A DNA stretch of 64,000 nt from assembly GCF_963921235.1 (NCBI RefSeq), contig NC_086097.1:56980001-57044000 (forward strand), read 5' to 3'. Of this stretch, positions 1 to 64,000 are shown one piece after another. Within the stretch, counting starts at the first letter, position 1. The number at the start of each line of letters is the position of its first letter. The position numbers and the translations under genes are program-made. Origin of the DNA: Mobula hypostoma. Lineage: Eukaryota. The notes beneath the pieces are model-generated. The model was not told the DNA's origin, searched no databases, and worked only from the letters and a program-made list of their open reading frames with translations.

Positions 1-63
1 GTTCATTTTCCTCTGTACATGCTGTCTGGCCTGTTGAGTTCTTTCAGCATTTTGTGTGTGTTG
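1..63 (+). mobile_element. Penelope-derived 3' tail fragment, cut by window start
   Basis: gctgtctggcctgttgagttctttcagcattttgtgtgtgttg resembles the tail of the copies at 1190, 6754 and 16570. Confidence 0.55.
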
Positions 64-1187
64 AGGTATTTTATAACCTGTCTTTCTATCCCACTCTTTC
101 TCTCTCTCTCCCGCTGTATCCTCTCGTTTTTCTTGCTATATCTTTCCTGTCTCCCAATGTATCTCCTCCCCCCTCATATATACACACACAGTTATGTATA
201 AGTGAGAATTATTTTTTACTCTGGCTCACCATTCTTGAAAAGAGTGGAGTTCTGTTGAGGTTTTCTTGTTAGTAGTTTCTACTTTTGCATCTGCTTAATA
301 AATGATTTAGTCCATAATCAAGAAAACAGTCTGACTTCTTGGATCCTAGGTGACGTGCAAGAGCAGAATATTTTGTTTGTTTGAAATCAATCAGCAACTG
401 CCTGTAATTGTAACAAGCTCCACTAATATGCTGGCTATGACTGAAATTTGCACATACAAAGGCAAATCTGAGTGTTGTCCCTTTAACACAGCATTTAATT
501 GATGTCCATTGCAGACAGTGGTTTGAAATTTACTGAATTGACAACAATAACTTCCTGTTGCCTGTACGCTAAGCTTGGCAGCATACCTAGGTGATGTGTA
601 CTTCCAGTTTCCAGTTTTAAATGTATACAGTTCTAAAATTTACAGTCATTAAGTTAATGCATAATGTTCCATTCAAGCATGATTTTTCTATAATGATTTT
701 TACCCTGAGATATAAAATGTTTGATCAGCATGTTTAGATTGTTTTCCAATCTACAGATATGTTTTTGTTAGCTGTTGATGTGTAACCTTCTGGAGTTTTG
801 TCATAATTTAACCATTATATATATCAATTCATTGGAGAAATACAAGCCTAAATCTTAGACTGTCAAACAAGAAATAAGTTTAATTAAGTTAAATACAGGA
901 GTGAACATTAGATATATTGGGGTTTAGTTTGTGGCAGTTTGTTTTGAGTGGTTTAGTATTTCACGAGAGAGTTGTCATTGTTGCGGCAAAGTTCCAATTT
1001 TGTATCTATGGTTTCTTTAGTTTATTTGGCTAGTGAGAATTCGATATGGTTCACAGTTAAAGATCTCAGTCCTCATGTTGGTCATTAACTGATGTATGTT
1101 CAAGGATATGAATGTTTTGGAGCTTTAGGTGATTGCTTTTGTAAGCTAAAGGAATCCAGTGGCTTTTATTTAGCAGCTACCAATCAT

Positions 1188-1223
1188 GTCCTGACGAAGG
1201 GTCTTGGCCTGAAACGTCGACTG
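1188..1223 (+). ncRNA. Minimal type I hammerhead ribozyme motif (predicted cleavage after C1218)
   Basis: GUC-CUGACGA-A-GGGU(CUUG)GCCU-GAAAC-GUC-GAC: conserved core, stem II, palindromic ACGU stem III, GUC triplet, stem I GUC/GAC. Confidence 0.7.
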
Positions 1224-1319
1224 CACCTCTTCCTACAGATGCTGCCTGGCCTGCTGCGTTCACCAGCAACTTTTGATGTGTGTTGCTTGAACTTCCAGCA
1301 TCTGCAGAATTCCTGTTGT
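1190..1319 (+). mobile_element. Short Penelope-like (pLTR-derived) insert with 8-bp TSD AATCATGT
   Basis: Near-identical to 6754-6892 and 15048-15210; TSD at 1182-1189 and 1320-1327. Confidence 0.8.
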
Positions 1320-1844
1320 AATCATGTTTCACTTACTGTTTTTATTTATGAGTGATGTATTTACTAATAGCAGATGTTTAGGCTTGTTAATTAGGACTGT
1401 TTGTTTTAACGAAGAGAGAGCAAGAGAGAATTCTGTTATAATTACATGTTTGATCAGTTTTTTTGGCAAAGGCAATAAAGCATACATTCAGCATCTAAAG
1501 ATCAGTTCTTAACTAGAAGGTAAGCATAGCTGATTTATCTAAATGGTAAACCCAGATTCTGGGCTTGAAGAACTTTCCAAGGAACTTCGATGTATTTTAT
1601 TTATTTACAAAACAACTAAGATACTTTGATAATTTAGTGTTAGCTATTTTTGGGTTAAATATAGTAAAAGTGTACAAGATGTAATAACAAAATAGCGATA
1701 GTTTTCAAATGCAGGTGGGGAAAATGAGAAAGCAAGACAATTTAAAAAAGAAAGTGAAGGTTTTCAATGTGTCTATGTTTCATACAGATAACAATGAATA
1801 ACAATATAAAGTTAACAACAGCGATTTTCGTCATAACCTTTAGT

Positions 1845-2205
1845 TCAGGTTCAAGTTTGTTATTCAGCCGTATACATGTATGCTGCCAAACTAACAAACA
1901 CTCCTTTGAACCTGCATGCACAACACATAAAGTAATATTACCACAAAATATTAATATATATTCCAGAAGATTGACATTTAGCACAAGGTGCATTTACGTC
2001 ACAAGTTTAAAAAGTAACTGGAACTTCGTGAGTGGTGAGACCTGGGTGGTGACAGGGGGTTCAGATGTATCATGGCCTGGGGGAAGAAGCTGCTTCCCAT
2101 CCTAGCAGTCCTTGTCCTAATGCTACTGTACCTCCTGCCTGTTGGTAGTGTGTCAAAGAGATTGTGGGATGAATGGGAGGGATCACTGACAATTCGAAGG
2201 ACCCT
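1845..2205 (-). mobile_element. Rex1/Babar LINE 3' fragment
   Basis: Same 3' sequence (atggcctgggggaagaagctg...ctgtacctcctgcctg) as the Rex1 copies at 35130 and 49250. Confidence 0.65.
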
Positions 2206-2222
2206 GTGATACTCATGGTCCT

Positions 2223-2299
2223 TCAGACCACATTTTATGAGTAATTAATGCAGAAAACCAAGTAATTGCAAAGGGTTCACAAACTTTTTCTTGCAACTG
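2223..2299. mobile_element. Solo Tc1 terminus, same family as 59552-61724
   Basis: ttgcaaagggttcacaaactttttcttgcaactg-TA matches the right end at 61660-61724. Confidence 0.75.
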
Positions 2300-2408
2300 T
2301 ATGTGCAAATTAGGGACAGCTTGTTCAGATTATTAAACGTTGGTGGTTCTATTTCAAACTACTGGCCACAATTACTAAGATTTAACCAGTGTTTCTGCAT
2401 GCCAAGTA

Positions 2409-3150
2409 CAGTGGATTCCAGTTAACTGGGACACATCAGGATCAATACATTTTGGCCCAATTAAGTAGCTGCTCCAACTGGCTGAGGTTTCATAGAAATA
2501 GTTCAAATTTTAACTGAGTAACAGATTATGTACTTAAGTGAAATACAGAACACAGCCAATACCTCTACAGTACTATAATACTGTGTATTAGTTCCTAATA
2601 ATAGTTATCAAAGGCGGAATTCATCAAGTGTACACTGCCGTGTTTTTTTGATTAACTGCAAATGAACAAATTGGGCACAGACCCTGAATGTAGATAATGG
2701 TCTGCCTTCATACAAGTTTTGACAATTGCACCTCCAAATCTTCGTTTTCATTATAACGTTCAAGATGATTGTCGATTCCTTCAAATACTTCAGAGTTCCT
2801 AACCTGTTGAAGTAGTGAAATAGTTCCATTTTCACTCCCTGTCGTTTCTGACATCTCCAAGCTTGAGAGCTTGAAAGCTTGAAAAAGCAGTGAGCAAAAC
2901 AGTTCTGTATTATCTTACTGCTTATTTCCCACCAACTATCAGTGACAAAATCATTGATTTTTTTTAACACAAGCACATGTAGCTGATGCTATTTTCGCTC
3001 TTAGCATGGTATAGCGACTAATGGTAACACAAATGCTTGTGTCTGATGCCAGTTAGAAACTGTTTGGTAACAATCTCCTGTCCCAATTAAGTGGCATAGT
3101 ATCCCAAATAAATGGCTGCCATGATGAACTGATGACCGAATTAACCAGGA
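2409..3150 (-). mobile_element. Tigger/pogo non-autonomous element with DDE_1 C-terminal remnant
   Basis: TA-cagtggattccagttaactggg terminus; ORF 2608..2976 contains DFVTDSWWEISSKIIQNCFAHCFFK; inverted sister copy at 17230-19017. Confidence 0.75.
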
Positions 3151-4049
3151 AACAAAAGTTGTTCTAATTGAAAATGCACTTTGTTAAGGAATTTGAATGC
3201 TAAGGGAGGTAATATTGCATGCTGAGTTAATAGGCTCTTCAGTGATAACTGTTTTCCATTTATGTAAGAAATTTAAAATTACCAATAATGTACTCTGCAG
3301 CTTCTTAAAGTTGTGATTTGTACAATGAATACACTCAAACTCGGTGCTAATGCAAATTAACTGAACAATGCATGTGTCGAAGACATAAGATAAATTTGAA
3401 TTGACTGTGTAATATGCGCAGGATTTTTGCAGTGGCATTTTTTTTACACAGGTGAAGAGCTGGTGTGCATATTTATGCTGTTGATTCTTTATAACTTCAC
3501 TTGCACCTAAATATAGTTTTTGTGTAAAATTGCTGACTAGTGGCAGCTGCTTGAAATGAAAGTTGAACATGATTGGCTGTTTAACTGACAATTTAGGGTC
3601 TCTAGGCAGTAGGAGAAAATATAACTTTCAAAGAACATAGTTTCCTCACTCATAACTATTGAGCTATAAGTGAATAGGGAAATAAGGAATTGTGTACTTT
3701 CCATTTGTTTCTTCTCCCCTGAAGGCACACTAGTAAGTAAATTGCATCATCTGCCAATTTGTGTACATGTGACATTAGTGTCAGCAAGTGTTATGTCCAT
3801 CTGAGGTTATGATAACTGTGTCTCATTAAATCAAAGTTAGTTAGAGATACAACACGGTAACAGACTTAGTGGAAGGAGGCAGAACTAGTATTAATTTGTG
3901 ACTTGATGTAAATCTGAGGCAGAATTTGATAAACTGGGCTTCTTTTTACTTCATATAAACATGGAAAATGTTTGAAAACTAATTTGTAGATTTTTCAACC
4001 TTTCAGTGGGATCTCTGGAAACATTGTATCATGTATTGCAGGAGTCCCC

Positions 4050-4161
4050 AAAGCTGACTCATATCATTTCATATCGCCAAATCATGTTGTTTCCTTGCGG
4101 CCCAGTAGCACATGCTTTGTGGCCCGGTACTGGTCCGCGGCCCGGTGGTTTGGTTCCACTG
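4050..4161. mobile_element. hAT/Charlie-type terminal fragment
   Basis: ggtccgcggcccggtggtttggttccactg resembles the ends of the MITE at 56230-56491. Confidence 0.45.
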
Positions 4162-4525
4162 ATGTACTGTATATGTACTCTAGCAGTCTAGAATTTTAAC
4201 ATGCACTATATTAGCATATGGCATCAAGCTTCTTTGAGAAGAGCAATAGATTTTGTTTTTTTTTAATTTAGGGTCAGTTATATTTAGGAATCTATTTTCT
4301 TTCCCTTCTTTGAGCAAAGCAGAACCTCTGCATTTACTTTCTCCCGTATCCATTTCCTTGAAGTCTTGCAACATTGTAATGGTCATTATATGTCCCACTC
4401 CCATCTGTTGATTTAGTTAATGACAGAGTGAAACAAGAGGCTTATTTCCTCAAGTATATTGACTTCTGGAATCAACAGTGGAAAACGGTGTGCTAGAATT
4501 CTGTGCTTCTGCACATTTCAAATTA

Positions 4526-5828
4526 CAGGTTCCCCCTCTATCCGAAGCTAGAGCGTTCCTATGAAATGGTTCATAAGCCGGAATGTCATAACGTGAATAA
4601 GCAATTACCATTTTTTAATATGGGAAAAATTTTTGGGCGTTCCCAGACCCAAAAAATAACCTACAAAATCATGCCAAATAACACATAAAACCTAAAATAA
4701 CAGTAACATTTAGTAAAAGCAGGAATGATATGATCAATACATAGCCTATATAAAGTAGAAATACTTTTCTGCAGCACTGTCTAGCGCAGCGAAAATCTCG
4801 CGGAAGCACTTGTGGCAGAAACACCCTCTCCAGTAACCTTTAAGCTATGAAGCTGCCAAATCATACCAAATAACACATAAAAATGCACAGCCTATATAAA
4901 GTAGAAATAATGTATGTACGGTGTAGTTTCACTTACTGGAGTCCGGAAGGCTCCAATAAATTACAGTTTCGTCACAGTTAAACACTTGCTTATACGAATA
5001 AACACCTGACACAATCGGCAATCGCCTCTGATTTGGGCCGACATTTACGTGCCGGGCGGCACCTAATTAATTGGCTTGTTTGTTTCGGCTTTTTTCTTAA
5101 AGATGTGCTGGGGTGCGTTCCGATTACTGCTGCACCACTGCATTCTTCACGGCCCGGAGGTTGGGGACCACTGCTTAAACTATGAAGCTGCCCTCGCCTC
5201 AGAAACTAATCAAACCACCCATGACTACCTTTAAATTCCACTTTTGCAACATTTTCATCACTATCGTCCTGTTTCAGCTTATTAAAAAGACTGACTGATT
5301 TCTCCAGAAAACTTAATGGAACACCACGCTTTGTACACCCATCAATGCGCTCAAGCAATAGACTTTCCATTTTATCCATTATTGGATGCCGACTAAGAGA
5401 GACCACTTTGCTACGAGCAGAACCAACAGTAACATCGGCAGCTTTCAGGGTTCTCTCTCTCTCTATAAATAGTGGGAATAGTGGACGCAGGCAAGTTCAA
5501 CGCGCAGACAATGTCCTTACTTCACTCACCACGATCGGAACGCTTAATTATGTCTCAGTGTAACACCCTTATGAGCTCTTTTAGGCTTTTCCAATACCTT
5601 GGAACTCATCTTGCTAACAGATGCACAAAATAAATCGAGATAAAGCACGTGTTTAAGCAATGGCGGTGAGAATGCAGTTCCGGGGGAGCAGCTTGGCTGT
5701 TCGGGCGCGCGCTGCCTTTTTTCGTAACAGTGAAAACACCTTCTTTTAGCGAAAACAGGTAACTAATGTAGGTCTTTCGTAACAGTGAGGTGTCATAAAG
5801 TGAACGTTCGAAAAATGGAGGCCACCTG
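4526..5828 (-). mobile_element. Tigger-family deletion derivative retaining the CENP-B-type HTH region
   Basis: TA-caggttcccc ... ggccacctg-TA; ORF 5206..5406 ends in EFKGSHGWFD; same family as 55734-57317. Confidence 0.85.
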
Positions 5829-5969
5829 TATGCCAAACCATTTTCAGTAAAGTATAAACACATGAAATTCTGCAGATGCTGGAAATCCAGAGTAATAAAT
5901 ACAAAAAATGTTTAATAAGTATTGTGATTAGCTTTCCAGTAAATTTGGATTTGTGTTTCTGAATTACAG

Positions 5970-6080
5970 GCAGCTGATGAGCCTGCCTATCTCACAGTGG
6001 GTACAGATGTTAGTGCCAAGTACCGTGGTGCCTTCTGCGAGGCAAAGATTAAAACTGTGAAGCGACTAGTAAAGGTCAAG
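5970..6080 (+). CDS. arid4a: arid4a exon (111 nt), [37 protein letters not shown], Tudor domain
   Basis: ttacag|GCA ... AAG|gtatgt; phase 0/0. Confidence 0.97.
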
Positions 6081-9000
6081 GTATGTGGCTTACTGATAGA
6101 TGAAATTTCAAGCTTTATCAGCTAATTTTGATTTGAATTTCAAACATAATAACTTCTGATGAAGGATATTTTATAGTATGCTAAGTCTATTTTTGGTATT
6201 CTGTTGTCTAGGTGCTCTTTAAGCATGACAATTCTACACAAGTTGTCCAAGATGACCAAGTAAAAGGCCCATTGCGGGTATGTACTGCTTTTTACTGATG
6301 CTGTGCAAGAATTCCTCCAAGAAATACACAAAATTTGTACTTGTGCAGAAATCTACTTTATACCAAGGCACTTTCTTCCTCTTCTGCCACATTAGCTGGT
6401 TGTATCGAAATCTCTCTGCAATTGCCAATGTGAAAATCTATTCTCCAGATGCTGCTTTTCTCCTAGGATTGACCCTCTTTTAAATTTTCAAAAAGAGCCA
6501 TGAGAGATATTTTGCATTATCTAGCTGGCCTATAACTGGCCCTCAATGAGCTGCACTTTGAAGTTCTGGATTTAATCAAAGTGAAAATAGTTAATATTTT
6601 TCTGTGTTTGATTCAGATTGGAATTGTGTGGGGAAGTAAGTTTCCAGGATACTGAAATAGTGTATTTATGAACAGAGCCCAGTTTATTTATTTGGTAGTC
6701 TGGAGCAGAAAGATTTATGTCTCAAATAAAACTAATAGATATAGTGAAATCAAGTCCTGACGAAGGGTCTTGGCCCAAAACGTCGACTGTACCACTTCCT
6801 AGAGATGCTGCCTGGCCTGCTGTGTCCACCAGCAACTTTTATGTGTGTTGCTTGAAATTCCAGCATCTGCAGATTTCCTCGTGTTTGCGTTTTGAAATCA
6901 AATTTGATGATTTGGTACTGCTAAATTGCATTCAAAATAACACCATTGATTAATCTGGCTTGTGACAATGTTAGGCTATTGAATCCATAAGACGTAGGAG
7001 CAGAACTAGGCCATTTGGCCTATAGAGTCTGCTCTGCCAATCAATCATGGCAGATTCTTTTTTATTCTTCCCCAGATCCTGGCCTTTTCCCCACAACCTT
7101 TGATGCCATGTCCAATCAAGAACCTATCAATCTCTGCCTTAAACACACCCAACGACCTGGCCTCCACAGCTGCATATGGCAACAAATTCCACAAATTCAC
7201 CAAACTTTGGCTAACAAAATTTCTCCGCATCTCTGTTTTGGAAGGGCGCCTCTCTATCCTGAGGCTGTGCCCTCTTGTCCTAGACTCTCCCACCATGGTA
7301 AATATCCTTTCCATATCTACTCTGTCTAGGCCTTTCAACATTTGAAAGGTTTCAATGAGATCCCCCCTCATCCTTCTGAATTCCAGCGAGTACAGACCCA
7401 GAGCCATCGTATGATAACCCTTTCATTTCTGGAATCATCCTTATGAACCTCCTCTGGACCCACTCCAATGCCAGCACATCTTTTCTAAGATGAGGGGTCC
7501 AAAACTGTTCACAATACTCAAGGTGAGGCCTCACCAGTGCCTTATAAAGCCTCAGCATCACATCCTTACTTTTGTATTCTAGACCTCTTGAAATGAATGC
7601 TAACATGGCATTTGCCTTCCTCAACACCGACTCGACCTGCAAGTTATCTTTGGGGTGTTCTGCACAAGGACTCCCAAGTCCCTCTGCATCACAGATTCCT
7701 GGATTTTCTTCCTGTTTAGAAAATAGTCTGCACATTTGTTTCTACTACCAAAGTGCATGACCATGCATTTTGTGACATTGTACTTCATTTGCCACTCTCT
7801 TGCTTGTTCTCCTAATCTGTCTAATTCCTTCTGCTTCCTACCTGTTTCCGCAACACTACCTGCCCCTCCACCAATTTTCGTATCATCTGCAAACTTGGCA
7901 ACAAAGCCATATATTCCATTATCTAAATCATTTATATATAGCATAAAAAGAAGTGGTCCCAACACCAACCCCTGTGGAACACCACAAGTCAATGGCAGCT
8001 AAACCAGAAAAGGATCCTTTTATTCCCACTTGCTGCCTCCTACCAATCAGCCAAAGCTCTAACCATGTTAGTAACTTTCCTGTAATACCATGGGCAGTCT
8101 CATGTGTGGCAGCTTGTCAAAGGCCTTCTGAAAGTCCAAATATACAACATCCGCTGCATCCCTTTTAGCCATCCTACTTGTAATTTCCTCTAAGAATTCC
8201 AACAGTTCATCAGGCAGGATTTTCCCTGAAGGAAACCGTGCTGACTTTGTACTTTCTTGTCCTGTGTCACTAAGTACTCCATCACCTCATCCTTAACAAT
8301 TGACTCTTAACATCTTCCCAAGCACGGAGGTCAGGTTAACTGGTCTATAATTTCCTTTCTGCTGCCTTCCTCCTTTCTTAAAGAGTGGAGTGATATTTCC
8401 AATTTTCCGGTCACTTTTGAACAGGTCATACCTCCCCTAGAAGAGATCCCAATGAACCAAGAACCTGAAGCCTTGCCCCCCTGCACCAACTTTCAGCCAC
8501 GCATTTATTCGCCAGATCATCCTGTTTCTACCCTCACTGGCATGTGACACAGGCAGCAATCCAGAAATTACTACCTGGGAGGTCCTGCTTCTCAGCTTTC
8601 TACCCAGCTCTCTGAATTGTCTTTTCAGGACTTCTTTGCTTTTCCTTCCTATCTCATTGGTACCAATATGTACCAAGACATCTGGGTACTCTCCCTCCCT
8701 AAAATGTTGTGGACATCATCTGAGACGTCCTTGACCCTGGCACCTAGGAGGCAACATACCATCTGGGTGTCCCTTTCATGTCCACAGACTCTCCTGCCTG
8801 TTCTCTGCATTATTGAGTCCCCCATCACTACAGCTCCCTTCTTCTCTTTCTTTCCCTTCTGCACCATGGACCCATGCTCAGTGCCTAGAACCCGGTTGCT
8901 GTGGCATTCTCCCAGAAGGTTGTCTCCCACAAAAGTATCCAAAGCGGTATACTTATTTTTGAGGGGAATGGCCACAGGTGTGCTCTGCTCTAACTGCCTA

Positions 9001-12000
9001 TTTCCATTTCAACTGACAGTCACCCCAGCTACTTGCCTCCTGCAACTTCAGGGTGAATACTTCCCTGTAGCTTTGATCAGTTATTTCCTCAGTCTCCCGT
9101 AAAAGTCAAAGGTCATCCAGTTGCTGCTCCAGATCCCTAACATGGTCTTCAAGGAGCTGCAGCTGGATGTACTTCACACGGCTGTAGTTCCCTGGGAGAC
9201 TCTAGGTCTCCCAGTTCCCCCACGTCCAGCACAAAGAACACATCACAACCATTTAAATAGTACAATAAGAGAGAAAAAAAACAAAAAGGAACCCTTAACA
9301 GATGCTTTACACAGAGCTGATGCCTCTTCCGAGCTGAAGCCTCTATTGAGCCAAAGGCTGTTGCTCCTACTCTCGCCACTGGCCTCTGCTGCTGACAATG
9401 GCCCCTCTGCTTATCCCTTCTGTACTTTTATTTAGTTCACAGAGTTCTGTTGACGCCGCTGATAGGCCCCGTACAATCGACAAACGCCCGCGAAGCTCTC
9501 TTTTTAAATATCACTGCTGACCTGCGAGAAGCACCTCTTCCAATCTTGTTATTGGAAGTCACATGGGGGGCACAATAGACTATATATATTGTGATATGTA
9601 TCAATTGCACATGTCCATTCATGATAACAGAAAATTGTATTTAAAAAAGTTATAGTGAAACCATATTTAACATCTGGTGATATTATCAAACCACCTTAAC
9701 TTCTTTTAGATATCATACTTTGTGTTTGAACTTCAATATAATGCCTGAAAACTTGTTGAAGAGATCCAGTTATCAAGTATGATTTTGTTTCAGCCTAATT
9801 CTGGGATTAGGTTACCAGGTTTGTTATTGATAAGAGCAGAAAATGGCTTCTGTTAATCATTAGCTTTTTTTAAAAAAGGCAAAGCTGCTTCATGAGTTTG
9901 TATGACGTAGATTAATGTAGTGGGTTTATTGCGTTCACTTTCCAGAAGTGTCTGCGTGACCTTGGCTTCACTAGAAGAGAGATCAAGTCAACCAGCAGGG
10001 CTGTAGCTGAGGCAGCAGAGAAAGGATCAGCATGGGTGTGGACCAAGTATGTCCAGAGGGGCAGATAGTCGGACAGTGTATACATACCTTGCAAACCGTT
10101 CAGTAGTTGCATAGACACCTGAAGAGTAGACTATCTGTTGGATAGAAGTGACCAACAATTCTGATAGAGGCAGATGCCAAGTTTTTAAGCTCACCAGTGG
10201 GAGGTGGTGCTTTAGCACTGCTGGCCCACCACCTCGAGGGAGTCTTGATCATAAGTGGGCCGAAACTCCTGAAGACAGGTGGCAGATCAACTGATCCCAC
10301 TGGTGATAGCACAGGACAGTTAACATCTTAGTCCACATGTATTTTTTAACTGGTGTTAATACATGTGTCCTTTTTACCCACCATGGTCATGACATTTAAA
10401 AACAACCAAAATTGTACGCATACACTAAAATGCTTGACCGCCTTTGCCACATTTTATATCTGTTAGTGTCATTTTTTCTACCATGCCACCAGATTAGCTA
10501 AATAGAAAGAATTCTTGATCTGATGTTTTTCCAGGTCATTTAATTTTCTATGTAGAATGAACTGCCTTTGTGTTGGGATTGGTATAAAAGACAAATTTCT
10601 TTCTCACTACAATTATTAAATGCAAGTATTTTGGGTTTACTGAAGGTACAAAGATAGGTGGCGCTGGAAGATGAAAGAGTTGATCTGCAAAGCTATTACA
10701 GGTTAAATGAATGGACACCGGCATGAGAAAATATTTAAGGAGTTGTTCTTTGATTTTTGTGTTAATATGAAGTGATCGGGTACCTAGGCTCTTTGCAATG
10801 TAACATCAATTCAGTGCTGTAGAAATACTTTAGATAACTGTAAGAGAATGCCACACTTGATATAACACTCATTTCTTTAAAATCGGCAATTTATTTACTG
10901 CAGTCCAAATAAAAGAAGTTTGCATGACAATTGATGTAATTTGTAGTGATTCATGTTTTATGTGATGTAATTCTTGAAGGTGGTAATTTTGTTCAGTTTT
11001 GGATAATTGTTAGATTGCTTTATATGATATACCGTATAGTTTCATGTATCTCATTGTATGATTTGCATAGTGCATTTTTGTTTCAAAGTGCTTTGTATTA
11101 TGCTGCAGATTGGAGCTTCAGTCGAGGTGAAAGGATCTGATGGTTCTTACCAAGAGGCTGCCATCAATAAATTGACAGATGCAAGCTGGTATACAGTAGG
11201 TGAGGGAATAGTTCGATGATTCTCTGTTGGTTTACTATTATTTGTACGTGAATTATGTTTTGGTATTAGAGTACAAATTTTGGACTTGGAAGTATCCAAT
11301 TTGTTTTGTGATTACCTGTTTTTCAGGGTTGCATGACTAAATTTAATCCATTTTGATTCAGATGTCTGGACCAATGGGTTTAGTACCTGTTCCATCTGAA
11401 TTTAACTTAATCTTCCAGAGAGGTGATAATTAGACTAGCACCTGTACCAAATGGGAGGGAGGAGGTGAGAGGTGCTGTAAAATCTGAAATATTTTTCTCT
11501 GACCTTGTTAGATTATTAAAACTGGTCCATGGCTCATGCTGCTGATGTCCAGTTTTGAATATGTCGTCCGCTTGTGTTTTTGTAAATGATTTGTTTATTT
11601 GTTTAATTGTTTATTGAGAAGATTTACCCAAAGGAAACCTGAAAGTTAACTTCATTATTGTCAAAATGGTATTCTTAGTTCTACTCTGATAACTAGTAAA
11701 AATAAGTTATTTTGTTTTAAAAGCACATTTAGAATAGAACAGTACAGTGCTATATGGGCCGTTCAGCCCACAATGCTATGCAAATCTTGATGTAAATTCA
11801 ATTAAATGCGCTCCTCCTGAGCATCATCCATCTCCTTCCATTTCCTTCATATTCTATCTAAAAGCTTCTAAGAGTCCACCAATCTGCCTACTTCCACTAC
11901 TATCATGGTAATCCATTCCAGGCACCCAATACACTATGGTTAAAAAAGAAAATGTTGCATTTAAGTTTCCCCCTCCTAACCTTAGAATCATGACCTCTGG

Positions 12001-15000
12001 TATTGGATATTTATATCCTGGGGAAATGATCATGACAGTCTATGATGCTTCTCATGATTTAAAGTAAATATCAGGTCTTCCCTCTGACTCTGACACTCTC
12101 GTGAGAACAATTCGAGACAGTCCAAACTTTTCTTGTAGCTTATACCCTCTAATCCAGGCAGCATCCTGGTAAACTTCTTATGCACCCTTTTCACAGTCTT
12201 CACATGGTTCCTAAAATGGGGTGACCAGAATTATATGCAATCCTCCAAGTGTGGTCTGGCTGAAGTTTTATATAGCTGTGGCATTATACCTGTACTCTTG
12301 TACTCAACACCCCAGCCAACAAAGGCAAGCATGCCATATGCCTTGTTTACCTGCCTATCTATTTACATCCCCAGTTTTACTGAACTATGGATCTAGACCC
12401 CAAAGATTGCTCTGTACATCAATGCTATTAAAGGGCCTACCATTAACTTATACTTTCTCCTTTCATTTGATGTCCCAAAGTGCAACACCTCACGCTTGTC
12501 TGGATTTTAAAATTGGGAGCTCTAATTGAAATTTGCAGGTAGCAGTAGGATTCATATTCTGGGGGCGGGGGGCATAAGGTAAAGATTATTCTAAGTCTAA
12601 TAATAATGCTGAACGCCTTTAATTATACTTTGCAACTTTGGTGCAGGGCATAGGTAGCAGAGTAAAGTAGCAGGGTAGAAGATTGGCTGACTGGTAGGAG
12701 GCAAAGAGTGGGAACAAAGAGTGCCCTTCCTGGTGGGCTGCCAGTGATTAGTGGTGTTCCGCTTGATTCAGTGTTAGGACCATTTCTTTTCACATTATAT
12801 GTCAATGATTTGGATGACGAAATTGATGGCTTTGTGGCCAAGCTTGTGGACGTTACGAAGATAGACAAAGGTGCAGGTAGTGTTGAGGAAGCAGAAAGTC
12901 TGCAGAAGGACTTAGAAGTGGTGAATGGAATATGGTGTAGGGAAGTGTATGGTCATGCACTTTGGTGGAAGGAAAAAAGGCACAGATTTTTCTAAATGGC
13001 AATTTTTGATTTTCAAAAATCAGAGATGCAAAGAGATGTGGATGTCCTCATGCAGGATTCCCTTAAGGTTAACTTGCAGGTTAGCATTCCTTTCAAAGAA
13101 TAGAAAAGCAAGGATGTAATGCTGAGGCTTTGTAAGGCATTGGTCTGACAGCACTTGGGGTATTGCGAGCAGTTTTGGGTCCCTTATGTAAGAAAAGATG
13201 TGCTGGCATTGGAGAGGGTACAGAGGAGGTTCATGAGAATGATTCCGAGAATGAGAGTTAATGCATGAGCGTTTAATGGCTCTGGACCTGTACTCGCTGG
13301 AGTTTAGGAGAAAGAAGGGGAGTCTCATTGAAACCTATCAAATATTGCAAGGCTGAGATAGGGTGGATGTGTTGAGGGTGTTTTCTGTAGTGGGGGTGTG
13401 TAGGAGCAGATGGCACAGCCTCAGAATAGAACAGTGTACATTTAGAACAGGGATGAGGAGTAATTTCTTCACCAAGAAGGTGGGGAATCTGGAATTCATT
13501 GTCACAGATGTCTGTGGAGGCCAAGTCATTGGGTGTATTTAAAGCAGAGGTTGATAAGTTCTTAATTAGTAAGTGCATTGAAGATTGTTGAGAGAAGGCA
13601 GGAGAATGGGTTTGAAAGGGGTAATAAATCTGCCATGATGGAGTTGCGGAGCAGACTGGAGTTGCTGAATGGCCTAATTCTGCTCCTGTGTCTAATGGTC
13701 TTATGATCTAAATAGTTAAATTTGCACAGAAATGTTAGAGATATTATTTATTCATTTTCCAGAGAAGTAAAATGAATTCATGTTTTGTTTCCACTGAAGT
13801 CCACTATGCACTTGATCTAAACTTTTCCAAAGTTTATTTGCTTATGCATTGTCACCAAATGCATGTCTTTTAATCCAGCATGAATTGAAGGAACAAGTTA
13901 AACATGTTTGTTGTAGCCATGGCATATATTCTGAATTTAATTAATGATAATTCAAATAACCAGTTCCCCTTTTTTGCCCCGTCTTTGCACCTGTATCTGC
14001 TTTATAGTTTTTTAAAAATATGTATGTATCCAATCTCAAATCATCCATGATAGCACCGTGACACCGTTTGTGCTATTGGTTGTTCCTTGAAATCTTTTTT
14101 ACCTTTTGGTGTCAATTTCAATCTGCTCTCATTTCTGATGAATTTTGATGAAAGGTCATTGAAGTGATACAGAAACTGTCCCATGAGACTAAAGTGTTCT
14201 TACAGTAAACTGTAATCAGTTCTCAACAGGAAATTGAGATATATTAGGTAGATACTTCCTTTGACAATAGGGTTCTAAAATCCTAGGCTGACCATATAGT
14301 AGTTATCTGTTCTGTATTATGCTATCATTAGGTATAATATTAGAGTTATGTGTTCAAATAGTTACTGCTTTTCACTGCTGCATGTTCCATAAATTTGAGT
14401 GGCTGTACAACACCTAGAAATAGATAACTGCTTTTAAGTTCATTATGCAGTGTGGCATTGAAAATATAGAAGGGTAAATTTATAGCACTAGCAGTTCACT
14501 GTGATATAATATTACAATATGAATGGGATAATTATATAAATTTCAATATGAGTTCAAGTTTCCATTGGCTTCATTAAACATATTTGTTGCCTTCAATTTG
14601 GAAATCTGCACTTTATTAACACCAATCAATGTATTCTTTGTTATCGCTAGTTCTGTTATGAAGACATTTGAGTGCATTTTAAATACATTGCATACATAGT
14701 ATGAATAGATTTATGTCTTAATATATTGCTGAAGCCACTTTTCTTTATAATTCCTCATACATAACATTTTTCATCGTGCTTTCAAAATAGTGCTGTCGTA
14801 CTGCATTCCAGAAGTACTTTTGGCAAGATTTAAAAGCTTGATGAGACAGTTAGTGTCAAGGTATTTCCTCCAGATGAATAAACTTGTTAACAAATGCCAT
14901 TTTGCACTTTTAAGCCACATGGTAACTGCGACATTGTTCTGGACCTTTGTTGTTTATGCTGACACTTTCTAGGAACTAAATGGGGATTCTTGACTTTTAA

Positions 15001-18000
15001 CTGATATATAGAGGTAGTAGGTGAAATAATGTTTACTTTGAAATCCACATCAAAGTTGCTGGTGAACGCAGCAGGCCAGGCAGCATCTCTAAGGAAGAGG
15101 TACAGTTGACGTTTCAGGCCGAGACCCTTCGTCAGGCTGCCTGGCCTGCAGCGTTCACCAGCAACTTGGATGTGTGTTGCTTGAATTTCCAGCATCTGCA
15201 GAATTCCTCGTGTTTACTTTGAAATCCAGTTGGTTAGTTTGGTTTACATCAAAAAAACTTTGAATCTTCTAAATGGGAGAACGTGCGTGTGAATAACAAC
15301 TCTGCAGACATGTCATTGTGTGGTTAGTGTGTAAATTTAAGGAATTATTTCCAGTTGGTTTTATCCCCACTCAACTTGGGCTTAGAACTAAAAGTAGGCA
15401 TTCATTGACCAGTGACCTTTGCCTTCTAAAAGCTGGGAGGTGGGACTTGCATTCTGGGGGGAAAAAAACCTTTATCATGATTTTCCATAATACAAAATCC
15501 TGTCATCCGCACATTTCTAAAGAAATTGGAATTGAAGAAAAGTCTACTTAATCACTTGTACCACGTAAATTCCACAAGTGCAAATTTTATTGTGTATCTG
15601 TAAAATTTGGGTAGTGATTTGTGAATTTGAATTTGTCTGCACTGAAACCTTAATGGGTTGAGCATGGTGTGGAGTTTTCTAAATTTTGCTTTTTTAAAAT
15701 CTATTTTCTGATTCTTGGCATCTCTGGAAAGCATAACATTTATTGCACATTCCTTATTGCCCATGAGGTGGTGAAGGGCTCCACCTTCTAAAGTTGTTAA
15801 AATCCTGCTAGTGACAATGTTGTTGTTATGCTGATGAGTATCTACTCGCAGGGTGTGGACTCGACATTGATAATGATTGGCAATGTTTTGTCCATGTACC
15901 TACTGCCCATGTCCTCAAGAAAAATGGTGATTGCCTTTGATAGCACATTGGATGATCACTTGGCTGATTGAGAGTAGACTAATTAGGAAGTTAATAACCT
16001 GTGGGTCCTGCCCATAGTGAACTGAACATACCAAGAAACCTTTCCACATTTTAGAGACAAGTGATGAAATGGAACATGTTGTTGAGAAGCATAGCTGATT
16101 CTGGACTTGGGTCTTTAGTATTAAAGCTGTGAAGTTGTCTGGTCTCGGCCTTTACTCCACAGACGTTGTTTTACTAAGTTGTATTTGAAAACATCCAGTT
16201 CATGGACTTATTTTTAAATGTTATGATACTTTAATGTTTCTTCATCATTTCTAAATATCTCTGATCACAGAAATTTATAATTAATGAAAAATGCCTTTTC
16301 TCAGCAGGCCATTGTGATGGCTATTGGTAAGAGTTATAATTTTCATTAATTGCAATAGGAATAAGAAAATTGAGTTAGAAAGAGCAGATATGTTGATATT
16401 AAGATGCAAGTCATGGCAGTAAGATATGGAGAGCAAGCTGTGGCCCATGCAGCAGGCTTCCCCTTTAAGCGTAGCAGATGATGAATCCAAAAGGATGGCA
16501 GAATCTGGCATGACAGGAGTTGCAGGTTGGCATTGAACTCAACATAGGATTGTCTTAGAGACTCCAGCTCAGTCCTGCTGAAGGATTTCAACCCGAAACA
16601 TCAACCGTACTCTTTTCCGTAGCTGCTGCCTGGCCTGCTGAGTTCCTCCAGCATTTTCTGTGTGTCGCTGGATTTTTCCTTAGGGTTTACTCTCGAAGCC
16701 TTCTCTATGAATGGGTACAATCGTAAGGCAGCAGAGGTTTGAGATCAGAGATTTCCCTCTCCTAGATGAGCTGCCAACTGCAGCTGACAAGCCCCATCTG
16801 CCTGAAGTGACTGGTTTTAAGTGCCTTTAACATGCCTTTTGTACCTTCTCCTGTCAGTAGAAACAATTCCACCAGGCTTAGTAACGAAGCCCACACATGA
16901 AGGCCAGAAGCTGGACTTGGTTGTCAGAGGCTTTTTGAGATGCATACCATTGGGAGCATTTAATGTAGTAGGAGTTTATCCCCATTACCTTCCCTGGCTA
17001 TAACAACCGTAAGGAACCAACTATGTCAAAGTTAAAGATGAGGTGGTTGAGATGCTGGGTAGGATAATCAGAATTACTAGATTGTCTGGCAGTACTCTTC
17101 TCCAGATCTGAAGGGGATAGATTGTAGTTTGCTTGGGAACGTGGAGACTGAAATTCTGGAGGCACTGGCTACAGATTCTAATTAGAGCTGGAGAAAGGGA
17201 AAGTAGCAGACCATGGGGAATTGCAAGTACACTGTGTTCTGGTTAACTCTGTGCCATTAGTTAATCAGGGCAGTTACTTATTTGGGACAATTCTTAAAGA
17301 ACAAGAACTAATGAAGAAATTAGCCATGATTCACTTTGTTTATTTGAGACACTATGCCACTTAATTGGGACAAGTGACCATTGTGAGCATTTTCTAACTA
17401 GTGGCAGTAACCTGCACTTGAGTGGCTATTAGACAATTCACAGTGCTTAAAGTAACAGTTTTTAAATGGCATCTGTTGCATGTGTTTGTGTTCAAAAGCA
17501 GTGATTCTTTGTCACTGATAGTCAGCGAGAAATAAGTAGTAAGAATTGTTTTGCTCATAGCGGTTTCAAGCATTCAGGCTTAGAGATGTGAGAAACAGCT
17601 AGAAGTGAGATTGTTTCATTTTCACTACTTCAAGTTAAGAACTACAAAGAATTTGAAAGTATCGGCAGTCATTTCGATTGTTACAATGAAAATGAAGATT
17701 TAGAGGATTCAGTTGTGAAAAGCATTGTATGAAGACAGTCCATAATCTACATTAGGTATCTGCACTGATTTTGTTCACTTACAGTTAATGAAAAGAACAT
17801 GGTAACGTAGACTGGATTAATTCCTCTGTCAATAACTGTTAGGAACTAATACAGGTTGAGCACCCCTTGGCACCCCTTGTCCGAAATGCTTGGAGCAGGA
17901 AGTGTTTTGGATTTCAATTTATTTGTTTATTTTGGAATATTTGTATCTCTATAATAAGTTATCTTTGGGATGGGACCCAGGTCTAAACATGAAATCCATG

Positions 18001-21000
18001 TATATTACACACATAGCTTACACATACAGTACCCTCAAGGTAGTTTTATACAATTTTAATAATTTTGTGCATGAACCATTAGAAAGATAAACTATCACAA
18101 CCTCGGCCGCCCTGGTGGGCAATCAGTGGCTGTTTGGCATCACCATCATTCCCGACTCTGAATTTATGTGCTATCAGTAAGCAGTCTTTGTCGTACACTT
18201 GGTCATCACACATGTACGGATGCAGCCATGTAGCATGTTATATTTTCGTTGATGATGATCTTAGCAAATTCACCAATGGATTTCTTGCTGCTTTGTGATC
18301 AGCAGATGCTTTATCACCATGGATCTTTAAAAAATTTAATATGGTGCCTTTTCTTATTTCTTCAATCATCCTGCTGAATATTCACACTTACCTCCAATTT
18401 TCAGTTAGTCGTGATCCATCTTTGCTTGTTTCAGGATCAGCGTACCATTAAGCAGCATATGTTCACACCAACGCTGACAAATCCACTATTTCAATATACA
18501 ATCAAGGTCTTATCTTTTCACCTTAAGCAGTGTTTTCTATTTTTCAATAACTTCTTTTCGTTACTTTTGTGAAGTCACTTCTCCGAACTCTCTGTGTTGT
18601 GTCTCTGTGTATCGCCTGGGAACCTTCCCAATGCTTGTGAAGTCTTCCAGTTGTGATGTCATGTTAGTGCTCAAAAAAAATTCAGTTTTCAGATTTTGTA
18701 ATGTCAGATAAGGTGTTCTCAATCTGTACTGGTAGTGTTCTGACTTATTCTGTATTTCATTTAAATACATGATCTGTGAACAGCTTGCTCTCCAAATCAT
18801 ACTGCCCTGGCTTGCATTTTACGTAGGCATCTGGGACGCAACATCCATGGTCGATCCTGACCAACAGACTGCCTCAGTAGAATATGATACTCAGTTAAAG
18901 TTTTTCTTTTCTATACCATTTTAACTATTTCCATGAAATTTTGAGTAATTGGGACAGCTGTTTATTTGGGCTAAAATACACTGGTCCCAATGTGTCCCAG
19001 TTAACTGGAATCCAATGTATTGAGTACTTCATCAAAAAGGATGTAAGGATAAACAACTGGAGATGCTCAGGCATCCTGCAAGAAATAATTATTTGGCAAA
19101 AAAAGTAGATAAGTATGTATTGAAAAGGAATGATGAAGGTAATGATTAACTAAATTGAAATTTGTTTTTTTGATGAATCAAGATGATTGATGTCTCATAA
19201 TAATTTGGTCAGTAAATTGATATTAGCACTGTCGAAGAGCAGTGGCAAAATGGGCAAGTTTGTTTTAGGGCAGGAAATACAGTGCAGTTGTCATCTGCAT
19301 GTTATTAGTCTGGAGGAAAATATAAAGTGGTGTTCCATTGAGTCCTGGGTTAACTTTTTTTGGTGTACAGGGTATCCCAGGTAATGCAAGGGAGCCATTC
19401 CTAAATTTTCTGTAAGTCAGAAACTAACAATTTTCCCTAAAAACATGATGTGAAATCTTTAGCGTTGGCAGCTCTTGGGGACTGATTTGCAAAGAGTTGA
19501 CTGAGGGAAGTCAATATAGGTGATAGGAATTGTGACCAGCAGGTGAAATGTGACAGATGTTTGTCTGACTATAGCCTTGGTGGACTGATCGAGGAGAGAG
19601 GGGGTAGGGTTTGGAGCTGATCTGCTGAGCAGTGAGAAAACCGTTGGCATTTTAATGATGGTATGCAATAATAAGAAATGGTCCATGGTTCTTAACGTTT
19701 GATCTTACCTGAAGGAGAGTTTGGAAAAGGCACTGGCTTTTTCAGTGGGTGATCTCTGCATTGCTTCTCAGTGAAGAGTTTCAAGTACTATTTCAGTGAC
19801 AATATAATTCTCTGAATGGTGTTCTTGGACTGTTTTGTCAAAAATTGAGCTGTACTGTTTAATGTGTATAAATGTGTAACATACATAAAGCAGAAAGATT
19901 TAAGTCCTGTATTCTTCACTTATGTTGTTTACAACAACAAAAATGCCAATATAACTATTTTAGATTGGTACATGATACTATTCTTGAATTATCACATAAT
20001 TTAGAGGAAATTTACGTTAATTTTTTCGATTGATGATAGCAGGAGTTGCAGCTAATCTGTTCTGATATGCAACAAATGCATATCAGGGTATAAATTTGTA
20101 GGTTATTTTTGATTCGGTGAATCTTCTTCCTTTAGTGTTTGATGATGGTGATGAGAGGACACTTCGACGAACATCTTTATGCTTAAAGGGAGAGAGACAT
20201 TTTGCTGAGAGTGAGGTGAGATATTGCTTTCTAGTTGATGCCATGTGTTAATCTTTATAATTCAGAGCAATAATTTTAATACTTGGTTTTAGACCCTTGA
20301 CCAGTTACCACTTACAAACCCGGAGCACTTTGGCACACCTGTAATTGGAAAGAAAACAAATAGAGGAAGGAGATCATCGTCTGCTCCTGCGTAAGTACAA
20401 TTTTACTAATCAGTAATGTCTTGTTTTGTACCTCTGCAACATGAAGTAATTAAAGATAAAAGTGTTATAGGAAATGTGCTGCAGGAAATGTTAACGAAGA
20501 TGTATTTAAACTGAGCAGTGATGATAAGAGTGATGTTGATGAACAGTTAGTTTTATAAGATATTCAAAGCAGTTTGGAAGTTTTAGTGGCCTCTATAAAT
20601 ATGCTTGTGCTTTTGCCAATTATTTCTATCATTTCAAAGGTTCATTTAATCATCAAAGTATTTAGCGTACATACAACCCTGAGATTTATCTTCTCCAGAT
20701 AGCCATAAAATAAAGAAAATCCATGGAAGTTGTTGAGGAACCCCTCCCTGCACAAAAATGTAAAAGAAACAAAACTTGCAAACCTAAAAACCCTCCCCAG
20801 TCACTCCCTCGCACAAAAACTAACAGATCTCTCACCCAGACAGGGCAACTAAAACATCAAACCCCTAACCCCAAGCTCTTTCCGCGCAAAAAAAAGTGAC
20901 AATAACATCAAATACCCAACCCCTCCCTTACCCAAAAAAGTAATATATTGCCCACCCGCTAATCGGCAGCAAGAAAGAAAACATAGAAAAACTGAAGGAG

Positions 21001-22012
21001 ACCAATATAAACTACAATCCACATATGTCTCAGAATTTCAAAAACATCCTCTGTCAGCGTTGAGAAGAGCAACAGCTCGAACCAATCCTTCCATGGGGCC
21101 TCCATGCACCGAGACACAGCCTCCCGTGGGAAGTGACCCCCAGCTCGACATGACCTCTCAACCCCCAGCGTGACCCGGCCTCTTCCGCATTTGCCTGGAT
21201 GTTTCAATTTTTTTCAATGCTTCGATCAGCGAGAAATGGAGTCAAACATGGTCCTGCATCTCACCTCTGGTCTCCTGTTTGGGACAGCTCATGCTCATGG
21301 TCCTCTCTTGGAAATCTTTTAGGGATAGCAGAGTGCTAGATCACTCGATTGAACTCCAAACTTCAAGTCACAGGCTCCAGCAGTTTTGAAACATAACTAA
21401 GATTAAAATGTGTAAGTAAAAGGCGTAGAAAATGTGAAATAATTGACTCTGTGGTAGATGCCGCCTGAGGAATTGTTGTTTGTTGGCGCCATCTCCACCA
21501 GATTTCTGCCATAGAATGTATTTGAAGGAAATGGCAGCAAGGTATTTAGAAATCAGTAATAATATTGGTGGAGTCAACATGGATTTATCAAAGAGAAATC
21601 ATGTTTAACAATCCTTACTTTTCCAAAGTAGTTACTAGTGGAATAGATCAGGGAGTATCGGGGGTGTGATACATACGTGGATGATGCAGTAGTGTGGACA
21701 GTGGATTTGTTAACTGACAGAAAACAGTTGGGGGGGAAAAACAAGTATTCTTGGGCTGGGGACTCTGATAGTAGGGTGCACTGTAGATCAATTCTGCGTC
21801 CCTACTGGTTCCTATCAATTGCAATAATTCAGATGAGTAATGATTCAACTGTAATATTCGAAGAAGCAAATGGTACAAAGCAAGGTGGTATAATGAGATT
21901 GCTGACAGCTTTGTTAAAGGGATATAGACAAGTTAAATCAGTTGGTGAAAACATGGCAGCTGCAATATAATGTGGGAAGACAAGAAATTGTTGACTTTTG
22001 AAGAAAGCAGTT

Positions 22013-22043
<31 letters not shown>

Positions 22044-25000
22044 ATATATATATATTGAGAAACTGATTGTGTCCTTGCATGTAAATCACAAAGTTGATGT
22101 GTGGTTACAGCAAGCAGTTAGGATGACCATTGGTATGTTGACTTCTTTTTTGACAAAGATCTGAATACAAAAGTCGAGAAAATGCTTGTATGTTGGAACC
22201 TAGGGGGCTGCCCTAGGAATATTGTGTCAGGGCCTGGTCTCCTTACCTATGGAAGATTATATTTGTAACAAAATAAATACATCAAAGATTCACCAAATTG
22301 ATTCTTGGAATTAGTAGAGTGGAGAGAAGTGTTGAATGGTGGAGCAGACTTGAGGGTCTGAAAGTCCTTTCCTGCTTCTAGTTCTTGAGTATGTGTCGCA
22401 CTTGGTATGAGCAAGCACTTGCCATTTGCACCAAGTGAGTTACTTTTCTTTCATTCTACAAGGCTGATTTCACTGGCGAAGATGGTTCTGAAATGAGTGA
22501 GCTAGAATAAGTTGGATAGGCAAAATTGTTTTGCAAGCCTTTATCAGTTTGCAAAGTTTGTCTCCCATCTTTGATATTTTTCAAAGCTGTTAATGGAGAA
22601 ACAAAATGTAGATTGGGATAACTGCTTTCCAGAACACCTGCATTGAGTATGTCAGATGACCCTGTTTCTTGTTACTTACCATTCTAATTCTCCTTTAACT
22701 TTCCACCATGGCCTATTGTATTGTTGCAGTGAGGCCTAACACAAGCTTGAGGAATAGTACTATCTTCGATTGGGCACGTTGCAGCCTTTCAGATCCAGTA
22801 TCGAGATCGAGTTTTGTAACTTTAGATAAAACTCATATTCTTCTGCCTTTGACTGTTTTCCTCCTTTCCATTAGCATAATGTGACCTGCTGAGCATGTTA
22901 GAGAGTCCTACACTGCACATTTTCCTTTGTTATCATACTCAATGGTGCCATTAATGTATTGACCTCTATGTACTGCCTTGCCCAATCACAGTAATCTCCT
23001 TTGCCTTATTATTCTTTCCTCCACCTCTGCAACTGAAGAATACTCAGCATGAGGCATTAAATCTGTTTGATTTCTCGCAAATGTTGCAAAGTTTTGCAAT
23101 GTTTTCCGTCTTCTGTTTTTTGATGTATTCAGACACTTTGAAAATCGTTAAAAATTTAAAAATAATTTCCAAAATTTTAAGAAATGAAAAAAACACTTGA
23201 AATATATTGTAAAAATTAGAGGAAAAAGAAATACAGGTCGACCTTCACTAATTCGACTACCTGTAATCCGGTTCCTTCGATAATCTGGCACTGATTATGC
23301 TTAGTGTGATCCTTCCGTAATTCGGCATTTTCACTAATCCGGCACTCCTCAGGTCCCAATGGTGCCGGATTAGTGAAGGTTGACAATATAATGGAAAATT
23401 ATAACTTGTCTAATTTTGCCATTTCTTTCCTGAATCTTTAGAATTCAGAAAGTCTGAATCTGTGAGCATTTTGATTAGTGTTAATGTTGCGAAGTCTAGT
23501 GCTCAAAAGTAGGTGAATGGGCAAAGAAGTGACAGATGGAATACTGTGTAAGGAAATGTATGGTCATGCACTTTGATAGAAAGAGTAAAAGCATCGACTG
23601 TTTTCTATACAGGGAGTGAATTCAGAAGTCAGAAGGGCAAAGGGACAAGGGTGTCTTAGTACAGAATTCCCTAAAGCTTAACTTGCAGGTTGAGTTGGTG
23701 GTAAGGAAGGCAAATGCAATGTCAGCATTCATTTTGAGAGGACTGAAATGTAAAAAATAAGAATGTAGAAAAGAAACTTTATAAGGCATTGGTCAGACCA
23801 CATTTGAAATATTGTGACCAGCTTTGGGCTTTGTATCTAAGAAAGGGTGTGTTGACATTGCAGAGGTTCCAGAGGAAGTTCACAGGAATGATCCTGGAAA
23901 TGAAAGTGTTAACATATGAGGAGTGTTTGGTGATTTCTGGCCTGTACTCACTGTAGTTTAGAAGAATGTGGGGGGGCGGTGCGGGGAGTGAATCTCATTG
24001 AAACCTACTAATATTAAAGGGTCTGGATAGAGTGGACATGAAGTGGATGTTTCTGATAGTGGGAGAGAATAGAACCAGAGGGTCATGGCCTCAGAATAGA
24101 AGGATGTCCTTTCGCCCCTTTAGAACAGAGATGGGGAGGAATTTCTTTAGCACGCAGGTAGTGAATCTGTGGAATCATTACCACAATGGGTTGTGGAGGC
24201 CAAAGCAGAGATTGATAGTTCCTTGATGAGTAAGGGTGTCAAAGGTCATGGGAGAGAAGGCTAGGAAAATGGGTTTGAGATGCATAATAAATCAGAAATA
24301 ATCAAATTGTGGAGCAGACTCAATGGCCAAATAGTGTAATTCTCCTATGTCATATGGTCCTAAAGTAGTCAAGAATCCTGGGATAATTGACCTTTAAATT
24401 CAGGTTAAGTGCATTTGACAATACTGCTGCCTCCAGATCAGAATGACATCAGTTCAATTTTATTCTTGGGGTTAAATGTGTAATCTAAGTTAACAGTAAA
24501 ATTCATGCCGAATGAGGGAGATAAAATCTTGAGTGCGAGGTAGCAGTCAGCCCTTCAAGTGGACATAGAAGAAAGAACTGCAAATGCATTCTCCCAGTGT
24601 CACATTCAACCACTGTCATTTAAGAGTACTATTGAATTTACTGATGATAAAATGACTAATCTTCATTTTATTTCTGTATGAAATATTGTTTAAATTGCTT
24701 AAACTTGTCTTGAAATTTATTTTATTTAAGTTTATTCATTTATGGAATGGCCAGTATTTATTGCCCATCCCTAGTTGCCCTTGAGAAGGTGGTGGTGAGC
24801 TGCCTTGAACCGCTGTAGTCCCTGAGGTGTAGGTACACCCACAGTGCTGTTAGGAAGGGAATTCCATGATTTTAACACAGCGACAATGAAGGAATGGTGA
24901 TATGTTTCCAAGTCAGGATGGAGGATGACTTGGAGGGGGATTTACAAATGGTGGTGTTCCCAGGTATCTGCTGTTCTCATCCTTCTATTTGGTAGTGGTC

Positions 25001-28000
25001 ATGGGTCTGGAAGATGCTGCATTAGGAACTTTGGTGTGTTATTGTAGTGCATCTTGTAGAAGTACACACTGCTGCAACTGTTTGTCGATGGTGGAGGGAT
25101 TGGATACATGTGGAAGGGGTACCAGTCAAGGGGGCTGCGTTGTATTGGATGCTGTCAAGTTTCTCGAGTGTTGCTGGAGCTGCACTCATCCAGGTGAGTA
25201 TTCCATTACTCTCCTGACCTGAGATGGACAGGCTTTGGGGAGTCGGGAGGTGAGTTACATGCTTCAGGATTCCGAGCCTTTGACCTATTCTGGAAGCTAT
25301 GGTGTTTATATGGCTAGATCAGTTCAATTTCCTGTCAAAGGTAATCCCCAGGATGTTGATAGTAAGGGATTCAGTGACGATTTGCCACTGAATGTTAAGG
25401 GACAGTGATTAGAGCCTCCCTTGTTGGAGATGTTTATTGCCTGGCACTTGCATGGCTCGAATGTTACTTGCCACTTGTCAGCCCAAACCTGGATATTGTC
25501 CAGGTCCTGCTGCATTTGGGTATAAACTACTTCAGTATCTGAGGAGTCACGAATGGTGCAGAACATTGTGCATTCATCTGCGAACATCCCCACTTCTGAC
25601 CTTATGACAGAAGGAAGACCATTGATGAAGCAACTGAAAGATGGTTGGTCCTAGGACTCTTCCCTGAGGAACTCCTGCAGTGATGTCCTGAGGGTGAGAT
25701 GATTGACCTCCAACCGCCAAAACCATCTTCCTTTGTGTCAGGTATGATTCCAACCAGGAGAGGGTTTTCCCCCTAACTCCCATTGACTCCACTTTAGTTA
25801 GGGCACCTTGATGCCATACTCAGTCAAATGTTATTTTGGTCCAAGTTTGGACGAAGGAGGTGATGAGGTCAGGAGCTGAGTAGCCTTGATGGAACCCAAG
25901 CTGGGCATCCATAAGCAGGTTATTTCCGAGTAGGTGTTGATAACCCCTTCCGTTACTTTGCTGATGATTGAGAGTAGGCTGATAGGGTGGGAATTGTCTG
26001 GGTTGGACTTGTCCTGTTTCTTGTGTACAGGCCGTACCTGGGTAATTTTCCACAATGCCGGGTAGATACAGGTGTTATAGCTGTACTGGAACAGCTTGGC
26101 TAGAGATGTGGCAAGTTTTGGAGCACAAGCCTTCAGGACAATTGTGGGATTTTGTCTGGGCCCATAGCCATTTCTTGATATCACGTGGAGTGAATTGGAT
26201 TGGCTGCATACTGACATCAGGGATGCTGGGGACTTCTGGAGGAGGCCGAGCTAGATTATTTACTCGGCACTTCTGAATATTGTTGCAAATGCCTCAAACT
26301 TACCATCTGCACAGGTGTGCTGGGCTCCTCTCATTGGGGATGGGGATACTTGTGGGGCTTCCTCCTCCAGTGAGTTATTTGATTGTCTACCACCACTCAC
26401 GGCTAGATGTGGCAGGACTACAGAGCTTAGATCTGATCAGTTGGTTATGGGACCACTTAGCTCTGTCTGTTACTTTCTGCTTATGATGTTTGGCATGCAG
26501 GTAGTCCTGTATTGTGGTTTCACCAGGGTGGTGTTCTTGGCCTGCCCTCCTGCACTCTTCATTGAAGTAGGGTTGATCCCCTGGCCTGGTGGTATTGTTA
26601 GAGTGGGGGATATGCCACCACGTCTCATAGATGCCCAGTTTTAGGCTGCTAGATCTGTTCGAAGTCTATCCTATTTAGTATAGTGGTAGTGCCTTGCAAC
26701 ACGGTGGAGGGTTTCTTCAATGTGGAGATGGGACTTAGTCTTTACAAATACTGTCTGGTGGTCACTTTTACCAATGCTGTCATGGACAAGTGCTTTCGCG
26801 GCAGGCAGGTTGGTGAGAATGAGGTCAAGTGTATTTTTTCCTCTTGATGGTTTCCTCATCACCTGCTGTAGTCCTAGTCTGGTAGCTATGTCCAGTAGGA
26901 CCTGACCAGCTTGGTCTGTGGTGGTCCAACCGAGCCACTCTCGGTGATGGACATTGAAGCCCCCACCCAGAGTACATTCTGTGCCCTTGCCACCCTCAAT
27001 GCCCCCTCCAGATGCTGCTTAATATGGAGAAGTACCAATTCATCAGCTGAGGGAGGATGGTACCTGGTAATCAGCAGGAGGTTTCCTTGCCCATGTTTAA
27101 CCTGGTGCCGTGAGACTTCATGGGGTCCAGAGTCAATGTTGAGAGTTGCCAGGGCAACTCTCTTTCTACTGTATACCACTGTTCCACCACGTCTGCTAGA
27201 TCTGTCCTGCCAATGAGACCGTACATACCCAGGAATGGTGATGATGGAGTCTGGAATGTTACCTGTAAGGTATGATTCTGTCAGTACAACTATGTCAGGC
27301 TGTTGCTTGACTAGTCTGTGAGACGGCTGTCCCAACTTAGGCACAAGTACTCAGATGTTAGTCAGAAGACTTCACAGGGTCGACAGGGCTGGTTCTGCCG
27401 TTGTCGTTTCTGGTGTCTTAAGTCGATGCTGGGTTATCCATCCAGGTTCATTCCTCATTATTTTCTTTTTAGCGGTTGGATACAACTGAGTGGCTTGCTA
27501 GGCCATTTCACAGGGCATTTAAGAGTCAACCACATTGCTGTGGGTCTGGAGTCACACATAGGCCAGACCAGGTAAGGATGGCATGATTCCTCCCCTGAAG
27601 GATATTAGTGAACCAGATGGGTTCTTACAACAATCGACATGGGTTCATGGTTATCAGATATTTTTATTGACTTCAAATTCACCATCTGCCATGGTGGGAT
27701 TCGAACTAATGTCCCTAGCGTATAATTGGGTCTCTGGATTACTGATCCAGTGGTAATTACCACTGTGCTAAATTTAAGGTTCCTTAAATTTCCAAGATTC
27801 TTTTGCCTCTCAGGATTCTTAAAATTACTGATTAATTCATTCTGATTATTTAACATGCTGTTACTTGAATTATGAGTGTTGCAATAAGTGATGGTTTTTG
27901 CCTTGGTGATTTTCAGTAAACAATGAAAGATTTGTTATTGGATATTTTGCGATTTGTGTGCTTTAAAAACTGGTATTTATAGTTTATCATTCTTGTTGAA

Positions 28001-31000
28001 CAGGGTTCTGTTTAGAAATCCTTCAGTAATACAGTAACTCTAATTATTCAGCTGAGTGTAGTTTCAGATGCTGTTGGTAGGTGCTTCTAGTTGTGCTACT
28101 TGTATTCCTTAAGTTTTTATGTGTACTGTATTGTTCCTATGTCATTTTTGTACAATGTAATATATTAGATAATGTAATTCTGTATTAATCAGCACTTCTC
28201 ATTCCTGGTTGCTAAGGGCAGCGGTTTTTACTGTATGTAATTTTAGTATTTCTTAAAATGTAAACAATGATTCATTATTAAGAAGTTCATGACTTAAATA
28301 TTTTTACAGACCTGAAGATGAAAGGGAGGAAGAATCAAGTGAAGAAGAAGATGATGATAAGCGACGTCTTAATGATGAACTTTTGGGCAAAGTCGTTTAT
28401 GTAGATTGCAATGTGGATAAAAGAAAAGGCTGGTATCCAGCTTTGGTAAGTGAGAGTGCATAATTTATTGGTGTTCTTTTTATCGTTGTAAGCTGCACTG
28501 TTATTTATAATTTTTAAATAGTTACTTTGCATGATTATTATCATCAGCACATTCAGGATTGTTTGACATTTATACCTTGAATTAAAATAATGTGTGTTTA
28601 TATTGTATATCAAGTTTGTAATTAATATGATATGCACTGCAAGGTTCAGAATGTGTTGCTGAAAATTGTACGCTAAAACTAAATTGTAACAATCAAATCC
28701 ATGTTAGTCCTAAGGTGTCAGCAGCTTTTGGAACACTTGTTGAATGCAATGTGCTTCACATCATGAGTGAACTTTGGGCAGGGGCGCCAAGTAGTACCCA
28801 TCCTTTTTCCTACAACCAGCAGTCTTGCTTCCATCTAGGCAGGCCTGAGCTTGATTCTCTTCTTAGATCAGATGTTTGCAGGCTCACTGCTACTGCAAAA
28901 TCCATTCTCTGAAATAATCTGGTCAGGTTGAATTAGAAGTCATACAAACAAATGAATTAAGAGCAGATTAGGGCACTCAGTCCTTTAATATTCCTTGAAC
29001 TTTAAATAAAATCGTGGTTGATGTGATTTTAACCCCAACTCAGCCTTTTTGTCTTCATGTGGTAACATTTCACAGCTTGTTTATCAGATATATATTTGCC
29101 TCTACCTTAACAATATTCAAAGATTCTGTTTCCACTATACAGTAAGACAGAGAGTTCCAAAGAAACTCAGTCCTCAGAGGGGAAAAAAGTCTCACCTGTC
29201 TTAAATGTCTGATCCCTTATTTTGAAACATTCATTCTAGATTTTACCACAAAGCATATCTTCAGATCTACCCAATCAAGATCAGTCTGGTTCCAATCAAG
29301 TTGCCAATCACTCGCCTAAAAGTTCATTGGATACAAAGTTAGTTGTGTTGTCTTTCCTCGTAAGATAACATGCCCATTCCAGATATTTGGCTTATAAACC
29401 TTTACTGGACTACTCCTAGTACTTTTATATCCTTCCTTGATTAAGGAGGGCATTAGGATATGCAGTATTCCAGACAGCCTTAAAAATGGCTTATGTAATT
29501 CAATCATCACCTCACAATTTTTGTATTCAAGTTTACTGGCAATAAACCATAAAATTCTATTAGCTTTATTTTTAGCTGCTTTCTAACCATTTGTAAAACC
29601 TGTACTAGAATCAGGTCTCTCTGAATCTCAGAGCCTCGCAACCTCTCATAATGTTTTACTTCTCCTGCCAAGATAGACAATCTCACATTTACCCTTATTA
29701 TGTCCATTTTGCCAGACCTTTACTCACTTAACCCTCTTTGTAATCCTCTTCACAGCTTACTTTCTTACCTGTCCTTGTGTCATCTGCAAATTTAGCAGCC
29801 CTACCGTCAGTACATTCATCTGTCTTTAATATAAATTATGAGGTCCCACCCCCAATTCCAGAGTCATGCCAGTCATTACATCTTGCTAACCAGAAAAAGT
29901 CATAGTTATATCCACTCTTTTTTAATCATCAACCCTCTATCCGTGCCAATATGTTACCTCCTGCATTATGAGCTTTAATTTTTTGAATGCCCTGCTGTTA
30001 AAAAAAATGACTTCTCACTTCATTCAGAACTCTGTGAAAAAGAGGATTAAAAACTAATTTCCATTGAAGAGAATTTATTTTTAGTTTGAGGCTGATATAC
30101 TTCACATGTAGTTAAGAAAATGTTTCCTTTTCCATTTTCCTCTTTCCATCCATCCTAAATATTTTGCAATTAGTAGTGATTTTATTGAGCTGAATCATCA
30201 CATCAATTAGGAATATGTTGCAGGGCCGGAAGAAAGCCCATTTTCTCAGATCACCATGTTAGATCCTGAATATTTTGCAATAGCGTTTTAACTTCCACCC
30301 ACATTTTCTCACTAATAACATGGGTGATCATTAGAGTATAGAGTACTGCTTTATAAAACTGTGATTACAGTAAATGGCATCCTGTAAGCCACTTATACAT
30401 TTTGTGTCCAAATTTGATGTCAGCCAATCAGCTGTTAAAAAAAGATTCATAAGTTGTCTGTATGTTTTCTGAACAGTGTATGGAAATTGTTTCATATTGG
30501 ACTAAAACTGAAGGATCAGACTGACCGTGGTTTTGTTTCTGGTTGCTTAAGTTTGAGAAAACTTGGGTAACTTCTTAGAATAGTTAACCTTTGACTTGAA
30601 CTTAGACAGAAGAAAATCGAAAAAACAAAATTCCATTTGGATGATGTTCCCATGGAGAACATTTGTATATGAGCAATGATTTTCTTAAAATTATATTTTT
30701 TTTCCCTTAGGTTCTTGGCATTTTGGTTTTGGCTTATTGCAACTATTTTAAATTTCAGAAAAACTTCATTTCATTACAGGTGCTGTCTCCAAGTTGCAGT
30801 GATGAAATCACTGTGAAAAAGGATCAATGTTTAGTACGATCTTTTGCAGACTCCAAATTGTAAGTTTCAATGTGAAACCTGGAAAAACAAAAATATTTTC
30901 TTTAGCATGCAAATATTTGAAGTCTGTAAACGTATAAAATAATTAATGTTGAACTCCCAAAGTACTCTGTACTGGGTTTAGATTATATTCAACATTGATT

Positions 31001-34000
31001 TTTTAAAACTTTTGGATTTCTGATTTTCATTGTAAAGTGAAGATGAACTATTGACTTAATTCCTCTTTGGATATTAAACTTTACAGTAATGATTCCTTGT
31101 CTCAAAGGAGGCTTATGTAATTCACTAGAAACAAATTTAAAACTTCATGCCTTCTTTTTCATGCAAGAAAAAATGTACAAAATATTGCTCATATCTTTTG
31201 ATAGAATATTTAATGGCAACGACAAGGCTATTCATCAGATTTGTTTACTATTAAGAATCTTAAGGCTTACGTGACATTTAATTATTTTTATCCTCATGCA
31301 ATTATTTTCATTTTCATACGTTTTGGAATTATAATTATTGTTGCTCTCATTTGTAAATGGTTACTTAAAAATTTATTTGGCTGTATTCAACCATTTGGTT
31401 ATACACTCACAACTGCTAAAGCCAGAACTAAATCTATGAAGTTATTCCATCGTAAGGTGCTGTTTGGTAGTTAAGGTAGTTAATTTCATATTGGAGTCCA
31501 CTTGAATGAGTAAACTAACTAAATTTAGCTCTGTATTTTAAGGTGTTCCACTCTGGGATGTTCATAGATTGATGGGTATTCTGCGCAAATCATTCAGTTC
31601 ATTGCTAAGCAATACAGTTAGTGGAACACTAAATCTAACGATTCTGGTAGGCTTATTTGAAATGTTGTATTGGTTTGCATGTTGTGCTTATTTTTCCAAG
31701 TCTAAATGTGCATATTAACAGTGAGAAATCACTGACGTTGTTAATAAATGGAGACATTTAGTATAAGTGATTTATTGAAATAGTTTGCTTTGTGGCAGGT
31801 ACTATGACTGCTAAATCTAGCAATATATTCTGCAACAATCCTTTTCTCTTTATATTAAATTAAATTTTGGTATCTTTCTTTTTAAAACGACAGTTATCCT
31901 ATAGCAAGAAAGGATATAAGAGAGCTAGATTGGGACAAAGTTTCAAAACCAGATCTAGTCGTTAAACAAGGTAAGGAAATTGACATGTGTAATGAAGTGA
32001 ATTGCTGTAATTGGAGTTACTTCTTGTGATCAGTAAACTTGAATCCTGCAATTTGAGGGTTATTGCCTTCTTGTCTTATGAAACCTTAATGAAAAGCATT
32101 GTTTTCTAGATTATGGTACTGGTTTGATGCATTGTCTGATTTAGTTGGTATTGTTTTATTTCTTAAGATATAGGGTTGACCAGTCTTAGTTGACAGTAGT
32201 GAATTTAAATTTCTGAAACAAAACTGTCTATAGATATACTATCTTGTAGCTTCATTCAGAAGCAGCAAACAATGATACACCGTTGAGAATAAACGTATGA
32301 TTCTGGAACAGTGAAAATCTTCTGAGAGGGGTAGTGTATGTATAACTTCAATAATGTCTTCAACCTGCGCAATGTTTGTCATAGGCCCTAAGAGCGTAAT
32401 TTCTCTAATGGTGACATTCTGCACTTAGTGGGGGAAAAAATTGTAGAGTCTGCTTTATAATACCATATTGTAAATAAAGGCTGGGTAGCATTCATTCTTT
32501 ATGTTAAGGAAGTTGTTGCTGCACATGAAAAGCATCATAAACAAGTATAGCAAATGTATTATTGGCTTTCCCTATGCTTGTACTCTTTGGAACACCTTTA
32601 GAAGAACGATCTTTTTTGTTATACGTGGTCTTAGTGGGAATTATGAATCTCTGGAAATTATACCAAGTCATTAATTGTGTTCTAGGCTGGGATGGATTGG
32701 ACAATAAAATAGAGTTGAAACCAAGTATCAGGTCAACCATGATCACAATGAATAGCACACCAAGCTTGAAGGACTATGGCTTAGTCTTCCTGTTGTATTG
32801 TTTTTGTGACTTCTCTAATTGTGTTTTCAAAGAGCATCCAGTAATGTTGATCTTAACATGCATACTATTAACTTTGGATTTGTAAAGTCAAAAAACAAGT
32901 AAAACATTTCTAGTGGGATAGAATTGAAAAAGCAGAAAAATGCATGCTATTAAAGCTTAGGTAGATCACGTATGAAATTGTGTATGGCGTTCTGTTCTTT
33001 ACTATAGAAATGATACAGAGACATTGGCAAAGATGCAATGGTGTTTTTACAAGTATTGTATTAGAACAAGAGGGAAGCCAAATATGTTTTTTATTGGTGT
33101 GGCTTCTTGCCATCCTCTTAAGATGTTCACTGATAAATCTGTAAAGAATTCATAATAACCTTTATAGTGATGTGGTCCAAGAAGTAATTGAAATGATCAC
33201 TGAAGATGGGGGAAAGTTTGATTAAAAATTTATGAGAGAGTACAGCTATGCTGATAGATTTGTTAAAGATATTTGAAGAGAGGTTTGTGTGAAGCATAAA
33301 GACTAGTTTGGAGTACTTTACTAAATGACATTCCTCTTTGCCAGTTCCATAGAATGCTTCAGAAAGTAATATTCACAAACATGCATACTTTTTTTTTGGC
33401 CATCATGTTCCAAGGTAAATGCAAAATAATTCACAAGGAGTATCCAGTCTCTTATACAGTAAAGTTATATTGGTCTTGTAATATAGGGAATAATTTCTGT
33501 ACATGGTGAAACTTGCTTTGTGAATGTGGCTCCATGTGTACTGATATTTGTATCAATACCTCACATGGGTGTCTCACTATGCCTTTAGGCCCACATTGTG
33601 TAGAGAGTTAGCTTGAGTATCCCTCTGGCCTAGTTAAGTGCAGGTGGGTGCAGATTGTGGGTGGTAAGCACAAACAGTGGGTTGAATCCAGTTTGTTTTG
33701 GTCTTTTGGATGTTGGACATCTTTTGGGAGGAGGATAAATCTGCTGCAGGTGTCCACTTGATTGGCATTGGTCCATGATCTACTCTAGTCTGTAGAATCA
33801 GATCTCATCAGTGTTATTTCAGAATATTGTTACAAGTGCAGAAGAAGCAGATTTAATCTTGCCTTTCAAAAATTAATTATGTACTTGCATAGGGAAATAA
33901 ATTGCAAAACTGTGTGGAGCAATTGAGACAGTGGAAATAATTCAAAATCCCTTTCAAAGTACGTGCTTGGGTATGATCAGCTGATTGGCTGTGATGTACT

Positions 34001-37000
34001 GTTAAGTTCTGTGATTTTATTTTTAATGATAATCAGCTACTCCAATAAAAATGTTACTTGTAGCACTGGAAGAAGCTCTCAAATTCCATCAGCAACGGAT
34101 TGTTCCTGAGAGCTGGAAAGTAGACATGAGTGTCATCTTAGAATCCTCAAGTAGTGATGAAGAGGAAGAGGAAACAGAGAATGATGAAGACCACGAGGAA
34201 AAGAAACAAGAGGTAGGCCAGTTTTTCAGTTTGGATTATTAAGTGATTTTTCTACCTAAATTCAAGCTCTGAATCTGTCATGTGAAATCAGTTGCTCTTT
34301 AGAATGATATATAAAATGAAGCATCCACAAGTAATTTCTTTCAGTAAAATGGCTTTTCTAGTTGATCCTGAAAATTTTTAAAATAATTTTGTTAACTTTT
34401 TATAATTGAAGTTACCATTTGCTTGATTCTGGGCATAAAGAAGCTATTTTATGAGTTAAGATTGGGATTTCATCCTGGAATTTAGAATGGGTAATGATCA
34501 TAATGACATGTATGAGATCTCAGTGGAGTGAGACTGTGGTTCCCCGAAGAGGCATAGCTGCTAGAGAAGCGTTGCCCTTTAAAACTGAGAGGAGAGGAAG
34601 AAGTCTGTTCTTTCAGTTGTCCGCGGAAATCTGAGATTTTTGCTTAGAGATTTTTAGACCCTGGGTTTGTAGGGGTCAGGCAGAAAAATGGAGCTGAGAT
34701 TAAGAACTAATTAGTTGTGACCTTAAAGACTGGGAAAACGTGCTTGAAGTTTTATAGCCTTCTGTGCTCTCATTTGTTATAATATTTGGCTTGAAGTTTC
34801 ATTATTTTTGGATGTAGCTGTTGTGTCTTTGAATTACAGTAAAATCTGCAGTCAAGTGGGATGAAGAAATAACACAATGGCATTTCATAAATATTCCAAC
34901 AATAAATACCCCAAAACATTGAAAGCTACTTCATTTTAAGCCCTTGGCGGTAAAGTTAGCATTTGTGAAATTAGCAGATCCAAGTGGTCTTAATCCCAGT
35001 GAAGTTCTTAAGTTTAGATTTTCAAATGAATGTACGTGATGATGCGTATTAATTCATATGCACTACATTTTGAAAGTAAAATAAGTTGAAAGCAGAGAAA
35101 ATGGCATCCATTTTCATTCTCAAGTAAACAATATCGAATTGACTTTATTCTTACATCCTTCACATACATAAGGAGTAAAAATCTTTACATCTCCATCTAA
35201 ATGTGCAATGTGCAATCATAGTAATTTATAATAGTTTGTAATAAATAGAACAGTCAATGTAATACAGAGTACACTCAAATCAGCGTGAGTTCATCAGTCT
35301 GATGGCCTGGTGGTAGAAGCTGTCTCAGAGCCTGTTGGTCCTGGCGTTTATGCTGTGGTACCACTTCCCGGCTGGTAGCAGCTGGAATAGTTTGTGGCTG
35401 GCATGACCTGGGTCCCCAATGATCCTATGGACCCTTTCTATACACTTGTACTTGTAAATGTCCTGAATCATGGGAAGTTCACAACTACAGATGCGCTGGG
35501 CTGTCCGTACCACTTTCTGGAGTCCTGCGATTAAGGGAAGTACAGTTCCCATACCTGGCAGTGATGCAGCCAGTCAGGATGCTCTGTAGAAAGTTTTTAG
35601 GATTTGGGGGCCATACCAAACTTCCTCAACCGTTTGAGGTGAAAAGGGTGCTGTTGTGCCTTTTTCACCACACAGCTGGTGTGTACAAACCACGTGAGAT
35701 CCTCGGTGATGTGAATGCCGAGGAACTTGAAGCTGTTTACCCTCTCAACCCCAGATCCATTGATGTCAATATGAGTTAGCCCATCTCCATTCCTCCTGTA
35801 ATCCACAACCAGCTCCTTTGTTTTTGCGACGTTGAGGGAGAGGTTATTTTCTTGACACTACTTGGTCAGAGAGATGACTTCTTGACTGAATTTTGACTAA
35901 ATTACTTTTTTTTGATTATGTGAAACAGAAGCTTTTATATTATCAATGTAACACCAAGCCTCAGGCCAGGGAAAGCCTTGTTCCTTGAATAAAATTATAA
36001 TCAAGACTGCTCTATAGGAGTAAATTTTGTTTGTACACTGCTATGTGTTCAATCTGCAATAGTTGGGTGTCCACTTCCTTTCAGGTTTCCTAAGCAAGTT
36101 TGCTGGAATGTTACTGGAGACATTGCAGCAGTTTCGCAGACAATGTGTGGGTGTTTGCCATGTTATTAAGTAGTCTTTCTATGACTTCAAATTAATGTTC
36201 AGTTCACTTTTGCAGGCCCAAAGAGCAAGACTGAAATTTAAAAAGCAACATTTCTAAACTAATGAAGAAATGCTTGTGGAAAGTTTACGCTATATATGAT
36301 TTTGTACCCTAGATTGCATTTTAACTTTAATGTTGTATAATTTTGAAATAATAAAATGTTTTTGTTCTAATTACCTTTAATATGATTTAGCAATAAAATT
36401 GTCATTTGTTTCTAGTTACCCTCAGACAATGAAATTTTTACTTTTAACATATTTATCTCATCTCAGTATTGCATGTGCCACATTCTAAAAGTGGTTATAC
36501 ACATATGTCATCTGATTTTTGTAATGTGTTTACAATAAACTGGGTAAAGAGAGATAGCCAATGGTCTTTCCTGAAGTAATAAATTGGAATTGTTTATGCA
36601 GTGGTCACTTTAACATGTATAGGGATAACTAAGTAATAGTTCGCCTTGAATTTCGCCAGCACTTCCCTCTGGAGCAGTTGGAGGATCAAATTTCTACTGC
36701 AGTCTTGTTAAATATGGTGCAGTTAAAAATAGGCCAATGTCAACTACATGATTTCTACAAGATAATTCCATTATGTCTTTGGGGAAATACCTGTTAAGTT
36801 GTAGCTACTCAACTATTTTTAGGATCCATTTTATAATTGGCATGCTGATTATAATCCAGTGCAAACTATTTATGATTAGAGTGGAGGACGAGTTTGAATG
36901 CACTTAGAGTATCGTGCATCTCTCGTTGCCATGCTATAGGAAGGATCTGGTTGTGCTGGAGAGAGCACTAGGGTGATGCCTGGTCTGGAGGAGTTTAGTT

Positions 37001-40000
37001 ATGAGAAGAGATTGGATAGGATGAGTTTGTTTTCTTCACAAAGGAATGACCTGATAGGTGTGGAAAGAGTAGATAATTGGAATCCTTTTCCCATTGTAGG
37101 AGTATCAGAAAATAATGCATAGGTTTGGGGGAGGGAGAGAGGAGTTTTAATGGAAATTTAAAGGAAATAAATTTCACAGAGAGTGGATAATACCTGGAAT
37201 GTTGTCAGACAAGATGGTGGAGTCAAATATAATCAGTATGTTTACGAGAGTATAAATATTTAAATAAGCAAAATATAAAAGCAGTTAATGCAGGTAAATG
37301 GATTTAGTGTGTGGGTAAAAAGGCCAGCATGGATGCAGTGTTTTCTGTGTTGTACAACACTTGGAATTTGACCAGTAGCATGAGGATCTTCCAATAAAAT
37401 ATAAATTACTGTAACTATAGGCTGTCTGACTTTTAATAATGGTTGGATTAAGATAGTAAGATACCCATTTTGCAATTGACAATTTACACAAAGGTCTGCT
37501 TTCTGAGATCAATGCTTACTTTGGTTGGAAAATGTATTTAAACAAGATACTAAGCTGTACCAATTTGGCTACTGAATGCATTAACAGTAAACCTCTGGTA
37601 GTTTATGTAACGGACTTTCTTTGTGTTTTCCACATCTCTAGACCAAAACAGAAGGGAATTTGCATGTTCTGTTGATGAATCAGCTGTTTGGTTTATGATG
37701 GCACATCAATTAAATTATCAGTCCGGTAACCCATATCCCACTTTGGCAACTGGAATTTACACTTGGTTACGTCCTTATAATGATGACCATATTGGCAGGG
37801 AAACCAATTCGGTAATTCCTCCTAGAGATAGGAAACTCATGTATTTGGTGTTACCAGTATGTGAGTGGAGACCTATAGTATTTTGAAATCAAGCACATTG
37901 TGCAATTTCACATTTTCCTGACATCATTTTTTTTTGTTGAATGTGGATGTGTAGTTAAACCCCTCTGCGATCTCTATAGCCTGCTTATGTTATCTTGCAT
38001 TTCTACTCTGGGGTCTTTCCTTGAATTCCATACTTCACTGAATTGTGCAGTTACCTTCACCAGAAGGACTGCAGTAGTTGATGAAGATGGCACATCACCA
38101 TCACCTTTGCCAATAGAAATGGGTAGATCCTGCTAGCCTTGCCATTGATGCTTAGTATCTGTAGAATAAACTGTAGTGTATTACTTATTTGATTGTTAAA
38201 CTGTATTCCAGTATCAGCAGAGTCTGATAGCTGTGCAGGATGTTGTAATTGGATTTATAAATACCCTATCAAGTGATAACTTCACAGCACTAGACCAGAT
38301 GCTTTTTTTTAATATGTGATGGTTAATATGTCTATCACTAGGTAGAGGAGGAGCTAGATCCAGAAGAGAGAGACAATTTCTTGCAACAACTCTACAAATT
38401 CATGGAGGATAGAGGTAAGGACTTTTCTTAAAATTGAAGTCAGTATTTGTATTGTGTGTGCATATTTTTAAGTATTAATGGTACAATGTTTTTAATTTTG
38501 TTCAGATAAACAGGTGAAAGTGATGTCAAAAGTACTTTTGTGATTGTAGGGCTTTTTTTGGTTTTCACCTAAGTTTTGTATTTAAGTTTGTAGTTAATTT
38601 GTATACATAACACTGTATTCTAGACCTAAAGGAAGCTTTCAACCCATGCTGCTTTTCAATGATACTATGATATCAGTACCATAAATGTTGATAGTGGATC
38701 CTATCCAATTTTTAAAAATATTTCATTCACCACAAAATAGATTAATTTGCGAAAACTTAGCTGAGTGATGTGCTCAGCTGTGGTTTACCATCAATATACT
38801 TGGACATTATAACCGTGATGTTTGATGTACAGTATGTGAATACTTCCATCACTATAGTTAGAATAAATACCAATATGGTTGATCATATTATGAACTCTTG
38901 GGAACAATATGACAATATGTTTATTTCTTCGTATTCAAAAAATCTTTAAATTGGTAAGCAATTGTATTATATTTTCCAGGAACACCTATCAATAAACCAC
39001 CAGTACTAGGCTACAAAGACCTGAATCTTTTCAAACTCTTCAGACTGGTGTATCAACATGGTGGATGTGACAATGTGAGTTCAATTTAATTTTACAGTGC
39101 CTTGAAAAAGTATTCGGCCCCCACAACTATTTTCACATTTTACTGTCTCATTTTCTTAATTTAAAATATATTGAAGTGAGAATATTTGAACTAATTTCAA
39201 AACATTGTGCATCATGTCAAATCAAAAGAAAAATTCCAAAACCTGTCATCAGTTTACTAAAAATTGAAATCCAAAATTGTGTGGCTGAAAAAATATTAAT
39301 TCTGTTTGTAATTACAAGCTAATTTTTCTCAGGTGCAGTATGTGTATTAGATAAACAACTCACCCGATCTGTTGATGTAGAAAGTTGGAGGATGACCTGT
39401 TTTTCAATGAGTTTGTAAGAATAAGTACCCCTTCTCTCTGTAAGCTCTGTATGATAGATTTTCAACAAACAAAACCAAAAGGAAGACAAAAGTGTATTGC
39501 AAGTCAGGGAAATGATAATAGAGAAGCACAGATCAAGGGAATGTACAAGACCATCTCAAAGGCATTGAACATATCTGGGAGCTCAGTGCAGTCCATCGTG
39601 AAAAAGTGGAAAAAATATGAAACCACAGCCGCACTGTTTAGGTAAGGCCATCCCTCTAAACTTAGTCGCCAGAGAAGAATGGCACTTGTAAGAGAGGCTA
39701 CGATGATGCCAACAATCACTGTGTGTGAGCCACAGAAGTCAGTGGCTGCAACTGGAGATGAATTTCATAGCTCCACAATCACTAAGGCGTTGCACGAAAA
39801 GAGTTTTTATGGGAAAGTGGCAAGGTAGAAGCCATGGCTTTAAAAAAACATACCCACTGCCCATAAAGACTTTGCAAAACGTCACTTAGAAGATACTGTA
39901 AATATGTGGAAGAAGGGCTTATGGTCGGCTGAGACTAAGTGGAACCTTTTTGTCTTAACACTAAGCAATACGTGTGGCATAAATCTAATAGTATCAGCCA

Positions 40001-43000
40001 GATAATAACATCCCTATTGTAAAGCATGGTGGGGGTATCATCACGCTATGGGGATGCTTTTCAGCAGCAGGGACTGGAAATCTGGTCAGGGTTGATGCTG
40101 GTAAATACAGAGAAATCCTGGATTAAAAACCTGCTAGCCTCTGCCAGAAAGCTGCAACTGGGGAGGAAGTTTCTCTTTTAGCAGGGCAACAGCCCTAAGA
40201 ACACTGCCAGACCATCCATGCGGTGGCTTGAAATGGAGAGAATTGATGTCCTTATGTCAAGAGTCCTGATCTTAACCGATGAAACATCTTCGGCAAGACC
40301 TCAAGATTGCTGTCCACTGCTGCTCGCCAACTAACCTGGCACAGTTTGAACAATTTTGCAAGAAGGAATGGGCAAATCTTGCTTCATCACATTGTACAAA
40401 GCTAATAGAGATTTATCCAAAAAGATGAATGGCTGTAATAGTTGGTTCAAGTAAGTACTGTGGAAATGGGCGGGGGGGGGGTGAATACTTAACTGCAGAC
40501 ATTTAAGTTTTTGAATTTTTAGTTTTTCGTGCTTTACAAGTATCAGTTTTTTTGGGGCTGTACTGTGAAATAGCATGTGATTCACAAATAAAAATTCTCA
40601 GTTAAATTGTTCAAGATCTCTAGTTGTAATACTCATGTGAACAAAGGTTTGGGGGCTGAATACTTTTACAAGGCACTGTACTTACTCAACTGAAAATGTA
40701 CAGCTATATTATTGAACTCCAGATATTGAAGATGATTTTTACTTTTAAAAATAGCTATATTTTATTCTACTTTCGACAATATTTTGTATTCTACATTATA
40801 TAGAATTATTAAAATAGTAGTTGCAGTTTACCAGCTAATGGCTAAATTTTCACTTTTTAAAAAGTATGTCGTGTTGTGAGCTCTGTCTAATGTTCTATTT
40901 CTATTTATTTGAATTATGTGTGAATGCCTTAATACCAAATCATGTCAGCTGTAATCCTTAGCTACATACACTGACACATAGATATGAATAACGGAAGTCT
41001 CGTTCCATTTAGTTGGGCTTCGTGTGATCTTGAGGGTTGTCAGGAGCTCTGAGTGATGAAATACAAAATTTTTTTGGATTATTCCATTGATTTCACTCTG
41101 TATTTTATAAAAGCCATCCTGGGAGAAAACTATAACAATACAAGTCTTAAATCTGCCAGAGTTTAAAGGGTTGAATCTTACTCGTTTGTTGCATGCACAT
41201 GCTTTTCATAAACACAAACTAGAATTTTGATTGTTTGTAAAATTTCATGTTCATATCAAAGAAGCCGCAGAATATGGAAATCTTAAACAGAAAATTTTGG
41301 AAACATTCAGCTGGCCAGGCAATATCCATTGAAAGAGAATTCACATGTCAGGTGTGAAATTCTTCATTAGAAAGGTTGAGCTTGAAATATTTACTCTGTT
41401 TCTATTTTGTCAGATACTGCCTGATCTGCTAAGTACTTCTAGTATTTTTGGTTTTCGTTTAGATAATACATGTTATGTTTCATCCTTTTATAAGTATAAC
41501 AAAAAGAGATAGACTAATAAAGGCTGTCTAGAGAAACTGCTCCGTAACGCATTGTTGATTAATAATTTTTTTTTTCATTTAGAGATATGGCTACACTGAC
41601 ACTGTTTTATCCAAATTTGTATTTTGTTAGTGCAGTCTTCAGATAATGTATATAAACTAGACAGGAAATATATTTAATGAATAGACATATGCCAATATTT
41701 GGTGTTAATGTTTTCAGTGTCTTACCCCAAAGATTATATTTATGACATAATTTAATTGGACACATTGCATCTTGGTTCACTGTTTTAGTTTTGCCCACAC
41801 TTACAGACAGCAGTTAACAAATTCAGTACTGATAATGTTAACATTCTGATTTTTTGTGGACCAAGCTGTCTGTTCAGTACAACTTTTGGCTGTTTGCAAC
41901 TATCTTGCTCTGCTTTATTTTATTGAGCAAACGCTTTTCTGTTTAATTAATTTGACTCTGATGACCTTCCTTATAATGATTCAGAAATTTGATGTTTTTA
42001 GCTCTTTAGCGTAGTATTTTAACAGATAACAATAAGAGTAATCATGGAAATAAAGCACACACAAATGTCATAACATCTGTCCATTGCTTTTTTTTTGCCC
42101 TTAGCAACAAATACAAAAATCTCATCACTAGCATGAACTGCAAATGCAAGTGCTGCCTGGTTCCTGTTCTGCTCTGCTTGCACTTCAGGACACCAGAAAG
42201 TGATGGATTACCTAAAGCTAATGATAAAAGATTTCATAAATCAATACCCTCAATAAAATTTCATTCACCAGTAATAGTTCCCCACATTTTCATTTTTTTT
42301 TTAAACTATACGTGTATATCAAATGATGAGGGGTCTGGACCAAGAGGAAAATGGGAAGCATTTTCTTTTTGGTTGAAAACTAGTGGTTACTGTTAGAAAA
42401 TAAAGGAGAAAAGAATAAAGAATTACATGAGGAAACACTTTTCATGTAAGGTTTGGTTGGTATCTGTGGTGCACTGCTTACTCACTGTGGCCTTCAAAAG
42501 GGAATTAGGTGAATATGATGGACAAAACATTGCAAGGCCATAGAGAAACAGTTAGTAAGTGGAACTAGAGAGTTGTTCTGGTGGTGACGACATTGACATG
42601 AAGAGCTGAATGGTCTCCAGTACCATCAAAACCACTCTTTGAAATCTCACAGTTCGCTATGCCTCCCAAGTTTGTGTTATCTGGGGATACAGCCGATAGT
42701 GTCCTGGGTGCCAAAGCCCAAATCATCAAAATCAAGCACAGTAGTAGTTCTAATACAGATCCATTGGGAGCCTTGCATTGTTTTCCAATCTGGAAGTTAC
42801 TCTGTGCTGTTAGTTTTTTTAGTTCATGAAGCCAGTTTTCTAACTGTCTTGGTGCTGCCCCTTTTATTCCATAGGCGCCTTCTGAAAAAAAAAATATATA
42901 TACTTTTTAAACATCTTCCTTTGCTGAGATTCCAGCAGCATAATTTCCTATGGTATCTCAGCCATATTCTCTCCCCTATGAATAAATTTCCATTTTAGTC

Positions 43001-46000
43001 TTAATTTGTTTCCTCACCACTCTTTTCCTATTCATGCGCCTATGGAATATTTTTGAATTCTCTTTCATGTTGGTGCTAGTCTTCTCATGTTCTGTTTTCC
43101 TTCGTTATTTTTAAATCTTCTTTGAACATTCTATGATCAGCATGGTTTTCATGTAACATCTATCATATTTTTAGCTCTGCCCTTCTGATTATACAAAATT
43201 GGGACTTCATTCCTTCATACATAGAAGATTGAGAGAAGATTTGATGGAGATATACAGAATTATGAGGGGTGTAGACAGGGTAAATGCAAGCCGGCTTTTT
43301 CCACTGAGGTTGAGTGGGACCACCACCAGAGGTCATGGGTTAAAGGCGAAACATTTAAGGAGAACATGAGCAGAAACTTCTTCACTCAGAGGGTTGTGAG
43401 AGTGTGGAATGAGCTACCAGTGCAACTGGTGCATGTGAGCTCGATTTCCGTGTTTAAGAGAAGTTTGGAAAAGTACATGGATGGTAGAGGCATAGAGGGT
43501 TATGGTCCGGGTGGAGGCCAATGGGAGTAGGCAGTTTAAGTGGTTTGGCACAAACTAGATGGACTGAAAGGCCTGGTTCTGTGCTGACTTTTCGGACTCT
43601 AAAGAGCTCAAACTTTAACTTACCTACTCTTTTCTATCACAGGAAATATCTGAGCTATACCCAAAACATCTTTCACTTAAAGGCTTCTTGTTTAGTAACA
43701 TCTTTGTCTTCAACCTTTGTTTCCAGTTTATCCAGGTTGTTCTCATCCCAACTAATATGGCCTTTTGCTTTACCCTGGAGTAGTTTACAGTGGTGCTAGA
43801 AAGTTTGTGAACTTCTGAGAATTTTCTCTATTTCTGCACAAATGTGACCTGAAGTGTGATCAGGTCTTCATGTCAGTCCTAAAACTAGATAAAGAGAACC
43901 AATTAAATAAGTTATGCAAACAACCATTATACTTATTTATTTATTGAGAAAAATGATCCAATATTACTTGTATTTGTTGGAAAAAGTATGCGAGTCTTTA
44001 CTTTCAGTAACTGGTGTGACCCCCTTGTACAGCAATAACTTCAACCAAATGTTTCCGGTGACTGTTGATCAGCTTGGAGGAATTTTAGGCCATTCCTCAC
44101 AAAACTGCTTCAACTCCAGGATGTTGGTGGGCTTCCTTGCGTGAACTGCTTGCTTCAGGTCCTTCCGCAACATTTCTATAGGATTAAGGTCAGGACTTCG
44201 GTTAGGCTATTCCAAAATGTGAAATTTCTTTGTTTTAACCATTTTTTGCTAGGCTGACTTGTGTGTCTAGGGTTGATATCTTGCTGCATGACTCACTTTC
44301 TCTTAAGCTTCAGTTCACGGATAGATATCCTGACATTTTCTTGTAGAATTTGAAGATATAATTCAGAATTCATCGTTCCATCTATGATGGCAAGCCATCT
44401 TGGTCCCGAAGCAGCAAAGCAGGCCCAAACCATATCTCTGCCACCACCATGTTTATTAGATGAGGTTCTTATGCTGAAATGCAGTGTTTGTTTTTGCCAA
44501 ACAATGCTTCTCATTTAAATAAAAAAGTTCTACTTTGGACTGATCTGTCCACAGAACATTCTTCCAATAACCTTCTGGCTTATCCATGTGGTTTTTAGGA
44601 AACTTTAGACAGGCAGCAATGTTCTTGGAGAGTAGTGGCTTTCTCCTTGCAATCCTGCCATGCACACCATTGTTGTTCAGTGTTTGCCCGATGGTAGACT
44701 ACTGAACACTGACATTAGCCAATGCAAGAGTGGCCTGTAGCTCCTTAGATATTATCCTGGGGTTCTTCATGACCTCCTGGAATATTACACACCTTGCTCT
44801 TGGAGTGATTTTTGTTGGTTGACCTCTCCTGGGGAGAGTAACAATGGTGTTGAATTTCTTCCATTTGTACACTATCTGCCTGACTGGATTGGTGGAGCCC
44901 AAGCTCTAGAAATGTGGTTTATATTCTTTTCCAGCCTGGAAAGCATCAAGAACTTTTTTTTCTGAGGTCCTCAGAAATCTCATTTGATTGAGACATGGCA
45001 CACTTCCAAAAACCTGTGTGATGAAGGTCAGACTTCGATAGTGAAGATCCAGGTTTATGTTCTTTAAGTAGGGCAGGGCCTCCCACACTCAACTTGATTG
45101 TCATCCCTGAAACACCTGACTCTAATTTTCCCTTTAAGTGAACTGATAATCCTAGAAGTTTGCATACTTTTTCCAACAAATACATGTAATATTGGATCAC
45201 TTTTCTCAGTAAATGAACAAGTATAATTTTTCTGTGTTATTTATTCAATTAGGTTCTCTTAATCTAGTTTTAGAACTTAAATGTGAAGATGTGATCACAT
45301 TTTAGGTCATATTTATGCAGATATAGAAATTCTAAATGTTTCACAAACTTTCTAGCACCAGTGTATATATTTATTTACATAATTATGCTAAATCCTGTTC
45401 ATTACAATCACCATGTCTTAGCAGTTTCCCCTCTTGGTACCTGTTTCTTTTGGCCTGCCTCATTTCCCAGAACAAAGTCAGGCAATGCAGCCTTTATTTT
45501 TGGGAACAGAAGCATACGGAACATTCACCTGAAAGTTCTTCAGAAGCCCCTTTCTGTTTTTGCCTGTTATGTTATTGCTTCAGCAAATTACTTCTTCATC
45601 ATTGTTCTAGCTGTGCCATTTTCTTCACCTTGAACTTTGTTACTTGAACGCTTTTTGTGCCAAGTCCTACAAATGAAGTTTTAAAATGAACTAGTGTGCT
45701 GCCTAGTTAATTTTGGCAAAAGAAGTGATACACTGACTTACTGGTCCATTAGTATACTGTGGTGTGGAGTGTGAAAGTGACGATAGTTGTCAGTTCAAGT
45801 GAATCACTCTGTTAACTAAGAGTGATTAAGTCATCAATAGAATATTTGTATAAAGCTCTTTGTGTACTCATGACACTTCTTGTTTATTGAAATCATTTTA
45901 GCTGAAAGTGCTTTTGCAATTTTTTTCCCTAATCTACATGTTTTAAAACTTGTATGCAAGATTTCTTTGTATACAGTTTCAGATTGTATACTTGGAAACT

Positions 46001-49000
46001 TGGGCATATATATGTTTGCACTAACATTAAGAGTTCTTGGTAATATTTAAATAACAAATCCTTGAGCAATATTACCTCTGATATAAAAACAAAAAAATGC
46101 TGGAAGCATCTAGCCACATCTGGGAAAATAGAAAAGAGAGTTAATGTTTCAGGTCAAAGACTTTTTGCTGAAACTTTATTTCCAATTGACTAGAGTCGTG
46201 TGATTGCTTGTACTGGTGTAGAAAATTAGATTGATTAACTATTTTAGATTTTGACTGTTGATGAAAGATATATGCAATACAGCCATTAAGTTCTGCTTAT
46301 TTCTGCAGATTGACAGTGGTTCTGTATGGAAGCAAATCTACATGGACCTCGGTATTCCAATTCTGAACACTGCTGCATCTTATAATGTGAAAACAGCATA
46401 TAAGAAGTAAGTGGTATCGATGGACCTAAGTTTTCCATGTAAAGTATGGTTCAGTTATTGGCTTTCCTTTAATGTACAAATTAAAGCATTTGTGGTTCTC
46501 ATGCACCATTTGCACTTATATTGTCCTCACCAATACTGCTGTAAACCTTGGGATGATAGGGTGATAGTGGTAGTAAAATAGTTGAAAAGGAGGATCACAA
46601 CAAAGACAAGCATAACTGCAAATGAACTTACTTGAAGCAACACATAATTACAGAACAAATCGTGCTGTTGTGGTCTGATTTGCATTGTGCCGACTTCCCA
46701 AACAACACATTCTTTAGAGCTTGCTTTAAGTTTGGTTCTGTTAAAACTAAATACCATTATCTACACTTAACACTCAGCAAGATGGTCTTGATCAATAAGC
46801 AGAATCACAAATATTTTTGCGATTTCTTAAGTTGCATTTTGATGATATGAATAATGTAACACTTCAATTTATATCTTTGACCAGAAGGACCCTAATGGGA
46901 GGTAATTTTTGTGCTTAAACTCGCATATTATGCTAAGAACCTCTTCCAAGGAAAATGACATCAAGGGGAGAATAGACGAATACAATAAGTAGTTCCTTTG
47001 CTTTTTTAAAAATGTTTCTCCAGTGCTTTATGAGTCCTCTTTAGTACTGTTGCATAATATTTGGATGGCTATTTAAACACCAGTTTTCCTAAGCTCTACT
47101 TCTTACCATGGGATTATTATTTTCTTGTGCTGATAATAGATAATTCGGTTACAAATGAAAAAGGAACAGTAACCGCATAAACATAACTACTACTACAACA
47201 ACTCTTTTTTAAAAAAAAATGTTTTGAGGCTCCTTCCATAAAAGGTGCCTTTAGCAATATGTTCTGATTTTAAGGGTTGACCATTACATATTCCTGAAGA
47301 GGAAAGTAGACTATGGCATAATCTATAAACGCTAAGCATTTTTAGAAACAATGTATAGCGCCTTTTATGTCCCAAAGCTCTTTACAAACTGAAGTGTTTG
47401 CAACTATCAGCATGAGGTACTAAATGGATGAGCCTTCTCTGCCTCCTCCTGAAGTCCTTATCATCACGGATGCCAGTCTTCAGTCAATTCGTTTCACCCC
47501 ACATGACATCCGAGAAACGGCTCAGCAAAGGCCATGTGTCCTGACAGCATCCTGGCTGTAGTGCTGAAAACCTGTATTCAAGAACTAGCCACACCCCTAA
47601 GTTAGCTGTTCAAGTACAACTAAAACACTGGCATCCACCTGACAATGTGGAAATTTGACCAGGTATGTCCTGTCCACAAAAAACAGGACAAATCCAACCT
47701 AACCAATCACTGCCCTCTTAGCCTGCGCCCAGTTGTTAGCAAAATCATGTTAGTTGAAATGATGTGAGTAAAATTCTCACCGCTGATTTTCTTCCCAGTG
47801 CTCATTTAGGTTAATGGGACCACTTGGTTCCTGGCCTCATTACAGTCTTGGATACAAGGATTGAATTCTGGAGCCAACATAAGGGTGACTGCTCTTGATA
47901 TCAAGACAGCACTTGATTAGAGGCAGTGCTAAGGAACCCTACTGATAGTATTATCAGTGAGGAACAGAGTGAAAATCCTGGAATCATACATAGCAGAATG
48001 GAAGATGGTTATGGTTTTTGCAGGCTAGTCTTCAAAGCTGCCAGAACATAGTCCTTGTGGCAGCATCCTTGGCTGAAGTATCTTCGACAAGTTCATTAGT
48101 GACTTGATTTTCTGTCAGAAGTGAAACTGATTGTAGCTTGAAAATGTCCATCTCAAGGAAGAGAACCTAGTATTTTTTAGTAACTTGATGTTTTGTGGCA
48201 TTGCTGCTGCTGTGTTCCTCTTTAGCAGTATTCTGCAATCCACCATCAGCCAGATTGGGCTAGTCAATTAAGTCATGTCTACAAGAGCAGGTTAGAAGCT
48301 GAATGTTCTGTGCTACATTGCTTATCTAATGATTCCTCAAATTATTTACAAGGCTTCATTTCTTAGGTGGGCACAGTTGCAAAAATAGAAATTTGACATT
48401 ATGGAAGATAAAGCACTTGGTTGCTTACGGGTGTCTCAGCATCTGTCCTGGTCATGGATTTGGACTGCAACAATGTTTCTATCCTTCCCACCCCTGCCCC
48501 AGCCCCCGCCCCCCCCAGAAAGCAACAACTTTCCTTGGTTAGTAAGTCAGTGGCAGTAAGATGATGGGATCATCAAGTTTCCTGCCAAGTCTTTCAGCAT
48601 CTTGACTTGGACTAGTGTTCCTTTCTGTGATTTTTTGCTATGTTAAAATTCTAAAATTTCCAGAGAGCATTGTGGAAATAACAGCAGCTTATGTAAAGAA
48701 CCGCCATAGTCTTCACCATCTAGGGATCAGCAAAATGCCTTGCCAATGATGCCCATGTTGTGAAACTAATTATTAAGGAATTAAAAGATTGAAGGTAGTA
48801 ATTGTAACTTTGAAATCAGGCCAGTGAATGGATGTGACAAAAACAATGACTTTAAATTGTTTGCATTTATGGATCCTTGGAGTACAGAATGTGTGAACTG
48901 ATTTTTTTTTATGCAAAGCTAGAATGTGCCCTAATATTAAGACATTTATCAAGATCTTAAGGCATTATAAGACTCATTTGAGAAGTAGACGTGAATAGTT

Positions 49001-49177
49001 TATGTATTGTTCACAATTTATCACCACAGTCACACATTGCTGAGTTACTATCATCTTAGTCGTATTGCATTATATTAAATTATCAGTAATAATTCATTGT
49101 AGAGGATTGCTGATGGTTCAGAAGCTGCAGCTAGAAGATATTGAATTTAGTATCCTATGGATGCATTCCTTGGGGGA

Positions 49178-49233
<56 letters not shown>

Positions 49234-52200
49234 GTGTATGTATATTAAATAGTTAGATTAAAAATAGTGCAAAACAGAAATAATATATATTTTTAAAAAG
49301 TGAGGTAGTATTCATGGGTTCAATGTCCATTTAGGAATCGGATGGCAGAAGGGAAGAAGCTGTACCTGAATCGCTGAGTGTATGCCTTCAGGCTTCTCTA
49401 CCCCCTTCCTGATGGCAACAATGAAAAGAGGGCATGTCCTCGGTGATGGGTGTCTTTAATGATGGACGCTGCCTTTTTAAGGAACTGCTCCTTGAAGATG
49501 TCTTGGATACTATGGAGGCCGGTACCCAAGATGGAACTGACTAATTTTACAGCTTTCTGTAGCTTCTTTCGATCCTGTACAGTCGTTCCCTCCCCCCGCC
49601 GCCCCCCCCATACCAGACAGTGATGCAGCCTGTCAGAATACTCTCCACAGTACATCTGTAGAAGCTTTCAAGTGTTTTAGGTGACAAACTGAATCTCTTG
49701 AAACTCCTAATCAAATATAGTCGCTGTCTTGCGTTCTTTATAGCTTCAGGTTAGATCCTCAAAGATCTTGATACCCAGGAACTTGAAATTGCTTGCTTTC
49801 TCCACTTCTGATCTCTTTGAGGATTGGTTTGTGTTCCCTTGACTTGCCCTTCCTAAAGTCCACAATCATCTCCTTCGTTTTACTGATATTGAGTACAAGG
49901 TTGTTGCTGCGACACCACTCAACTAGCTGGTATATCTCGCTGTTGTACGCCCTCTCATCTCCATCTGAGATTCTACCAACAATTGTATCATCAGCAAGTT
50001 TATAGATGGTGTTTGAGCTATACCTAGCCACACAGTCATGGATAATAGAGGGAGTAGAGCAGTGGGCGAAGCACACATCCCTGAGGTGTGCCAGTGTTGA
50101 TTGTCAGTGAGGAGGAGATATTATTACCAATCCGCACAGATTGTGGTGTTCTGGTTAAGAAGTCAAAAGATCCAGTTGCAGATGCAGGTGGAGAGGTCCA
50201 GGTACTGTAGCTTACTGATCAGGACTGTGGGGATGATGATGTTAAACACTGAGCTATAGTCAACAAGCTGCATTCTTACATTAGGTGTTTGTATTGTCCA
50301 GGTGATCTAAAGCCGTGTGAAGAGCCATTGACATTGCATCTGCCGTAGACCTATTGTGGTGATAAGCAAATTGCAGTGGGTCCAGGCCCTTGCTGAGGCA
50401 GGAGTTGATTTTTGTCATGATCAACCTCTCAAAGTATTTCATCACTGTAGATGTGAGTGCTACTGGGTGATAGTCATCAAGGCAGCTCACACTACTCTTC
50501 TTACTTTTTAGCTAGCACTTACTGAAATGTTCTTCTATTTGAGCATATTCTGCTCAATTGCAGCTACTTATCTGATTTTCTAAGTAATCAATAGGGGACA
50601 AGAAAATAATAAAATGAAGCCATGACATAAGCATTTTTGACAGATCTTCGTGAGTTCAGCATTGTTTTACTAACTTGCCAAATCTAAATTCTAATACCTT
50701 CTGATTTCCTTCCATTTACATGTCCTAAGTTTGTCTTGTATTCCTTGCATTTCTTGTGACTGAAAATATATTTAGATCCACCACTGTAATGAATGTTCAA
50801 AATAAAAGCTATATTCAATCTCATGTGGAAATGCACTGCTGGACATACCATCCATCAAGGTCTCATCTGTTCTCTCAGGTGAATGAGAAAGATCCATGAC
50901 ATTATTTTGAAGAGCAGGGGGGCATCGCTGGTTTTCTAAGCCAATATTTACCATCACTCAATACACCTAAAACAAGTAATCTGACTATTATCTTAATACT
51001 GTTGACAGGTAAACACCATGCACAATTTTGTTGATGTGTTTCCAACATTGTAATAGTAATTACATTTTTAAAGTACTTCCTGGGCTGTAAATTGCTTTGA
51101 GATAATGTGAAGGGATATTTCTCAGGCAGTGTACTGGGAATAAAAAGGTGTAATGTATAATGAACTTGAACATTTTACTCAGTGTAAATTAAAGGTTGGA
51201 ACATAGTTGTGAAGGTAGGACTGAAGCAGCACTATAATAAAGTAATTGTAATTATTGCTCTTGACATAGAGAATTATTAGGAAATGTGAGCATGATGGAA
51301 AATCTGAATGAAGTGAATGAAGCAAGTTCAAGAGCTTCATTCTCAATCATGGGTGTTCTTCATGGCATTGCTTACAAATGACTGACTTGTGGAGAAATCT
51401 GTTCTCAGCAATGGAACCCTTTGAAAACCTGTACTATTCTCAACAATCTGTCATTGCTTCATACTATATTAAATTAAATTGTTGAAAAATTAAGGAAGCA
51501 TGAGATTGTAAGCAAGAAGATTACCTACTGGATGCATGAATTTGGAAATTACACTTCTAACAAGTTGTGGAGGTAAAAAGTAAAATCCCATGTAATGAGC
51601 TCAAATTCCAGAAAAGGATTGGCAAGGATGTGTGATCTTGTCTTTGACACCAGTATGCTCAAATTAGTGTTGATATCTTAATCTACTTTAGCACTTTTGC
51701 TGTTGAGGAAGCAAAATGATTTTATCTGATAAGTTTGTTTCAACTTCCACTCTTTCCCTTCAGATTCAGGGTAAGTCATAGTCATGCTCCATGGAGTGAA
51801 CTCTTTGGTCCAGTGTGTTGTTGCCCACCATTAAGTACCAATCAATACAAATCCTATTTGCCAATACTTGGCTTGAAATCTTGTATGCCATTCATATTCA
51901 GGCTCTTTTTAAAATACCCACCTATTTGGGAAGTGTGTTCCAGATTCCAACTACCCTCTGCATCAGCAAGTTATCTCTAGGATCCTCTGTGCCTTCTAGT
52001 TTTAAGCCGTAATAAAAGCTTCCCACTATCTATACTGTCTCTGCTGCTCAGAATTTTGCATATCACTTTCAGGTCTACCATCAGCCTCCTCTGCTTCCAA
52101 GAAAATAGCTTAGCAAGCATTTCCTTTATACTGAAATATTCCACACCAGGAAACATTGATAAATCTTGTCTTTGCTTTTCTGACAGTGTGATGTCAGAAC

Positions 52201-53569
52201 TATATGCCGTATTCCAGCTGTGTCCTAAATAATATTTTACAAAGATGTACCATAGCCTTCCTGGACTTGTACTTTGTGCCCTGGCTGATGAAGATAGGCA
52301 TCTGATAGATTTTCACCAACTTATCTGCTTGTGGTTTAACTGTTAGAGATATCTGGATTTGTACTCTGCTTCCTCTTCTTCATTATCCTCTTGTTAGGTC
52401 TTCCCCTTGTTAGTCCTCACAAGTTTGAACACCTTATGTTTATAAAGATTAAACTTCATCTGCTGCTGTTCTATCATTTTGACAATAGATCAATATCATC
52501 CTGAAGTTTAACACTGTCCAACTTGTAATCAACATCATCACCAGTTTTTAACTATTCATAAACTTGCTAATCACCCTTGCTATGTTCATATCCAAAGAGT
52601 AAAGATGCTCAAGTTGATTCCTATGGTTCACCACTAGTTGCCAACATCAATCACAATGAACATTCAACATCATCCTCTGCCTGCTGTTACCGTGCTAATT
52701 TTAGATTCTGTTTTCCAGTTTGCCACTTGAGTGCCATGTTCTCTAACTGTACCAGACTGATCCCTTTTGCAGTATTTCAATTGAAGATGTTGCTTTTTCT
52801 CTGACAGCACTGCAGATTACATTACAGCTGATTTGCTGGTTTCTAAAATCACTTAAGGATATTTTCAGACCTACAAGTTATGGATTATTTATGTGAATCT
52901 CCACAGTTTAAACATGTCTGTGTAAAATCTAAAGATCGTCTTGAATTGTCAGCAATAAATGTACTTGAGAATATCGATCACTGTTTAAACTGAATATGAC
53001 GAAGGTGAATATCATGGTCAATAGATACTCTGACATACTTTTAGTACCAACAGCCAAGGACATGCTCTTCCCCTTGAATTTCTGATGATAGTCTTACCTG
53101 AACAATACTAGTAAGTCATAATGAAAGCACAGTTCAATCTAATTATGTAGCTGTGAAATGTAGTGACTGAACATGAATTGTGTTGATGCCAAAGTTTTCC
53201 TGCAAATTTAACTACAATAGTAGTGTAATAGTTTAGTAACTCTTTATTTCCTCACTATCATTTTTGATGTGATCAGGTTTGAATCTTGGACAGTCATGGG
53301 CTTTCTTTAATATCAGTTTTGTGCCTTTCCTTTGTACCTGACTAAATTCTAGGTACTTGTATGGCTTTGAAGAATACTGTCGTGCAGCTGATCTTCGCTT
53401 TAGGACCATTCATCATATGGAACCTAAAGGAAAAACATTGGAAAAAGGTGAAGAGAATGGTGCATATGATCCAAAGAAAGTATCTGGAGCTTCAGACGAA
53501 GAAACAGATTTTGAGAAAAGTGATGAAGCTGCAAATGAAAAAGAGGAAAAAGAAGTCATAACTCCAAGA
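5970..53569 (+). CDS. arid4a: ARID4A (RBBP1), partial multi-exon CDS: 13 exons, 457 codons; 5' and 3' ends outside window
   Basis: 13 exons with AG/GT boundaries and compatible phases give one uninterrupted frame. The N-terminus [37 protein letters not shown] and the ARID motif [23 protein letters not shown] match ARID4A rather than ARID4B (ALDEPPYL, KTAKRL). Confidence 0.96.
6212..6277 (+). CDS. arid4a: arid4a exon (66 nt), [22 protein letters not shown]
   Basis: gtctag|GTG ... CGG|gtatgt; follows a 131-nt intron. Confidence 0.96.
6754..6892 (+). mobile_element. Short Penelope-like insert with mutated hammerhead (GAAA to AAAA), 9-bp TSD TGAAATCAA
   Basis: TSD at 6745-6753 and 6893-6901; CUGACGA intact, G12 lost. 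Confidence 0.8.
6985..8415 (-). mobile_element. CR1 LINE ORF2 RT and C-terminal region with 3' tail, decayed
   Basis: ORFs with [21 protein letters not shown]...[24 protein letters not shown] and [11 protein letters not shown]. Confidence 0.92.
8418..9545 (-). mobile_element. CR1 LINE 5' UTR and ORF1 (zinc-finger/leucine-zipper plus SGNH esterase), decayed
   Basis: VVMGDSIM...[14 protein letters not shown] and VHIGTNEIG...VVISGLLP...INAWLK esterase blocks; CpG-rich 5' end at 9440-9540. Confidence 0.85.
9916..10330 (+). mobile_element. HERO-like (RLE) non-LTR retrotransposon 3' fragment
   Basis: 9916-10068 translates [50 protein letters not shown], like the GCRGF...AAE..S.W.W C-terminus of HERO elements; followed by a 3' UTR. 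Confidence 0.7.
11109..11199 (+). CDS. arid4a: arid4a exon (91 nt), [30 protein letters not shown]
   Basis: ctgcag|ATT ... GTAG|gtgagg; phase 0/1. Confidence 0.96.
11730..12510 (-). mobile_element. CR1 LINE 3' fragment
   Basis: Reverse CR1 tail (tagaacagtacag...gttcagcccacaatg) and ccaggcagcatcctggtaaac / gaccagaattatatgcaatcctccaagtgtgg motifs. Confidence 0.8.
12660..13710 (+). mobile_element. CR1 LINE RT and 3' fragment
   Basis: [31 protein letters not shown]; ends in a tctaatggtcttatg tail. Confidence 0.9.
15048..15210. mobile_element. Penelope-like insert with 5' inversion (fold-back), 18-bp TSD
   Basis: TGTTTACTTTGAAATCCA at 15030-15047 and 15211-15228; 39-bp inverted arms; hammerhead motif on minus strand 15101-15136. 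Confidence 0.85.
15715..16200 (-). mobile_element. Degenerate 3' fragment of the LINE family seen at 24731-27771
   Basis: catttattgcacattccttattgcccatgaggtggtg resembles 24755-24800. Confidence 0.55.
16400..17020 (-). mobile_element. RTE-derived non-autonomous element, interrupted by a Penelope tail at ~16570-16667
   Basis: Collinear with 61108-61657 except for the extra cagtcctgctgaagg...gtgtgtcg block. Confidence 0.7.
17852..18726 (-). mobile_element. Tigger4/Zombi-like DNA transposon deletion derivative
   Basis: TA-caggttgagcacccc ... ggtgttctcaatctg-TA; minus-strand remnant resembling [22 protein letters not shown]; 10-bp tandem duplication gcaccccttg in the left TIR. Confidence 0.8.
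18777..18885 (+). mobile_element. 5'-truncated copy of the RTE-derived element
   Basis: ggacgcaacatccatggtcgatcctgaccaacagactgcctca is the reverse complement of ~61112-61155. Confidence 0.65.
20136..20215 (+). CDS. arid4a: arid4a exon (80 nt), (V)[26 protein letters not shown]
   Basis: ctttag|TG ... GAG|gtgaga; phase 1/0. Confidence 0.97.
20293..20390 (+). CDS. arid4a: arid4a exon (98 nt), [32 protein letters not shown]
   Basis: ttttag|ACC ... GC|gtaagt; follows a 77-nt intron; phase 0/2. Confidence 0.97.
20633..21501 (-). mobile_element. Non-coding Rex1-type non-autonomous retroelement with internal C/A-rich repeats
   Basis: Rex1-like tail at left (catacaaccctgagattt); AGATGGCGCC head on minus strand at ~21494; imperfect flanking repeat atttctatcat / atttctgccat. 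Confidence 0.5.
21560..22390 (+). mobile_element. Old CR1 fragment containing a (TA)n tract
   Basis: Degenerate RT-region motifs (agtcaacatggattt...aaatcatgtttaacaa) and a CR1 3' end. Confidence 0.6.
22013..22054. repeat. (TA)n microsatellite with one interruption
   Basis: Seen directly. Confidence 0.95.
22705..23125 (+). mobile_element. Old Penelope remnant (ORF C-terminus plus degenerate tail)
   Basis: ggcctattgtattg...aagcttgaggaa...ttcgattgggcacgttgcagcc resembles GLLYC...KLEE..LIFRLGTLQP. Confidence 0.55.
23234..23387. mobile_element. Tigger-like MITE (~150 bp)
   Basis: TA-caggtcgaccttcactaattcg / ccggattagtgaaggttgac TIRs; five internal taat(c/t)(c/t)g motifs. Confidence 0.75.
23510..24365 (+). 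mobile_element. CR1 LINE 3' fragment
   Basis: Collinear with 12900-13710; ends ctcctatgtcatatggtc. Confidence 0.88.
24731..27771 (-). mobile_element. Near full-length CR1/L2-group LINE: tRNA-derived head, AP endonuclease, RT, 3' tail; no ORF1; decayed
   Basis: EN ([35 protein letters not shown]) and RT ([44 protein letters not shown]) fragments in order; A and B boxes at the 5' end. Confidence 0.85.
27697..27770 (-). promoter_or_regulatory. Type 2 Pol III internal promoter (tRNA-derived head)
   Basis: A box TAGCACAGTGG (27770-27760) and B box GTTCGAATCC (27706-27697) on the minus strand. Confidence 0.7.
28310..28445 (+). CDS. arid4a: arid4a exon (136 nt), [45 protein letters not shown]
   Basis: ttacag|A ... 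TTG|gtaagt; phase 2/0; start of RBB1NT/PWWP-like domain. Confidence 0.96.
28940..29990 (-). mobile_element. Old CR1 fragment
   Basis: Degenerate reverse CR1 motifs (gtgtcatctgcaaattt; gagcagattagggcactcag tail). Confidence 0.7.
30780..30859 (+). CDS. arid4a: arid4a exon (80 nt), [26 protein letters not shown]
   Basis: ttacag|GTG ... TT|gtaagt; phase 0/2; upstream in-frame AGs exist (see findings). Confidence 0.93.
31894..31970 (+). CDS. arid4a: arid4a exon (77 nt), (F)[25 protein letters not shown]
   Basis: cgacag|T ... CAAG|gtaagg; phase 2/1. Confidence 0.94.
34064..34212 (+). CDS. arid4a: arid4a exon (149 nt), (A)[49 protein letters not shown]
   Basis: ttgtag|CA ... GAG|gtaggc; phase 1/0; lies within ORF 34051..34242. 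Confidence 0.92.
35130..35882 (-). mobile_element. Rex1/Babar LINE 3' fragment
   Basis: [60 protein letters not shown]. Confidence 0.9.
36890..37360 (+). mobile_element. CR1 3' fragment
   Basis: gctataggaaggatctggttgtgctggagagagc...agttatgagaagagattggatagg. Confidence 0.7.
38342..38414 (+). CDS. arid4a: arid4a exon (73 nt), [24 protein letters not shown], start of ARID domain
   Basis: cactag|GTA ... AGAG|gtaagg; phase 0/1. Confidence 0.96.
38980..39074 (+). CDS. arid4a: arid4a exon (95 nt), (G)[35 protein letters not shown] domain
   Basis: ttccag|GA ... AAT|gtgagt; phase 1/0. Confidence 0.97.
39095..40678 (+). mobile_element. Full-length but dead Tc1 transposon (1584 bp)
   Basis: TA TSD; 28-bp TIR cagtgccttgaaaaagtattcggccccc with 2 mismatches; remnants [26 protein letters not shown] broken by stops and frameshifts. 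Confidence 0.92.
41265..41460. mobile_element. Old inverted pair of Penelope-type tails
   Basis: ggaaacattcagctggccaggcaatatc ... gatactgcctgatctgctaagtacttctagtatttt: degenerate version of the 15048-15210 structure. Confidence 0.5.
43220..43590 (+). mobile_element. CR1 3' fragment
   Basis: agaagattgagagaagatttgatggagatatacagaattatgagggg ... ggcctggttctgtgctg. Confidence 0.85.
43788..45363 (-). mobile_element. Full-length dead Tc1 transposon with long IR/DR-type TIRs
   Basis: TA-cagtggtgctagaaagtttgtgaa / ttcacaaactttctagcacca; ~200-bp TIRs; minus-strand remnants [36 protein letters not shown]. Confidence 0.92.
46309..46406 (+). CDS. arid4a: arid4a exon (98 nt), [36 protein letters not shown] domain
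   Basis: ctgcag|ATT ... AA|gtaagt; phase 0/2. Confidence 0.97.
47415..48770 (+). mobile_element. 5'-truncated copy of the LINE family seen at 24731-27771
   Basis: caggtatgtcctgtccacaaaaaacaggacaaatccaacc matches the reverse complement of 26000-26040; tail tagggatcagcaaaatgccttgcc. Confidence 0.75.
49185..49224. repeat. (TG)20 microsatellite
   Basis: Seen directly; adjoins the Rex1 3' region. Confidence 0.95.
49250..50495 (-). mobile_element. Rex1/Babar LINE RT and 3' fragment
   Basis: [71 protein letters not shown]. Confidence 0.92.
50790..51120 (+). mobile_element. Deu-domain SINE (SacSINE1/AmnSINE1-like), old
   Basis: ctctcaggtg...aaagatccatgacattattttgaagagcagggg...gccaatattta...aaagtacttc..ggctgtaaa..gctttg; resemblance recalled from memory; a weaker copy at ~24405-24630. 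Confidence 0.65.
51770..52760 (-). mobile_element. Old CR1 fragment
   Basis: Degenerate reverse CR1 motifs (tgttccagattccaactaccctctg; cagcctcctctgcttccaagaaaa). Confidence 0.65.
53353..53569 (+). CDS. arid4a: arid4a exon (217 nt), (K)[25 protein letters not shown]...EVITPR, end of ARID plus acidic linker
   Basis: ttctag|G ... AGA|gtaagt; phase 2/0; overlaps ORF 53357..53584. Confidence 0.95.
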
Positions 53570-53799
53570 GTAAGTAATTCGTGATCTTGATATTGCAGTA
53601 GAACTAAGGAAAGCCAGGAATATTCTCTGCATGTTTCAGATTGGCATCAATTGTCATTGTTTGAATCTTTTAACATCCTAATGTGGATTTGTATTCTTAA
53701 GTATAAATCACAGTGGTGGTGTACTTTAGCAGCATTTTGTATTGTAATTCTGATTGTACATATTTGCAATTTAAAACAAAAATTCCTTTATTTGAGACA

Positions 53800-55320
53800 T
53801 GACCATAACTTCCAACACCAGCATTAATGTCCGTTCCCTATTGCCCTTGAGAAATTGTGGTGAGCTAGATTTTTTTAAATTGCTGTGGTCATACTGTTGA
53901 AATATTCCCAAAACGCCATTGGGCAGGGACTTTCAGCATTGATATTCAATGTTGATGAAGGAATAGTAAACTGTTTCCAAGTCAGGATGGTGTGTGAGTT
54001 TGACAGAACCAGCAGAATGCTGCCCATGTCTGGTGGTAAGGATTTTGAAGGAAAGTGCAGTCGAACAATTGCATATTTTGTAGATGACTTCCCCTTTAGT
54101 CACTTTATGTCAGTGATGGATGGAATAAAAGTTAAGTGTGGTGGATTGAATGCCATGTTCCAAATGGCACTGAGCTACTTGCAAGTTGTTTGGATTGCTA
54201 TCATCCTGGCTATTTGGATGTATCCTGTTGTACTCCTGACTCATTCCTTGTAGGAAATGGAAAGACTTGGGGTATTGGGGGTTAACCACTCACCACTGGA
54301 TACCTAGCTTCTGAAGTGGTTGTGTTTATTATCAGAGAATGTATACAGTATGCAGACATCCGCGAAAAACAGAATAACCCCAAAAGAATGAATAACAAAA
54401 AAAATTTGAAACCCAAAGCCCCCTCCCCCTCCCCTGCACAAGCAGCAGCAGGCATCAACACATCAACCTTCCCCCTTTCATCTCCCACCCATTTCAGCAA
54501 AAAGTATCATCGCCTACCAAGCAACAGCAGAGCACCCAAAGAGAGACCATGATCTGCAGTCAACAAAACTATTGTCTACCCAACAGTTCAACATGCCACA
54601 GTCTCTCGCTCTCGCTCTCTCATTCTCTCACTCTCTACAAGGCACAGAGATATAACACCCATTTTCACAGTGAAAGGGGAGACTGACAGTTGCTGTTATG
54701 ATATTACAGTATGGTGCATCGTTTTCCCATACTCATTTGGCAACACTAGCCTGAAATCGGTCATCACAAGGGCAGTACCCCGGAGGCACCATCTTCCAGG
54801 ACGTGCCTGGAGAATGTTGGGAAATGGTCGGCCAACAAGCTCCAGGAACAGGAACTCATCCACCATAGTAAAAAAAAATGCAGTTTGAGTGCCACTTGCA
54901 GATCAGGACCTCAATAGAACCCCACCCACCTTGAAAAGGAAATAAAGAGACATTAAGGGGAGGAATTAAGTTGGTTTTTGCAGAAGAGCTCAAAGTTGCA
55001 GCCACTTGATGCCATCTTAACTCCGCCCACACTGACTTATTATTATAATTGAGCCTGTTGAGTTTGTGGTTACTAGTGATGCCCAAGATGTTAGTGATGA
55101 AGAAGTTAGTGATGTTAATTGAATTGAATGTCAGGGATAGACGGTTGGATTCTTGTTCCTAACAATCATTGCTTCATATACATTGCACAGTGTTATTGAT
55201 GCTTCCATCCATGTCTGAATGTTGTTAAGGTCTTGCTTTGCGCAGACGTAGACTGCTTCATTTGTTGAGGAGCTGTGAATAAAATTTATCATTTCCTGAT
55301 CATCAGTGACCATTTCCACT
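53800..55320 (-). mobile_element. Old copy of the 24731-27771 LINE family, interrupted at ~54325-55040
   Basis: ccctattgcccttgaga...gtttccaagtcaggatggtgtgtg; ORF 55131..55319 KQDLNNIQTW. Confidence 0.7.
54325..55040 (-). mobile_element. Second Rex1-type non-autonomous element
   Basis: tttattatcagagaatgtatacagtat tail; C/A-rich repeats (cccctccccctcccctgcacaa) like 20720-20940; AAGATGGC head on minus strand at ~55018. Confidence 0.45.
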
Positions 55321-55733
55321 TAATGGCCTCGGACAATGATGATTCTCCTTTAACTTGGAGAATATCCAGGAAACTACTGGTTGCTTAGGTTGTGTCAGTA
55401 ATATTGAAAGTATAAGGGAAAAATTCTATCAAATAAGATTATGATCACTTTCTACGGACTGATGATGGGGAAATGGCATGATTTGTGCATGAGAAATTCT
55501 GCTTCGCCAATCTGAATTTTTGAGGGACTTTAGTAAGGATTTGGCACCGTCTTACATGTAAGGCTAGTCCAGGAAGCTAGGGCACATGCATTCCAGAGTG
55601 ATTTGGCCAAATGGATCTAAAATTGGATTGGTAATATGAGGCAGAGGGTAGTTGTGGAGGATTGCTCAGGGAAGTCTACAATCAGTGGTGTACTGCAGAA
55701 ATTGATACCTAGACCTTTGTAGTTTGGAATATA

Positions 55734-57317
55734 CAGGTTTCCCCCGCTATCCAAAGGTAGAGCATTCCTATGAAACGGTTCGTAAGCTGGAATGTCGTAA
55801 AGCGAAGAAGCAATTACCATTTATTTATATGGGGAAAAATTTGTAAGTGTTCGCAGACCCAAAAATAACCCACCAAAATCATGCCAAATAACACATAAAA
55901 CCTAAATTAACAGTAACATATAGTATAAGCAGGAATGATATGATAAATACACAGCCTATATAAAGTAGAAATACTTTTCTACAATCACTGCCTGCACTGT
56001 TCTCCCTAGCGAAAATCTCACGCAAGCGCTCTCGGCAGAAGCACTCTCTCCAGTAACCTTTAAGCTATGAAGCTGCCAAATCATACCAAATAACGCTTAA
56101 AAATACACAGCCTATATAAAGTAGAAATAATGTATGTACAGTGTAGTATCACTTACGAAAATCGGGAAGACAGCGCCTAGTGCACTGATGATGGTGTGTT
56201 AGGCTGAGTCATCGGAGGTTGGGGTGGTGCAGTGGTCCCCACCTTCTGGGCAGCAAACCGATACCGATCCGCGAAGCATGCAGCGGTACAGCGGGGTGGC
56301 CGGGACGCACCCAGCACATCTTTAAGGAAAAAGCCGAAATAAACAAGCTAATTATTTACGTGCCCGGCGGCACCTAATTAATTAACTTGTTTATTTCGGC
56401 TTTTTTCTTAAAGATGTGCTGGGTGCCTCCCGGCTACCGCTGTATTCTCCGCGAATCTTATCTGTCCGCGGCCCGGAGGTTGGGAGCACTGGGGTGGTGG
56501 GACACTGAGATGTCGTCTGTTTCCATCAGAGCAGGCAGGTCATCTTCTTCTATGTCCGCCTGCCTCAATGGCGAAGGTCGAGGTTCGTCATCTGCTGTGG
56601 CTGATGTGGAAGGCTTGAAATACGATAGGATGCTTGACTGCTAGCCTCGCGCATTTTTCTATCATACAGTTCTTTGTAAGCACTTAAACCATCTTGCAAA
56701 TATGCCCTAAGCTGATGTACTCTTTCAAAATTAAAGTCATACTTTATCATTGCAGCGAAAATCTCACGCAGTTGCTTCACGTTCAGTTCCTGGACGACTT
56801 CACTTTTGGTCCATTCGCTACTGCATTCAGTTTTGATTGTTATCCTTCCTTCTTCCAATTGCATCAGCTCTTCATCTATCAGTTCTTGGCCATGGGATGC
56901 CAAAACCTCTTCAACGTCATCTTCGTCAACTTCCACAAGCCAAACTCACTTTGTCCTTACTTCGTTCACCACAATCAAAATGCTTAATTATGTCTAGTTT
57001 TATGCTAAGTGTAACACCCTTATGAGCTCTTTTAGGCTGTTCCGATACCTTAGAACTCATCTTGCTAACGGATGCTCAAAATAACTGGACATAAAGCACA
57101 AATGCTCACAGGCACGTGTTTAAGCAATGCCGGCTAGAATGCAGTTCCGAATCCGGGGGAGGAGCGGCTGCTTTTTTTCGTGAGCTGCCTTTAATCACGC
57201 GCTGCTTTTTTCATAACAGTGAAAACACCTTCTGTTAGCGAAAACAGGTAACTAATGTAGGTCTTTTGTAACAGTGAGGTTTCGTAAAGCGAACATTCAA
57301 AAAGCGGGGGACACCTG
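55734..57317 (-). mobile_element. Tigger-family deletion derivative retaining the transposase C-terminus
   Basis: TA-caggtttcccccgctatcc ... gcgggggacacctg-TA; ORF 56565..56936 EVDEDDVEEVLASHGQELIDEELMQLEE..YKELYDRK. Confidence 0.9.
56230..56491. mobile_element. Palindromic hAT-type MITE with perfect 8-bp TSD GGGTGGTG
   Basis: cagtggtcccca ... tgggagcactg TIRs; TSD at 56222-56229 and 56492-56499; ~60-bp internal inverted arms. Confidence 0.85.
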
Positions 57318-57477
57318 TATATAAATGACTCGGATTAATCCGTCTTTGATGTACTAAGTAAATTCGTGACATGGAGATTGGTGGAGCTGAAGGTAGTGAG
57401 GATAGTTGCCCAAGGATCTTGAAAAGTATAGATAGGGTAATCATTTTCCAAGTGTAGGGGAGTCCAAAGCTAAAGGA

Positions 57478-58380
57478 CATACAACATAGAACAGTACAGC
57501 ACTGGACCACACAGTTAGCCTATGATGTTGTGTTGCTCTTGATGCTAGTTTATACCAAATGCCCTCCTTGTGTGTATCATCCATAGTCCTTCATTCCCTC
57601 ATGTTTATGTGTCTATGTAAGGGCCTCTTAATCTCCATCAAATGGTCTTTTTCCACTGCTAACCATGGTAACCTATTCCTGGCACCTACCAATCCATGTG
57701 TAAAAATAAAACTTGTCCCCCTTTTCGCCTTTAAACTTCCCCCTCTAACCTTAAAAGCATGTTTGACATTTCTACATTAGGGAAAAGGTTCAGACTGTCT
57801 ATGAATGACATAACTTCCATCAGGTTATCCCTCAGTCTCCAACATTCTTGGGTAAACATCCCAAGTTTGTTCAACCTTTCTTTATAGTTCATACTTGCTA
57901 TTCAAGCAACATCCTGGTAAACTGCTTTTGCACCCTCTCCACAGTCTCCATGTTCTTCCTTTAATGGGGTGGGGGTATTCCTAGTGCAGCTGACAGAATT
58001 TTTATACAGCTGCAGCATGGCTTCCTTTACACCCTTACCAATGAAAGCAGGTGTGCCATATGCCTTCTTTACCATCTTATCCACTTGCATAGCCATTGTC
58101 AGTAAGCTAAGGACCTAGACCTCAAGATCCTTCTGTTCCTCAATTTTGTTAAGGGCTCTAACTATTAACTGTATACTTTCTCCTTATATTTGACCTCCTA
58201 AAGTGCAATACCTCACTCTTGCCCAGATCAAAGTCTGCCACCTCCCTGCCCATAACCACAACAGATCTATATCTTCCTGTATTTTTCAATAGTATTTAGC
58301 ACAGTCCACAACACCCCTATTCTTGGTGTCATCCACAGTTTGCTTAACTCACACATGTACATTTTGCGTTAGTCTTCATC
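57478..58380 (-). mobile_element. CR1 3' fragment
   Basis: Reverse tail catagaacagtacagcac; QVDKMVKKAYGTPAFI. Confidence 0.85.
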
Positions 58381-59551
58381 AAGGAAGACTCCAGCACTCT
58401 GCCAGAAATTCAAGAGTGCTGGGAGTAGAAGTAAGTGTAGTCAGTATTACTAAGGAGAAGCTGCTTGGGAAGCTGAAAGATGTGAAAGTGGATAAGGCAG
58501 CTGGATTTGGTGGACTACATTTCGGGGTCTGAAAGAGGTAGTTGAAGAGATTATGAAGGCATTGGTGGTGATAATTGAAGAATCGTTAGTGTCAGGAATG
58601 ATTCCAGAAGAGTGTAAAATCGCAAATGTCACTCCACTGTTTAAGAAGGGAGGTAGAAGACAGGAAATTGTAGGCCTGTTAGTCTGATTTCAGTGGTTGA
58701 TAAGATTATGGAGCCCATTGTTAAGGGTGAAGTATCGGGGAATTTGGAAGCACATCATAAAATATACTGATGTCAGCATGATTCCCTTAAGGAAACGTCT
58801 TGCCTGACAAATCTGTTGGAATTTTTTGAGGAAATAACAGATAGGATAGACAAAGGAGAGTCAGTGGATCTTGTTTACTTGGATTTTCAGAAGGTTTTTG
58901 ACAAGGTGCTGCACACGAGTCTGCTAAACAAGAAATTAGCTCTTGATATTACAGGAAAGGTATTGGCACAGGCAGAAGATTGGCTGACTGGCAGAAGGCA
59001 AATGTGGGATTAAAGCAGGCCTTTTCTGGTTGGCTGCTGGTGACTAGTAGATGTTTAGCAGGGGTTGGTGTTGGGTGTCCACTCTTATGTTATACGTAAA
59101 TGATTTGGATGACAGAATTGATGGCTTTGTGGCCAACTCTGCAGGTGATGCAAAGGCAGGTAAAGAGGCAGATAGTATTGAGGGGACAGAGCATCTGCAG
59201 AAGGACTTGGACAGGTTGGGAGAATGGGCAAAGAATTGGCAGATCGAATACTGTGTAAGGCAGTGTATGGCCATGCACTTTAATAGAAGGAATAAAAGCA
59301 TAGACTATTTTTTGAATGGGGAGAGAATTCAAAAATTGGAGATGTAAAAGGGCTAGAGGGGTCCCATGCAGGATTAGCTAAAGATTAACTTACAGACTGA
59401 TTTAGTAATAATGAGGGAAAAACAATGATGGCATTCATGTTGGGAGGACTAGAATATGAAAACCAGAATGTAGTGCTGAGGTTTTGTAAGGCATTGCTGA
59501 GACAATATTTGGATATTGTGAGCAGTTTCGTAGCCCGTGTCTAAGAAAATA

Positions 59552-61724
59552 CAGTTGCAAAAAAAAGTTTGTGAAGCATTTACCTGGTTTTTCGCGTTAA
59601 TCACTTATGATCACTCATGAAATGTGGTCTCATCTTCATCAAAGTCAGAATAATACACAAACACAATCTGCCTAAACTAATTATGCACAAACAATTGTAC
59701 TTTTCATGTCTTTATTGAATACATTGTTCAATCATTCACAGTCCAGGCTGGAAAAACTATGTGAACCTTTGGACTTAATAACTGGTAGAACCTCCTTTAG
59801 AAGCAATAACCTTCACCAAATGTTTCCTGTAGCTGCTGATCAGACTTGCACAATGGCGAGAAGGAATTTTAGATCATTCCTCCATACAAAACTGTTTCAG
59901 GTCATCAATATTTCTGGGATACCTTGTATGAGCAGTCCTCTTCAGGTCATGCCACAGCATCTCAATTGGGTTAACCTCTGGAGTCTGACTTGGCCATTCC
60001 AAAACACACATTTTCTTCTTTTTAAATCATTCTGTTGTTGATTTACTCTTGTGCTTCAGATCATTGTCTTGCTGCATCATGCAATTTCTATTAAGGTGAC
60101 GGACCACTACTCTCAACATTCTTCTGTAAAGTTTCTTGATACAGTTTTGAATTCATTGTACCCTTCATGATTCCAAGCTGTCCAGGCCCTGAGGCAGCAA
60201 AGCAGCCCAAACCATGATGCATTCATCATGCTTTACAGTTGTGATGAGGTTTTGGTGTTGGTGTGCATGCCTTTTTTCTTTCAAACATAGTGATGTGCAT
60301 TTCTGCCAAAAAGTTCAACTTTTGTCTCATCTGTCCAGAAACATTGTCCCATAAGCGTTGTGGAACATCCAGGTGGTCTCTTGTAAACTTGAAACATGCA
60401 GCAATGTTTTTTTTTGGAGAGCAATGGTTTCCTCTGTGGTGTCCCTCCATAAACACCATTCTTGTTCAGTGTTTTTCATGTGTGCACATGAACAGAGATT
60501 TGAGCAAGTTCCAGAGATTTCTGTAGGTCTTTTGCTGTTAACCTTGGGTTCTTTTTAACCTCCTTCAGCATTGCGCATTGCGTGCTCTTGGTGTGATTGT
60601 TGCAGGATGCCCAGTCCTAGGGAAAGTAGCAACAGTACTGAATTTCTTCCATTTGTAGACAATTTCTCTTTCTGTGGACTGATGAACACTCAGGTCTTTA
60701 GAAATGTATTTGTAGCCTTTTCCAGCTTCATGTATCTCTACAAATCTTCTTTTAAAATCCCCTCTGAAAGTTGTTTTGATCAAGGCATGGTGCACATAAG
60801 CAGATCTTTCTTGAGAAGAGCAGGCTCTGTCAGTAACCTGATTCTGTGTGTCTTTTTTATAGAGCAGGGCACCTTTACAACCCACACCTCCAAACTCACC
60901 TCATTGATTGAAACACCTGATTCCAAATTGCTTTTGTAGCAGGCATTATCCCAGAAGGTACAGAGTTTTTTGAATCTGGACTGTGATAGTTTAAATGGTG
61001 TACTCAATATTGACAAGAAGTACAATTGTTCATGTGTTATTAGTTTAAGCAGGTTGTGTTTGTCTATTATTGTGACTTAGATGAAGATCAGGCCATATTT
61101 TGTGAGTGAAGTGAGGCCTCCTTTGGTCAGAGTTGACTATGGATATTGCGTCCTGGCTGTCAAGCCTGGGCTGTACGATATGGAGAGCAAGTTCTCCCTG
61201 TCCACGTATCTGATGAAGCCAAAGGAATGGCAGAGACCAATACTGTTTGGTACCAGGAGCATTGCAGGAGTTGCCAGTCAGCATTGAAGTCAATGTAGGA
61301 CTGCCTTAGGGAACCCAGCTCTGGATTTTTCCCTCTGGGTTTATTCCCAAATCCTTCCACATGAGTGGGTATAGGTGCAAGGCAACAGAGGTTTGAGATC
61401 AGTTTTCCTTCTCCTAGATGAGCTGCAAAACACAGTGAGCCCCAAATGCCCAAAACAGGCTAGTTTTAATGCTCCAGTAACCCTCTTTTGCCCTTCCTCC
61501 TGTCAGTAGTAATGGTTCCACAGAGCTTGTAGCTTAGCCACATGTGAAGAACAGGAACTGGACTTGATTGTCAGAAGCTATTTGAGGTGCACACCATTGG
61601 GGGCATTTAATAAGTAGTGGGAACTTGTCCTCATTACCACCCCCGGCTATAACGACCTTTTATGAGTACTTAATGCAGAAAAGCAGGTAGTTGCAAAGGG
61701 TTCACAAACTTTTTCTTTCAATTG
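59552..61724 (-). mobile_element. Dead Tc1 transposon with an RTE-derived insert in its right TIR
   Basis: TA-cagttgcaaaaaaaagtttgtgaa / ttcacaaactttttctttcaattg-[29 protein letters not shown]. Confidence 0.9.
61108..61657 (-). mobile_element. RTE-derived non-autonomous element (550 bp) with 10-bp TSD
   Basis: ttttgtgagt (61098-61107) / ttttatgagt (61658-61667); empty site seen at 2230-2245; sister copy at 16400-17020. Confidence 0.7.
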
Positions 61725-62238
61725 TATGTGCTGATGTTGGGAAAGGTCCTGAGGAGGTTTATAAGGATGATCTTGAGCATGAAAGAGCTAATGTATGAGG
61801 AGCATTTGAAAGCTCTGGACCTGTGCTCATCAGCGTTTAGAAGGATGAGGGGGATGATCTCATTGAAACCTACCATATATTGAAAGGCTTGGATAGAGTG
61901 AACAAGGAGAGGATGTTTCCAATTGTAGGAGTGTGGAAGAGCAGAGAACAGTCTCAGAATAGAAGGATGTTTCTTTAGAACAGATGTGAGGGGGGACTTT
62001 CTCTAGCTAGAGGGTGGCGAGTCTGGATTTCATTGTCATAGACTGCTGTAGAGGCCAAGTCACTGGGTATTTTTAAAGCAGAGACTTTATGTTGTTCTTG
62101 ATTATTATGTTCTTGATCAGTGAGGGTGTCAAAGGTCATGCAGAGAAGACAGGAGGATGACTTTGAGAGGGAACAATAAATCAACAATGAGCAGACTTGA
62201 TGGACCAAATGGCCTTAATCTGTTCAGATGTCTTATAG

Positions 62239-63402
62239 CAGGGGCAGGCCAAATCCGGCCCGCGAAGGTATTTTGACAGGCCTGTGAGCAAATATTGAGA
62301 TACTATGCATATCCGGCCCGCGAGTGATTTTTTCTCATTCTGAGTATTTCACGCGACCACACTGATGGACGTGCATTGCGTCCTGTTACACTAGCCCCAG
62401 GTTCCGTTTTGTTCCAAACCAAAGACTGGTATATACGAATGACAGGAAGGCAGACTACCTTATTAATATGTATTAGATACTGTCCGTGCACGCGCAGATT
62501 TTCAGATGGGATCGTTCAAATTTGTAAACAGAAACAGCGACACTGTGTTTTAACAAGAAATCCACACTAAATATCCAGATATCTACATGTGCTATGATAC
62601 TTGTTGAATAACTTGCATTTCGAAATAAAATCAAAGAAAAAATTCCAATGGCAATGAATGCAAAACAGGGGAAGGTAGACGCTGAGTGCCGAAAAAGCAG
62701 TGAAAATGAAGGAAATACCCATGCCAGCTATGAAGTCTCAAAATGTATTGTAGAAAAGATGAAGCCTTTTACAAATGGAGAGTTTGTCAAAGAATGTTTA
62801 CTGGCAGTGGTGATATTGTTTGTCCTGAAAAGAAATCTTTATTTGCATCTATCAGCCTGTCAGCAAGAATGATCACGGCGAGTTGAAGAAATGTCAGCAG
62901 ATGTTAAAAGTTTTTTAAGGGATGCCTGCAACGAATTGCATTTTTTTCAATTGCGCTCGATGAGAGTACAGACTTGAGACATTGCTCAACTTGCAGTGTT
63001 TGTGCGAGGAGTGACCTCAACTTTTCAAATTTTTGCAGAGTTTATTCAATTAATTCCAATGAAGGACACGATTGCTGGAGCAGACATTTTTGAAGCTTTG
63101 CTGAAAATGATGTCAGAAATGAAACTTAATGTGTCGAAGCTAATTGGCATCACAACTGATGGGGCACCAGCAATGATGGGACAGAAAAACTAAACTGAGT
63201 TCTTTGATTACTAATTGGCATCCTTGGTTAAGCACAAATGATTTTCTAGCCTGTGTTATTCATTAATTTGAGGCAAAACATAACTAGATGTAGTTAAATG
63301 TATAATTCCTATATTTTAAGTTTTTTATGGCATTTATCTGGCCCACCGTCCGCTCATTAATACGCAATCCGGCCCACAGAGGCAAAAAGGTTGCTGACCC
63401 CG
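62239..63402 (+). mobile_element. hAT (Buster/Charlie, GTF2IRD2/SPIN-like) internally deleted transposon
   Basis: 8-bp TSD tcttatag / tcttgtag with central TA; cagggg...gacccc termini; KPFTNGEFVKECL, FSIALDESTD, AQLAVFVRG, ITTDGAPAM. Confidence 0.9.
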
Positions 63403-63805
63403 TCTTGTAGTCTTATAAAACCTTCAGAGAGATATGAGGGACAGATCTTTCACACAAAGCGTGGTGGGTAAATGAAATACGTTGCCAGAGGAGCTGTTAT
63501 AGACAAGTACAATCATAGATGGATAGACACATGGGTAGAAAAGAAATAGGGGTTTGTGTTAAATGCTGGAAAATGGGATTAGCGTAACTGGGTATCTCAG
63601 TTGGCAGAGACCACTTGGGCCGAAGAGTCTGTTCCTTACCTGCATGACACTGACTTTGATACATCTAATGAGTTGGTCTCCACCACCATCAGAAGCAAAG
63701 AAATTTAGAGATTCACTCGCCTCTGAGAAGAAATTGCGACACACATGCTCAATGCTTTTGATTGGTGATTACTGCAATATTTTCACAGTATTGGCAAGAT
63801 TAGGT

Positions 63806-64000
63806 GAGTCGACTGTGGTGATATACTGCGTCCGGTGCTCCCGATGTGGCCTTTTATATATTGGTGAGACCCGACGCAGACTGGGAGACCGCTTTGCTGA
63901 ACATCTACACTTTGTCCGCCAGAGAAAGCAGGATCTCCCAGTGGCCACACATTTTAATTCCACATCCCATTCCCATTCTGACATGTCTATCCACGGCCTC
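63806..64000 (+). mobile_element. Penelope-like element GIY-YIG endonuclease fragment, 5'-truncated, runs off window
   Basis: Open frame ESTVVIYCVRCSRCGLLYIGETRRRLGDRFAEHLHFVRQRKQDLPVATHFNSTSHSHSDMSIHGL with VIY..CxxC..YIG motif. Confidence 0.9.

Follow-up and report, generated by a model that had tools for sequence, protein, structure and literature searches.

The window analysed here, 64,000 nt of the Mobula hypostoma genome, carries a decayed copy of a 3.26-kb LINE family on the minus strand at 24731..27771. The element is a dead copy of elasmobranch Zenon, an already catalogued family of the CR1 group. All features given below lie on the minus strand unless stated otherwise. The copy opens with a tRNA-type head (27685..27771) that lacks the first ~7 nt; the family starts with GGGGAGA, so that the element limit proposed in an earlier note on this DNA falls short of the family 5' end. 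A Pol III A box-like motif (27760..27770, family +10 to +20) and a B box-like motif (27697..27707, 52 nt past the A box in the family majority) were found where that note had placed them, and both are backed by sequence and by column support across copies. Between the boxes lie an anticodon-arm-like hairpin with a 7-nt loop (27733..27749), which was recognised from the fold of copies and majority and which we take to resemble that of Thr(AGT), and an extra hairpin (27714..27730), recognised from the fold and by eye in the first 400 nt of published elasmobranch consensuses (hereafter, the published rows).

The head is followed by a non-coding body (27474..27684), a candidate ribosome-entry element judging from its fold and from the published rows, compared by eye. 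The body comprises ~210 nt and not ~330 nt as previously claimed; an open frame (27373..27473) takes up the ~100 nt that precede the endonuclease. This frame encodes a basic, Arg/Lys-rich N-terminal extension and has no in-frame AUG in the family majority. It leads into the single ORF (24771..27372) with AP endonuclease, reverse transcriptase (RT) and a CR1-group C-terminus. The endonuclease and RT remnants reported from the sequence could be placed by their motifs in the window copy, and the Pfam domains PF14529 and PF00078 were identified on sister copies. Stops and frameshifts disrupt the ORF of the window copy, from which seven deletions have also removed 11-55 nt each, and the short 3' tail (24731..24770), AATAAA followed by an A-rich end, has lost 17 nt.

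On the plus strand, the word ATTTAAG is present on the 5' side (27772..27778) and on the 3' side (24724..24730) of the copy. It is plausible as the suggested 7-bp target site duplication, but long duplications are not general in the family: the longest shared flank word in 14 head-to-tail copies measured 3-7 bp, with a mean of 5.1 vs. 4.4 in mismatched flank pairs, and 2.7% of the mismatched pairs matched over at least 7 bp by chance. The supposed truncated relatives at 15715, 47415 and 53800 turned out to be old 3' fragments (79% identity over 47 nt, 74% over 337 nt on the plus strand, and 84% over 49 nt) and not close family members. At 47385-48355 of the window, the depletion of T-runs described below is absent.

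The junction of head and endonuclease is not unique to this locus. The sequence from head through endonuclease recurs at 39 other loci, and the tail was reached in 21 of these. A single 5' end is common to 13 of the 14 head-to-tail copies, all of which have A-rich ends. Among 30 loci picked by the body motif alone (including the window copy and one 67% relic), the endonuclease follows in 19, as tallied by eye. In four other organisms, a depth of 567-2292 gives way to one of 22 or less at this 5' end. Neither an ORF1 nor a longer shared 5' region was found in any copy examined, in agreement with the earlier note. Thus, the fixed 5' end, the A and B box motifs, the body, the single ORF and the tail travel as one 3.26-kb unit. 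The majority sequence of 35 copies contains one endonuclease-RT frame of ~975 codons, and its lone stop has a CpG-decay signature (TGA in 12, CAA in 4 and CGA in 2 copies). The copies are 6-9% diverged with neutral decay, and the synonymous share of shared variants is in slight excess within the family (31-33% vs. 25%). The body motif was matched 47 times in the M. hypostoma genome vs. 33 times for the endonuclease motif; none of the viral contigs matched it. A second young headed family was not found in the genome, and both the element L081 and window positions 47380-48360 are without close sisters.

Stuart et al. (2026; PMC13343379) catalogued elasmobranch Zenon as HypSab_Zenon-1, CarCar_Zenon-1, RhiTyp_Zenon-1, ScyCan_Zenon-1 and SquAca_Zenon-1/2/3, with lengths of 2886-3314 nt, an A-rich tail and no ORF1. 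All seven published rows match the head, body and ORF start of our family by eye. Their tables list coverages of 94-99% for the RT and 92-99% for the endonuclease in four elasmobranch families. The lack of ORF1 is therefore a known trait of Zenon and not new. The head, the depletion of T-runs and the missing AUG are not described there, as far as the main text (where neither tRNA, polymerase III or a promoter nor AUG or a start codon is mentioned) and the first 400 characters of each supplementary cell (no mention of tRNA or promoter) are concerned. In a FastTree phylogeny of 28 RT stretches of 65, which contained no named Zenon reference, the family grouped with single-ORF relatives and apart from the CR1 of the same genome. 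Lepidopteran proteins are among these RT relatives. Lepidopteran Zenon is likewise a single-ORF CR1-group LINE of ~3.3-3.5 kb, and it repeatedly yields short deletion forms that join its 5' and 3' parts (Wang et al., 2019; PMC6740152). One of these internally deleted derivatives, Persaeus, differs from the forms described here in that it reportedly has neither homology to a tRNA nor a promoter for Pol III (PMC6740152).

The A and B boxes are tRNA-like in their spacing at the 5' end, and the joint probability of such a pair by chance is ~4e-6 (arithmetic). ARAGORN and Rfam called no tRNA in the head; the extra hairpin, together with decay, may hide a tRNA match. By eye, the A box opens all seven published rows (five species), six of which contain the full B box. 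Both boxes are kept in the five species while the sequence between them varies; in the Squalus consensuses, the arms of the extra hairpin are swapped. The hagfish and coelacanth rows have no head in the portion compared, again by eye, and the pair of boxes was absent from all 17 upstream regions checked in distant single-ORF relatives.

The sense strand of the family is depleted of T-runs. Termination of Pol III has been measured at both TTTT and TVTTT (PMC8466645). The window copy has one T4 run (plus-strand AAAA at 25719..25722), which is not in the family majority, vs. 12 A4 runs, and the CR1 at 6985-8415 has five sense T4 runs; these counts are as first reported. Compared with base shuffles, the window copy contains 12 TTT-runs (25.4 expected) and one T4 (5.3 expected). 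In the majority of 35 copies, T4 was observed 0 times (4.8 expected), TTT 7 times (23.1 expected) and windows with four T in five positions twice (24.9 expected), and a single weak TATTT terminator is left. Under a null that fixes protein and codon usage, TTT (4 vs. 12.0 expected) and 4-of-5-T windows (2 vs. 12.1) remained scarce, while T4 alone was borderline under this strictest null (0 vs. 2.4 expected, p about 0.05). A T never follows an xTT codon (0 of 42) or precedes a TTx codon (0 of 31; about 1e-6). CpG decay was considered as the source of the four remaining TTT codons and rejected. A CR1 majority of 3247 nt, constructed in the same way, contains 9 T4, 39 TTT and 58 4-of-5-T windows. 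The ratio of observed to expected 4-of-5-T windows is 0.10 in the headed family vs. 0.51-1.88 in 37 distant LINE frames of at least 500 aa each. The suspected purge of terminators is thus borne out for the family, with normal values in control LINEs. A purge across the whole clade was ruled out, as T-runs are normal in the distant, Zenon-related frames. That the sense strand is T-poor in the headed family and not in the controls suggests that selection has acted against sites at which Pol III would stop too early.

The absence of an in-frame AUG goes beyond the earlier note. In the family majority, the first in-frame AUG falls past the endonuclease, and an in-frame ATG before the endonuclease was found in 3 of the 35 copies, including the window copy. 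Distant single-ORF relatives differ in having a Met directly before the endonuclease; basic N-termini similar to that of the family occur in the relatives P0008, P0011, P0014 and L121. The 3' 150 nt of the body are nearly invariant across five shark and ray species in the published rows, by eye. Element positions 200-315 fold with a z of -2.4, and a predicted 7-bp helix (27527-27533 with 27472-27478) ends at the GCT codon. The whole 5' region folds no better than shuffles (z -0.7 to -1.8), and no compensatory changes on both helix sides were seen by eye in the published rows. Rfam matched no known IRES family and no ribozyme in the 5' region of the family, and no ribozyme at the 5' ends of the relatives.

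Short forms consisting of head, body and tail exist with several different junctions, which supports the idea that SINE-like forms arise as internal deletions of the LINE. An abundant SINE form was not detected in the M. hypostoma genome, where exact matches numbered zero for one junction pattern and one for another. SINE2 elements, including MetaSINEs, are built alike from a head with A and B boxes, a conserved body and a LINE-type tail, and MetaSINE heads were reported to be tRNA(Thr)-like (Nishihara et al., 2016; PMC4824008). They differ from the present family in being non-coding and 100-700 bp long (PMC10886601), vs. 3.26 kb with a ~975-codon frame. The resemblance to MetaSINEs suggested in the earlier note found no support: by eye, the 66-bp Meta-domain of the published consensus does not directly follow the head, and neither the Meta nor the Deu domain consensus resembles this body. 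Motif searches of the searchable supplements of two other papers gave no match.

Taken together, the promoter motifs, the lack of T-runs and the lack of a normal start codon suggest that the family likely makes a rare protein-coding Pol III RNA. We put the probability at about two in three that it is an autonomous LINE which Pol III transcribes, which needs neither cap nor AUG for translation and which sheds SINE-like deletion forms; this estimate is drawn from sequence comparison. TFIIIC would bind the internal boxes and Pol III would start at the 5' G, so that every full-length copy would bring its own promoter. The 3' end of the transcript would be set by the first T-run of the flanking DNA. 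The uncapped RNA may recruit ribosomes via the conserved structured body and, since no in-frame AUG precedes the endonuclease, translation would start near the GCT codon that follows the body. CR1-group proteins bind the 3' tail and carry out insertion by target-primed reverse transcription, and the family protein would act in the same way. The short head-body-tail forms would be internal deletions mobilised in trans. A point against this reading is that the processivity of Pol III is said to keep such elements short (PMC10886601).

Two known systems offer partial parallels for the translation step. Dicistrovirus intergenic IRES elements have a triple-pseudoknot fold in which a codon-anticodon mimic precedes the first codon. 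They initiate without AUG, at a GCU codon that lies between the structured RNA and an A-rich stretch. A comparable order is predicted here and serves as a lead only; Rfam matched no IRES. R2 and Perere-3 are likewise single-ORF non-LTR elements whose uncapped RNA is still translated; they differ in that host promoters for Pol I or Pol II drive their co-transcription and a 5' self-cleaving ribozyme releases them (PMC8501958), vs. a putative internal Pol III-type promoter and no Rfam ribozyme match in Zenon.

A Pol III transcript might instead be translated from a conserved out-of-frame AUG (27449-27451), with the main frame reached by frameshifting or reinitiation. This AUG, present in the main published rows of five species, starts a frame of 46 codons that overlaps with the beginning of the endonuclease, and the Rhincodon gene model P0006 joins both frames. 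We consider this route unlikely, as no canonical slippery heptamer was seen by eye, the Rhincodon model P0018 reads the main frame, and the main frame yields a basic N-terminus similar to those of distant relatives. In addition, silent changes between species were ~3 of 6 in the main frame vs. ~1 of 7 in the +1 frame (hand count on the published rows). Such a start would change only the translation-start step of the preferred explanation.

Quite unlikely, in our view, is a split life cycle, in which the RNA template for copying is a Pol III product, whereas the protein is translated from capped Pol II read-through or spliced host transcripts with an AUG of their own. No new translation mechanism would then be needed to explain the purge and the missing AUG, and the 12 upstream AUGs within the family 5' region would block scanning of the element's own RNA. 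However, the Squalus row has a stop and the Rhincodon row a one-base shift in the frame just 5' of the GCT codon (published rows, by eye), which leaves no conserved in-frame acceptor. A T-poor region makes a poor 3' splice site, and suitable host transcripts would be required in each lineage.

We rate as similarly improbable that an ordinary Pol II Zenon LINE took its 5' end from a SINE by template switching, leaving vestigial boxes, while T-runs are avoided for other reasons, be it the stability of the RNA, splicing or slippage of the RT. SINEs and LINEs are recognised to undergo template switching with each other (PMC4824008), a LINE is ordinarily transcribed by Pol II (PMC10886601) and Rfam finds no tRNA; on the other hand, the purge marks the headed family and is seen neither in CR1 nor in the 37 other LINE frames, both boxes persist in the five species despite change between them, and no other 5' sequence is available for a Pol II promoter. 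A long non-autonomous SINE, transcribed by Pol III with the ORF as untranslated cargo and moved by another LINE, would fit the missing AUG and the unclear within-family selection signal, but is very improbable given the ~975-codon frame kept in the majority with its lone CpG-decay stop and the published domain coverage in four elasmobranch families, as an unused frame would hardly survive across sharks and rays.

A bolder version of the preferred Pol III reading is possible but doubtful: a shark and ray retrotransposon lineage living wholly on Pol III, with a 3.3-kb uncapped coding RNA, terminators purged down to codon choice, a 'SINE body' acting in initiator-independent ribosome entry at GCU, and the head-sharing SINE-like repeats as deletion products. 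If those repeats are deletion products of the LINE, the SINE head and body would serve the LINE as its functional 5' end. By the textbook division, LINEs yield Pol II mRNAs, whereas SINEs yield short Pol III RNAs that do not code for protein (PMC10886601). If the Pol III reading is true, this division would no longer hold, as a vertebrate lineage would have a natural Pol III transcript of 3.3 kb that codes for protein. Such a transcript would also show how an uncapped RNA is translated, give a testable function to a conserved SINE-type body, and provide a direct route from LINE to SINE via internal deletion.

The copy at 24731..27771 (minus strand) had been described in the earlier note as a LINE with a tRNA-type head, and inspection of the sequence bore this out. 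The A and B boxes were present, a 7-bp repeat flanked the copy (24724-24730 and 27772-27778), and the sense strand contained a single T4 run (plus-strand 25719-25722) and 12 A4 runs; the ordinary CR1 at 6985-8415, cited there for comparison, contained five T4 runs. The copy itself is decayed: relative to the family majority it has seven deletions of 11-55 nt, and its frame is interrupted by stops and frameshifts.

The earlier note had made its reading depend on recurrence of the head-to-endonuclease junction. A genome search with a 672-nt query running from the head into the endonuclease (40 scored of 1176 candidates) recovered this junction in at least 39 other loci of the same genome (82-88% identity), 21 of which, fetched at length, reached the 3' tail. 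Among 14 copies with both ends (strict BLAST), 13 started at base 1-2, and the DNA upstream of this common 5' end was unrelated among copies. As the query was biased to such joins, a second sample was drawn with a 20-mer from the non-coding body that separates head and ORF. Of 30 loci tallied by eye from 47 exact matches, 19 ran on into the endonuclease (counting the window copy and one 67% relic), five had internal deletions that joined the body to the 3' part, at four different junctions in all, and six were fragments. Contigs of four other organisms covered the element in all bins, with the same 5' end point; they bridged body and endonuclease in two of these organisms. One of the four showed the SINE-like form, with body and tail strongly joined; in a fifth organism this joint was seen as a loose end.

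Several loci stood out. L088, L099, L094, L074 and L087, with four junctions among them, are short forms or have lost internal sequence; the junction common to L088 and L099 suggests a small SINE-like subfamily. Three of the 30 body-motif loci (L071, L086, L091) stop exactly in the A-run after the GCT codon that follows the body (element position 313-314), possibly through internal priming on this A-rich stretch. An older relic (L081 / L120:570-2872, 67-73%) retains the head-body-endonuclease order; its T-rich windows were below expectation (3 vs. 9.7; 2 vs. 5.9), though not significantly. The stretch also holds an old 3' fragment of the family at 38023-38100 (plus strand, 71% over 78 nt), absent from the earlier note, and CR1-like RT remnants at 6985-8424 (from a very abundant family, 18590 candidates), 12675-12929, 55057-55319 and 58663-59299.

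The column majority of 35 copies (the window copy and 34 of the 39 loci, five with large insertions being excluded) is 3264 nt long, and the copies lie 6-9% away from it. Its frame comprises 898 codons, a single stop bearing a CpG-decay signature, and 76 more codons. The total of about 975 resembles relatives of 940-1050 aa; natural pieces matched the Pfam endonuclease and RT domains, and the family element has no ORF1. This length and the published domain coverage suggest that the ORF was in use; a comparison of variants within the family gave no clear signal of selection on the protein. Close protein fragments were those of the whale shark and the horn shark. In the latter, two gene models (P0019, a CWC25 homolog, and P0037, a zinc-finger protein) contain pieces of the family endonuclease, probably as annotation artefacts.

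The majority was strongly depleted of T-runs: no T4 (4.8 expected), seven TTT-runs (23.1 expected) and two five-base windows with four T (24.9 expected). With protein and codon usage held fixed, TTT-runs (4 vs. 12.0) and windows (2 vs. 12.1) remained scarce, and T4 was 0 vs. 2.4 (p about 0.05). A-runs were close to expectation. None of 42 xTT codons was followed by T and none of 31 TTx codons was preceded by it; the TTT deficit appeared in 13 of 13 single copies tested. Pol III termination has been measured at TTTT and TVTTT (PMC8466645), and one TATTT is left in the majority. The family ORF (24771-27473) contains no TTA codons and 19 Phe among 975 residues (1.9%, vs. 2.3-7.3% in relatives); judged from composition, the T purge may extend to amino-acid choice.

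The loss was strand-specific and limited to the headed family. A CR1 majority from the same genome (19 copies) had 9 T4, 39 TTT-runs and 58 windows. Seven natural CR1-like frames were near expectation by base shuffling, and three of them showed a mild TTT deficit by codon shuffling (p 0.02-0.03). Of 80 metagenome loci, 37 gave a distantly related frame no shorter than 500 aa; in these, observed/expected windows ranged from 0.51 to 1.88, vs. 0.10 in the family, and no A+B box pair was found in the 17 upstream regions of distant relatives checked. A short motif at the 5' end of one distant single-ORF relative (L133:1-254) recurs in the 5' ends of lepidopteran Zenon. It may be related to HDV-like ribozymes; Rfam gave no match.

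Zenon LINEs that lack ORF1 and end in poly-A were reported from five elasmobranchs (Stuart et al., 2026, PMC13343379). Comparison over 400 characters of each supplement consensus row placed the family body motif in seven rows, which match the family from the head through the body to the start of the ORF. Visual inspection showed the A box in 7/7 of these and a full B box in 6/7; the hagfish and coelacanth rows were headless. The accessible text of that paper mentions no tRNA, Pol III, promoter or start codon. A lepidopteran Zenon deletion form is described as lacking a Pol III promoter (PMC6740152). The MetaSINE likeness (PMC4824008) suggested in the earlier note was not supported: judged by eye, the domain consensus in the PMC7245038 supplement is unlike the body. 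In the accessible sections, LINE 5' parts in SINE bodies are given for RTE and Vingi only (Kojima, 2018, PMC5786205), a Pol II/Pol III split is stated (Kojima, 2024, PMC10886601), and other SINE-LINE pairs are described (PMC5499810, PMC11481361, PMC10294476). Searches of the open literature listed no description of a coding LINE driven by Pol III; an earlier one may exist in Repbase, Dfam, subscription journals or the full consensuses. The feature is real: its LINE family was already known, and the literature searched does not describe this architecture.

The first in-frame ATG of the majority is codon 291, after the endonuclease; an earlier one occurs in 3/35 copies, including the window copy. 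The pre-endonuclease frame is an Arg/Lys-rich stretch similar to the N-termini of distant relatives, which, unlike the family frame, do start with Met. If uncapped, an RNA whose 12 upstream AUGs all lie out of frame would require another start route. In hand counts of the published portions of the rows, the frame 5' of the conserved GCT codon was broken in two species, whereas four of the five preserve it from GCT to the endonuclease (21, 21, 21 and 18 nt) and the fifth, Squalus, is shifted by one base within the A-run. Folding of the final ~115 nt of the body gave a z of -2.4, with a predicted 7-bp helix terminating at the GCT codon. Together, frame conservation and fold offer a lead toward internal ribosome entry near this codon. 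This putative start resembles that of dicistrovirus IRESs, a likeness for which Rfam gave no support. R2 and Perere-3 provide precedent for uncapped, translated LINE RNAs (PMC8501958).

Only transcription by Pol III would explain at once why the 5' end is fixed, why the box motifs are there and why T-runs were lost. We consider it probable, at about two chances in three, that the family is an autonomous LINE driven by Pol III.
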